Shown: positions 1 through 64,000 of the stretch, in pieces
Layout: each line of letters starts with the position of its first letter
Numbering within the stretch: position 1 is the first letter of the stretch
DNA from: Carcharhinus amblyrhynchos
Lineage: Eukaryota
DNA length: 64,000 nt
Direction of reading: 5' to 3'
Assembly: GCA_965287045.1 (NCBI GenBank)
Contig: OZ336885.1
Span: 61,008,001 to 61,072,000, forward strand
The notes under the pieces: generated by a model
Told to the model about the DNA's origin: nothing
What the model saw: only the letters and a program-made list of their open reading frames with translations
Database searches by the model: none
Translations under genes and position numbers: made by a program

Positions 1-172
1 GCGCACAGGGGCTTCGTAGTATTTAAATCAGTTTCCATAATTTAATGCAGCACATTAATGGAATTGAAGGCACTGCTAATCGTCAGATCCCGATCTTCTT
101 CCCATTATAACGTTACGGCCCGAGTCTTGCGCAGGAGAGGATACTAAAGACAGGGCTAGTATCTTTTGATAA

Positions 173-532
173 TGTTGATCATTTGTAAAGTTGAGGAACG
201 GCTTTAGGCAACCACCAGAAATCTAAGGTCACCTTCGTTGCACCGATGAGTAGAACAGACATCAACGCCAGTGCCGTTGCAAAGGCAAAAGTGACTCAAA
301 TCAGGTTAAAATAGGTTGGTCTGAAACGTCAAAGACCAAAGAGGGGAATAAAGGGTTAAAATATACAAGCAGGCACTGGCTCTCCGCGTGTGGCAGGGGA
401 AGAGAGAGGATGTAATTATGCGATCTCGACCATCATATGGTGGAAGAGGGACTCGCAGGTCAAAGTGAATTGCTCCTCTGTGTGCAAGTTTAATAAATTC
501 TGTTCACCAGTTGAAATCTTTCGTAGTGCAAC
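173..532 (+). repeat. Putative 5' LTR
   Basis: Begins TGTTG (173), AATAAA at 492-497, ends ...TGCAAC immediately before the PBS. The left boundary is uncertain. Confidence 0.55.
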
Positions 533-550
533 TGGCGCAGGGACAGTGTT
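533..550 (+). promoter_or_regulatory. Primer binding site, tRNA-Ser(TGA)-like
   Basis: TGGCGCAGGGA-CAGTGTT aligns with TGGCGCAGCGAGCAGGGTT, the complement of the vertebrate tRNA-Ser(TGA) 3' end as I recall it; lies directly after the LTR-like block. Confidence 0.7.
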
Positions 551-599
551 CCTTAGTCGTGGAGGCCATGGCCATTTTCAAAAATAGGAATCGGACAGA

Positions 600-1386
600 A
601 ATTTGAGTTCTGCCATGTGGGAAAGATGGCATTACATTACATCTGAAAAGTTTTAAGGAGAGTTAACCATTTCAGCGCATATTGATTTTATTTTGTGTCT
701 GCTTGTGTTGGTTGCAAAGGCAGCTGTAGAAATAATTAATCATGCACATTTTGTGCTTAAACTGGAAAGATTGTGATGAACTGTAAACGTCTTAATTTCG
801 TAGACGTGTTTAAAAGTGATGAAAATAAATCTTGTTTTGGATTAATCTGGATCAGGCTTTTCATTTAATTTGAAAATGTATTCTTGGTTGAATTGACAAT
901 GAAAACATAAATGGAAAGAGTATTCCAGAACGTTTGAAGTGATTATGTCAATCTGAATGAATTTACTCCGCCGTACTGAAACACACAGAGAATTAATACA
1001 TCCTCTTCCAGACAGGACGGAACTTTGTATTATAAGACTTGCAGTAATTTTAAGACATAAAATAAAAAAAAAATCTGAAAAGGGACTTACATTCGATAGA
1101 CTGCGACTTTGTGATTAACGATGGGAACTACTATACTGTCATAATGCATTGTAATTAAAGTATGTTACATGGATATGCAAAGTCAGTGAATCATCTAGAA
1201 AATTTGAGTAGTAGATCTGTTGTAAATTATGAATATGGGAAGATTGAAAACTGTATTAGATGCCAGACGGACTAAAAGGGAGAGCCCACCTATAACAACA
1301 AATTGACAGATGTATATAATTAGAGATGAGGAAAATAATTCAGTGGAATAAATGAGAAAAGAAAATGAACAGGATAATAAAAGATA
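600..1386 (+). pseudogene. gag: gag remnant (heavily degraded)
   Basis: Lies between PBS and protease; GRLKTVLDARRTKRESP (~1240-1295) resembles a capsid major-homology-region Q-x-x-x-E-S-P motif; purine-rich coding-like composition. Confidence 0.45.
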
Positions 1387-1985
1387 TAGAACATAGGACA
1401 CTACAGCACAAACAGGCCCTTTGGCCCACAAGTTGCGCCGATCATATCCATACCTACCAGGCCATAGAATTATCTGTAACTCCCAATCCAATTAAATCCC
1501 ATGTACTCATCCAGAAGTCTTTTAAAAGACCCCAGAGAATTCGCCTCTACCACCACCGACGGTAGCCGATTCCACTCATTCACCACCCTCTGAGTGAAAA
1601 ACTTACCCCTAACATATCCTCTGTACTTGCTTCCCAGAACCTTAAACCTGTGTCCTCTCGTAGCGACCATTTCAGCCCTGGGAATTAGCCTTTGAGAATC
1701 CACTCTATCTATTCCTATCAACATTTTATAAACCTCAATCAGGTCGCCTCTCAACCTATGTCTCCCCAGGGAGAAGAGACCAAGCTCCCTCAACCTATCT
1801 CCATAAGGCATGCCTCACAATCCAGGCAACATCCTTGTAAATCTCTTCTGCACCCTCTCAATAGCTTCCACATCTTTCCTGTAGTAAGGCGACCAGAACT
1901 GTGCACAATACTTCAAGTGGGGCCTGAGAAGGGTCTTATAAAGTTGCAGGATTTCCTCCCGACTCGTAAACTTAATCTCTCGATT
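1385..1985 (-). mobile_element. CR1 (HER1-like) LINE, 5'-truncated, inserted in the ERV
   Basis: ORF 1470-1811(-) LRELGLFSL..RLRGDLIEVYK..TRGH..FFTQRVVNEWNRLP is the CR1 ORF2 C-terminus; simple-repeat tail (ATAGAAC on +) at ~1385. Confidence 0.95.
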
Positions 1986-1994
1986 CTGTTAGAG

Positions 1995-2270
1995 AGGAGC
2001 TGACAGTAAACGGAAGAGGATAAAATCAAAAGTGGTATTCACTGGATACAAGAGGGACATGCAATGGGATTCTAGGAAGTAGAATGCTGTTTAGGTGATA
2101 ACTATAGATGAAGAAACAAAGTTTTCTTAAAAGAAAAAGAAAATAAGATAGGCACAAATGAGCATTTGAAAGCTCACAACACTGTTTCCTGAATTTGGCA
2201 TGATCCTGAGGTAAGAAAATGTGTTGTTAGGAAGTTACCTGAATAAAATGATGTTATTTAGGACAAGAAC
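1995..2270 (+). pseudogene. pro: Retroviral aspartic protease remnant
   Basis: ELTVNGRG*NQKWYSLDTRGTC (degenerate DTG active site, ~2042-2063) and VRKLPE*NDVILGQE (ILG-x-D/E motif, ~2226-2270). Confidence 0.6.
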
Positions 2271-2364
2271 AAACAATTAAAGTAAGTTATGGCATGGAAT
2301 CAAATTGATAGATTTGATTTTTATTTCAAAGATGTTCTTAGGTTGTAGTATTTGAAAAAAAAAC

Positions 2365-2710
2365 AGTTCCAAGGCTTTCCATCAGAAAAAACAGGTAAAA
2401 TAAGTATTGAAAACTTTTTAGCTGTTGTCAGAAGTTTTTTGGAAGATGATGCCCTAGTGGTAAAACCCTTATAGCATTTGATAAATGGAGGAAGGGCTAG
2501 TCAGGGGAAGATAGAGCGCGGCGGGGGGGGAGGGGGGGGGGGTTGGAGGCGGGGGTGGAGATGCAGCAGTAGAGGCTTTTTCAGATTTGAAGCAGGCTTT
2601 TTGAGAACACCAGTTTGGGGATTTCCTGACATCACCAAACCATTCCACATTTTCTGTGACGAAAATGATGGAATGCAGGCAGCTGCAGTTGCTCAGCAGC
2701 ACGGGACAAA
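2365..2710 (+). pseudogene. pol: pol fragment: RT thumb/connection (tether) region only
   Basis: RSFLEDDALVVKPL*HLINGG..., then DAAVEAFSDLKQA, then FLRTPVWGFPDITKPFHIFCDENDGMQAAAVAQQHG, matching the retroviral AF..LK..L...P.LG.PD..KPF.L...G...VL.Q.HG pattern; no YxDD palm upstream. Confidence 0.85.
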
Positions 2711-2830
2711 GTATTAGTGAAAGTGGCCCCTGAACAATTGACGTTTGCAGCCAAATGGACGAGACCCTACGACATCATTATGACTGGTGACACTTGTGCT
2801 TGTATTGAAAAGAAAACTGAGGAGTTATAA
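2705..2830 (+). pseudogene. pol: pol fragment: integrase C-terminal (GPY/F) domain
   Basis: DKVLVKVAPEQLTFAAKWTRPYDIIMTGDTCACIEKK matches the GD.VLVK...(P)KW.GPY.V pattern of retroviral integrase CTDs. Confidence 0.8.
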
Positions 2831-2924
2831 TCCAAAGGGTAATGGCTGAATCTACCAAAATCCCAATATAGGAAACCGACTGGTATGCTGAACGTACCAG
2901 GCATGAGTTAACGATCTACAACCC

Positions 2925-5250
2925 ATTGTATTTGGGCGTTCACGGTTATTTTTCGTTTATATGGGGTTTATGTCATTATTAAATGGGCAATATCATGAAT
3001 TCGACAAAGGTAACCTAAAATCGAATTTTCTCCTTTTATCCCCAGGATGTCAGCTTGCACATAAGGAGTTACATTAATAGTACCGATTTCTAAAACCTCG
3101 TACCGCAGGCTCCTTTTTTTTTAAACCCATAGGTCATGGAATACAAATGGGTACTTAACCTTTGCGGGCTGATCGTCCTGAGAGACTGTTCATAAGACAG
3201 CCCCCCTCCCTCCCGCCCCCTCACTACCATCCCCCCAACCCCCAGAATGATGTCAACCCGATTCTTCAAATGCAACCGACCTTGGCGGGTCGAAATCCCA
3301 TGGGCTGAGGAGCGTTGCACAATTTCACCGACTGAATCTGCATTATGTCAGGAAAAGACTGGGCTAAAGATAGGACTTATTTTAATGCTTGGCCACAAGT
3401 TATCCGGGCAAGGATGACGTGTTTCTCAAATGGACTTCAGATTGGACAACCGGTTGTCTGGACCACAGGGAAGTGCGCAAAAAGGTTGGATGTATCTTTG
3501 GAATTATACTTGCACCGAGGTTGGGCCCATCCCAATTACCCAAAAAGAGAGTCAGAGTATGCTGTTAGTAAGAGGAGACAGATGCAGTGGCATTTTTCCT
3601 GTATGTTTGTTTTTCCCTTCTATTCAAAGCCCTCTCCTATTCCCTCCCCAGAAATATTGTCATGCCCCATGGTTTTTTAAGGGACCCGAGAACGGGATTG
3701 TACTTTTAAACGAAGGAGAAATTTGATATGATAATGTGAAACATGAGATTGGACCTGTTCTGGTCAACATTTCTGCAATTCAAATACTGGAATACTGTTC
3801 AGAAAATCTAAAAACTTGTATGTTTTGTTTTCAGTAAATTTGATATGAGACAGGCTGCCGACGCCATGGGGACCTCTAGAGTTCGGAGACAGGGGGGAAA
3901 CAGAGGGACAGTTAGTGACGTGCTCATAGCTGTAAACACGGGAACCTCCCTGCTAAATCCTTTGGATATCCAGAGGTTAAATGGAAAGGTGGAACAACTT
4001 AAGTTGGTCATGAGGGATTTCCCAAAACGATCAGAGGAAACACAAGAGAGACAAGCAGCTTTGGGCGATGTGGGTATGGATATCCAGTAAAATGCAATAA
4101 CATGCTGGAGGACCATGCTCGCACGATTAAACACCTGATAGAACACTGTACGATTAGGACTGGAACAACTTTGTCATACATACGGCCTATGGATGGTGGG
4201 ACAGTTGAGACAGAATCTCGGTCAGATCAAAAGGGACGAGATACCCAATTGGATTGACAGCTTCCGCCTGGCATAGACAGCCACACGGACAGGAGCATTG
4301 GAAAAATGCATTCTCAAAGGCCTCAGCAGAGTACACCCAGTAGTTCCAGATTGTTGGCATGAGCGAAGCTACCGGGCTGGGGGTGTTTCTGATGTTCGCT
4401 AAAGTCACACTGGGCTCTGGACCATTTCCCCTATACCAATTGGAAAATATCGAGGTAGTGCGAGGAAATGCCTCCCTCTGTTATCACCTATCCTCGGCAG
4501 CAGCCATAGGTAGGGACAATTCATTCTAAGGAATCTCCCTTTTGGGGTCTAAGCAGAGGGGTGACATCATCGTTGCCCCCACGCTGTTGAATGGGGAGAC
4601 ATGAGCACATGTGGCTTCAACCGTACTGAAGGATGAGTCCTGGAGATTGAGCCAACCTATAGGCATTTTGCCCACACTGAATAAACGATCAAGGGCAGAT
4701 ACTTTGTCTCAGCCACGTCCTATCGTTATAATGGCCTGCTGTGCATGATCCCCCAAGTCAAGTACTTTTTCAGAGCGTTTTGGCCTCGTTAGAATAGGCG
4801 TAGCTAGGATCATTCAAGTTTGGTGCCGAAGCATACAGGCTATCAATGTCGCAAAGTCCATGATACCTTACAGGACAATAAAGAACCGGAACTCTCCCCT
4901 ATCCCACACCTGGCAGAAACTCTGTGAGAGCTAAGATTTTATCGGAAACTCAGTTTAGCTATACCACCAGCTACAAACAAAAATTCAGACTTTGGGAAAA
5001 GACACCGAAATTTTATTGCAGGAAGAGAGTTGGTGGCAGAGTGTTGGATTGGGGAAATAATATTAATATACACCCGTGGATTTGAATCATTTCACACATG
5101 ATAGCAGGCCTACAACTACTAGTAGTCCTTGCATGATGCAATATCGTTTGCTGGTCCAGCAAGAAATACCAGCAACACAAAAGCATGAAGGCCACTGCTA
5201 ATGTCTTAAGAGACATGGAGGGCAGGGTAATTCGGAGAAATTCAATTTGA
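2925..5250 (+). pseudogene. env: env pseudogene, class I fusion protein of F-like/lokiretrovirus type
   Basis: Hydrophobic segment IWAFTVIFRLYGVYVIIKW (~2929); GPENGIVLLNEG (~3682); furin site RVRR (~3878-3889); fusion-peptide-like TVSDVLIAVNTGTSLLN plus heptad DIQRLNGKVEQLKLVM; LGQIKRDEIPNWI; Cys-containing ectodomain; Trp-rich WWQSVLDWG and TM IISHMIAGLQLLVVLA (~5030-5135). Confidence 0.8.
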
Positions 5251-5378
5251 TATAACCGACTATTATTCCTGAAATCATGTGACTGCAGCACAATGAGGCA
5301 GGGAATAGTGGGCGATCCAAAACGTTTTAATATATTATAGAAACGTCGGCTTCAGGGCTGGTGAGAGCAGCCACTTAC

Positions 5379-5390
5379 AAAGCAGGGGAT
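5379..5390 (+). promoter_or_regulatory. Polypurine tract
   Basis: AAAGCAGGGGAT immediately before the TGTTG LTR start, downstream of the env stop. Confidence 0.7.
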
Positions 5391-6151
5391 TGTTGAAGGG
5401 AGTTTGAAAGACTAGTTTTGGAGGGAACAATATCCTCGGCTTAGGTGCCTTATAACAAATTATATTGAAAGATACCAACATAACAATTTATATTCAAAGG
5501 TACGTGTATAGCAATTTATAATAGAAGGAATAAATCGCATATAATGAATATATATGAACTTACCGTTGCACGATCATAACGGGCATGCATGAAAACTTCA
5601 ACATATTGAACATACAGGAACTCAGGATAGTAAAACGACACAAGATGGATGCTAGCTTTTAGCTACATTCCTGAACACCAATCGCTGGCTTCAGCATAAG
5701 CGTCCGCACAATGCACCACAGATACTGGTGACTGGCACTAGTCTATGATCTGAGGCTTCGGGTGAAAATCAGACATGGAGGGTTAGGGAAGACAATCATG
5801 GGGGCTGATAAGGAGGCCCACTCGACAAGGAGTATTGTACACTGAAGGGCTCCAGATAGGAAAAAGAAAGATAATATTGACAGAGGTACCATGAGTCGTG
5901 TCCATGAGACCACGAGCAGATCATGCACAAGCTCACCTTAAGTATTGTATTTTTTAATGTACATGCATGTCATTTGTAATCAACGTCGAGCCGTGAAAAA
6001 TGTATCAGAATGGATTTTTTTTTCCTTTGTTCGTCGGAGAGTGGCACTAAGTTTAACACAAGCCATCTCCCCGCTGGCAAAAATAAACCATTTCATGCGT
6101 GGACCAACCCTAAGCTTTGAGTGATTTCTCTGAGAGTCACTCCCGCTAACA
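5391..6151 (+). repeat. 3' LTR (~760 bp)
   Basis: Starts TGTTG after the PPT, AATAAA at 6082-6087, ends ...GCTAACA. Confidence 0.7.
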
Positions 6152-6507
6152 CCTGCATTTTGTCTGAAGCTGCAAATATATTTAACTCATTTTGAATAAA
6201 ATGTACTCATGTACTTCATGCTTAAGCCTTTTTCTCATAGGCTTTGACGAGTCATCAATAACTTCCACTACATTACTAGTTCTGATTCCGCCACGTACTC
6301 TTAGGTTTAAATGCACTTTCTTTTAACTGTTCGAATACATTTTACTACTCATACTTATGTAGAATTTACACCCCACAATTTACCTTGTCTACAATGACAA
6401 TTTTCATTTTCCATTGCGGTTGTATTCTCCTTCATATTCCATATTGGTTGCAATGACCCTTTCCAATTGAGCTGCTTTTTCATAGGGGACAATATCACTC
6501 CTGAGTG

Positions 6508-6880
6508 TTTTTTTTTATCATGCATGTGATGTGGCGTCGGTAGCTAAACTGGCCAATAGTAATTCTCCTTGAGTAAACAGTGGTGAGCCTCATTATTGAT
6601 TGAATGGAATTTCTGAGTTTTATTTACACCTACAGTGCTGTAGGAGAGCCAAAAACCGGGAATTTGACACAGTGACAATGGCGGTGTGGTGAATTATTTT
6701 CAAGTCAGTATTGTGATTGGTTATGGGGAGATCTCCAGGTTCTGTTTATTGCAGTTATCTGCTGTTATTGTCCTTACAGACGGTAGTAGTCATAGATTGG
6801 CACATGCTGCTGAAAGAAACTCGTATGTTCCTGCATGACATTTTGAAGATAACCACGGCTGCCATAATGTAGCTTTACCA
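6508..6880 (-). mobile_element. Old CR1/L2-group LINE 3' fragment
   Basis: Degenerate match to the same antisense LINE 3' end seen at 29300-29550 (gtggtgagc..cacagtgctg..tttgacacagtgaca..ttcaagtcag). Confidence 0.55.
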
Positions 6881-8059
6881 GCGACACATTTCAATGCAGC
6901 ATACCCCCTCCTTCTTCCATTATGAACATTTTCCACTAGTACATTCGTTGATATTACTCACCGAAACCTTTACATTTCTGATCAAATTCTGCAGATATGT
7001 TTAATAAAGTTGCTTTAATTGTCACAGCAAGAAGTAACGATGTTAAGTATTCAATTATGTGAATAGAAGATAAGAAGATAAAGTCCATTGCCCTCGTTTA
7101 CCTTGCTGACACTGGCTCAGTTTTTGCTCTGTGAAAATAAACTATTGGTACAGTGAACAGGATATGCGGCCTGCAAAGTTATGGTGCTATCGTGGAATAA
7201 TACGTCCATGGGCAAAATAAAACGACTAAAAATTCACAAACCGGTAGTAAGACACGTATTTCTTTGAACATTTCTTAGTGGGATTAGACATCACGATAGT
7301 CCAAATAATACGTCGCGATTATCGAAAGCCTTCGGCATCAATGACATAATTTATGGGAAATAGAACAAAATAGAAACATCTATATATAAAGCCAACATTG
7401 AAGGATCCGTTTTGTTGTCTTCAAGCTGCAGAATTACCTTAAATAAGTGCAAGGAGAAATGGAGAGAAAAAATAACAGTCTTATGCAGCTGCTGCTTTCC
7501 TTTCAATAATGCAGAACGGTAATTTAGTATCCATGCGTTCAGTGCGATAAATTCAACTGATCATTGAGCTCCCGACGTTAGTGTGTTAAGTCGCTCTGTT
7601 ACGGGAATCTTATTTTTCCTTGTGAAGGTTGACTTATTCGGAATGTTGCAGTCATGGGGTATATGACAAACTACAAATTCAAATTCAGATGTCCATTATG
7701 AACCACAACGGGTTTGAATCAAACGTGAGTCCTTTTTAAGCACTGAATCGCCACTGGCATGATGAAAATTTGCTAACATTAACAAAAAACTGCCAAATAG
7801 TCGGCCATTCCCATTATCAACCTCCCATCACCGACAAATATACGCAACAGTAAGTTACGGCACCATACCTGCTATGACTGAGTAGAGTCAATAACACCCA
7901 AGAGACGTGGAAAGGTATTATTGAAGTAAGATTGCACACCTGTTTGTTGCAGAGCTTGTCTCAAATTGTCCAGTTCTGAAATACAAATAAATATAACTAA
8001 ATGCATCTGTATATTTCCAATCAAATTACACGTTCAGGGCAGGAACCACCGATCAACTA

Positions 8060-8450
8060 TGATTGTCCCAGGGTATCGTTGACGCGTCTGTTCTCTCAGC
8101 GGCAACTGAATTCGCAATTTCTGACCTCTATATTTTTATGTTTGGTAAGCTGCTGCCGTTCGGTAAAACTGCCACATAACATTTTCGTTCTGTGATGGTG
8201 GTTATGATCCTCAGATTCTTGATGTGTACTGAATCAAGGCAAAAAGCGCCAGAGAAAATCTGGGGATGGAGCCAAGTGATGAAAGAAGCGTATCAATCAC
8301 TGAGTGTGTTGGGGTTTTTTTGCTGAATACAGCTGCACTTTAATTGTATAAGCAACTGATTGCAAATTCACATGAGGTCGATTAGGACATTAATGATGAT
8401 GCTTATGATGCTGCTGATATTGACGGACGTGATGGCACCATTCCCACTTG
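8060..8450 (+). mobile_element. Probable PIF/Harbinger transposase remnant
   Basis: Frameshifted motifs in Harbinger DDE order: PG..DASVL (~8068-8095), (F)CDGGY (~8188-8205), RQKAPEKIWG (~8237), C*IQLHFNCI (~8321), then acidic tail DINDDAYDAADIDGRDG. Confidence 0.45.
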
Positions 8451-9589
8451 TCAGAGTCAATGATACTGAGTTTCATCTACATGTTACGTGTCATGCATTA
8501 GTCCGAGTTTTAACATTGCCAAAACTTTCTTTATGTGCTATCAGGGATTGATTCGCTTTCGGTGGTGGAATGGAACAGCCTTTAGTTAGCTGTAAGCATC
8601 ATCACTTCTGCTGTTCATGATAGGCCATCATTACTGGAATGATACTAAGTCCTGTGGCCAATCAATATGCTTGGTTACCATCAATAATTTTACTTTACAC
8701 CATGCATGCATTTGGCTTGTTGGACAATGTGCACAGTTGTCATTGACCTAAAACTTACAAAAATGTCTTAATACCAGAAGATATAAAACATATCTGTGCT
8801 TTCAGAAGCAAGCATTTTCATCTTTGGGCTGCAACTCAGCCCTTCTGTCCATCATGGATTCAATTCCTGAAGTGTGGTCAGGCTGCGTGGGACATGTGGA
8901 AGATGGACTGCCTGCCAGCAACTGGCATTCTGGTGAGTGAGTGTCGCCTATGTGCATTGTAATCACTGCATTCCTTCAAGTTTCTCAGGGGGTCGTAAGT
9001 AGCCAGATTGTTGCCTACGTTGAGGCAATTCGTGCGAATTTCTGAATGGGGTGGTTGGAACCTGGCTTGAATAAATGTTTAATTTGTTGCTAGTTCATAC
9101 TTTGTAACTAGTCAACCAACAAGATTTAATGACAGATTGCCTACTTGCGTCGATGGGCAAGACATTTGTTGACGGCGATGTATATATTGCCATTAGCAGT
9201 AATAACTATTGTGTTGGTGCCTCCCAATACAAGATCAAAGTGGATAGCTCACTCGGCATTCCTAAATGCATATGCCTACAAACACATAACTCTTGTGCCG
9301 TTCAATATGCTCACGGACCTGACGGTACATTTGGATAGGAGTTCTCATGTAATTTCCTCTCCTATTGATTGCAGGATAGACCAATTCCATTCTTGTCTGC
9401 AGCTGAAAACAAACCTTCATGCTGTGCTAATTAATTACATACATATCTCCGCCTGCACGGTACTAGTCTCTGTTGGTACATGTCAAGATATTTTGTAACT
9501 GAATTGGAACAGAACCTGAGGTGCTCCTGGAGACATTTTTGCCATGTTAACCTATTCCTGTATTGAAAGTTGCTTTTAGTTGTTGTATT

Positions 9590-9750
9590 ATTTCATGTGA
9601 CATGAATGCCGCTGGCAGGATGCCCTTGAACTGATTGGTCAACGGGCAGGGCATCGAAGAGTTAAAAGCATTCGTGTCAGTTTGGAGTGAAACGTAGGCC
9701 AGCCCAGGTAAGCTTGGAAGATGTATTTCCCTAACTGGTTGTTACTACAG
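9590..9750 (-). mobile_element. Shark SINE fragment (antisense)
   Basis: gagtgaaacgtaggccagcccaggtaagcttggaagatgtatttccctaa is similar to 37500-37560 (gtaggcccga..gtaaggacggcagatttcctcccct). Confidence 0.5.
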
Positions 9751-10879
9751 CAGCTTTTAATAAAATAAGACGATGACTTGCATTCATCTGTCAACTATTT
9801 TAAAGCTTTGCCTTGTGACACATTGTTTTGGTGTTGCAATTATCGCTGCATTTTTGGAAGCGGTAGGTAGTGTTTTCAAAAATGGACTATGCAATAGATG
9901 CCATGTATTAGAGCCCTATCCTCGTTCAGATTACATTTGAGTTACGTATTGCCTGTTTAAATGCTCGTGGAAAATGTGAAGTTCGTGAAGACATCGCCAA
10001 TTATCTGAAACTACCAATATAAATTTCCAGCATCTCCAACCTCGCATTGGGGTTTGGGGACACCGGGTTGTGTTGTGTAAATCAATTCATAAATTTAGTT
10101 CGAAAAATATGGTTTAGTCCTTAGTATTTGGAAAATACTGAATAAAACCATATTTGACTTTAGCCAGGATCTTTCTTTTAGACGTAAACACATCATTCTT
10201 TGAAATTGTGGTCTATCTATCTATCTATACTCAGAACAATTGAACATTTGGCAATATACAGTTGCAACAGATTTGTGATATGACACAATTTATCCATACA
10301 TTTGCATAGCAAATGAGGTGTTATTTTCCTTGTAGTACTCCTCATGGAAAACATTCACAATCTAAAATAACCATATTTGGCGTTGGTTAGTGGGGTTAGC
10401 TGGATGGCTTGCTGATGTTGTATTGGTGAGGGTTACAAAAACAATAAACTAAGCATGAAAATGCGTTGAATGGCTTTCACCATTTTTCCATTAAGCGTAT
10501 TCCTTGGAGGGCAAATCCACCAGATCAAAGAGACTGAAGTCCACTTACAATGAAAGCAAAATGCTGATCCCATGATTTTTGTGTTGGTTTAAATCGTGTT
10601 TGGAGGAAGTTAATCATGAAAGATCGCCTTTTCACCGAGGGTAAGGAAATCTTCAGGAGAATCGCAACAAATCAGGATGCTCATCCTTTGCATAGTCCTG
10701 CTTCAATTTTGAGATATCCGTTTACATCTATGGCGTCTTTACATCATATTCTCTTCTGAATAAGTTTCAAAAAGGTTGCCACGCAATATCACCTTCAGAT
10801 GTTTCATCACTGAATCTTTAGTTCCTTCCCTTGACCTTTGCTTCTCTACTTCTAGTAATGGACTGCACACTAGCATCCA

Positions 10880-11395
10880 TGACAAAGAAAAGCACAGCAC
10901 AGGGCCAGACGCCTCGGCCTTCCAAGGCAATGCAGATCACGATATCTGCCTATACTAAAACTGCATGGTCTTATGGAGTCTCCATCCTTCCATTTCCAAC
11001 GTATCATTTTTTTTTGTCTAGCTGCCCCTGAAATGAAGGTATTGCACCTGCTCCACCACCTCGAGCAGATCGTTTCAGACATTCACCGCCTTTGTATCAA
11101 AAACTTTGCCTTTCCCATCTCCTCTAAAGTTTCCCCCACACAACTTAATCCTATGTCTCCTCGTACTTGACTCTTTTATCCAAGAGAAAAAAAATCTGAC
11201 TGTCAACTTTGTCCATGCAACTTATAATCTTTGTAATTATCTGTCAGGTCACCCCTCAACCTAGGTCATTCCAGTAAGAACAGACCAAGTTACCCAACCT
11301 CTCCTCAGAGCTAATATCCTCCAGAGCAGGCAACATCCTGTTTAACCATTTCTGTACCACTGCAAAACAATCACATTCTTGTTCTGTGGAGACCA
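10880..11395 (-). mobile_element. Old CR1 LINE 3' fragment
   Basis: Antisense CR1 3' signature (tcaggtcacccctcaacct..caggcaacatcctg..tgtggagaccag), alignable to 1740-1900. Confidence 0.8.
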
Positions 11396-11399
11396 GCAA

Positions 11400-12680
11400 G
11401 CTCAGAGACTCCCACATTTCATCTGTCTACAGCTGCTTACACGAGATATCGCGTAAGAATTCCATCTCATTTTCTCACTTCCTTTGCTTCTGTCATATCT
11501 GACCTGATGATTGAACATTAAAAAAAAGTTGGTGGCATTAACTTATTATTCCAAAATCATGTTTCTTCGCCCACTGTGGTTGTCAGAGTTCTCAGCCGTG
11601 AACGATCCATCACCCAATTTGCTGCTCACACTGCTCCACTCCCTTCTAGAAACAGAAATAGTCTGTATTCTCCATGCTTTTCTCCTCCAAGTTCAAGTGA
11701 TCATTCTCCGTAATTTCCGGGAATTCGAACATGAAGATACCACACAACATATGTTCCTCTTATCTCCTCACCAATCTTGTCCATTCTCTGTTGGGTCCAG
11801 TTCCTCTGAGATGTCATGGCGCCTTCCCCCATCTCACCGAACATTTTACCCACCACCACTAACACCTTGCCATTCTATTGTTATAAATGCATCACCTACA
11901 TTTTCATCTCCTCCCTGCTCACAATCCCAGGGCTCAAAAAGTATTTTGCCGTGAAGCTGCACTTCGCGCATACATCTTTTAATCTAGCCTATTGCATTCG
12001 CTGCTCCTACATCAATGAAGCTAAACGGAAAGTGAATGATCGCTTTGCAGTACACATTGCTCCATTCACAAGCCGGATGGAGGCCTTCCTGTTGCTTGAT
12101 ATGTCAACAACACACGGTACTTTCCTGCCCAGATGTCTATCCTTGGCATTTTGCAAAGTTGCTTTGAAGTCTAAGGTAAACTGAAAAAACAGTGGTACGG
12201 CTTCCGATTAGGCACTTCACAGCTGTGTGCGCTATTGTGCTTGATATCTTCTTTTTCTTGTCATTCCAAAATTAGATTGCTTTATATTCTTACTTTTGTT
12301 CTTCCACTTCTAAAGTTTACCACCTTGCTTCACAGCCTTCGTTTTCCAGCCCTCTATCACTTGCACATATATCCCTGCACTTCGCTCATTTGTTCTGCCA
12401 TTTGTATCATCCGTTATTTAATGGACACTTTTAGAAATATTCTATCGTTACCCTCACCATTTGCATTCTCTTGGCCTTTTTTTCTCTCGATGTTATTCCT
12501 GTCAACTGTTACCACCCGTGCCACTCTCCTCACTTTCATAACACAAATCTTATCCAAATTTCTTTGGATTCATCTCCCACTCAGTTCAGACCGACCTGAA
12601 TCTTTGGCTCAATTCTCTCTTTACAAATGTATTCAGACTTGCGAATATTTTTCAACATTTCCTGTTTTTGTGTGATTTAA
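11400..12680 (+). mobile_element. Penelope-like element remnant (RT C-terminus plus GIY-YIG endonuclease)
   Basis: KNSISFSHFLCFCHI (RT C-terminal SIPFSQFLR-like motif, ~11456); FAHTSFNLAYCIRCS.YINEAKRKVNDRFAVH (GIY-YIG) in ORF 11816-12184; PLE-type 3' terminus ~12590-12670. Confidence 0.8.
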
Positions 12681-12979
12681 AAGTCATGTATTGCAGTCAG
12701 GGACAGAATCATTTTCTGAATTAGAAGATTATTATTCGGGCTGCGGAACACACGTTTTACAAGAGGCCATTGGAGTTAGCTCAGTCACGATGCAAAGCCC
12801 AGGGACAATGCACGCCAAAAACCAAAATTGAGACTGAGGCATATAGAACATAGAACAAATGCAGGACCTTCAGCCATTCTAAACTTCTCCGCAGTTCTAT
12901 ATGATCATGGATGATGCTCCCACGCAATAGCTTAATCCCATCTTCCCCAATATCCTTTGATCTTTTTCACCTCAAGTTT

Positions 12980-14165
12980 TTCAAGGTTGGCAAACTTGCA
13001 GATAGTGATGAGGAATGGCAGAGGGTACAGCCAGATGCATGTCGATTGGATACTTGGGCAGAGAAATGTCAGGTGGAGTTTTATCCGGATAAATTTGAGG
13101 TTATGCATTTTGGAAGATCTAATAAAGAGTAAATGACAGAAGTCTTAAGAGTATTGGCAGGCAGATCGATCTGAGTGTACACTTAGGTCGCTGAAAGTGG
13201 CAACAAAGGTGGGAAATTTGGCTGAGAAGGTGTTTGGCATGCAAGCCTTCAACGGCCAAGACTTCGAGTTTTTTTTAATGGCAAGTCGTGTTGCAGCTTT
13301 ATAGAAACATAGTTGGGCCACACTTGCAATGTAGTGAACAATTCTAGTCTCCACACTCCCAGAAGGATGTGGCCCAGCGAGTGTAGAGAAAAGATTTAGC
13401 AGGACGTTGCCTGGTATGCACGGTATGAGCTATAAGGAGAATTGGGAGAAACTTGGTTTGGCCTCACTGTAACGACTGAGATTGACGGTGATCAGATGGA
13501 AGTGTATAGGGTTATAAGTGGCATGGACAGAATGGTTAGTCAGAAGCATTTTCCCAGTTGTAGAAGTGCCAATTACTATGGGGCATACGTTTAAGGCGCT
13601 AAAGTGCCAGGTAAAAAGACTGGGTAGTGAGAGATCCTTTTTTTTAAAACTTACTACTAACTCCCTAAACTGCTGCTGGTACGATAAGATTTATAAGAGA
13701 TGTACGAGACATGCGTTTGTATTTGTGATGTGGGGGGGGGGGGGGTGGGGGCAGGCGTTGGACTGGGGTAAGCACAGTAAGAAGTCTGACAACACCAGGT
13801 TAAAGTCCAACAATTCATGCGGTAGCACAAACCACAACTTTCGGAGCACTGCCCCTTCACAGTGCCCTGAAAGCTTGTGGTTTGCGCTACCAAATAAACC
13901 TGTTGGACTATAACTTAGTGCTGTGGGACTTCTTCCTGTTTTTTTTCGACAGATGTTGGCGGGTGTATGGAACTCGCTACCGTGGGGTGTAATGGAAGCA
14001 GATATGATTGTGACTTCAAAAGGGTTTCTGGACAAATGCATGAATAGGATGGGAATGGAGAGATATGGTCCCCAGAAGGGTAGGGATTTTTAGTACAGTC
14101 GGGCAGCATGGTCGGCGCAGGTTGAGAGGGCGGAAAGGCCTGTTCTTTTTTTTGTTCTTTGTTCT
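12980..14165 (+). mobile_element. CR1 LINE 3' part, interrupted at ~13625-13950
   Basis: RLDTWAEKCQVEFYPDKFEVMHFGRSN (ORF 12911-13132) continuing to a CR1 3' UTR with TTCTTTG tail at ~14145-14165; a short antisense CR1 tail abuts at 12840-12970. Confidence 0.85.
13727..13939. mobile_element. Penelope-derived foldback (inverted pLTR) mini-element
   Basis: acagtaagaagtctgacaacaccaggttaaagtccaaca (13774) is the imperfect reverse complement of tgttggactataacttagtgctgtgggacttcttcctgt (to 13939); same termini as the 22966-23628 element. Confidence 0.85.
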
Positions 14166-14169
14166 TCGA

Positions 14170-17100
14170 TTTAACGCCTTCATCCTGAACTATTCTGTTG
14201 AACCACTCTGAACGTTCTCCAATGTCAGCACAACCCCCTCAAGTAACGAGATCAAAAGTGAACACAATACATCAGATCTGATCTCAGCAACACCCTAGAC
14301 AAAAACAACAACAGCTCAATTCTTTATACTCCAGTCCTTTTGCAGCAAAAGGGGGATTGAATATAAAAGTAGGGAGGTCTTGCTGCAGCTGTATAGGGCA
14401 TTGGTGAGGCCGCAGCTGGAGTACTGTGTGCAGTTTTGGGCGCCGCACCTGCGCAAGGATATTTTGGCCCTGGAGGGAGTGCAGAGGAGGTTTACTAGGC
14501 TGATACCGGAGTTGAGGGGGTTGAGCTATGAGGAGAGGCTGAATAAACTGGGCTTGTACTCGTTAGAGTTTAGAAGAATGAGGGGAGATCTCATTGAGAC
14601 GTATAAGATGATGAATGGGATGGATAGGATAGAGGTGGAAAGACTCTTCCCGCTCAAAAAAGACAGTAGGACTAGGGGGCACAGCCTCAAGATAAAGGGG
14701 GGGCGGTTCAGAACGGAGTTGAGGAGGAACTTCTTCACTCAAAGGGTGGTGAATCTCTGGAATTCTCTGCCCGTTGAAGTGGTGGAGGCTGCCTCGCTAA
14801 ATATTTTTAAGAAGCGGGTTGATGGGTTTTTGATAAGAGAGGGGATTAAGGGTTATGGGGAGAGGGCGGGAAAGTGGAACTGAGCCACGACAGATCAGCC
14901 ATGATCTTATTGAATGGCGGGGCAGGCTCGAAGGGCCAGATGGCCTACTCCTGCTCCTATTTCTTATGTTCTTATGTTCTTATGTTCAAATGCCAACATA
15001 TTATTTGCCTTTAAAAAGTACATTCTGCATGTGCACACTGACGCGTGTGATTCATGGAGAAAGGCACCCTGATCCCCCTGCGTGCCTCATTTTGAATATG
15101 CTTACCATTTAGGTAATAATTTGTCTTTGAATGAGGTTTTTTCTGTAAAAGATGATATTCTCATACTCATCACATTAGCTCTTTACATTTCACCAGACAG
15201 GGAAATGCCACTTCATCCTGATGTTTGGATTTTTGTCAGTCAGCCAATCCTCAATCCAATTTGATACTTCACCCCAATTCTCTGCGATGTCAACTCCTGA
15301 ATCAGTCTTCTACGTGGCACTTTAGCAAACGCCTTCTGGAAGCCCAGTTTTACGGCATCCATAGGCAGTTGACTATCCACCTCGATGGCAACGTCACCAA
15401 ATGACTCAAGAACGCTTGTCAGGCATGATTTTTCCCTACATGAGATCATGCTCAGCAATTGTGGTTGTGCTTTGTTTTTCGAAATGTTTATTCACCTCCC
15501 CCTTAATGATAGATTCCAGCAACGTGCCGGCCAGAAATTTCAAGCTAACTGCCCTATAGTTACCTACTTTTAACCCACTCACTTTTTGAGTAGTGGCTTT
15601 AGATTTGTCTGTTCCATTCCACGGGAACCTTATCAGTGTCCAAGGAATTTTGTACTATCACAACCATTGCCTGCAGCGCCACTGCTGCGAACTCCTTTAA
15701 TACTCTCGGGTGCAGGTCGTAAATTCCAAGATTCTTATCTGACTTTCATATCATTAGTATGTTCAATACCCTCTCACTACTCATGCTAATTCCATCAAGT
15801 TGCTCTAAATTAACGATAGTTTGCTATTGGAAAATTGTTATATCTTCTTCCGTGGGCATAGAAGTAAAATGTTGGTTTCGTACAGCTGCCGTCTCTTTGT
15901 TTCCCTTTAACACTTCACTAGTATCCCCCTCAAAATGGCCAACATTTAGTTTCGTTATGCTCTTCCTCTTTGTATACTTGTAATTTAAAAAAAAATTGTG
16001 CTTACATTTTCTCCCAACCTTGTGAAGATGGCATGTTGTCAGATGGTCAGGAATTTTGTTGCTCCTTATTCCTGAATGTAAGGGACCTACATTTAACTTC
16101 AGTAATTATATATCGTCATAGAACTGCTTATCAATTTTCAGTCTTTGCTTTTCCAATTCCCCATGGGCTTCCTCTCATATTCCATTTTCCCTTCTTGAGC
16201 AGTTCCTGGGTTCTCATTTTCCGAATTCAAAACTTCTGTTAATCTTAAAGTCCGTTGCTTTACCTGGCCAAGTTCTATGCCTGTCACTTGGATCTCATAA
16301 TATTTCCAATTTTCCCTGTAATCCATGGTTTGGCCACCATTCCTATTTGACTTTTGTGTCAAACACGATGAAATGATATTTGGACTTCGTCCATGCATTC
16401 CTACAACGCCTGCCATTTTCCATAAACGTCAACCCTTCAAGCTAAGTTTGCTGATCTATTATTGCTTGCTCATGCCTAATGGCATCATAGAGTATTTTGT
16501 TTAGATTCGGGACCCGGGTCTCAGTACCAGCTAAGTAACTCTCCAGCTCGAAGGACAATTGAATCATATTATTGACATTCATCCCCAAGGGCAGTGTCAA
16601 GCAATGAGGTTGCCAATAGTTCCTTCATGATTGCAGACTGTCTAGTTGGAATTCTTCACGAATTCTTCCTCAACGGTCTTTTAACTGATTTCATTTTCCT
16701 AATCTATATGCTGATTACAATTAATCATATTTGGAGACGGGCATTAATCGCACGCATGTCTAATTTTACATTTAAGGTAACTGTCAAAATCACCACATCA
16801 TATCCGTTCACTTAACTGGACGATTAATTTAAAGACATATTACAAATCAATTCAAACTTTCTTTGTAACTCCTAATATGCTGTTTTTCGGACTTCATATT
16901 TGTCTTTTGTTATTTCCCCGTGTGTTTGGACAAAAAGAATTTCGTCTCAAAATGTTAACATTACTGTTCGTGTTCAGTGTATTTTCCACTGGGATCCCAG
17001 TTAAGTCTGGCACTTTGTTTCTCTGACTATCTTATTCGTCCTTCTGTATATGAGTCACGTACTTAATCACCTCCCAGCGCATCCCCACCCAGCCCGAAAT

Positions 17101-17450
17101 CTTGCATATTCTCTAATGCTCCTCCCATTTAAGTAAAATCCTCTGCAACAACTTTTTGCAAAACACAACCCTTAAGACGTCAGTCCCTGCCCTATTCACG
17201 TATGGTTTCCATTTGTTCCATCCGCCTCTGAATCTGTCCCAAAGCCTTAAGAATCCGAATTACATCCTCTCCCTTTACCAAAACACCTTCCCGCCCATTC
17301 CGCCCGTCCCGCCCTCGCACCATAAATTCAGCCACGTATTCATTTGAAATATTCTATTATTTTTGCACTGAGTAACAGATGAAACTGTTAGTAATCCCGA
17401 AATGACTACTATTGAGGTCCCAATTGACAATCGAGAGCGATTTTTTTTCT
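14170..17450 (-). mobile_element. Old, long CR1 LINE (RT, endonuclease and upstream parts), interrupted by a young CR1
   Basis: Minus-strand ANNMLAF|AAKGLEYK across the insertion; KSCLTSVLESF..MDAVKLGFQKAFAKVP..RL (ORF 15240-15458); degenerate upstream CR1 sequence. Confidence 0.8.
14346..14987 (+). mobile_element. Young 5'-truncated CR1 LINE
   Basis: Uninterrupted ORF 14380-14883 LYRALVRPQLEYCVQFWAP..RRMRGDLIETYK..RNFFTQRVVNLWNSLP; (TTCTTATG)n tail; short CAAA target duplication. Confidence 0.97.
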
Positions 17451-17954
17451 GTCTTTGGCACTCATCCCCACCGCCCCCCCCACCCGATTTCATTGACACA
17501 GACGTGCAACACCGCCAATATCGTTCACCCTTCTACTCCAGAACGTCATGCAATCGTCCTTAACCTAATGAAGCAACCTTGAAATCTACGAGTCCTCTTC
17601 TTTGACAAAGAAATATTTATTCCCCTTATTATCGAATCACATGTAAAAAATGATTCTAAAGCAGCATTCTCCTGCCATCCCCATAAAAATCAAACGTAGT
17701 GCAAGGAATTTTACTTCTGTTGCTTTCCTTTGTGAGTTATTCATGTGAACATGTTCCAACACAGTATGTATAGATTTTTTTTTCACGAAAATGGGCAACA
17801 GGGATTCGTGCATTAAGCAAGCAAGTCAAAGATCGGTTATATGATCTCTGCGGTGAAGAAAGCCTGTCGCCTATACAAAAACAAAATCTCAGCAGTGATA
17901 TTGGTGTTATTCTAATTAAATAGCTACTGCATATACGATAGCGGAGTTTATGAG

Positions 17955-18100
17955 GCATCTGGATAAACACATGGAAAAAATGGAAATGGAAGGATACGGA
18001 ATCCGTAAGTGCATAGAGTTTTCGTTTGGGCAGGCATCATGACCGGCCCAGGCTTGGAGTGCCTCGGGACCTGTTCCTGTTCTTTACTCTTTTGTTCTTA
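17955..18100 (+). mobile_element. CR1 3' UTR fragment
   Basis: ctggataaacacatg..ggcatcatgaccggcccaggcttggag..cctgttcctg..ttctt tail, alignable to 21490-21630. Confidence 0.7.
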
Positions 18101-19789
18101 GTGCGATCAACAAATATACCTCCAACTTCAGTTTAGTTTCTGCCATTGGCTTTCAAAGAAAAAATATCAGTTTACAAACACGTCGAAAAAACAGCCATTG
18201 GGTAAAAACATTAAAAAAAAGTGTTGGATATTGGCAAACAAAAAAAAAGGTCCATGATGCCATAATAAGGGAATATATCTGATCTTATTTATGTCTCATT
18301 TCACATTCCGATCATGACGTCAATGTTGTTGATGCTTAACCGCATAGAAAGTCAATTTGCAGGTAAATCAATTGCAGTCCAGCTCTTTCACTCTAAAGCG
18401 AGGTAAAACATGACGTCGTTCATAGATATTAATCGGCAAAGCGCAAGTGGACCAACACGTGGTGTCAATCAGTTTATCGCTGCATATGTTAAAGCCATTA
18501 AATGTTCCAAAGTGTATTTTCATTTGCGTTGCGGCAAATATTCAGCCAAATTTCACGAGTTGGGCGTAAAAAGCAGAAATGCAATGTGCCCGTAACTTCC
18601 GCAAATTTTTGCAACTTGATGTTTTGCTTTTTCAGTGTGAAGATGGAACATTGACGTATCATGTCGTGCAAAAAATGCCCCTCGGTCAATGCAACACTTC
18701 CAACAGCCATTAGGGCTACATCACGTCTCAAAGACACATTAAGAAATAACTAAATCGGAATCAACATCTTTAACAGCAATTTTGAGAACAACTTTTGAAT
18801 ATATAATTTAATTTAAAAGGAATACCTATATTTTTTTCTTGCAGTAATTTATCTGAAAATGATGTGCAAATCACTGTTTGTTTGAAGACATCATTGTTAA
18901 ATAAACCACACCTTACTATGGTTTAAACTCACGGAGTTGATATAAAACAACATGATTAGATTTACGACAAAGGATCTAAATTCCAAGGTGTCAATTATAG
19001 ATAACACTAGGTATCATTATTTTGAGGAAACAAAGCTAATGCTTCAAACTGCTGAATGCAAGAATAATAAAACAGATTATAAAGGAAATGAAAATCCATG
19101 GGTCTGAAACGTCCGTAATGCCACTATGATGAAGGTAATTGAAATACCATTCAGTTAATGAGATATGGGTACGTTCAACATCTCAAGCAGAATCTCCTCG
19201 ATACACTCTGATTGACAGGCGTGTTTCTCTTATTGTAGTGTGTATCTATGAACAGACGATACAAGATTCATCTGCCTCCACATAGCTAGGTTCCACCGAG
19301 ATTTAGCATTCCTTATCCTTTTTTGACAACTGGGCAGATTAAATGTGGGGTCTATGTTTGTGAATGTAGCTGTGGATAATTTTGGAGATTGGTTGACAGG
19401 TCGGTGAGTTTAGGCAACAGGCTGCGTGACGATGTGAATAGAAAAGTAATTTTCTAGAGTTCCTGTCGCAGTTTGTAGGGCAGAGGTCTTTCTCTAAACC
19501 TAATCTTGCATCGCTGCAGCTCTGTTTCTGCTGGCGCAATATGCGCAAATGCAGCAAAAGCTGTAACGGTTGAGAGAGTGCCAGCGGGGAGATTGCCCGC
19601 GGAAATGCAGTCAACGCGCGCTAATTACATTGACTAACGCGTACGAATACTGATGCTGTGAAGATGGGCTGAGAAAATTGCTAACTTATGGGACAGCTTT
19701 TCTCTGGCATTATCCTGTACAGCCAAAACCTGTGCCTCAGGGCGAACAGGATACATTAGGAGCAAAGGGTTAGCAATATGAATACCAAG

Positions 19790-21635
19790 ACCACTCTAGG
19801 ACGATGATTTGAAATGGGTAAAATTCTTAATGACTGCTTTGAATGGGTATTCACCAAGGAGAAGAGAATGGCGAATGTTGATGTGATGGATAAATATGTG
19901 AAAAGCCTTGAGAAGGTCAGTCTCTCGACAGAGGAATTTTGGATATCTTAAATTGCAATGGAGTAGATAACTCCATGTGTCCGGATGGGGTCGATTCCAT
20001 GTTACTGCAGGAGCCAAGGGAAGAAATATTTGGAGACTTAACAGATGACTTCACATCACTCTTGACAATAGGCGGGGTTCCAGAGGACGAGCAAATAGCC
20101 AATTCTATTTCTCCGTTTCAGATTGGAAGAAGGGGTACGCAGGATATTGTGGGTCGGTGAGAATGACATCAATAGTAGTGAACCATTCGGAGAAGATTCT
20201 GATGGACAAAACATATGCACATTTGGAAAAAAAAATGACTAGTTAGTGACAGGCAGCATGATTTTGCACGGGGAAGGCCATTTTCGTTTTGAAGAGGGGG
20301 CAGAGTTATGGTGTGGTTGTAGTTTATATGTACTTTAGTAAGTGATTGACAGGGTCCCATTTGGCAGACTGACACAGAAGACATGAAATTCGTGATGGGC
20401 TTCCAAGATGTACACAGAACTAGCTTGGTCATAGAAAACAGAGAAGAGAAGCGGAAGGTTTATTTTCGGAATGGAGATCTGTAGCTAATGGTGTTCTGCA
20501 GGGATCACTGGTTGGGCTTTTGTTGCTTGTAGCATATATAAATTATCTACAGAAAAATATGAGTAGTATTATTGGTAAGTTTGTGAATGACACAAAGATT
20601 GCTGGAATTGATCGAAATGCCACTGATTGTCAGAGCATAAAATAGGATGCAGATAGATTTTAGAATTCAGCACAGAAATGATAGATGCAGTTTAATCTGG
20701 CCAAGTGCGAGGTAATGCAATTAAGAGGATCAAATTTAGGTGTGAATTACACTGCAAATGACAGAAAGCAGGATTAGGCTATTCAGTTGGACGATCAAAC
20801 ATCCAAAAGGCGGAGTGGACTCGAAGGGCCGAATTGCCTCTTTCTGCTTTTATTATCCATGCTTCTATATTTCCATGTCAATACTTAGAATGCTAAAATG
20901 CAGAGGGGTCTTAGCGTGCATATCCACAGTTCCCTAATAGTGTCAACACATGTGGCAAAGTTGATGGGACATGTGACATGAATTCCTTCATCGACTGGGG
21001 CTTTGAGTACAAGGGTTGGCAAATGATGTTGCGGCCATTTCGAACTGTGTTTAGACCGCATTTGTTGTATTTTACTCGTTTCTGTTCTCCACCCTACCAG
21101 AAGCACGTGGAAGGTTTGATGAGAGTGCAACAAAGGATCACCCAGGATGTTGCGTGCTTTCAAGGGCGTTGGTCATGAGGAGAGTTTGAATACAATAGGA
21201 TTATTTTCACTGGAAAGACAGTGGGAGGGGGTTGGGGGTGGAGGAGTTGGGGGGGGTGGGGTGGCTTGTAGATTTCTACAAAATAATAAGAGGCATAGAC
21301 AAGGTGGAGAATAAGATTTTTTTTGCTAAGATGGATGTATCCATTACAAGGTGGCATAGGTTCAAAGTGAGAGAGGTGAAAGACTAAGCGTGATGTAGAT
21401 GGAACACATTTCGCAGAGAGTTTTGGATGAGAGGCAGGCGTTGGCAGTGGATACGGCGGGAACAGGCGCATTAGGCACATTTAAGAGACATCTGGATTGG
21501 TACTTTAATAAGGAAGAATAGTCCGAATTACAACAAACCTTTTTCACATTCGTCAGGGCATCATGATCAGAAGGGCTTGGCGGGCCGAATGACCTGTTCC
21601 TCTGCTGTACTTTTCTCCGTTCTTTGTTGTTTATG
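19790..21635 (+). mobile_element. Old CR1 LINE ORF2 (RT) with internal deletions and 3' tail
   Basis: CPDGVDSMLLQEPREEI..GGVPEDEQIANSISPF (ORF 19939); degenerate GVLQGSL.G and KFVNDTKI; EYKG..LRPF..FRPHL; CR1 3' UTR; an extra CR1-type tail at ~20790-20870. Confidence 0.85.
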
Positions 21636-22965
21636 CTCTACAGTCTAATCATTGGCGGGTCAATTTGAATCACAGTATCACAACGTGTTTAATAACGAAG
21701 TTTAATTTAAATCCTCATAAATATTATGCTCTATGATAAAGGTATCAAACTGATAACGCGGAGACCAGTCCTGAGCAAATGAAGTTCATTTGCTGTATTA
21801 GTGTCTAATAACAGCGGGGGAAATTCGGCACCATCTGGGTGCAATATCATTCATTCCAGGTTATGAAACTTGACAAGATGCGGTTGTACTCTTTCATTGA
21901 TGTTGCAATTTTGCGTGACATTTTTGAATTCGCTTCGATGGTCGAGCTGCCCAATCTCTGAACACAGGCCTCCAATGTGGTCTGAGCTAACATTTTGACG
22001 TCTTGGAATTCCAGGTGAAAGGGACTGCTGTGGAACTGAATTTAATCACTGACAGCGCAAGAAACGCCTTTTAAAACATACGCAATGACTTCGCTTTGAA
22101 ATGCTGTGGCTTTATGAACTGCATTCTTAATTACTAAAACTTTTGTTGTAACATGATACCAAGGAGATCGTATATGTTAATAATTTTCAGAAAGAATTGA
22201 GGAATGCCAGTCTATAATTAGCTGCATAGAACGGACAACTATTGGTGATTTGTTTTTCTTTGGTGGTGGTAATGTGTGTGTGTGCGTGGGGCGGGGGGGC
22301 GGGGGAGCCGTGGTGGGGCGGGGCGGGGGGGGAGCGTGGTAGTGGCCGGCACGATGGCACACTGATTAACACCACTGTCCAACAACACCAGAGTTTCTGT
22401 TTTGTTTCCAGTATTTGGTTACAGTTCTGTCTGGACTTCGCACGTCCTCCCCGCGTTTGTATGAGTCTTTTTTTTAATGCTCCATTTTGCACTCACAGTT
22501 CAATGATTTTGGGCTTAGATGGTTTGGCAATGGTAAGTAACAATTGGTGTCCAAATATGTACTGGTTGGATGGATTAGCTTATTCGAAAACTTTTCTTTT
22601 ATGTTTTCATTAGAATATATCCTTCTTCACAATTCCAGGGCAGTGTGTCCATGCAGAGTAAGATGAAAAATTACACCAGTTATGTGCAACATCCGAAATA
22701 AATTGACTATAGAGTGATTTAAAATTGTGGAAACTGTTGGATGGCCAACTGAAATAAAGAGCATTGGCAGATCCTTTGAAATTTTACTTGTACTGTCAAA
22801 TGTTTGTTGTCGAATTTGTGACTGCATAAACTGTTCATTTTCACGTTGAGCATCTTCACTTGTGAGCAATATGGCCAGAATGTCAGTCAATATATTTAGT
22901 TTAATACCAGACGTCAAAATTAATCTCTCATTCATACAAGAGAACAAAACTGCCACTGTACCTTG

Positions 22966-23628
22966 ATGTGGAGATGCTGGCGTTGGACTGGGGTAAACAC
23001 AGTAAGAAGCCTCACAACGTCAGGTTGAACTCCAAAAGGTTTATTCTGCATTCACAGGCATGTACATTGGGGAGACCTTGCAGAAGCTACGGCAACAGAT
23101 GAATGAACAGTGCTCGGCAACCACCAGGCAAGAATGTTCTCTTCCTGTTGGGGGAGAAATCAGCGGTCACGAGATTCGGCGTCTGATCTTCTGGTAAGCG
23201 TTCTCCAAGGCGGCCTTCACGACACACGACAACGCAGAGTTGATGAGCAGAGACTAATAGCCAAGTTCCATACACATGAGGACAGCCTCAACTGGAGCCT
23301 TGGGTTCATGCCACACTATCTGTAACCGTCACGACTTTCCTGAGCTTGCAAAATCTCACCAACTGTCCTGTCCGGAGACAATGCACATCTCTTTAACCTG
23401 TGCTTAACGCTTGCTCCACTCACATTGTGTGTATCTTTAAGACTTGATTACCTGAAAAGGTTCGCATTCCATCCGTTATTTTGTGAACTTATTATCCGTC
23501 ATTATATGCCCGATTGTGAACGGAACTCCCACTTAAGTGACGAAGGGGCAGCGCTCAGGAAGCTATTGTTTTTTGCTACCAAATAAACCTGTTGGACTTT
23601 AACCTGATGTTGTGAAGCTTCTTACTGT
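22966..23628 (+). mobile_element. Penelope-like element, 5'-truncated, with inverted pLTR
   Basis: YIGETLQKLRQQMNE..SASDLLVSVLQGGLHDTRQRRVDEQRLIAKFHTHEDSLNWSLGFMPHYL* (GIY-YIG C-terminus); terminal inverted repeat ~22998-23046 vs 23582-23628. Confidence 0.92.
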
Positions 23629-26600
23629 ACATTGAGGCAGAAACGTGACTTTTACTCACCATCGTTTCTTGACTTTTCTGCGTACTCTGAGAAGGGAATG
23701 ATGAAGAAATAACAGATAATCAAATGCTATACCTTTCAGGCTGGACATGAATGAACATGACGCACGAGCATGTTTTGCATGATTTATTACCTTTCTGACA
23801 CTGCCTCAGCATATCTTCTGAAAACAGAAAACACAGAAAACGAAAAAAAAAACGATTGACATGATGTCACAATAGTTTATGGGCAAGCTCTAGCATCTCA
23901 ATTAGCAATCACAGTTACCATGACTGGGGCAAAAAATCGAAGGACTCATTTTTCATCAGGCAATTAATCCGAAATTGACCTCCTGAAAGCTTGAGTGTAT
24001 CCATTCAGGAAATATTTAGAAATATGAATACTCTTTGTATCATGACTATGCTTAGACGTTACACCAAATAATTTCTCAATAATGGTGCAAAAGACAGACG
24101 TTGTGAAGATCAGGAAATATGCAGAAGGCTGTTTAATTTCTCCTACTGAAACAATGGAAGCCTGAGGAACCCAGTGACGTTGATCGTTAAGTGGGAAACT
24201 TAGTTCCGTTTATTAAGACACATGGGCTATATTTAACAATGGGGACAAAGATCCGGTGTGATTAATATCATCCAGTGACTTCGGCAGGCTGGCATTCTTC
24301 ATCGTTCTTCGCCACTCTCGTCGTATTTACCCCAATGATATTCCATCAATGATATGATGGACGCAGACATTTGAGGAGAGAGGGTGGTGATCTGCCAGAC
24401 CGAGGCGGGAAGTTAGATGGCGGGTGGGCGTACTGCAAATGTCACAACTGGAGATGAAGTGATTTCCAGCCTGGACAGCTGGGAGGTGCTCTAATGATGA
24501 AGGTACGCACATCTGAACAGGCGTGGTATCCGGCCAGGAGTGGGCGAGGTATTAGAGCTGATGCCAAAGTGGGTTAGGATCCAGTCGGGGATGGGGATCA
24601 GAGAGAAAGACAGAGGGTGGGGTTTTGGCCTGGGATGGATTTGGACAGGATGATGTGTTATATCGGATATGGGAACGCGTTTTGGGGATTGTCTTTGCAC
24701 GGCCAAATGCAGTGAAGTGTATGGCAAATGGATGTGATGGACAGACAAACAGTGAGGTGAGGCTGAATGTGAATTCTAATGTGGGCTGGAAAGTCACGAA
24801 GTGCGGTAGGGTTGTGCGGGGGCTGCAGGTGGGTGGCATTTCAGACTTGGGTGAAGTCTGTCTGTTGGGGCATGCATTGCTTATGAGGCTTCGTCTGGGT
24901 GACTAGATAGTGGACAATGGAGACAACATTTAGAAGAATAAGTATCAGTGTCGTACTTCAGAAATATCCAACGTTGGTTATTTGAAACGCTCATGTTGTT
25001 TGGTTTCCACAGCCAAGCCGTATTTCCACGGAAAATTAGTATGTCTGGGCAATTGCCGGATTACTTATTTACTTTTTTTTACATTGCACCGTCCTGTAGG
25101 GATTTCCCAGCGCATCAGTGAGTGATACCACTCCCCTCCCCCGCCACCTCCTAATGCGATGAAGTGGATCCCAGAAATTACAGGCCACTATACTGTTGCA
25201 TTTTACAACAATTTGCAATCAACAATTCAGTCCCAACTTTTAAAGATATGAAGCGTCTATAATTTGTAAATTGCGAATAAAACATTATTTCATCTTAATT
25301 GATGATTATTTAGTGAACTCTTGCTTAAGTACACAGAGACGCCATTAAAACAGTGTGAAAAATAAACGACAACAGATTCCAGTTCGGAATCCGACATCGT
25401 TGATGTCGATAAGCAAGCATTCCCTCTTTGGCGTTGAGCAAACATGAGTTATTGCATTGTGAACCGTCCACACAACGTCTGTTTGTTTCCAAACAAATCA
25501 AAATGCGAATTTCAGCTGGGATGTTGCCGCTAAATTAGTATGGGTCAGTACGGGCGATAGAACCTAGCATGTAAGACTGGCTATGTGTCAGCCACGGAAA
25601 CGAATTTCTACCAAGGTATTCACAGAATGGAAGGCTCTAGTTGGATGCAATAGAATGAGAGATAAGTTAACACATACATTATTGTTCTGTTTTTCGATTG
25701 CAGGAGCGACTGTGTGATAACTGCCGAATGACCGTTATCTGAGCAACTATTGTGGAGGAGCTTGATAAGAAATTAATTGCAGGGAAAAGTTCCCAAACAA
25801 ATCAATTCGCATCAGCAAAATAGTAATGTGGGCCAAGTGACAATTCAGGAGTCAATATCGGAATTCTAAAAAGAGCAAACAAGTGACATTACAGTTATAA
25901 TTCTTTATGATTATTATTATTGCAAGGCATCACATTCACTGCCTACCTTCATCTTGAAAATAGGAATGACGTTACTTTTGTAAAAGTAAGTCTAGGCGCG
26001 AAAGGGGGATGGAACATAAAGGCGAACAGTTGCAATGAGAATGATTGTTTTCTCAGCGGAGCCATGCGTACATGAATCGCATGAATAATTTCTTCTCGGG
26101 ATCTGTTATTTGACATCATACAATCTGGCAAGACGGGAGGACATTTCATATTTAAGTTGGGGCTTGGTAATTAATTGATTCAGAAACACCAACTAAATCT
26201 TTGATATTTTCATTTTTTTATTTACAGAAAATCCATTTAAGTGAAATCAAAGTGAATGAATGGCATAGTTAATATTCCAATTCTCTGAGGCGAGAAAACT
26301 GAAACGTCGTTGGAAGTTGTTGGTGGGTACTTATGCATGAACAAGAATTCAGTTACATGATCATATAGATGTTCTAGGATTGCAAAGCTTCTTTAGGTCC
26401 AGCAGATGAAGAGTCTAGCAATCGTTAGTAGTGGGTTTTTTTCCAGCCACGCAGTAATTAAGGTCAATGAGACGATAATCATGGGCAATACATGTGCAAT
26501 AGGAAAGCACTTATTTAAATCCAGCAAATTAGCTGTTCCAAAAATGCTGCAAATTTTGAGGATGGCTGCCATAATCTCTGCAGTATCAGAACAAATAAAC

Positions 26601-27394
26601 AATTTTAAAATGTCATAGACCGGGAAGGTCAAATCAATACTGCTCTATCAAACAATGTTACTAGAACTCTTAAGTTTCCTGCACATTTTTTGTATCTTGG
26701 GCGACTCAAGACTGAAATAGAAATAATCATGGTAGTAAGGATTCGAGCAGGATGCAAGTTCTTTAAAAAAAGCTTATTCAATTCGATTTCTGTCCTGACC
26801 CGTATGTTGTAATTTTCTTTCCAATGCTTCCATTTCTGTTAAAAGAGTAACAACAGCAATCATCCTTATCATGATTATAACAGTACCAACATTAAAAACA
26901 CATAATGCACGTAACATAATGCAATAATAATCAAAGTATCCAATGACTTGTCTGTAATTATAAAGGTTCAATTGCACCGCGACTGACTTAATTTAACACC
27001 TTCTCTTTTAATTCAGTATTGTTTCGAGTCATGCCACACTGCTGAGTCTTGAGCACATTATCCAGACTGAGGTGACTGATGCAATTGCTGAGGAGCTGAG
27101 CGAAAAATCCTTATCCCTGGATGAGGATTCTCAGGTCAATTTAACGCATACTGTTACATTACTTAAAAAATCAGCAAAATTATATAGCTTGTCCAATCTC
27201 ACTAAACAGGTCACATAATGCATTATGATTTATTACAGATTAATTTCTGATCTGGAACATTGGTCTCACAGCAGTGTGTTTAATTGGACGTAATGTGTTT
27301 TCCAATGTGCACGGTTAATTTGTTCATCAATCTGTTTTGTCTCTCCCTCATTGCATTTTAATTTCTTTATTTCATTACGCACTTGTGCTCCCTC

Positions 27395-27545
27395 TCCGGA
27401 GGGAGGCATGGATGGCACTTCCTATTATCACGGGACAAGCAATCCAGAGGCCCAAGGCAATCCCAAGTTTCCCAAAGAACTGGAGCTCGATTCTCACCAC
27501 GACAGATGCATTCAATAAAAATGTGGAACTGGATTATCGTAATAG
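27395..27545 (+). mobile_element. tRNA-derived SINE head (non-HE1 shark family), degenerate
   Basis: ggc..atcacgggacaagcaatccagaggcc..gctcgattctcaccacgacagatg..caataaaaatgtggaa; degenerate A/B-box-like head. Confidence 0.5.
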
Positions 27546-29299
27546 CGCAGCTGGCATATATATTTGAGGATGAATTCTGGATACCTTACCTAATTTGCTA
27601 TGCACCTACATATGATTCTACATTCATATCACTTTGGTGTTTTAAAAAGGTTCCTAACAAGCCATTCGGCGAAGGATAATCATGGATAGGCAATACAGAT
27701 GGATATACTTAGCTTTTCCAACATCCCTACATAAATGAGCAATAATAATATAAACGTATTTGTTCATCGCCTTTCCCTATGACCATTCTCTCTGGCACAT
27801 AATACCTATAATCGTAATATCAATAAGATTTGCTCTGCTAAAACCCTTCAACCAGCACATCAATTAACAAATTGTGACATTTTAAACATTAACTCTCAGC
27901 AGCTACTACCCAGTCCAAAACTGGACGGATAAGTAACGGCTACAGCAATGATTTGACAACAATTATAGCAATAATGGCTTTAAAAGGGCTACTCCGGTTG
28001 AAATCTAAACATATTGGGATTTTTTGTCAATTGTTAGATTACAACTAGATGCAGGGTATAAAAGGGATCTGGTCTGGGGAGGTCTGATCTGAAGCTTCCT
28101 GCGTTCGTCGGATCCGGGAAGTTGTTTACATTCACCAAATGTTGATCCAATTCTTATGGCTACTACGTAAGGAGTATGCAGTTCGAACTAAGTGTAATGG
28201 CTTCCTTCTCAATTAATTTCACTGAGTGTTCGAGCCATGTGATCTGTTTCTGGTAATACAATTGGCTGGTTGATAGAGAATCTTCTGTAAGCGAGTGAAA
28301 AATTGTGATAAAGGGACATGTGAGCCATTTCTTCAGCAGCAATAACCCGAATAGACCAGCCATCGCAACATGATCTTGCATCCTGAAGGATACTTCAAAA
28401 AATGAAAACAAAACCTACGTCAATGATGGTTCTTGGCCAACAGTTTTCCTGAACTCGGTAGTATCTATCTTAAGTTAAATAGTTAAAGCGGATGTTCAAT
28501 TAAAGTTAAGATGCAGTTTAAGTATTAAAATTCAGTAACGAGTTAATGAATTGGAATTGTTTATGTTTGAATTGGTGCTAGAAGTGTTTAATAAAGGAAT
28601 TGTTGAATTATTGTCCTTATTTGTCTCACTAAACTGGAAACCTTGGAAGGTGTTTAAATTCAACAAAAGTTACTCACAACACCTCTTCTCAACTTGCACT
28701 TTTCTGACACCTAATCCATTGGCATGCCATCAGGGCTGTCTCTTACTCCGCGGCTCTCTCCAACGTAAGAACAGTTTTAGCATACACACGATTACACACG
28801 ACCCGCAGCAAAGAACACCATCTCTAAAATGGTCGACTTTTTTTGAGGGTGGAAAAAAAACGATAGCAAATCGATCATTAATATTTTCACAGCTGTGCAG
28901 ACTATATTATGGCATGGTCGCCAGGTATCACTACTTAATTTTTTTTCTCATAGTATTGTGAGAAGCCGACAATTGCACAAACAATTTGGAACATAAACTG
29001 ACGGCCTAAAAAAATCATTAGGGATGGTTGAGTCTTTTTGTTGTTTCCCTTGATTGAATTTATAAACATTGATGTTTGTCCACTGTATGATTACGTCAAC
29101 AACCGTTTCTACTCAAAAAACACTGATATCGTCTCTCAAAAAAATGAAACCAATGACTTGATACGGAAAGTAGACAAATCCTGGTTGCAAATATTCTTCA
29201 TCGCCAACACGCAGAAAACAAACACAGTGAGGTACTGGCTACTTCATGATATTCAACAGTGATGAAAAATAAATTGTTACACTTAAATAAATTTGATTT

Positions 29300-29550
29300 T
29301 TTTTATTTCACTCGTGGAATATGGGCGTCGCTGACCGCCCAGCATTTATTGCCAATCCCTAGTGGGTGAGCTGCCTTTTGAAACGCTGCAGCCCATATGC
29401 AGTGGTTTATTCACAATGAAATTAGCAAGGAACTGTCAGGATTTCGATCCAGTGGCTGTGAAGGAACGGCGTTATATTTCCATGTCATGACGGTGAGTAA
29501 CATGGAAGTGAAGTTGTAAGTGGCGGTGTTCCTATGGATCTGTTGCCCTT
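29300..29550 (-). mobile_element. CR1/L2-group LINE 3' fragment
   Basis: tttattcactcgtggaatatgggcgtcgctgaccgcccagcatttattgcc..gtgaaggaacggcgttatatttcca; recurrent antisense LINE terminus in this window. Confidence 0.7.
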
Positions 29551-30414
29551 GTGATTACATGGTGAGTCATGTTGAGTTTCTCGTCAATGGTAATCGCAAA
29601 GGACGTTGACAGTGGAGGATACAACAATGGTAACTCCGTGAAATTGAAGGATTTCAGGAGCTTTATTTTTATTCGGTATGATAATATTCGAAGATGCGTC
29701 CTCAGCCATAAGTAGTACCTAAAGTTGTAAAATGCTGTTGCAGTAAACATTGACACTATTTCTAATCTTTAGCTGGGACTGTTGGCGTTCGTTATTTAAT
29801 GTTTCTTTAATTTACTTTTGATTAGTTCATGTAATTGTTTGTGCATTGCACTGACAGCATGCTTATTTCACTATAATTTCATTTTTTTCCCGACTGAATA
29901 TGTTAAAAAAACCCCGTAATTTAATAAAACATCTCTGCTGCTTTAATCATGGATTCTGATATCTTGCAATGATAAGGGAATCTTCTTTTTTGGCGAACTT
30001 CTCGGCGAAGTGTGTGACACAAAATTGATTGTTTCAAAGTCAGACGATTTTACAACTGCTCTCACAGGAAATGTGTATTTTGAATTGATTGCACGTTTGA
30101 AAGTAACATAATACTGGAGAAAACAAAGATTGATGTCATTGTTTCGAACTACTTAATAACGCTTAACGTGTCCATTCTTTGTCCCTGAATGTTAACGTTT
30201 ATTGTGAATACTCTGGCTATAGAACATTTATTTGATTGGGCAGATTGATTGATCAGAGATTTTGTCATCTTTTCTAAATGCACAATTTATCTTCTCTATT
30301 TTAAACGTAATGGACATCGAGTTGACAAGGAAAGATAAATGTTTTGCCAAAACGTCTTTCTTTTTGTGATGAAGACATTTATCCAAGACAACATGACATT
30401 GCAAATGCAAGGTC

Positions 30415-31400
30415 CTTATCACACCACAGAACCACCGATCTTTTGCAGTGCAGAATGAAACCATTCACCCTAGCCATTCTGTGTTGATTCGAAGAATGAG
30501 CAATATTCCGGTAACACTCCATTTTCCAATTCCTGTAACCTTGCACATTGTTTTGTTCCTGATAGGAACCCAGTGCCCAGCCATTCAGCTCTCAATTTGT
30601 TCCCTCCAACCTTCAATCACCATCTGGATGATACTTTTTCTTGAGCATCCCATTTTCTCCATTTGCTTTTATTTTAGTTTTAGATCTACGTCCTTGAATT
30701 CTGCATGCTTTCTTCAATAGTTGCAATTTGTATCTCTTATACTTGTCCGTATCATTCAGTATATTTAATACCACTACCGATTGTCCTCTCAACTTTACTT
30801 TCTCTAAATCACTGAAATTTGCCCTCGTTGCTACAGGCAGTTATCACCTGATTCACTCTTGAGAATCTCTTCTTTACTCTTTCCAATGCCTTCATATTCT
30901 TCCTCAAGTATGTCGGCAGAACAGGCCACAGTCCTCCAGATGAAATCTAGCAATTTTCTTGCACACATTTTACACGTCCTTCTTAAAAGGTAACACAATG
31001 TCTCCTGCTAATCAAGGCCTGCATATACTATACAATCTAGTAACTGCCCTGCCAGCATGCCGTACCATCTTCAAATACTTATGTACAGATCCACCAGCGT
31101 CCTCTGGATTTCGGTACGGATTCTCCCTGCATATGATTATGTTTCTCCATATTTTCCCTGACGAATTGAAACGGCTCAAGTTCTGTCCATTGAAATTCAT
31201 TTGTCATTTGATTGCCCAACACATCAAGATGTATATATTATTTTCAATCAAGACTCTCATCAACACAGTTAATAATTTTTCCAATCTTTTCATCATGTTA
31301 AAATTTCAAATCATGTCCTGAAGACCAAAATCAGTGTTATTAATATATATGATTAAGGGCAGTGGCATCAATCCTGACTGTTGCAGAACTTTTTTTTTTA
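30415..31400 (-). mobile_element. Old CR1 LINE 3' part
   Basis: Antisense CR1 pattern (MNFNGQNLS..GGSVHKYLK..AVTR in ORF 31012-31200; cttcctcaagtatg..cagtcctccagatg). Confidence 0.7.
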
Positions 31401-32130
31401 CCAAACTGAAAGCAGCCATTTTATGTAGGTGTTATGTTGATTTTCGCTCAGCTCGTTTCGTATCAATGTGCTTTCTTCCCCACAGACTGACTACTAGCGT
31501 TTCAACCCAGCGTCGATGTAATATATTTGACGCCAGTTTGCATAAAAAAAACTGGTAATCATGAATTCACAATGGTGGGCATTGACAAAGAAGTTTTTCT
31601 ATACCACTATCCGGAATGCCCCAAACGTTGGGAAACGCATTCAATTTCATTGTAATTGTAAGCGAGATGAAAGTGGGCTGAATATGCAAGATCTGCAGCA
31701 AAATTGAGTTCATTATTTGAAACAAAATTTAACAAAGGCTGCATAGTAAGCTGCTAGTTTGACGTTATTCATGCATTGTGTCATTCATGTTATCAAATTC
31801 CTTCGGTCCAAAGCTGCTTAATTTCCTTCTTAAGATCTATCTCTTTGGAGTGGCTTCTTCCGTGAATTTTTTTTAGCAATTCCACTCCAGCTATTCTTTT
31901 ATTTTAGAAATTGTGTTTTTTTTTCAGTCAATCACTAGTATGGTCGTGTCCCTTTCTGTCTCTGTAACATTCCACATTTTTACGGAATTTCAAATGACAA
32001 AGACGTTCCCAGTTCCGGCCTCTCTTAAACAACAATATATGCACTTAATATCTATGACCATTTCTTTATTTGGAAACGATTTTAAGTCCGTAATTCTCTG
32101 CATGAGCTTCACAAACTTACTCCTATTCCT

Positions 32131-32478
32131 TCATAGAATCATAGAACCCTACAGTGCACAAAGAGGCCCTTCGGCCCATCGAGTCTGCACCAAACACAAT
32201 CCCATCCAGGCCCTATCCCATATCCCTACATAATCTACGCACTAATCCCTCTAACCTACATACCCCTGGACACTAAGGGGCAATTTCTTAGCATGGCCAA
32301 GCAATCTAACCCGCACATCTTTGGACTGTGGGAGGAAACCGGAGTACCCAGAGGAAACCCACTCAGACACGAGAAGAACGTGCAAACTCCACATATTCAC
32401 TGACCCGAGCCGGAAATCAAAGCCAGGACCCTGGAGCTGCGAAGCAGCAGTGCTAACCGCTGTGCTCATGTGCCGCCC
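32131..32478 (-). mobile_element. HE1-type V-SINE, full length, relatively young
   Basis: tRNA-like head GGGCGGCAC..GGTTAGCACTGCTG, V-domain GGGTTTCCTCTGGGTACTCCGGTTTCCTCCCACAGTCCAAAGA, CR1-like tail GATGGGCCGAAGGGCCTC and (ATTCTATG)n. Confidence 0.93.
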
Positions 32479-35139
32479 AGTAAAACGTGTACTCCTGACA
32501 AAGCATTAATTTGCTGCAAAATGTACCTTTCTTTGCGTCGCTATCTCATGTTTGGTTTTAGAATCCTCCTCTAATAAAGTGTGAAACAGATAATTATATT
32601 GTATGTGTTGTGTACATTCAAGTTGACAAAATGATTGTTCTACTGTACATTTTACCCCATTACTATCCTGCGCAATAAACAAAAAACACAATGGAGATAA
32701 ACTTGACCAATTTACCGCAATAAGTTTTCACTATTGCCAATCCAACTATAATATGGACAGTGGTCCTCGTTATGTTTTGATGTTAATAGTTTTAATGTCT
32801 CCGCGGACGGCCACGTCCAATTTAGTGTTCACATATCGTTATTCCCAAACTTCTTGAAGGACTTTTCGTGGCACAGCAGTTCTCTTCCTCGATCCTTTGC
32901 TTAACACTACCAACCATTTTCTCGATGATTATGTCAGTGACAATACAGTCTACATTTGTGGTCACAACAATATATTCAATGTGGCTAGCTTTTCATCCTT
33001 TTCTTTGTAGTATTGTTACAAATTGCTTTGAGATGACTCTGATATTACAGTAGAATTTTAATGTGAATTATTATTTACAAATTGAATCTGTTAAACATAA
33101 GTGTCATCTCTCCGTGAGTTCTGCTGCCAAGTGCAGTCTATTATTTTCTCCATGTTGCATTGGATGTCAGAATGTTCTGCCCTTGCCAATGTACTAAAAA
33201 ACTTAACACTGTGATAAGGAAAATGAACTTTGTTGTCATCGACACAGAGAGCCTATAAAGAATTGTGAATCGTGTGTCATGCTTCTTTTTGAGAATGCAT
33301 TAAACAGTACTGTCCAGAAAATGAGTTTCTGCAGAAATATTATAACTCAAACTGATTTACCCGTAGATAATCATCTGACAGCAACAATAATGACGTGCAT
33401 GTGTCGTTTGCGCTATGAGGCAGAACATTGAGGCACTTTGTAGCAGAGGGAATGGGAAAGCAGTGCACATGGCATTTACTACTTATTTTCGTTTGAGAAA
33501 GGAAGATATATCTCGACCAATTACATGTTTGGCAGAGCAGCAATAAAGAAAGCTCGTTTGCAAACATATACTGTCTTCAGAAAGACACAATTCGTTTTGT
33601 TTCTGATTGGACATTTCTTTTCGAATAGAATGAGCTCCACAATGCAAAATTGATTACAAGGCAAAAACGTGAACCACCACTGAAACGTTATAATGATATA
33701 AATTTATCTTAATAACTATAAAAAAGGAAATCTTCCTTCCTTCTGTTGAAACCAATATGCACGTCAATTTACAAGCTCAATGAATACTAATTTACTTAAT
33801 ATGCATAAATATTGCTGATACTATACTAATGGAATTATGTCTAGAAGACACCATTAATTGACTTCCTGGAGCAAATTCGTTCATTCTGTTGCTTATTGTT
33901 GAACAAAAGACATTTAAAAGATTCCTCACGATTGGATAGCAAAATACGTTTTCTCGTTTTGTAATAGCTTGGGACATTGATCACTGGCAACATGTTTAGC
34001 TTTTTTTAATAAGAAAATTCAGCAGGATATGTATGCATTTACATATCTCAGGAGAAAATAACACAGTTAACATATGATGGCATAACTTTGAAGTTTAGTC
34101 ATCGTTGAAGTATGGAAATAATGGCAGCAAAACTACATACACAGAAACATCCCAGAAGCAGGGTATTGCCCAGATAACTTGGTACTTTCAGACAATATTA
34201 TTCGATCAGATAATGTTATCGGATTATTTTCCCCCATTTCGATTGAGAAAACTGCGTGTTTTGGTTTACAATCCACTCGAAAGAGTCTTCGACCAAACAC
34301 AGAATACACCTTTTCTTGTGTCCGTGTTCATAGCTTGCAATGAGGCTGAAAATTAGCGCCCTATTCGCAAGTGTCCCGTCTTGGTGCCCATCTGTAACTC
34401 GATTAATCAACAGAGAAATACACGACAAGTAAGTTATCATAATTTCTGCTGATATCAGAATTACATTTTCTGAAATTTGAGGGTATGTTATTACAGGGAC
34501 GTATTAGATTTTATAAAACAGTGATATAATGCATAGGGTTTCTTTGGTCACAGTACGACTCATGTAATCTGATATTCCAAAGAATTGTTTAGTTCTAATG
34601 TTTGGAAGACAATGTCATATCATAATAGGGCCAAAATGTTCTGAAATAAATCATAGCAATGCTGATGCTGATAGTTGAGATGAATGTAGTTACAAAGATC
34701 GTGTTGGTCCAACGACAGGGACGAATGCCGTCTGATAAAGAACACATATAATTCAATGCTAATATTATATTTTGTGTCGGATTCGGGTCAGCTTGTTCAT
34801 CGCTACGTTACAGGCATAGTTGAAGGCTATTTGCTAGATCGAAAACGTTCCTCATGACCAAAGAGGAAGGTATTCATCGAAATATTTATGAACACTTGGG
34901 CCTCTCCAATTTTGGACGGTCAGTATTCCCAACCATCCGTTCTTATGTTGTTGCGAATTCTTCTCAGCATTGCTGATCTTCGCACTGAATTGCAAAAAAG
35001 AGAACTAAAGTATATTCGACCATAGTCAGCTGAATCTGCCCCCTTTCTTGACGGCCTATATTTATTGTGAAAATATCCTGCAGGTTTAAATACATAACGG
35101 ATGGCAAGATTGCCAGACTTCTTCGCTAAAAATAGAAAT

Positions 35140-36400
35140 CAGCAAGGATACAACATATTGTAAAGGACTAGAACAGGCCCGTCGGCCCACGAAGCCTGGT
35201 CAAAACATTATATCCTTCGAAGCAAATAACTCCTGCACCTCCAGGTCGGTGTCCCTCTGTTCAACGCCTGTTAAGATGCCTCTTAAACGATACGATTCTA
35301 CTTGCTTCAACAACGAATTCTGGCAGCGTATAAGAGGCAATTACAGCCTTCTGTGTAAAGATCTTGTTTGTTACATTTTCTTATCACATCTCCGTTTTCA
35401 TTTAAACCTATATCCCCGAGTAGTTGGTATTTTTATCCTGGGGGAAATGTTGTGATTTTCCATTATATCCATGCGCTTCATGATATTTGAAACCCACCCC
35501 CCCCCCCCCCCCCCCGCCGCCGCCCCCGGCCCCGCCGGCATCTCCCAATGGAAAGTAACCAATTTACTCCTTCTCAAAGTTAACACCCTTCAAATTAGAG
35601 AGCAACCTGCTGAACCATGTCGACCCTCATCTCAGCTTCGACATCTCACTGGTTCTGTGGCCACCAGAACTGTACTCAGTTACCAAATGGGGCCTAACTA
35701 AAGTTCAATAAATTTGCCATCAGTGTCGCAATGTTTTACACTCGATGACCCGACTTATGAAAGTAAGAATGCCATTTGCTTTCTTGATCACATTAGCCAT
35801 TTATGTTGCCAGTTTCTGTGAACTGTGAACCTGTACGCTTAGATCGACTACGTATTTTACTGCAAATTTCTCTCCACATTACACCTTCATTTATAATTCG
35901 CACTTCTCCATATTACAATCCATTTGCCTTTTTTTCCATTAAAGTCTCCAGCTCCACAAGACTGCCAGAATTCCACAACCTTTGTGTGGGCCGTAACTTT
36001 ACATATCAAACTACCTCGATGGTCTTCCAAATAAATGTTTACACGAACAACAAGAGTCCCAGCGCTAATTGCTGCAACTCAATCAACTTTGTGAGAGTCA
36101 ACCTAACCCGATAAAATTCCTGCTTCCTATTGCTAATGTCTCTTTTCTTTTCTCATGTGAACAAATCTTATCAATCAGAATCTGCCGCTGGAATTGTTCT
36201 ACCACTAATATAAGGCTGACCGGCCTGTGATTTCTCAGGATATCTCTGTTGTCTTCCTAAACCAAGGGAAAAACAACTTTGGCTCTCTTCCAGCCCTTTA
36301 TGACCTCCTCTGTGAGAAAGTTCGATAAGATTAAGTACACAGCTCCAACAATTTCCTCTTTCCGTCTCTCAATAGTGCGGGACAGATCCCATCAAATTGT
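35140..36400 (-). mobile_element. Old CR1 LINE 3'/RT fragment
   Basis: Antisense CR1 3' UTR (gaacaggcccgtcggcccac), tggccaccagaactgtactcag, and taaggctgaccggcctgtgattt (antisense N-x-RPVSL). Confidence 0.75.
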
Positions 36401-37032
36401 GGATTCTTGCCTGCGTTAACGTTATTTTTTCAGGGCAGCTAACAACTCCCCGTTATTTATATCGACGTGTGCTCGTCAATAAGCACAGAATGTCAATATA
36501 TTATCATACGGTTGTAGAGGAACTAACGAATTTGATTCTGAACCAAACATATAACTTTCTCATATTTCTTAATGGGAAAATGAATACACAGATTTCAGCG
36601 ATGTTTCCAGTCGGCGCCCTTCTCTGAGGCAGCAGAGGTCACATAAGTGAAGACGCCGTTAATGGTAGAACAAAATCCAAGTATACGACAAAGTAGAGAT
36701 CTGGAAATTGTCATTCCATTGGCTCCGGTACTATCTCCTGAGCAAGATAAATTATGTTGGGCACATTCTGTTCATAAACAAAGACGAATAATGGAGGTCC
36801 CTTCGTCGCTTAGGCCGAGGTTTATCCATTCAATTGTCTCTCGATCTCCAATGCCCTGCGGGATATTAGCATACAGCGCAATCTGCGTTGTGTCCGTTTT
36901 TTCGCTGGTAAGGTGCAAAAGTGCCTCTAACAATCTTCCTCAAATGACTGACTCAGCGAATATACCGAATCTCTATACCACGAATCTAATGATTGATTAG
37001 CTAACCTGATGAACGAGAATGTGAAAAACGTT

Positions 37033-37310
37033 GGGGCAGCACAGTGGCGCAGTGGTTAGCACCGCTGCCTCACAACACCAGATAATGCAGGTTCAATCCC
37101 CAGTTTGGGTCACTGTCTCTGCGGAGTCTGCACATTCTTCCCGTCTGTATGGGTTTCCTCCGGGTTACCCGGCTTGCACCAACAGTCCAAAGATGTGTGC
37201 GTTAGCTATGCTAAATTCTCCCTCAGCGTAACCAAACAGGCGCTAGAGTGTGATGACTGGGGGATTTTCACAGTAACTTCATAGCAGTATAAGTCTACTT
37301 CTGACAAATG
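37033..37310 (+). mobile_element. V-SINE with HE1-like head but alternative tail
   Basis: GGGCAGCACAGTGGCGCAGTGGTTAGCAC head, V core GGGTTTCCTCCGGG, tail aacaggcgctagagtgtgatgactgggggattttcacagtaacttc. Confidence 0.85.
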
Positions 37311-37424
37311 AATCTTGAACGCCTTTCGTGGCTATTGCATTCCTGGAATGAGGTTCTAACCTTGTAGTTCTGTCTCAGCGGTGCACAAGTCACACTTTTC
37401 ATCCATCCAATGCACATTGCCTTT

Positions 37425-37560
37425 ACTGGCTTACCAGCATTTATTGCTCATCCCTAGTTGCCCGAGTGAACTTTAGAATCATCCGCATTGCTGTGGCTCT
37501 GGGCTCATATGTAGGCCCGATCATGTAAGGACGGCAGATTTCCTCCCCTTAATCACCTTA
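37425..37560 (-). mobile_element. Shark SINE fragment (antisense)
   Basis: ccagcatttattgctcatccctagttgccc..gtaggcccga..gtaaggacggcagatttcct; same family as 9590-9750. Confidence 0.6.
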
Positions 37561-37704
37561 ATGCAATTTAGGATACCCAGCACTTCCCAATTCCTGTGGC
37601 TCCACACACGATTTCCCACAATTCCACTTGACTGCCCTACAGTCGCAGAGTCACTGAAGCTCACAACATGGACACATATTTACTAAGATGCAACTGGCAC
37701 TTCA

Positions 37705-38105
37705 TGGTTTTAGGAGAGATTGTAAGGACTAGGAATTTATTCCCTACTGCGCAGGAGGCTTAGGACTGATCCTTTAATAGTCTGCAAGATAATGAGAGTC
37801 ATAGAAGAGGTGGATCTTTAACAGATTTCCCTAACGTTCGGGAAGTCTAAAGCTAGAGGGCATAGGCGTTCGATGAGAGGAGAGAGATACAAAAATATTC
37901 CAGAAGGGCATTTTTCTCAGACGGAGGAAGGTTAGTTCATGCAAACAGCTGTCAGAAGTGATAGCAGAGACGGGTACATGCTGTCTCGTAAAAGGTGTTT
38001 TCGACCGTTGCATGGATAAGGTGGATATAGAGTGATATGGGTAAATGTGGGCAATTAAGGCCAGCTTAGTAGTTAACCAGGGGCGTCATAGGCCAGTTGG
38101 GCTGA
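37705..38105 (+). mobile_element. CR1 3' fragment
   Basis: Degenerate ERL*GLGIYSL..RRLRTD..KIMRVIEEVD..KARGHR, followed by 3' UTR. Confidence 0.8.
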
Positions 38106-38169
38106 AGATAATGAGAGCCATAGAAGAGGTGGATCTTCAACAGACGCCCCTAGTTAACTACTAAGCTGA

Positions 38170-39800
38170 AACACCTTGGGGTTTTCCTTGACAATGTTTG
38201 CTAAAGATCGTACGTAGCTCTTTCAATCCATCCTAATTTCATGTTTTACATCTATCATACTTCACTATAATCCTTAAGGGCTTAATCGGTTTTTCGATAT
38301 CTAGACCAATGGTCGCTGCATTTTTTGTTTCTTTTGACCAAGATTACGATTTCCCGAGTCCTCCACGGTTTCTGAATCCTGCCATTTCTATGCTTCATTT
38401 TTCCGAGGATATGGTTCCCTAGTTGTTCAATCAGCGGGCTTTTAAAAGCCTCCCACGTGCCAGACGTAGATTTACTCTCATACAACCACTCCCAGTTCAC
38501 GTTTCCCAGCCCTTACTTAATTGAGATGTATTTTGGCTTCCCTGTATTAAGCACCCTCACCCTCAGTCCGCTCTTCTCATCCACAACTCCCCGAAATTGT
38601 ACAGAATCATGATCGCTAAGCCGAAAATGCTCCCCCACTGAAATACTGATCATGTGTTCAGGTCATTCTCCAATGTCAAGTCGAGTATGGCATCCTGACT
38701 AGTTGGACTGTTAACATAATGCATCAAAAGACGCTAGGGGATATATCTACCAACTTGTTCTGCAACTGAGCGCCTGGCTTTCTAGGTGCCCCAATTAATA
38801 TGGGGGAAGCTAAGTTGACCCGCCACAATTACTCTGATTTTTCCCAAATTTCCAGTATTTAATTACACAACTATTCCCCTGTCTCCAGACATCTGTTGGG
38901 AATGTCTATAATACATTCCCACCATTATGAATTCATCCTTCCTGAGCTCCAGCCTAATGTGTCACTTCAATTTCCCTCCTTTGAGTGCTCCCACAGCACA
39001 ATATGGTGCGCTCACCAATCAGCAACGCAACTCCCACAACCATTTTGTTTCCCTTACTATCCCATCCCAATCAATATTCCAGAATATCAAAATGTCAGTA
39101 CTGCCCCTTCCTTAATATTGTCTCCGTGTTTGCAACAGCAATGTAACTCCATGGAGTCATCCACACTATCAGTCCATCTTTCTTATTTGTCATACTTCTC
39201 GCATTGGAACAAGTGCACTCCAGGCCTCCATTACTGCGCTCTGTAGCTTCCTTCTATCTCAATCTCACATTCTTAACCAGTTCCTACACTTTCTGATCTG
39301 TTATTCCATCTCCTGCCCTTCTGCTGCATCAGTTTAAGCGCTCCTGAACAGCACTAAGAAATTTAGTACCCAGGATTTTGTTTTCCCTCCAGTTCACATG
39401 GAGACCGTCCTTCTTGTTAAGTGTCCACCTTCCCCATAACGAATACATCGATCTGAATCTCTCCGTTCGACATCAGCTTTTTAACAACATGATCAGTTTT
39501 ATTATCTCTCTTTTCCAATCCACATTATCGCGTGGCTCTGGGAGTAATCATGTGTTAAAAATAATAGGATCCCGCACTTTACCATCCTAGCTCAGAGCCT
39601 CAACTGTCTTTGCAAGACATCTTCCCTCTTCTTGCCTCTGGCATTAGTGTTAGTGTGGGTAATGGCATCTATTTGTATACCCCCCTGTTTTCGGATGTCT
39701 TATACCACTCAAACACATCCAGAATCCTAGCACCAAAAAGCAATACCATATCCTAGAGTCTCATTCACGGCCAAAGAAAGGCCTGTTCGTGCCCCTGAAT
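38170..39800 (-). mobile_element. Old CR1 LINE, endonuclease/upstream region
   Basis: ORF 38282-38500(-) NWEWLYESKST..WEAFKS..KPWRTREI..LVK; antisense GEHFRLSDHDS endonuclease motif ~38605-38635. Confidence 0.75.
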
Positions 39801-40019
39801 ATCGGGTCCATTACTACCTCCAGTCGCTTCTTTATCCCAGTTCTTCCAATTTCCCAATATTCAATTGAGGTGCCTGAGGCGATATCGTCCAAAATACTCC
39901 TCTGCAACTTCTGGTGGATGTTCGCTCTGCTGTTTAACGCTGTTTTACTCACTGTTCTGTCGAGGTGGCTGAGTTAACTTCTCCCAAAATGCTCCCCTGC
40001 TACCTCTGTTGAATGTTCT

Positions 40020-40430
40020 CCTTCTAGAATATCACTGGAGATGTCATTTTGTAATAATATGTGTATTGCTTCGGGAGTCAATTGTTGCATCTGCTTTTCA
40101 TACGTACTTGTTGCTCTTGCCTTTTCGTATGTGCTCTGGAATGATTGTTGGTGACTTGTCACAGTGCAGTTGGTAGATGAAAGTAAACTTTACATTTTGT
40201 GGATGGCTGGGCAATAAGGAGGTCTGCTTTGTCTGAGAGGATATCGAGCTTCTTCCGTATTGATGGAGCTATGTTCATTCAGACAATTGAAGCGTATTCA
40301 ATCAGACATCTGCTTTGAAGCTTGTCGATTATTGTGGGGCTCTGGAGTCAGGAGAACTTACAGTCTCAGTGCGTGACGTTTGTATGGTGAATCTAGTTTA
40401 GTTGTTCGTCAATACAGAAATCTAGGATCT
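40020..40430 (-). mobile_element. CR1/L2-group LINE RT C-terminal fragment
   Basis: ctgctttgtctgagaggatatcgagcttcttccgtattgatggagct..cgtattcaatcagacat = antisense, degenerate ..EY...S.NTEEARYPL pattern of this group. Confidence 0.55.
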
Positions 40431-42425
40431 CAATAGCTGAACATTCATCTAATAAATCCACACCTAATTGAAATCCAACGAAATTAATCGTTTTCACTGA
40501 AAACTGACATCAGTTGTCCTGAGTAAAATATATACTTCTGCATGCATGCATCCGGAACCCAGTCAGAAAATGATTGCATTGACTGCAATTCTGTCATCTG
40601 CACAGACGGTCCATGTTTCAATATAATTGAGCATGCGTTGCTGATGAACCCTCCTCCAATAATGTAATTGCACATCAGCATTCATGACTGTACGCCGTCG
40701 GATTGCATTCAAATTAATGCATCTGTTGGTACTGGAATAAAATGTCCCTGTTTCTTGAATTTTGCTTAAACGTACCCATGCAGTGCTATATTCTGGTTTT
40801 ACAAAAAATATTTTACTCACATATATTTCCACATTGAAATGGTTGTATGTGATGCAATCGCATTGACATTGCACGCCACATTTACGATGAATTATCTCCT
40901 GTTCTGCTGACACTATTAGAGTCAAGGATATGCTGATCAATGAAACTAAAGGTTTTGTTTGCACGCAATCAGTTACCGACCCGGATGGACCACGCCAATT
41001 CATGGATGCCCGGTAGTTCTCACATTCACCTGATTTGGGGTGATATCATTTTTGAAGACGGTCGTGGCACAATCTAGAAAACAGCAGAATATTGTTCAAA
41101 TATATCTCTAGCAAAAGCATAAATCCCCATGATGCACCCCTTCAGCATGCTGTTTTAACAAAAAAAACGAAATAGCAGCTCTCTGTGGTCTCTGCCAACG
41201 GCCTGTGCCCAGCACAGGCTACTATAAAAAGTACATTTTCTACGAACATATCTATCCAATACAGAAAGGAAATCGCTGATTATGTTGACAGATTTAATTA
41301 CAGCACCAGGCTGTAATAACATGGCCTTAGTTCCTTCTGCAATAAATGGCAAACAGATGGTGTCTACCAGCTGGAAGGACAGGACAACTGCAAGTTCCCC
41401 TCCAAGCCGCACAATATCTCGTTTCGCTGTTCCTTGATTGTCCATATTTCCCAACTGAACTGTGATACAACGTACAATACATAGGCAACATTCGCTCAAA
41501 ATGGCAACTCACAATCATTTTCAGAAGGGAAATTAAATTAATACTGGCTTAGGCAGCGACGCTTTTAACCATTAAATGAATGAACAAAAGAAGCAGACCC
41601 TGTCCCCCCCCCCCCCACCCCCCCACAAAAAAAGAACATCATTAATTAATGACCATGGGAAATTATCTTCTACGTTTGAATTAGCCAACAGCTATGTATG
41701 AAATAATTTGCGTTATCAAATGTATCATATTACAAATCATAATTAAATACATTCTTTCCAGTGCATGCTGCATGTTTCAGGTATTTCAAAGAAACACCAT
41801 TTGTTTGGCGATCAAAGTCAGGGAGCAAATCGATTCGATGCACTTGCAATATTTTAACGACGTCATAATATTTCAGAAAGGAAAGCTGGAATGTGCTAAA
41901 TGAGATTGTTGACTAAAATGGGACAAAACCTGAGTGTCATCTGCGTTGTGCATCAATTTCGACATTTGAACGCCTGCATACAACCTTTAGGATGAGAGCC
42001 AGGACTTTGGATGACAAAGTTCAATTTCTGTTCACAAGACGCCAGTTACATGCAATATCAATCCTCGAGAGCCAGCTGTGAACTGCTTCCTGAACATTCA
42101 TAAGCTTTCCTTATTCGAAACATTAGGCCGATTCTCTGTTCTGTACTTCAGCCAAACCAATGCTATGACGAATACACTTCACCAATTTGCAATCGGAAAA
42201 GCAATTCTCTCTGCCTTCTGAGTTTTCAGCCAATGATTATCCAGCCTTCTTTTTTCACCTGTTTTCTCAACTTCAGTTTGTTACGTTTCTTTTACTTCAA
42301 GGCAAGTGTTTCAGGAGCAAAACCTTGTACTCAAAATAAATGTAAAGTTGTGTTTACACTCAGACCGAGAGTACCAATAATAACGTTAGTATATAATCAT
42401 GAAATTAATCATGAAGCTAATCTCA

Positions 42426-42812
42426 GGCGTCACGATGGCATGACAGTTAGCGCTGCTGCTTCATAGCGCCGGCAACCCGGGTTCGATTCCTGGCTTGGAC
42501 CACTGTCTGTGTGGGTTTTGTGGTTGGCACAGTGGTAAGCACTGCTGCCTCAGAGTGCCAGGGACGCGGTTTCGATTCCCGGCTTGGGGCACTGTTTGTG
42601 TGGAGTCTGCACGTTTTTTCCTTGTTTCCGTGCATTACGTCAATGCTCTGGTTTCCTCCGACAGTCCAAAGATTTGCGGGTGAGGTCGAGTAATCATGAT
42701 AAATTACCGCAGGGAGACCAGCTAGATGTCGTGGGGAAAGGGCTGGGGTGGGATTGTGTTTGGCGGAGACTCGATGGGCCAAGTGGCCTCCTTTTGCACT
42801 ATGATCTTATGT
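42426..42812 (+). mobile_element. HE1-type V-SINE with duplicated tRNA-like head
   Basis: Two successive heads (gttagcgctgctgcttcatagcgcc..ggttcgattcc at ~42445 and gtaagcactgctgcctcagagtgcc..tttcgattccc at ~42535), then V core and GATGGGCC..GGCCTC tail. Confidence 0.88.
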
Positions 42813-45800
42813 ACTATTCCCTATTATGAATTCTCATGTTTAAAATAGGCTACTCCCTGGATTATGTCGTACATTGCTTTCTCAGAAATTGCCTGTAATC
42901 GGATCCATGAAGCAATTCGTCAACTTATAGATGCCAATTTGATAATTCTAATGGACACCAATAAGACAAGATTTAGGATCTTGCCTAAATGGAGAAAATA
43001 GACAGACATTTAGAGGGGATTATACCATTTGAATCCAAGGAAATGAAAGCCATTGCCACTATAGTGTTGTAATCATCACTGGGGACAATAAGGAAGAAAT
43101 GGCTACTTTTGCAGGAATACTGAAGAATTGGAGCGCTGCGAAGTTGAATGAATTATATAATTAGGAAATCACATCAGTGAGGGTACTAAAAAAAAATTTA
43201 TAAATAAAACATCGCGTTAGAGCTAGCATATGTCGGGACACGAGTTCCTTGGATGAGAGTGGAAGAAAACTCCCTGAAAATTTTAACAGAGAAAGCAAAG
43301 TTTTGGAACAACTTGGACTGTGAAGGGTGAAATATAACAAACAAGACAAGACCGTACTGAATTGGCTGAGCCCACTGTTAATGAATATTATAACACCATT
43401 TTCCACAGGCGGTAAATTGAACCAGAAACGCAGCGTAACGACGTTCCAATGATCGACAGAAAGACTTGTGAGCAGAAGTTCAGATGAGGATGAAATGCGA
43501 TTATTTTTTTATTCGACAGTTTCCGTGGAGACTGTTGAGTTTGGTAAAGAGAAACAAAACACATTCATTCAGTTTCCCTAATACTTATTTTGGTTTTATT
43601 TCAGTTCACAGATTACGGGATGTAAAGCTGTATGGCATTTGTGTAAAAGTAGAAGTGCAAGGAGACATAGCTTTCCTATAGAGTTGTGTGCTTTCTAGAT
43701 ATATGTGTAAACCAAATTACGCCTTCACAAAATTTCCCCAAATAACCTCATGCACATGAAAAGTAGCAGCCAATCGCTTATGAATTCTGTGAATCATTCT
43801 TTATTATGAATTCACACATTTAAAATAGCCTGTTTCCTGGATTATTCCATACATTGGTTTACCAGAAATTGTGTGTGATCGGCTCTATGAAATAATCCGT
43901 CATTTTCTAGCTGAACATTTGATATTTCTAACCATACCAATAATATAAGATTCAAATGTCAATGTAAAACACGATTAGTGTACGCTGAAGTTGAGATCAG
44001 TGCTGTTTTCAGAGGAACTGCGTTTCTAAAACCAACATTCGGTCTTACGTGCAAGCATATTTGTTCCAGTCAGAAAAAAAAAACACTTTCACAACTGCAC
44101 TCTGCTTCTTGCCACTCTGCCCACTCTCCGACTCTGCTGCTACGTCTCGTTTTATTCTATGAAAGGTGAATTTGCTCTCTGGGGACGCTGTTTTTACTTT
44201 TTTTTCTTGAAAATCGAAGTACACATCGTGAACACCTTAATGGGCGTTTTTTTTTGTTTATCTTTCCGAAGTCACGACAAGGTTCTATAAAGAAGTCGGA
44301 CGTATCATTGCTCGATTTCACTTAACAAAGAGCATTAAAAAAAATCTATGGATTTCCCCTGGAAATAGTTTGTCCAACAACTTCAACTTCGACTTTGGGC
44401 CTTATTAAAGTTGTTAGGAGGCGCTGATGGGGCTCATGGCAAGCAACAACATTTAGAAAATGTTGGAAAATTCAAAACTTCGTTATTCAATGCCATATGT
44501 AGCAGGTTATTTGTCAACGCTAAGTACAGCCCCATAATACACCATTCTGATCAATCGGCTCAATTGCTCTTCTTTAACCAAAACGTGATAAATGTGTGTC
44601 TTGTCGGGGATAAAAAAGAGTGCAAAGTGTACATTTGTTAATTTAGCCGTGCACGCAGTCTTAATAATTTGATCCCCTTATCCAGCATCTAGAACAAACA
44701 TATTTATTTTGCAGCGACTTTCAATTTTCAAGGTGCTCTGGAGGAGCATGACAAAAGAAATGTAACATGGAATCACGTAAGACAAAGTGAGGTGACATGG
44801 CATAAATAAAGTTTTCCCAAAAGTATATGATTTAAAAATTTGCTCAAAAGATGGAAACCACGATAGGCCGACATGTGGAGAGGATTATGCCATTCCAATC
44901 CAAGAAATGGAAGCCATTGCTACTATAGTGTAAATATAATTGAGAACAATAATGAAGAAACGATCACAGCCGGAGGAACACTGACGTCTTGGAGGGCTGT
45001 AAATTTGAATTAATTATATAATTAAGAAATAACATTAGTGTGGGTCTTTGAAACAGATTGCATGAATAAAAACTTCACGTTAGAACGAGCCAATGTTGAA
45101 TTCTGTGGATGAGAGGGAAGGAAATCTCTCTGGAAATTTTAACAGATATGGCAAAGTTTTGGAATGTGAAAGGGGAAATCTCCCAAAAAAGCCAAGACTG
45201 TACTGAATTTTCCAAGCCGAGTGTAAATACATTTATAATATGATGTTGTTTGGACAGTAAATTGAACAATGAATTCAGCATTACAACTTTCCAATGGTCG
45301 GCAGAGAGATTTGTGAGCGGAAATTCATATAAGGATCAAATGCGATTGAGCTTTTCATTTGACAGTATCCACGGAGACTGACTTCAAAATAAAGTTTGAA
45401 TCTAACTGAAAATAAAACACCATTCATTCAGTTTCCCCATTATTTACATCGATTTTATTTACGTTCACGGAGTACTGGATGTAAAGCATTATGACATTTG
45501 TGTAAAAGTAGAAGTGCAAGGAAACGTGGCTTTCCTATAGAGCTGTGTACTGTCTAGCTATATGTTTAAACAAAATTACGCCTTCACAAAATTTCGCCAA
45601 AAACTCATGCACTTGAGAATTTGCAGTCGGTCAAACATGAATTCTATGAACCATTCTCTATTATGAATTCTTGTGTTTAAAATAGCCTCTTCCCTGGATT
45701 ATCCAGACATTGAATGATCAGAAATCGTCTATTATAAGGCCTATGAAGTAATCCGTTATTTTATGGCTGTCAATCTGATATTACTAATTGATAGCAATAA

Positions 45801-47472
45801 TATAAATTCTAATGTCAATGTAAAATATAACTAGTATACGCTGAAGTTGAGGTCAGTATTGTATCTTAAGAGGAACTGCGTTTCCAACACCAACATCAGG
45901 GATTATGTACAATAACATGTGTTCCAGTCAAAAGAAACACTTTCACCACTGCACTCTACTTGTTGCCATCTACCCGCTCTTCGACCGTGCTGCCACGTCT
46001 CGTTTTATTCTATCAAAGATTAATTTGCTCTCTTGGATTGCCTTGTTTAAACATAGTGTTTTTTTGAAAATCTAAGTACACGTCATGAACATCTTAACGG
46101 TCATGCCTAGTTTTATTTTTGCTTATTTTTCCGACGTCCCAGCGAGGTTCAATAAAAACAAAACGTTGGACATATCAGTGCACGATGTGATTTAATAAAC
46201 AGCATCTTCCCCGGAATTATTGCTACCAGCAAATTCAACATCGGGCCATATTTACGTTGTTACGAAGCGCTAATGCGGCTCATGGCAAGTGAAAAAACAT
46301 GCAAAAAGTTGGAAAATTCAAACCTTCATTATTCACTGTCAGTTGGACCAGGTGATTTGTCAACACTCAGTACAGCCCCATAATGCACCATTCTTACCAA
46401 TCGGCTGAACTTGCATGTCTTTAACCTTAAAGCTGTAAATATCTGCCTTGTCAGAAAAAAAGAACAAAGTGTACACTTGTTAGTCAGCCGTACACACAGT
46501 CTTAATAATTTGATCCCCGATCCAACATTTAGAAACGATATATATTTATTTTGCTGTGAAGTTTCAAGGTGCGATGGAGGAGCATGGCAAAAGTAATCGT
46601 GACACCAAACCATAGAAGGAAAAGTGAAGTGACATGCCACAAATGAAGTTTTCTCAAAGGCATATGATTTAAGGATTTGCTTAAAAGAAAAACAGCGCGG
46701 TAGGCAAACATTTAGAGGGGATTATATCATTCAAATCCAAGGAAATGGAAGACATTACTACTATAGTTAAGGATAATTGAGAACAATAATGAAGACGCGA
46801 CCATGACTGCAGGAAATCCAATGTCTTGGAACATTGTAAAGTTGTATGAATCATATGATTAGGAAATCACGTCAGTGAGGGCCTTAAAAAATCAATAAAA
46901 ACATCACGTTAGAGCGAACATATGTTGGCACACGAATTCCCCGGTTGTGATTGGAAGAAAACTCCTGCAAATTGTACCAAAAAAACAAAGTTTTGGAATA
47001 ACCCAAATTATGAGAGGTGAAATATATCAAACGAGCGAAGAGCGTATTTAATTTGCCGAGCACAGTTTTAATGAATCTTATAATACGATGTTTCCCAGCC
47101 GGTAAATTAAACCATGCAACCAGCATAGCGACCTTGCGATACGCGACGGAAAGATTTATGAGCAGAAATTCATATAAGGATCAAATGAGATTGAGCTATT
47201 TTATTGGACAGTTTCCATGGAGACTAACCAGTTTGGTATTTCAAAATAGAGTTCGAATCTCAAATGAAAACAAAATACCATTCATTCAGTTTCCCCGTCA
47301 TTTCCGTTCACGGAGTACTGGATGCAAAGCAGTATGACGTTTATGGCACAGTAGACGTGAAAGGAAAAGTAGTTTTCCTAGAGAGCTTGTGCGTTCGAGG
47401 TATACGCGTTAACCAAATTACAGTTTCGCCAAATAACCTCATGCACATGAAAAGTAGGAGTCGGTCAAACAT
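42801..47472. repeat. Diverged tandem triplication; units 42801-43779 (deleted copy), 43780-45636, 45637-47472
   Basis: Shared landmarks in all copies (tattatgaatt..tttaaaatag.ct..cctggattat; cattcattcagtttccc; ctcatgcac.tga); copies 2 and 3 also share tacgctgaagttgag..cacgtctcgttttattctat. Each unit appears to contain an antisense L2-like remnant. Confidence 0.92.
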
Positions 47473-48614
47473 TGACAAGCGAAAAAAAAACACGTTTGAA
47501 GAGCAAGAAGTTGCATCATTGCATGTTATATTATGCTATTTCCATTTATTTTACTATTATCACATATTACAATGTTCATGTTGATAGATGTGCATAAGAA
47601 TTGCGTTCCAATCCGCATTATATAATCTTCTCTTTTTTTAATTATCCTCTGAACATTTCATACTGCGATTGATTCTGTCTTTAAAAAAAAATATCTAGTC
47701 CATATCTGCTAGAGATGCATCTGATCTGTTTCACATTACTGCCTGCTTCTTTGGTAATGCAAATAATTCCGAAACTATTCTCCCTCGATTCCACATTCGT
47801 GCGATTGTGCCTTGGTTTTACCAGACCAACTTCTGTAAGGAAAACACTTTATTCAATTATGTCTTTGCTTGAATTCAAAGTACTATGCGAGACCCATTCT
47901 CAATTCACCGAAGGTATTTCTCCGCCAGTTAATTCAATTCACGCTTGATTGATACTTAGTACTTTTGCGTTGACAACCGAAAGATTAGTAAACAAATTGA
48001 CAACTTCATTGCAAACCCGAATCATTACCATTCGATTCTTGATTAGGATAATTAAAGTTCCTGAATATCCGCATCTATAGCTATTATATCGTTCTGGAAT
48101 TTACTTGTGCACATGCTCATAAGCATGTTTTCCCATAAATTGTTTATGTATGGGATGCAGGATGTTTCTTAATCAGTGACACTTTGTTTTATTTGCTTTC
48201 TCAAACCAAACACATTCTGCCTTTAAGTCCCTTTAGCCTCACTCACCTTTTACGGCTTTAACTTTCCTTCTAATCTGTTCTGCTAGCCCCACGCCTCTTT
48301 TTCTCATTTTTATTCTACTCGCACAATTTGCATACAGCATTATTCAATATCCAATCATCTGTTTTTTTTTCCCTGTTACAACATAATGTTTCAAAAGAAA
48401 TAAATGGTGTCTCCCTCCGCTGAATCTTTCTCTGCATCCAACATCGCAATATTAGTTTTATTCTTTTTTTTCGTCTGCTCCACCATTCATTCACACATTT
48501 TTTTTCCCGGACAAATTGTTTGCAGGAATATTCAGCACCCACTCCTCCTCGTCCTTACATCACTGTTGCCACTTGAAGACCACACTCAATCATTATACCC
48601 AACATACTACCACA

Positions 48615-50260
48615 CGAAGGAGGGGCTTAAGTGAGATGTTTGCCCTCTCCAGCTTTCTCCACCCTTCAGTACGATCACAACTGATCGAACTGTGGCCTGA
48701 CATGAACTTCCCTGCTTATCGCCCATGCCCATTGGTTGTCTTGTTGGCAGTGTGCACATATGTCTTTCAAAACACATTTCACAAACGCGTATGGACACTG
48801 TTATTTAGGGTAAGTAAATCCACAGGCTTATGGCTGTCCTGCTCATCTTAAATATGTGGCCTTTTATTTTAATATACTCTGCCCCCTTGTCCTAATCTCT
48901 CGTGTAGACGCGGGAAGGTAATTTTAAAGAACTTCCGATCTGCAAACGAACCTTCTTGTGACCGCAACTGGATAAAGGGTTATATTTGAAGGCAACTCTT
49001 TGAATGACAAGAAACTCTATTGTACACAATTTCATGGCATGACTTTAACAAATCTTAAAATTTTAATAATCCATTCTCTTAATAAGAAAAAAAATCATTC
49101 ATTTAATCTTACTGCTAATCAGCTATAAACAATCACTGAATTGCTTAAGATCGAGGATATTTCTAGCTATCACGCCTGCACCAACCCTCTGAAATGTTCC
49201 CATCACCCTGTGTGAGATAACGCTCGCGTTTCCTATTGCCAATCCATCTAATCTGCATGCCTTTGGATAATAAGTGACAATTTGCCATGATCAATCTACG
49301 TCATTGTTAGAATGCAGGAGGAAACTTCAGCAATCAGAAGATAACCCCGCAGAGAAGGAGGAAAATGCCAGTTCCATACAAAACCGTAATAAAACCCAGG
49401 TCCTTAGCCTGTGAGGCAGCAGTAATACCCAATGTGACACCATGCTGTCCAATTTGCCTTCCTAATGAGTTATTGCAGAATTACACAAATTATTGAACAA
49501 TAATCTAACGGGCACTCAAAACCCACTTTTGTTTTAGAGTATTTCCTCTTCTCTGGTGTGATTAACATGGTGTAGCATAGATTAAAATACAGGTCATATT
49601 TTACAACTTTTTAAACTGTCTCTCAATCGGTTGCACACACATTTAACTAGTGGTGATCGTTTCAAATTCTTGTACAGATGTCCACATTTTATTTGCCTAG
49701 CTATATTTGCGCAATCCATAATTTTAATAACATAAAGTTTGATTCATTTATCCAGGTTCTTGCTAGTTTTGGTGAAGAATTAACGCCCCACAACCGAGGC
49801 CTACAGCAATGTACTTGTCAGATCTTGCAAACGGAAAATGATCCCATTATGACTAGCTTTTTACCTGTCATCTAATCACTCCTCCATACGTTGCAATCTT
49901 CTAACCCTTAGACCATAAACTCTTGACATTCAACTTTGTGATGAATCATCTTGCCGAGTGTCCTTTGAAAGTCCAACTAAACCACATTTATAAGTACTTT
50001 CTTTATCAAATATGTTTTTCTTCACTTTTAACAAAAACAAAGCTAACAAAACAAAAAAAAACATTCTTTCCCTGTTGAGATGACTTGTCAGCTTTTTTTC
50101 ATGTTTTGCTGAGAGCAGTGAATAACCTCACAATAAATGATACCAACTTTTTTCTAAAAGTAAACATTTCTTAAGCTAACTGGTCTATAATTTCCACATA
50201 TGCGTTTCCTGCCTATCAAAAGCACTTTTCTTGTGATGTTCCCAGAAGCAATCTGGAAAT
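48615..50260 (-). mobile_element. Fragmented old CR1 LINE with a degenerate HE1 SINE (~49210-49450, -) inside
   Basis: CR1 tail (actgatcgaactgtggcctga), antisense RICGNYRPVSL (ORF 50154-50444); SINE B-box cccaggtcc..gtgaggcagcag. Confidence 0.6.
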
Positions 50261-50299
50261 GTAAAAGCGCTGTATGTGGTAACTCCTCAGACACCCAAT

Positions 50300-50680
50300 T
50301 CATTGAATTCTTAGAGTACACAAGGAGTCCATTTGGGCTGTCGAGACTGTTACAACGCACCAACAGACCATCCCACAAATGCTCTCGTCCAGGCAGTCCA
50401 CACATATATCCTTCTAAACGGCCGCCCCCTCCACCTTCTAACACCCCGCCCCTTCTCTACCACTCCCTCTACCAAACGCACACACCTCTGGACACCAAGC
50501 ATTAAATCCTAACGTGTAACCAACCTAACCTGCACATCTTTGGACTGTGCGAGCAAAGCGGAACACTTAGAAATGGGGAGAACTAGCAAGCTCCGCACAG
50601 AATATCACCTGGGGCACGAAATAAACCTACATGCCTGGTACCGTGACGCAGCAGTGTAAAACACCGTGTCAGTGTGTCAC
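50300..50680 (-). mobile_element. HE1-type V-SINE, degenerate
   Basis: ccatttgggctgtcgagactg tail, ctaacctgcacatctttggactgtg V core, gacgcagcagtg head. Confidence 0.8.
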
Positions 50681-51112
50681 TATTTACAGCACGGTGTGGA
50701 AATTTGCAGATGTTAGATCCACTAATAATAATAAATCTCTGCACCGTTTTCAAATTCAGTGCATTGTTTTAATTTAATCTCTTCTTTTCCCAACGTTTTC
50801 AACAATTCTTTCTGGCGTGTCATTTGTTTTCTTGGCAGTGACTACAGTTGTAAAATCTGCAATTTGCTTATTCACCTTAGTTAATTGCATGAATCACCTT
50901 GTAAATATTCAACATTCACTGCATTTTTTCTAATGTATGTTCTGTTTATGATTTATTCATATATTCCTTAGCTCTGAGAAAGAATCCTAAAAATAAAATC
51001 CCTGCAGAGGATTTGGCCCAGCCAGTCTGAACCAGCTTTCTGACAGATATCTTACTCAAGCCCACTATTCCGCTCTTTACCATGGCTAATCCATCCAACC
51101 CACACACCTTGA

Positions 51113-51418
51113 GCTGCACGATGAAACAACGGTTAGCTCTATTGACATACAGCGCCAGAGACTCAGGTTCGATTTCCACTTGGGCCACGATCTGTGTGTA
51201 GATTGCACTTTCTCCCCATGTCTGTGTGGGTTTCCTTTGGGTGCTCTGGTTTCTTCCCAATGTCCAAAGCTGTGCAGGTTAGGTGGTCTGGCCATGCTAA
51301 ATTGTTCATTATTGTCAGGGTAAAGTACATGGGGATAGGGTCTGTGTGGGATTGTGGTCAGTGCAGTCTCGATGGGACAAATGGCCTCCTTGTGCATTAT
51401 AAGATTCTGTCCTATGAC
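51113..51418 (+). mobile_element. HE1-type V-SINE flanked by antisense HE1 fragments
   Basis: ggttagc..cagcgccagagactcaggttcgatt head, gggtttcctttgggtgctctggtttcttccca core, tcgatggg..ggcctc tail; antisense V-core pieces at ~51075-51112 and 51418-51540. Confidence 0.85.
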
Positions 51419-51889
51419 TAAGGGGCAATTTACCACAGGCAATCAAACTAATATGTTAACCTTTCGACGGTAGGAGTAATCCGGAGCATCCAGAAATAAA
51501 ATCGAGACAGGGGCAGACAGCATGTGGAAACACCACACATATACGTTTGCGAAAAGACTTTCTGAACTCTTGTTCCAGGCTACCTTTGCCTAACTGGTTA
51601 ATAAAATTAATTTTCAGATTGTGAGATGATGATTTAATTTACCCATGGCCATGCTTCAACATTTCTTGATGATATACTTTATTTCCATCGTGTATAGTCC
51701 GCTTTAAATTGTGTTTACTCTTAAATACTTGAGACAATTCTTGTACTACTGCGCCATAGCTTCGTTGTGTTATATCTTTACATAGTTGTACTCTACACCT
51801 TGACCCTCAGAACTATGCTGTTCTTCATTATCAGTTCAATCCCTCCAAATTTCAGTCATTTAGTTTTCTTTCTGAAAACGAACGAACGT

Positions 51890-52663
51890 TATGCTACGGT
51901 GCAGAGGGACCTGGGGGTCCTTGTGCACGAATCGCAAAAACCCAGTCTGCAGGTGCAGCAGGTGATCAAGAAGGCGAATGCAATGTTGGCATTTATAACG
52001 AAGGGGCTAGAATATAAAAGTAGGGAGGTCTTGCTGCAACTGTATAGGGTACTGGTGAGGCCACAGCTGGAGTACTGTGGGCACTTCTGGTCGCTGCACT
52101 TGCGGAAGGATATATTGGCCTTGGCGGGAGTGCAGAGAAGGTTCACTAGGCTGATCCCGGAAGTGAGGGGGATAGCCCTTGAAGAGAGACTGAATAGACT
52201 GGGTCTGTGCTCGTTAGAATTTAGAAGGCTGAGGGCGGATCTTATAGAGATGTATAAGATAATGAAGGGGTGGATAGGGTAGAGGTAGGAAGATTATTCC
52301 CGCTTAGAAAGAATTAGCAGGACTAGAAGGCACACCCTCAAGATAAATGTGTGTGTGTTGGGGGGGCGGGGGTGGGGGTGGGGAGCAGTTTAGATCGGAG
52401 TTGAGGAGGAACTTCTTTACTCAAAGGGTGGTGAATCTCTGGAATTCTCTGCCCGTTGAAGTGGTGGAGACTACCTCGCTGAATATACTTAATTCATGGG
52501 TTAATAGGTTTCTGATATTCAAGGGCGTTTAGGGTTATGGGGAGAAAGCGGGAAAGTGGAGCTGATCCACTTCAGATCACCCATGATCTTATTGAATGGC
52601 GGGGCAGGCTCGAAGGGCTAGATGGCCTACTCCTGCTCTTATTCCTTATGTTCTTATGTTATG
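51890..52663 (+). mobile_element. CR1 LINE 3' part, same subfamily as 14346-14987
   Basis: QRDLGVLVHES..KANAMLAFITKGLEYKSREVLLQLYRVLVRPQLEYC; near-identical 3' UTR (ccatgatcttattgaatggcggggcaggctcgaaggg) and TTATGTTC tail. Confidence 0.96.
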
Positions 52664-52884
52664 TTATACTACTCATGTTCCAGCCGTCACTCTGCGGCCA
52701 ATGTTCCGGCTGTGACTATCAAATCGTATGTATTTATTTCCATTTGTGGTGACGATGCGGGCAATGTCTTATGGTTGTTGCACACATTCAGTGACATACA
52801 TTTCATTTTCATTATGTTGACTGCACTTGTACAATTTTTCACATAATTATGCATATAATTACATAACACTCCCCCCGCCCCCAC

Positions 52885-52936
52885 AAACACACACACACAC
52901 ACATACACACGCACACAAAACTAAACACGCACACAT
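52885..52936. repeat. (CA)n microsatellite, imperfect
   Basis: acacacacacacacacatacacacgcacac. Confidence 0.9.
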
Positions 52937-55469
52937 TGCTCAGAAAACAACTACGGTCAAACGATAGGATATATCATATCACTGATGGGAAACGTGGAAT
53001 GTCTGCACGAAGATATGTGTTTACCATGTGGGAGAACGTGAACACAGATGTGCCCACAATGGTGAGGCGACTTTTACATCTATCTGATGAATGAAAAACA
53101 AAACCATCTATGCATTTGTAAATACAAAACATACAACGGGGACGGGAACTGGATATGGGCATGTGAACTCTGAAATGATTCAGAGTACCTTAAAAGTATC
53201 CAGCTCGAACTTTCCCTGCATAAATGGTAATCGTCTACGTGCCATAGTTTTGACACTATAGATAAAAATCATCAATAGTCATCACACCATAACCTGGTAT
53301 GTTTTGGTGTGCCTTCCGATTTGCATAGGTCAGGTCTATCAAAGTGGCTTTTCCTCCAAACACAGCTTGTGGAGTGTTGGCACAGTTTGCTTTTGTGGGC
53401 TTAGGTCTCAAAAACAGATAATTTGCTTGAAACCAACTTGCACCAGATCTACTGATTTCCACTTTGTTCTTCCTTTCTCAGAAATTACAGTTGATTACGT
53501 CCATCTTGACGGTTCCCTTCTTAAAAGTCACAACCCAACTTCCACGTTGAAATTGTAACAGTGTTTTAGTTTAATTACGGCGTTATGTCTCCTACTTCCA
53601 TCAGTGGTAACAATTAACTGAGGTAATCATGTGTTTACAATGTAACTAGGCTTATTATCATATCAAAAGATTGATTCCACGAACGCAATCGACCAGCCCC
53701 GAATAAAGGTCCAGTTTTTAAAATTGTTTTATTTTTCTTATGAGCATTCAAACGTCAGAACACGTTTTTGATTTGAGGACACCTTTGCTTTATTATCACG
53801 AATTGCTGACAACATGGAAACACAAGCCCGCATACCCATGGTTTTACATTACTAAAGTCTATTAGGCCATTAAGGAAACTTGTCAGATACTGTGCATGGT
53901 CCGTTCGCCTTTCCAAATCATTAAGAAATTGCATAACGTCCCTTCCCGTGCAACAGACCGCCATTATTGCCCGAAAAGAATAGTACAGCGCCTGTAGAAA
54001 AGAACACTATTCAACAAGTCGACCATTTAATCAAAATGTATATTTGCACTATTTCATGAATGTGCATCTCACAGATATTATCCACCGAAAAGATTGTATT
54101 GAAATGTCTACTGATAGTGGAATTTCCTTAATGTATTAGATAGAATGCTGGAGCCTTAAGACATTCCAATCAATGATGTGAATCCATAACCCAGAAAACA
54201 TTTTTTTTTGATTAATCACATTAGGCAACTCCTGCAAACTTAAAGAGATGTAAGCAAAGTCGTAAACATTGGACAAAAAAAATCGACAGATAGTGACTGT
54301 TATTGGAGTTTATCGGTCTTCATTTTCATTAACTGTATTTCCAGACATGCCAGTTGTGCCATGCTGTGTTGAACAAAAACCTAGTCAGCATTGGTACCGC
54401 TTTGAGCTTCCCTTTTGTAAATTATTAAACACAACTCAGTACCCACTATTCAGCACGCGACTAATCTACTCTTGAACCATTGCCACAATTATATAATTAC
54501 CAAATGCAAACAGAAACATACACATCTGCAGACGAACAGGTAGACACAGACACACACGCTGCCATTTGTATTGCGTTTTTATGCGTATATATCAACAGTA
54601 ACAGAGCATGTCATGAAATAAATATGTCAGAACTCAATAATTACGGCTGTGCTCAGTGAGTGTCTGTACAAGACAAACAGTGCAAGAAACAATCCTCTCT
54701 TATCCAGCAGCTATTCAAATCAGCACACTCTCTATACTTTCTCTAATTTATAGGAGTATACATCAATGACAACATACATACTGTATCATCATTCGTTTGA
54801 TACGATGGGTGTGGTGCAGTCAAGATACGATCCGTGTGTATTCTTGTCCTTAACTCCACTTTCCCCAATTGTTGCCTATAGTATGTGAGAACATCATTTA
54901 GCGACGAGCTGCTGACTCACCGTGAGCATATCTTGCCTCATTGCCTAAACCAGATTCACTCAACATATGCTGGAATAGTACTACAGGAACGTGCAACTGT
55001 AAATTTTTTTCCCCAGTTTTCCCAACTGGCGCACGAGGTATGTGTTAATCACGGGTTTTGAAACTGATCATCCAATTATTCTCCAAAAATGTTATAATAC
55101 TGCATGTCAGAACGAAATAAATGTAATTAAAATTTAAAATCTTCCGCATTTGGATTACTCGACTATTAGCTGGTTGGCTTGATAATTCGCGCCTAATTGC
55201 TCGGTAGTGTCAGGAGGAGAAATCCCTAAAATACCTCGGTTAAAATGTTCGGCCCTGGGTGGCATTGCTTTCAACCAACTAGGTAGGATGAATTGTCTTC
55301 TTGACTGTAGGGGCTCACTGTATGGACTCTATTGTTATATATTTGAATCGAGCTACTGGAGGAGTTGAGGTGTAAAAAATCGAAAGAAACTTCTATAGCC
55401 AGTAAAGGAATTTGGTAGATCAATAATAAGGAGTTACAAAAGCACGGAGGAAAAACAAATATAATTCAG

Positions 55470-55685
55470 GTTCTGGCAATTTGAAATCTACTTAAAACAC
55501 GACTGAACGACTGAGCAAGGCTGACAGCTCTGTGCAAGGAAAAACATAATTCGAGTTTACAATCGCCTTTTTGCTATCTACTAAAGTCTTCGGAGGAGTC
55601 AAACTCCACTTGGAAATTTACATTTGTCTAATCTCCACAGATGGAACCGTATCTGCTGAGCATTTTCAGCAATGAATGTCTTCTG
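55470..55685. mobile_element. Old Penelope-derived inverted-repeat remnant
   Basis: ctgagcaaggctgacagctctgtgcaagga versus ctccacagatggaaccgtatctgctgagcattttcagc; resembles the PLE terminus at 12590-12670. Confidence 0.55.
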
Positions 55686-56092
55686 TCGTTAATTATTATT
55701 AAAGTCCACTTACCTCTTTGAGGAACTGGAACGACACAAAAAGTGGAAAGAGCACATCAATGATTCAAGGTATGTTAGCTGAGTTTGTTTGTCAGATGTG
55801 TTGATACTGGAACAAAACATATGAATATTATTAACCACAATGTTCCAAAAAGATTCTATGAAGGATACTTCAGAAAAAAAAATGTGTTGGCGCATTAAGC
55901 TGGGAAACTGCATACTTGATCTTTGGTATGTGCTGTGTCAGCTGTTGTACTTCTGCCCCGGTCTGACCTTGGTGTGTCCACAGTTAGCGGCGGATAGAAG
56001 AGACATTGTTTCTGTATCAATGTTTTCGGGAATGTGAGAATGTTGTTTCAATGAGAAGCTGACTGCAGCCAAGAGTGATGTTTAGTGTTCAG

Positions 56093-56400
56093 CTGTGGTT
56101 AGGTTCGCCGTGCTCCTTCTTTTCTGAGTCAGTAGTTTTGGAGTTCAGTTCTCAATTCACAACTTTGCCACGACAATCTAGAGGCCTACTCCCATCATAA
56201 TCCCATATTCCCATACTCCCAGCCCGGGAAGAACGCAGGCATGACCTTCCGTGTTTTGAATGGAACTTTGTGACAGTATCTGGCCTCTACGTTGGCCAAA
56301 TAGTGATGAATCAAATTATTTTGAAGGAGGAACGAGCAGTTCATTTTCGCTTTCAGAACAATATTTACGCCTTTGACAAGGCATAACAGAGCGTTTCGTG
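56093..56400 (+). mobile_element. SacSINE1/Deu-SINE-like remnant
   Basis: tctgagtcagtagttttggagttcag..caatctagagg head and attttgaaggaggaacgagcagttc..caatattta body. Confidence 0.5.
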
Positions 56401-56834
56401 CTTCTGTTCGTCCACGTTTGCAACATTGAATATACTTTTAACTTACTTCACCGACTACAAACAGTTTGAAATACATCATTGGACCGCAGAAATTTGGATG
56501 CATACAATTGCTTATGTTTTGCAGGCCAACATATTTTAAGTAGCGATATTATATGCGACATTAACTGACGCTATTAAGGTGGAGGCATGGGGGTATTTGA
56601 GTAATGCAGCTAACGATTTTTCTAAAACGAAAATGGATGACATTTCCCTGTTCGCCTTCCCAACAAATAGGTTGAGATATACCGTGATAAGAGATGATAT
56701 ACTCGTCATCACTTTGAAGCTGCAAGACGTATTTATTCATATTTGGTTTCTATGTGCCGACAGTACAAGAGTGGCCACAGTTGATATCTCAGACATTAAG
56801 ATGCTTGCTTTTTGAATTTGCAAACGATCGACAA

Positions 56835-57680
56835 AATTTGATTTGACGTGATTCGTTATTTTCACGTGTTTTATTATACAGTGTACTGTTTCTTGCGCAA
56901 AATAAGGCAAAGCATACCGTTCATTGAGAAGGAAAGGATAGAGTGCAGAAAATAGTGTTACAGTCATAGCTAGGGTATAGAGAAAAATCAACTTACTGCG
57001 AGGTTGGTTAACTCAAAGGACTGATAGCAGCAGGGAGGAAAAAGTTTTTGTGTTGGTTCGTATATTTCCTCAGATTTCTGTTTTTTTTTTCCTGATGGAT
57101 AAAGATGGAAGAGGGTATGTCCGGGATGCGTGAGGTCCTTAGTTACGCTGCCTGTTTTTTCGAGACAGCAGGATGTGTAGACAGCTTTAATGGATGGGAG
57201 GCTGGCCTGAGTGAAGGATTGGCCTCCGTTCGTGACCCTTTGTAGCTTCTTGTGGTCTTGGACATGGCTGGAGCCATACCAAGCTGCAAAACAACCAGAA
57301 AGAATGCTTTCTATCGTGCACCTGTAAAAGTTGGTAGCGGACATGCCAAATTTTCTTAGTCTGGTGGGCTTTCTACCCTATATTGTCGGCGTGGCGGAAC
57401 CAGAACAGAGTGTTGGTGATTGGGACTCCTGAAAATGTAAAGCGCTTGGCCATGTCTACTTCGTCCCGCTTGTTGTAGACAGAGACATGTCCTCCACCAC
57501 GCTTCTTGAAGTCGATGACTATCTCCTTTGTGTTGTTGACATTGTGGCAGAGATTATTGCGGTCAAACCAGTTCAACAGATTGTTTATCCCTTTCCTGTA
57601 CTCCGTGTCGTTATTACTTGAGAGCTGACCTATTATGATGGTATCATCAGCCAACTTGAAAATCGAGGGAAATTCAGACA
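56835..57680 (-). mobile_element. Rex1/Babar LINE 3' fragment
   Basis: SIFKLADDTIIIG..EYR..NNLCHNVNNTKEIVIDFKK (RT motifs) and NFYRCTIESILSGCFAAWYGS..KKLQRV..LPSI..THPGHTLF.LYPSGK, typical of the Rex-Babar C-terminus. Confidence 0.9.
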
Positions 57681-58404
57681 TTGCGGACAGTGGACACTGA
57701 ATAATGGAAGCCCTTTTTGGAATTTGACTGTGAAAGGGAAACTTGATGGAAGGTCACACCCAGATTGCAGCATGATGAAACAAAACACATATTGAGGTGA
57801 AATATCTTGGTGTATGTGTGAATGACGAATAATTATTTTAATGGACTAACACATTGTGTTATGTTTCGAATGTTGGATTGTTACTGTGATCACGTCAAGA
57901 GGTTCGTCAGCTGCTCGAACTGCTTTTACTGCTGGGGCAGTTGAGAACACAAGCAACGATCAGTAATTGCAAAGTAATACGTTTAAAAGTAGATACCAGA
58001 AAGCAGGGGGACAAAATAAAAAAAAATAGAAATTGACAAAAAAAGTTCAATTTTCCCTGAATAAAAATGTTTAAGCAGATGTACCTAGGTACACATAAGA
58101 CTTGAAACGGTAAACGAATAATTAAAAATGAAGATAGTTTAATCGTCCATGCAGACGTGATGGGGCGGGTGGGGGGGGGGGGGTGGTGTTGATGGTCAAT
58201 GTAAACATTTAACTCTTTAAATGAAACTGGACATACTTTTTAGAATGCCAAATACCAGAAGCAAATCGAATCATGTCCATATGAAGTTATGGAATGAGAA
58301 ATATAAATAATATGAACATGATTTTCCCAGAAAGTTTAAGACGACAAATATTTTTTTCAACAGTTTCCCGCATTGAGTTCAATATTTTAAAGTGTTTTAA
58401 TAAA

Positions 58405-58695
58405 AATATTTATTAGTCACAAGTAAGTCTTACATTAACACTGCAAATAAATTACTGTGAAGTTCCCCTAGTCGCCACACTGTGGCGCCTGTTCGGGCAA
58501 ATGCACTGATCAGCATAAATTTCAGAATGTGGGAGGAAACCGGAATACCAAGAGGAAACCCACGCACACACGGGGATAACGTGCAAACGCCACAAAGACA
58601 GTGACCCAACCCGAAAAAACGAATCGGCCCCCTTGAGCCCTGAGGCAGCAGTGCTAGTCACTGCGCCAGTGCTAATCACTGTGTCACCGTGTCAC
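58405..58695 (-). mobile_element. V-SINE with alternative tail (same family as 37033-37310)
   Basis: tttattagtcacaagta..ttactgtgaagttcccctagtcgccacactgtggcgcctgtt tail, gtgggaggaaaccgga core, gaggcagcagtgcta head. Confidence 0.88.
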
Positions 58696-59059
58696 CCATG
58701 ATCGTATTTTGAAGGCTCTGTTCTTAGCGCTGGGCTTACCATTGTTGCGACTAACTTCCCGAAGGAATAATGCAGACGGAATTGTTGTGTCTTTTCGCCA
58801 TGTGCGGTGAAGCATGTGAACAATGTTTTGCATCAAAACCCTCCAAGCACATGAATTTTGTGCTTTGTTTCCCTGTTCTCCTGAGGTCCTTAAACCATTA
58901 TACACAATTGGGATTAGTTACATGCGCAAACCTCAGTGACAATCTCTCTCTCTGCTGCTCCTACGAACTGATGTGTATTCCGGTAGCGCCAGCACACCGT
59001 TAACTGCAGTAATATATTTTTTTAAACTTGTTGTGTCTCGCCCAAACATCCAACCACGG

Positions 59060-59255
59060 AGCTACCCAACCTTCCAAACACGCAGCCACCCAACTATCCG
59101 TTCATCCATTCATCCATCTATCCATCCATTCATCCTTCCGTCTATCTATCTATCTATCTATTTCTCCCTGTCTGAATATCTATCCATCCAACTACCTGTC
59201 TTTATGTCTCCGAATTTAATTCCCTATCTATCAATTTATCCGTCTTTCTATCTAT
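59060..59255. repeat. Compound (TCCA)n/(TCTA)n microsatellite
   Basis: catccattcatccatctatccatccattcatcc..tctatctatctatctatcta. Confidence 0.85.
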
Positions 59256-60064
59256 CACGAATTCCAGATTTTTAGAGGCCTACTTTTCTTAGTCTCGATG
59301 ATCTTGTTCAATTTTGTCTCTTATTTGTTTTTTTTTGTTTTCTCGTGAGATGGGTGTATGGTATTGGACAGCTGTAAAGCAATGGTGTTGAAATATACAG
59401 TACTCTAAGATGGAGATAAATCAAGGTTAATTCTTCTTGTCTGATTATGTCAAAATTTAGGATAATACTCTGGGGATATTTGTTCAAATCTGATTTTTTT
59501 TAATAGTGACACAGGTTTAGAAAAAAAAACAGAAAGGCTGAAAAGTAGTCCTCTTCTCATAAGAGCCTTTACAGACAGGCAACAATGCCTTTAGTCTGGC
59601 AACGCACATGAATGAGACATCTTTGTTTGGAGAATTGAGTTGATTCAGAGGTCTGGAAACTAGCTGCACTGTGGCTTTTAAACACAGGTTTGATATTATA
59701 ATAAAGCAAGTGCAGATATGTTATTGGTTTACGATAAATATTTTAATGTACTTTGAAAAAATATCATTGCCGTTGTATATCTGAAAAAGCCATTTTCCTA
59801 ATGACATGGATGTGAAATGAAGCGTCCCATTGTCCTTATTATACTTTGTATTAATTCACTGTTCAAGAAGAGTCTGCTGCTTCTCTGATTACTTGAAGGG
59901 TAAGGTTATAATGAGTTAAAAATCCAATTTTGGCAATGAGGATGGGATTTTGCTCAGGACGGCTAGTGACAGCAGTGAGTTTCTATCCTCACTGATTAAT
60001 ACTCAGCTAAACCGATTATAAAACCAACAGTGGTGGAAATGTCCTCTGTGCCTTTTTCCAGCTC

Positions 60065-60845
60065 GTAGAGGCGTTTCCTGAACGGGCTGCTGCTGCACAC
60101 CTCCCCCTACCGCGTCCTCGCCTGTCGCCCGGATACACCTTGGCGGGCCTTATTGCCGCCCGGCTGCGGAGGTCCCTAATGGAGGTCGCTCTACGGAGGG
60201 ATCTCCCCCAATTACTTAGGGGACCTGGGGTGGAGGCTGCTGCACACAGCTGTGCCATACAACCGTAGGATTCACTGATTCACGGGCTCCTTAGACTGTC
60301 CTTTCTGTTGCCTCGTGGAGTCCGTGGACCACGTCTACGTTTCGTGTTATAGGTTGCACATCCTTTTTAATTTTCTCAAACACTTTCTATTGATGTTTTG
60401 ATTGCACTTTAGTCCCACGCTCCTGGTCTACGGACACCTCGTGCGGAGAGGGTCGGGTCGGGATGCCGATCTCGTCGTGAAACTGCTCCTGGGCCTGGCC
60501 AGACGAGCAATCAATAGGCCCAGGCAGCTGGCGATGGGGGGTGGGCGGGGGGGCGTCCGTCCCGACTGTCTGCCCCGCTACCGCGGTTATGTTCGCGGCC
60601 AGGTGTCCCTGGAGAGGGAGCGTGCGGTGTCTGCGGGCACAGTCGACTTCTTCCGTGCCCGTAGGGCACCGCAGGGGATGAGGTGCGTTACAGGCCCTGA
60701 CAATCACATGTTGATTTGACATGCCTTCAGTTTCCATTGTACTTTTGCTTTTGCTTAGGCCATTCCCCTTCCTTTTGTGGAGCTGCCCCTTTTACTTTGT
60801 TCTAATATAATTTGAGTTTGCCTACTCGGTTTGACTCGAAACAGC
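60065..60845 (+). mobile_element. Tx1-clade (L1 group) non-LTR retrotransposon 3' fragment
   Basis: WRSLYG..DLGWRLLHTAVPYNR..DCPFCCLVESVDHVYVSC (CCHC knuckle), then LHFSPTLLVYG..LLLGLARRAI..GYVRGQVSLE, stop at 60719; GC/CpG-rich. Confidence 0.88.
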
Positions 60846-62699
60846 CGCCCCCCCCCAACCCCCGGCCGCGCCCCCCCTCCCCCAAGCCGTGGATTTAACG
60901 AGTGAAATCTGAGCCCAGAGAAGTAGATAAGCAAAGGGATTTTATGAGGGTAGAGCCACAGTGATAAACGACAAGGGTCATGGCCATCATGAAAGCCAAA
61001 AAGTCATAACCAGAAAGGCGGTAAGCTGAAATAGCGGTCCGCAGAATAGTGTATCTCGTGGAATAGAAAGGAGAAACAACATGTTTTAATATCCTGTTGA
61101 CTAAGCAGCACTGCAGTTATAATATCAGTAAAACATAAAATGCAAAACTATGTCTAAATGAAAATCAGTTGTCTTATAAAATTTGAAATTCGTCTTGTAC
61201 GTTTTAATTACAGCGAGAGAAATAAATCAGGCATTGGAAATTAGCATAGAACAAATTAATTGCTCTGTCACTTTATGCAGCTGGAAGTGTCAAGTGTCTT
61301 GTTTAAAGTTTAAAAGTTGTGGAATTTAGAGATTTTATGTGTTGAATTGTCAGGTACGTTCGGGTGAAGTAAAACTTTCTGCTCCATTTGGATGGATTTG
61401 TGTTTTTTTTGGTGGCAGCAATCTTCAAATAGAACAAGAGTTTACATGTCTGAGTTTCTTTTATATTCAAGCCCTAGATTGTCCTGTACAGGCAGACATA
61501 ATAAGGAAACCAATTCTGATATCGGGGAATTAAATATTCACAAAATACAATTTGATGTAAATTCTGAATATGGGAAGCTTGAAAACCATGTTGGGCTGAG
61601 GCGGGTTAAATTGGAATTTCTCCTCCTTCCAGCAACTGGACACAGAAAGGAAAACTTACGTGATTTGCCGATGCGATGTAAGGAAGTAAACAGACGAATA
61701 GAACAGTCATTCAGGGAACTGATATGACCATTTTTGTCGTAAGGTTGTACAGAATTATATGTGGTTTTCATTTGATCATTAATGAGAATGCTGACAGGGA
61801 AAAAAAACATTTAAAACTGTTCAAGGAAAAGAACACATTTTCCGTGTTAGCTATGGATGTAGGAACCACTTTATCTTTGGAAAATATGTAATATAGACAT
61901 TAATGGGCATTTGACAGGCCACAGTACTGCTATTTCAATTTGAGACAATACTTAGCTCTCAGAAATCTGCTGCTGGCAAATTGTTGTTAACATGATACCA
62001 TTTAAGACAGTGAACGAACAATGAAAATAGGTTACTAACCCTGGAATCACACAGGGCAGTTTGGTTTCTGTTTTCATATGTTTACGCAACAAACTGAATC
62101 TGATTAATTCATTGAGACGATTGAGACCGGTAAATCAACAGGAAAAGGGATATTGAGTGCAATTCAATTGATTGGGATATTCTGAATTGGCACTAATATG
62201 TATTTCGGTGACAGGAAAGCATAGATGAGCTATTGAGTTAATACATTTTTCTTGGTGATATTTATGTCATTGTCTGCGTTTTTAAGAGAGTAGAGTTTGA
62301 CACAATGACAGCAATACATGGAGAGAAGGGCAAACATTTCAAAATCTTCTGATAGGATAACCTGAGATTCAAGAAGCTGTTGGCATGCTAGTGAGATATT
62401 GCAAATGTGTGCACATGAATTGCATACGAAGCAACTGATAGAAATGAAACCATTCCAAAATTGGCCCGTTTAGTATTTTGCATGTACTTGCAATGATACT
62501 TTGAAGGTCACATCTCAATCATGCACACTCATTGATCAACAACGTGACGTGTAATGGGAAATGGGACCAAAGGAAAAGTGGTCGCCCAAGAAGCTTCTGA
62601 CGATTCTTACTGGGGATTCAACGTGGGCACAGCGTAACACGCAACATCTTGAGTTAAATATAATCGGCTGGCCGTGGTGGTGAAAGGGAACACTTCCAA

Positions 62700-64000
62700 A
62701 AGACTATACGATATAGAAGCAGAATTAGGTCATTTGGCCAATCGAGTCTTCTCCACCACTCAATAATGGCTCATAGGTTTATCATCCACATTCTCCAGCA
62801 TTTTACTAGTGACCCTTGATCCCCTTATTCATCAACTACCTATCTATCTCTGCCTTAACTGGACTCACTGAACTACCCTCTATTGTCCTCTGTGATTTTC
62901 ACAAATTTAGCTGAAGAAATTCCTCCTCACCTGAGTTTTAAAAGTGTGTCGCTTCACTCTGAGTTCTAGTCTCTCTCAGTAGTGGAACATCCTTTTCACG
63001 TCCATGTTATCTTTGCCCATGAGTATTCTCTAAGGTTCAGTTAGATCCCCCTGATCCTTCTAAATTCGATTGAGTATAGAAACAGCTTAATCAACCACAT
63101 CACATTTGACAAATGCTTAAGGCCTGTCATCATTGTCGTGAACCTCCTATGCACCCACTTCAAGACCAAATGATCCTTCCTTAAATATTTAAAGGACATA
63201 AAACTGCTCACAGTATTCCAAAACAGGTTGGGTCAAAACCCTACATAACCTCAGCAGCAGATCCTTGCTCTTACATTCCACTCTCTAGAAATGAATGTTA
63301 GCATTGAATTTGCCTCCCTGTCAGCTGATCCTTGAGGTTCATATTAATTCCTGATCCAAGACTGCCTAGTCCCTTTGTGCCTTAGATTTCTGAAGCGTTT
63401 GCCCATTTAGAAAATAGTCTAAGCCTCTATTCATCCTGCAATCGCATAAAACAACATTTTCCTACATTTTATTCCTGTTTGCTCAGGTTCTTTTCCTGTC
63501 CATGTCGTTCTGCAGCCGGCCACCTTCTCAACAGTATATTTCCCTCGACATATCTTGGGCTGAACCGCAAATTTAGCAACTGTGTCCTCAGTTCCATGTT
63601 CCGGATCATTAATGTATGTAATGAAAAATTGTGGTGCTAACACTGACCCATACGGAACACCACTAACCATCGGTTGCCATCCTGAAATGGACCCTCTTAT
63701 CCCCACTGTCTATGCTATATCTGTCAGCCAATCTTCCACCCATGCCCGTAGACTGCCTCTCACAACATTGACTATTAACTTATTCCGCAGCCTTATGCCA
63801 TCTTGTCAAGACTTTCTGGAAATCCAAATAAATCACGTCAACTGGCTCTCCTTTGTTTACATTCTTCGTTACCTGTTGACATAATTACATCAGATTTGTC
63901 AGACTTGATCCCGCTTAACGAGGCCATGCTTGCCCAGCCCTATTTTGCTATGCATTTGCAATTACTCGATAACTTCATCCTTAATAACAGACTTCCAGAT
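62700..64000 (-). mobile_element. CR1 LINE (3' end through RT), runs off the window
   Basis: ORF 63431-63706(-) SGWQPMVSGVPYGSVLAPQFFITYIND..VAKFA; antisense 3' UTR at ~62705-62830. Confidence 0.9.

Follow-up and report, generated by a model that had tools for sequence, protein, structure and literature searches.

The window analysed here is a stretch of 64,000 nucleotides from the genome of Carcharhinus amblyrhynchos (contig OZ336885.1). Its positions 94–6151 contain the tail of a gag, an internal cassette of foreign origin (with two scraps of pol), an inserted LINE, the end of an integrase, an env in decay and a single 3′ LTR, all on the forward strand except for the LINE fragment. The initial annotation, made by a model from the letters alone, had placed the element at 173–6151. 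The right end coincides with that of the 3′ LTR (5485–6151), which is 77% identical to both LTRs of the two-LTR copy L020/L021. Position 173 is not an LTR boundary and falls within a C-terminal remnant of gag (94–300) that forms the left end of the element. Tblastx showed 40–45% identity between this remnant and the gag of L049, L046 and L034, and its DNA was 67–75% identical to L067 and L021, immediately past their gag matches. The AT-rich segment at 302–1387 is an internal cassette common to a second ERV family, group D (70–79% DNA identity, 12 of 12 loci, L050–L061), and includes a scrap of the distal RT connection (1217–1378; 37% identity to residues 479–532 of P0085). The remainder of the cassette (1987–2705) holds an RT-connection (tether) scrap at 2379–2705, with a tblastn E-value of 2e-10 and a Pfam RT_RNaseH_2 E-value of just 0.09. 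Between the two parts lies, on the minus strand, the 3′ fragment of a non-LTR retrotransposon (1386–1985; 85% aa identity to a LINE ORF2 C-terminus), which we take to be of the CR1 type. This fragment was inserted into the element, is missing from the corresponding place in the sister copies, and had a depth of approximately 10^5–10^6 in the contig runs. The tether scrap directly abuts an integrase C-terminal domain scrap (2702–2884; 58% aa identity to the end of the family B integrase, E = 2e-12), the RNase H core and the integrase core being missing between them, and the identical junction was observed in five sister copies (L012, L016, L018, L020 and L022). The RT-connection and integrase motifs noticed initially were thereby recovered; the LINE insertion and the mosaic origin of 302–2705 had been missed.

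A retroviral protease motif had also been proposed, but no D-T/S-G motif was present in any plus-strand frame of 91–1220 or in three sister stretches, and there was no Pfam match. The RT core, RNase H core and integrase core were absent from 94–6151. Self-comparison of the window plus 10 kb upstream revealed no 5′ LTR, the further 20 kb upstream contained no family matches, and tRNA and Rfam scans returned nothing. The element is a real ERV remnant that is 5′-truncated, pol-less and chimeric, and it is not the whole provirus that the earlier designation implied.

The env spans approximately 3100–5262 and is decayed, with 12 frame segments and 11 stops in 523 assigned codons. It comprises an N-terminal Cys-rich extension (3108–3681; tblastn matches to an ORF of L018, P0014 and P0001) and a broken F-type fusion core with the pre-TM region, TM and tail (3682–5262), assigned by homology and by the fold predicted for P0001, a natural homologue. 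The GPENGIVL motif (at 3682), heptads, Cys-rich ectodomain, Trp-rich pre-TM region and TM had been recognized correctly, and the env aligned to residues 43–711 of a 714-aa shark protein; its pieces were 32–42% identical to the intact shark homologue whose fold was predicted. The post-cleavage subunit, put at about 450 codons, measured about 460. A short F2 of about 65 codons in an env beginning at about 3680 was not borne out: env starts at approximately 3100–3270, and the pre-cleavage subunit is about 250 aa. RVRR, the furin site originally proposed, occurs in three of the eight copies covering the site, whereas a basic run five codons 3′ of it, immediately before the fusion peptide, is conserved in seven of seven sisters and decayed in the window copy. 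Intact natural homologues carry about 150 additional Cys-rich residues ahead of the F-type core. This extension is likely to be a receptor-binding module, in a region where the structure model is unreliable. The gamma-type Env motifs (CKS17-like and CX6CC) were absent from the env frames of the window, as initially reported, and from the family A/B loci (0/13).

The fold prediction is that of a homologue, the intact natural shark protein P0001. AF2 with a 56-row alignment yielded a model with a pLDDT of 75.9 and a pTM of 0.58 (an earlier full-length run on a shallow alignment gave a pLDDT of 33). In a Foldseek search of the PDB, the matches listed were all paramyxo/pneumovirus F proteins, with TM-scores of 0.4–0.5 and high rmsd; RSV F was the best (E = 7.9e-12), and hPIV3 F was also matched. 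The matches of the model in BFVD were WEHV1 Env (1.5e-9), WDSV Env (5e-8) and FFV Env (2e-5), and ESM Atlas gave 0.91–0.95 to Baculo_F, Gypsy env and Fusion_gly clusters. Pfam analysis of the env pieces and the 56 alignment members detected neither an F family nor Foamy_virus_ENV, and PDB sequence and profile searches with env yielded nothing significant (profile matches to F, E = 0.65–5.6). These results support placing the window env in a family whose predicted fold is that of paramyxo/pneumovirus F, and the Mononegavirales-F-like env proposed at the outset is retained at the level of the homologue model.

Since the window has no RT core, the phylogenetic placement is that of its pol-bearing relatives (L067, family B, P0085 and P0086). 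L067 matches the window in its gag, env and LTR DNA (67–82%), contains PR-RT-RH-IN in order, and is itself decayed (branch 0.72). Trees were built under LG+G4 with no mixture model; 13 near-duplicate rows were dropped first, and later a further subset together with 15 of 35 viral references and 2 loki rows, fish FLERVs were absent, and loki was represented in trees and tests by two natural loci, L103 and L104. Viral references were found by motif scans and labelled by short-motif matches to a published RT alignment; we infer the labels WEHV-like (L073/L087) and delta-like (L078/L079). In the RT tree, L067 grouped with family B (98/95), then with Mustelus and Heterodontus proteins (100/99), and then with bony-fish ERVs (99/97). 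The shark lineage fell within the retrovirus clade (100/99), with loki as the outgroup, and outside the gamma/epsilon/delta (99/99) and Gypsy clades. In AU tests, forcing the shark relatives together with loki was rejected (p-AU 0.0004), the foamy grouping gave a p-AU of 0.074, and the SnRV grouping gave a p-AU of 0.40, a value that does not reject it; SnRV stood apart from the shark lineage in the best RT tree (polytomy) and was not grouped with it in the best IN tree. The relatives' RT lies outside epsilon, gamma and Gypsy and inside Retroviridae away from loki, contrary to the lokiretrovirus-like label of the initial annotation.

Pairwise RT scores were highest with SnRV (257 bits), followed by MuLV (225–228), WDSV (210), loki (185–188) and foamy (139–166). 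Other domains gave different orders: RNase H scored 99.8 bits with WDSV, 68.6 with SnRV, 12–17 with loki and 16 with EFV, and the family B integrase scored best with loki (193, compared with 182 for L087 and 101 for SnRV). The IN tree, whose rows did not include CGIN1, leaned to epsilon/gamma (81/91). Among 34 Gags, SnRV was the best match of P0086 Gag (E = 5e-11); for family B Gag, zinc-knuckle matches to rows other than SnRV came first, and family A Gag pieces had no significant match among the Gags compared. P0085 carries PF17919 (tether) and PF00075 (RNase H), the dual arrangement of all retroviruses, of which the window retains tether scraps only. A search for related loci in viral contigs and a phage collection found none. 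As judged by sequence comparison, the term "SnRV-like" fits RT and Gag only, and not RNase H or integrase, which score better with epsilon/gamma/loki. SnRV-like ERVs constitute clade Huo (Xu et al. 2018, PMC6001957) and occur in a cartilaginous fish as CmiERV lineage I (Han 2015, PMC4422223). SnRV Env is homologous to the shark Env and also has an N-terminal extension before the F-type core, but the shark Env is shorter (714 vs 1134 codons), with a short tail.

We consider it quite probable that the locus preserves a mosaic ERV without polymerase, dead and fixed, whose env is of the predicted F-fold family, and that the parent of this ERV belongs to a shark-fish lineage that is unclassified, lies inside Retroviridae, is likely of snakehead-retrovirus grade and is not loki. 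That the element is instead an epsilon-like ERV (clade Mu) whose env is of the WDSV type and whose RT is misplaced by long branches is an unlikely alternative in spite of several resemblances. WDSV Env was the best named exogenous match to the env profile (36.9 bits over profile positions 12–533) and to P0001 alone, with homology over the whole ectodomain core; RNase H and IN lean to epsilon/gamma, and two epsilon-like ERV lineages exist in the elephant shark (Han 2015, PMC4422223). The RT nevertheless lies outside the 99/99 clade of WDSV, WEHV-like and gamma rows, SnRV gives the higher scores for RT and Gag, and the shark Env is about 500 codons shorter than those of WDSV/WEHV.

If the element were a true lokiretrovirus of elasmobranchs, it would be the first from cartilaginous fish and would fill a gap left by Wang and Han (2021), who found no lokiretroviruses in three chondrichthyan genomes (PMC7947760). 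The deep env profile scored highest with loki Env (68 and 63 bits). Both Envs share a GP-x-G-x-VL motif at the core start, loki Env by itself matched Fusion_gly (E = 0.0022), the family B integrase favours loki, and the shark relatives resemble lokiretroviruses in having a tether and RNase H. With a profile built from close sharks alone, however, loki Env scored only E = 0.12–0.21, the link passing through frog and other distant members, and the core motif lies at residue ~30 in the Env of loki locus L104 vs ~172 in P0001: the minimal loki Env has its F core directly behind the signal peptide, and the shark homologues have the extra N-terminal domain. The RT motif is LPQG instead of CPFG, the RNase H is of a different type, and the IN tree does not join the two lineages. 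Lokiretrovirus identity is refuted at the RT level by the AU result with the sampling used here, and we regard this reading as very improbable. The same holds for a foamy-like ERV (clade Tu) in which the foamy Env has been reduced: foamy Env resembles F (PMC11468914), its best rows scored 20–26 bits against the env profile and the AU test did not reject the grouping, but foamy RT scored lowest among the gamma, epsilon, loki, SnRV and foamy references, Foamy_virus_ENV was not matched, the Gag has a zinc knuckle, and the 714-aa Env carries its extra domain N-terminally and not inserted before the cleavage site.

The insertion was found at the same site in four of four other organisms compared, which are related species and likely sharks. 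Differences of env from 13 sister loci were 0.205, 0.174 and 0.219 at the three codon positions, and its divergence from orthologues was comparable to that of the LTR plus flank (1.5% vs 1.8% and 3.2% vs 2.8%). Because the codon positions differ alike and env diverges as fast as the LTR plus flank, the copy is dead; it is old, fixed and drifting neutrally. Although a fixed, orthologous env might suggest co-option by the host, this is extremely improbable, a protein role being refuted by the stops and frameshifts all through env and by its neutral rate.

The mosaic may have arisen by recombination, probably in co-packaged RNAs, between a complete L067-type virus with gag, pol and env and the gag-less defective family group D. 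The recombinant would have retained the gag, integrase tail, env and LTRs of the L067-type parent together with a 2-kb cassette of group D, and would have been copied to at least six sites by the enzymes of a helper; the window copy would afterwards have lost its 5′ half, gained the LINE insertion and decayed. VL30 and ETn are examples of non-autonomous ERVs moved in trans. The shark element resembles ERVs mobilized by such complementation (PMC10435555) in that pol loss is common to the copies and the sisters keep intact LTRs, but differs in keeping gag and env and in being a two-family recombinant.

Judging from the predicted fold, Env would be a trimeric class Ib fusogen that furin cleaves immediately ahead of the fusion peptide and that refolds to a six-helix bundle, and its N-terminal Cys-rich module would bind the receptor, the job of a separate protein in paramyxoviruses. 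The shark Env shares predicted fold and subunit order with the class Ib proteins, namely paramyxo/pneumovirus F, foamy Env and coronavirus spike (PMC11468914), at only 10–15% identity; its binding module is likely N-terminal, as in spike, rather than inserted (foamy) or separate (paramyxo).

SnRV Env scored 18.7 bits against the env profile (shuffle maximum 8.4), other basal retroviruses scoring higher, and gamma Envs scored 0–4 bits, inside the shuffle range. The initial contrast of an F layout with gamma and epsilon Envs thus stands for gamma, whose motifs are also missing, and fails for epsilon, given the WDSV match. The outcome that was to refute the initial reading, a mapping of Env to gamma/epsilon or foamy profiles rather than to F, was observed in part, the family matching WDSV, foamy and SnRV Env as well as F. 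With matches of the env family to WDSV/WEHV, foamy and SnRV Env as well as to loki, an F-type Env does not mark loki and cannot serve to call a lokiretrovirus. In the literature searched (exclusive of subscription papers and bioRxiv supplements), WDSV/WEHV and SnRV Env were not described as F-like.

Taken alone, the locus is one more dead ERV copy of an ordinary kind; the interest lies in its lineage and in the spread of F-type Env over all basal retroviral branches. The compact 714-aa natural protein offers a small model of the addition of a binding module to an F scaffold. A shark branch inside Retroviridae joins the carriers of F-type Env, which are loki, foamy, SnRV, WDSV/WEHV, the shark-fish lineage and an ERV-L-like shark element, and one defective shark backbone occurs with an F-type env in some cases and a gamma-type env in others. 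We tentatively suggest, at slightly less than even odds, that the ancestor of all retroviruses had an F-type (class Ib) Env, that gamma- and beta-type Envs are later replacements, and that shark genomes record the swap between F-type and gamma-type env. If true, the choice among the four scenarios left open by Wang and Han would fall on acquisition ahead of the loki-retrovirus split. With the shark lineage and the Env matches of WDSV/WEHV and SnRV, the question of the ancestral envelope can be tested by plotting Env fold onto the RT tree.

The window was placed at G000:C16:61008001-61072000 within the 2.92-Gb genome. The element begins on the left with a gag C-terminus (94-300), followed by a distal connection scrap of pol (1217-1378), a minus-strand LINE fragment (1386-1985) that sisters lack at this point, a tether scrap (2379-2705) and an integrase tail scrap (2702-2884). 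An env (about 3108-5262) follows, broken into 12 frame segments; its 523 assigned codons include 11 stops. The stretch 5485-6151 was identified as the 3' LTR because both LTRs of a two-LTR sister (L020/L021) match there. Pol is reduced to these three scraps in scrambled order, and an identical tether-to-integrase-tail junction was found in five sister copies. The initial annotation had started the provirus at position 173, which is not an LTR and lies within the gag C-terminus, and the upstream 10 kb contains no LTR; its protease motif was not found in the element. Elsewhere in the window, further LINE 3' fragments lie at 14299-14978 and 51725-52660, and three diverged tandem units of ~1.85 kb each (69-88% in blocks) occupy 42816-47387, where Rfam and tRNA scans gave no match.

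The env DNA has at least 55 genome matches (40 of 99 candidates scored). Family A comprises the old sisters among them, at 72-82%, and family B is younger and more distant. Family B (L030-L048) carries an F-type env and LTR pairs 88-98% identical, and several copies have no RT region. When 1990-3100 was used as a query, many matching loci ended at 2705-2708. Twelve of these loci were fetched as a sample of a second ERV family, group D (L050-L061), which is abundant, defective and gag-less, with ~880-bp LTRs and tether and integrase remnants. All 12 share 1987-2705 and, in part, 567-1387 with the window at 70-79%, and run on into further tether, 11 of them into integrase. No gag match was found in any of the 12, and their LTRs did not match the window LTR. 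A CKS17-like TM motif was present in four, and one of three tested loci matched TLV_coat (E 0.0018, below the curated cut-off). The relative L067 has gag, env and LTR in common with the window, and its PR-RT-RH-IN domains are in order. Since group D carries the window cassette and L067 carries gag, env and LTR, the best reading of family A is a recombinant of L067-type and group D elements, one that would have depended on a helper. Another deleted relative, L049:3295-6832, contains gag, a protease-like motif, an integrase core and then an env start, with no RT match.

The LTR-flank junction is spanned by contigs of all four other organisms compared, each set drawn from one of four studies, and one contig spans the truncation point. 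Env diverges at the same pace as LTR plus flank (35/2259 vs 40/2185; 71/2211 vs 66/2325), and the three codon positions differ from 13 sister loci to almost the same extent. LTR-LTR distances were 0.106 for the two-LTR family A sister and 0.121 for group D; two copies of family B gave 0.018 and 0.039. The age of family A is about 24 to 240 million years, according to whether a mammalian or a shark rate is used, the latter being tenfold lower (Han 2015, PMC4422223).

A basic cleavage site directly before the fusion peptide is conserved in seven of seven sisters; the RVRR previously taken as the cleavage site is five codons upstream of it and occurs in only 3/8 copies. Every one of the nearest named env homologues comes from a shark (Mustelus, Chiloscyllium, Heterodontus or Pristiophorus), which points to a shark host; among them is P0001, a natural intact 714-aa protein from Mustelus. 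A phmmer search from P0001 yielded 58 relatives; nine of the ten looked up carry names, all sharks and frogs. The P0001 core (474 aa, 56-row alignment) was modeled at pLDDT 75.9, and its predicted fold matches paramyxo/pneumovirus F in PDB and, in BFVD, fusogens of lispi-, baculo-, paramyxo-, epsilon- and foamy viruses, which supports the F-like envelope originally proposed. The F core begins about 170 residues into P0001, behind a Cys-rich module that may be receptor-binding; its equivalent in one distant relative is V-set-like (E 0.045). Frog members of the family include P0042, P0065, P0033 and P0083, and a Mantella cluster of 16 members (677 aa in 12 of 15 listed) suggests recent amplification. 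The gene models of P0037, P0038 and P0051 join env pieces to sequences of Niban-like, F-box and cadherin type, which may reflect annotation artefact or exonisation.

Pfam and PDB profile searches of env were negative, none of the 35 reference Envs scored significantly against a close-shark-only profile, and with P0001 as the sole query the scores for WDSV and loki were weak. A deep env profile gave 68/63 bits for loki Env, 36.9 for WDSV, 26.0 for EFV (foamy), 22.3 for family C, 20-21.5 for two simian-type foamy rows and 18.7 for SnRV, with shuffle maxima of 1.2-8.4 bits for the tested non-loki rows; MuLV, FeLV and REV Env scored no higher than shuffles. The WDSV (L097) and SnRV (L068) Envs match the F-type profile though they have no envelope Pfam family, and models of WDSV/WEHV1 Env match the P0001 core by fold as well. 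An unrelated ERV nested within a family A copy (L024:5789 to L025:4396; G000:C1 about 5.668-5.676 Mb) is very young (LTR distance 0.008), with an ERV-L-like RT, a dUTPase behind integrase and a 635-codon env; the F-type profile scores that env at 22.3 bits, against a shuffle maximum of 6.3.

An RT tree (39 rows, LG+G4) included SnRV, WDSV, gamma, foamy, delta-like and Gypsy-like references and two natural loki loci. Retroviruses formed a clade (100/99) with loki outside. Within it, two shark proteins grouped with L067 and family B (100/99), with bony-fish ERVs as the sister group (99/97), and this assemblage joined family C, foamy and SnRV in a polytomy at the base. Grouping of the relatives' RT with loki was rejected (p 0.0004); grouping with foamy was marginal (p 0.074) and with SnRV not rejected (p 0.40). 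The earlier observation is partly confirmed: its F-like env is supported, its lokiretrovirus membership is not. RNase H and integrase lean more to epsilon/gamma, and integrase pairwise to loki, a discord that agrees with the domain shuffling described by Wang and Han (PMC7947760, accessible text). The parent lineage is therefore considered unclassified and basal, and SnRV-grade in RT and Gag.

The accessible text of PMC7947760 lists no loki among 3 chondrichthyan genomes and leaves Env origin at four open scenarios. For elephant shark, PMC4422223 describes ERVs of SnRV-like and of epsilon-like type, with no analysis of Env type. In the parts consulted, PMC11468914 treats foamy Env as F-like (class Ib), PMC6001957 is the source for clade Huo, and bioRxiv 2023.10.26.564294 describes errantivirus Env as F-type, announcing vertebrate work for a separate report. 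The comparison also covered passages of PMC10435555, PMC12193657, PMC4977317, PMC13709493 and bioRxiv 2024.03.17.585361. Searches of the accessible literature for retroviruses with an F-like Env, covering the shark, SnRV-like, class III and epsilon groups, found nothing relevant; such a description may exist in subscription papers or in bioRxiv supplements. The interest of the finding rests on the lineage, not on the copy in the window.
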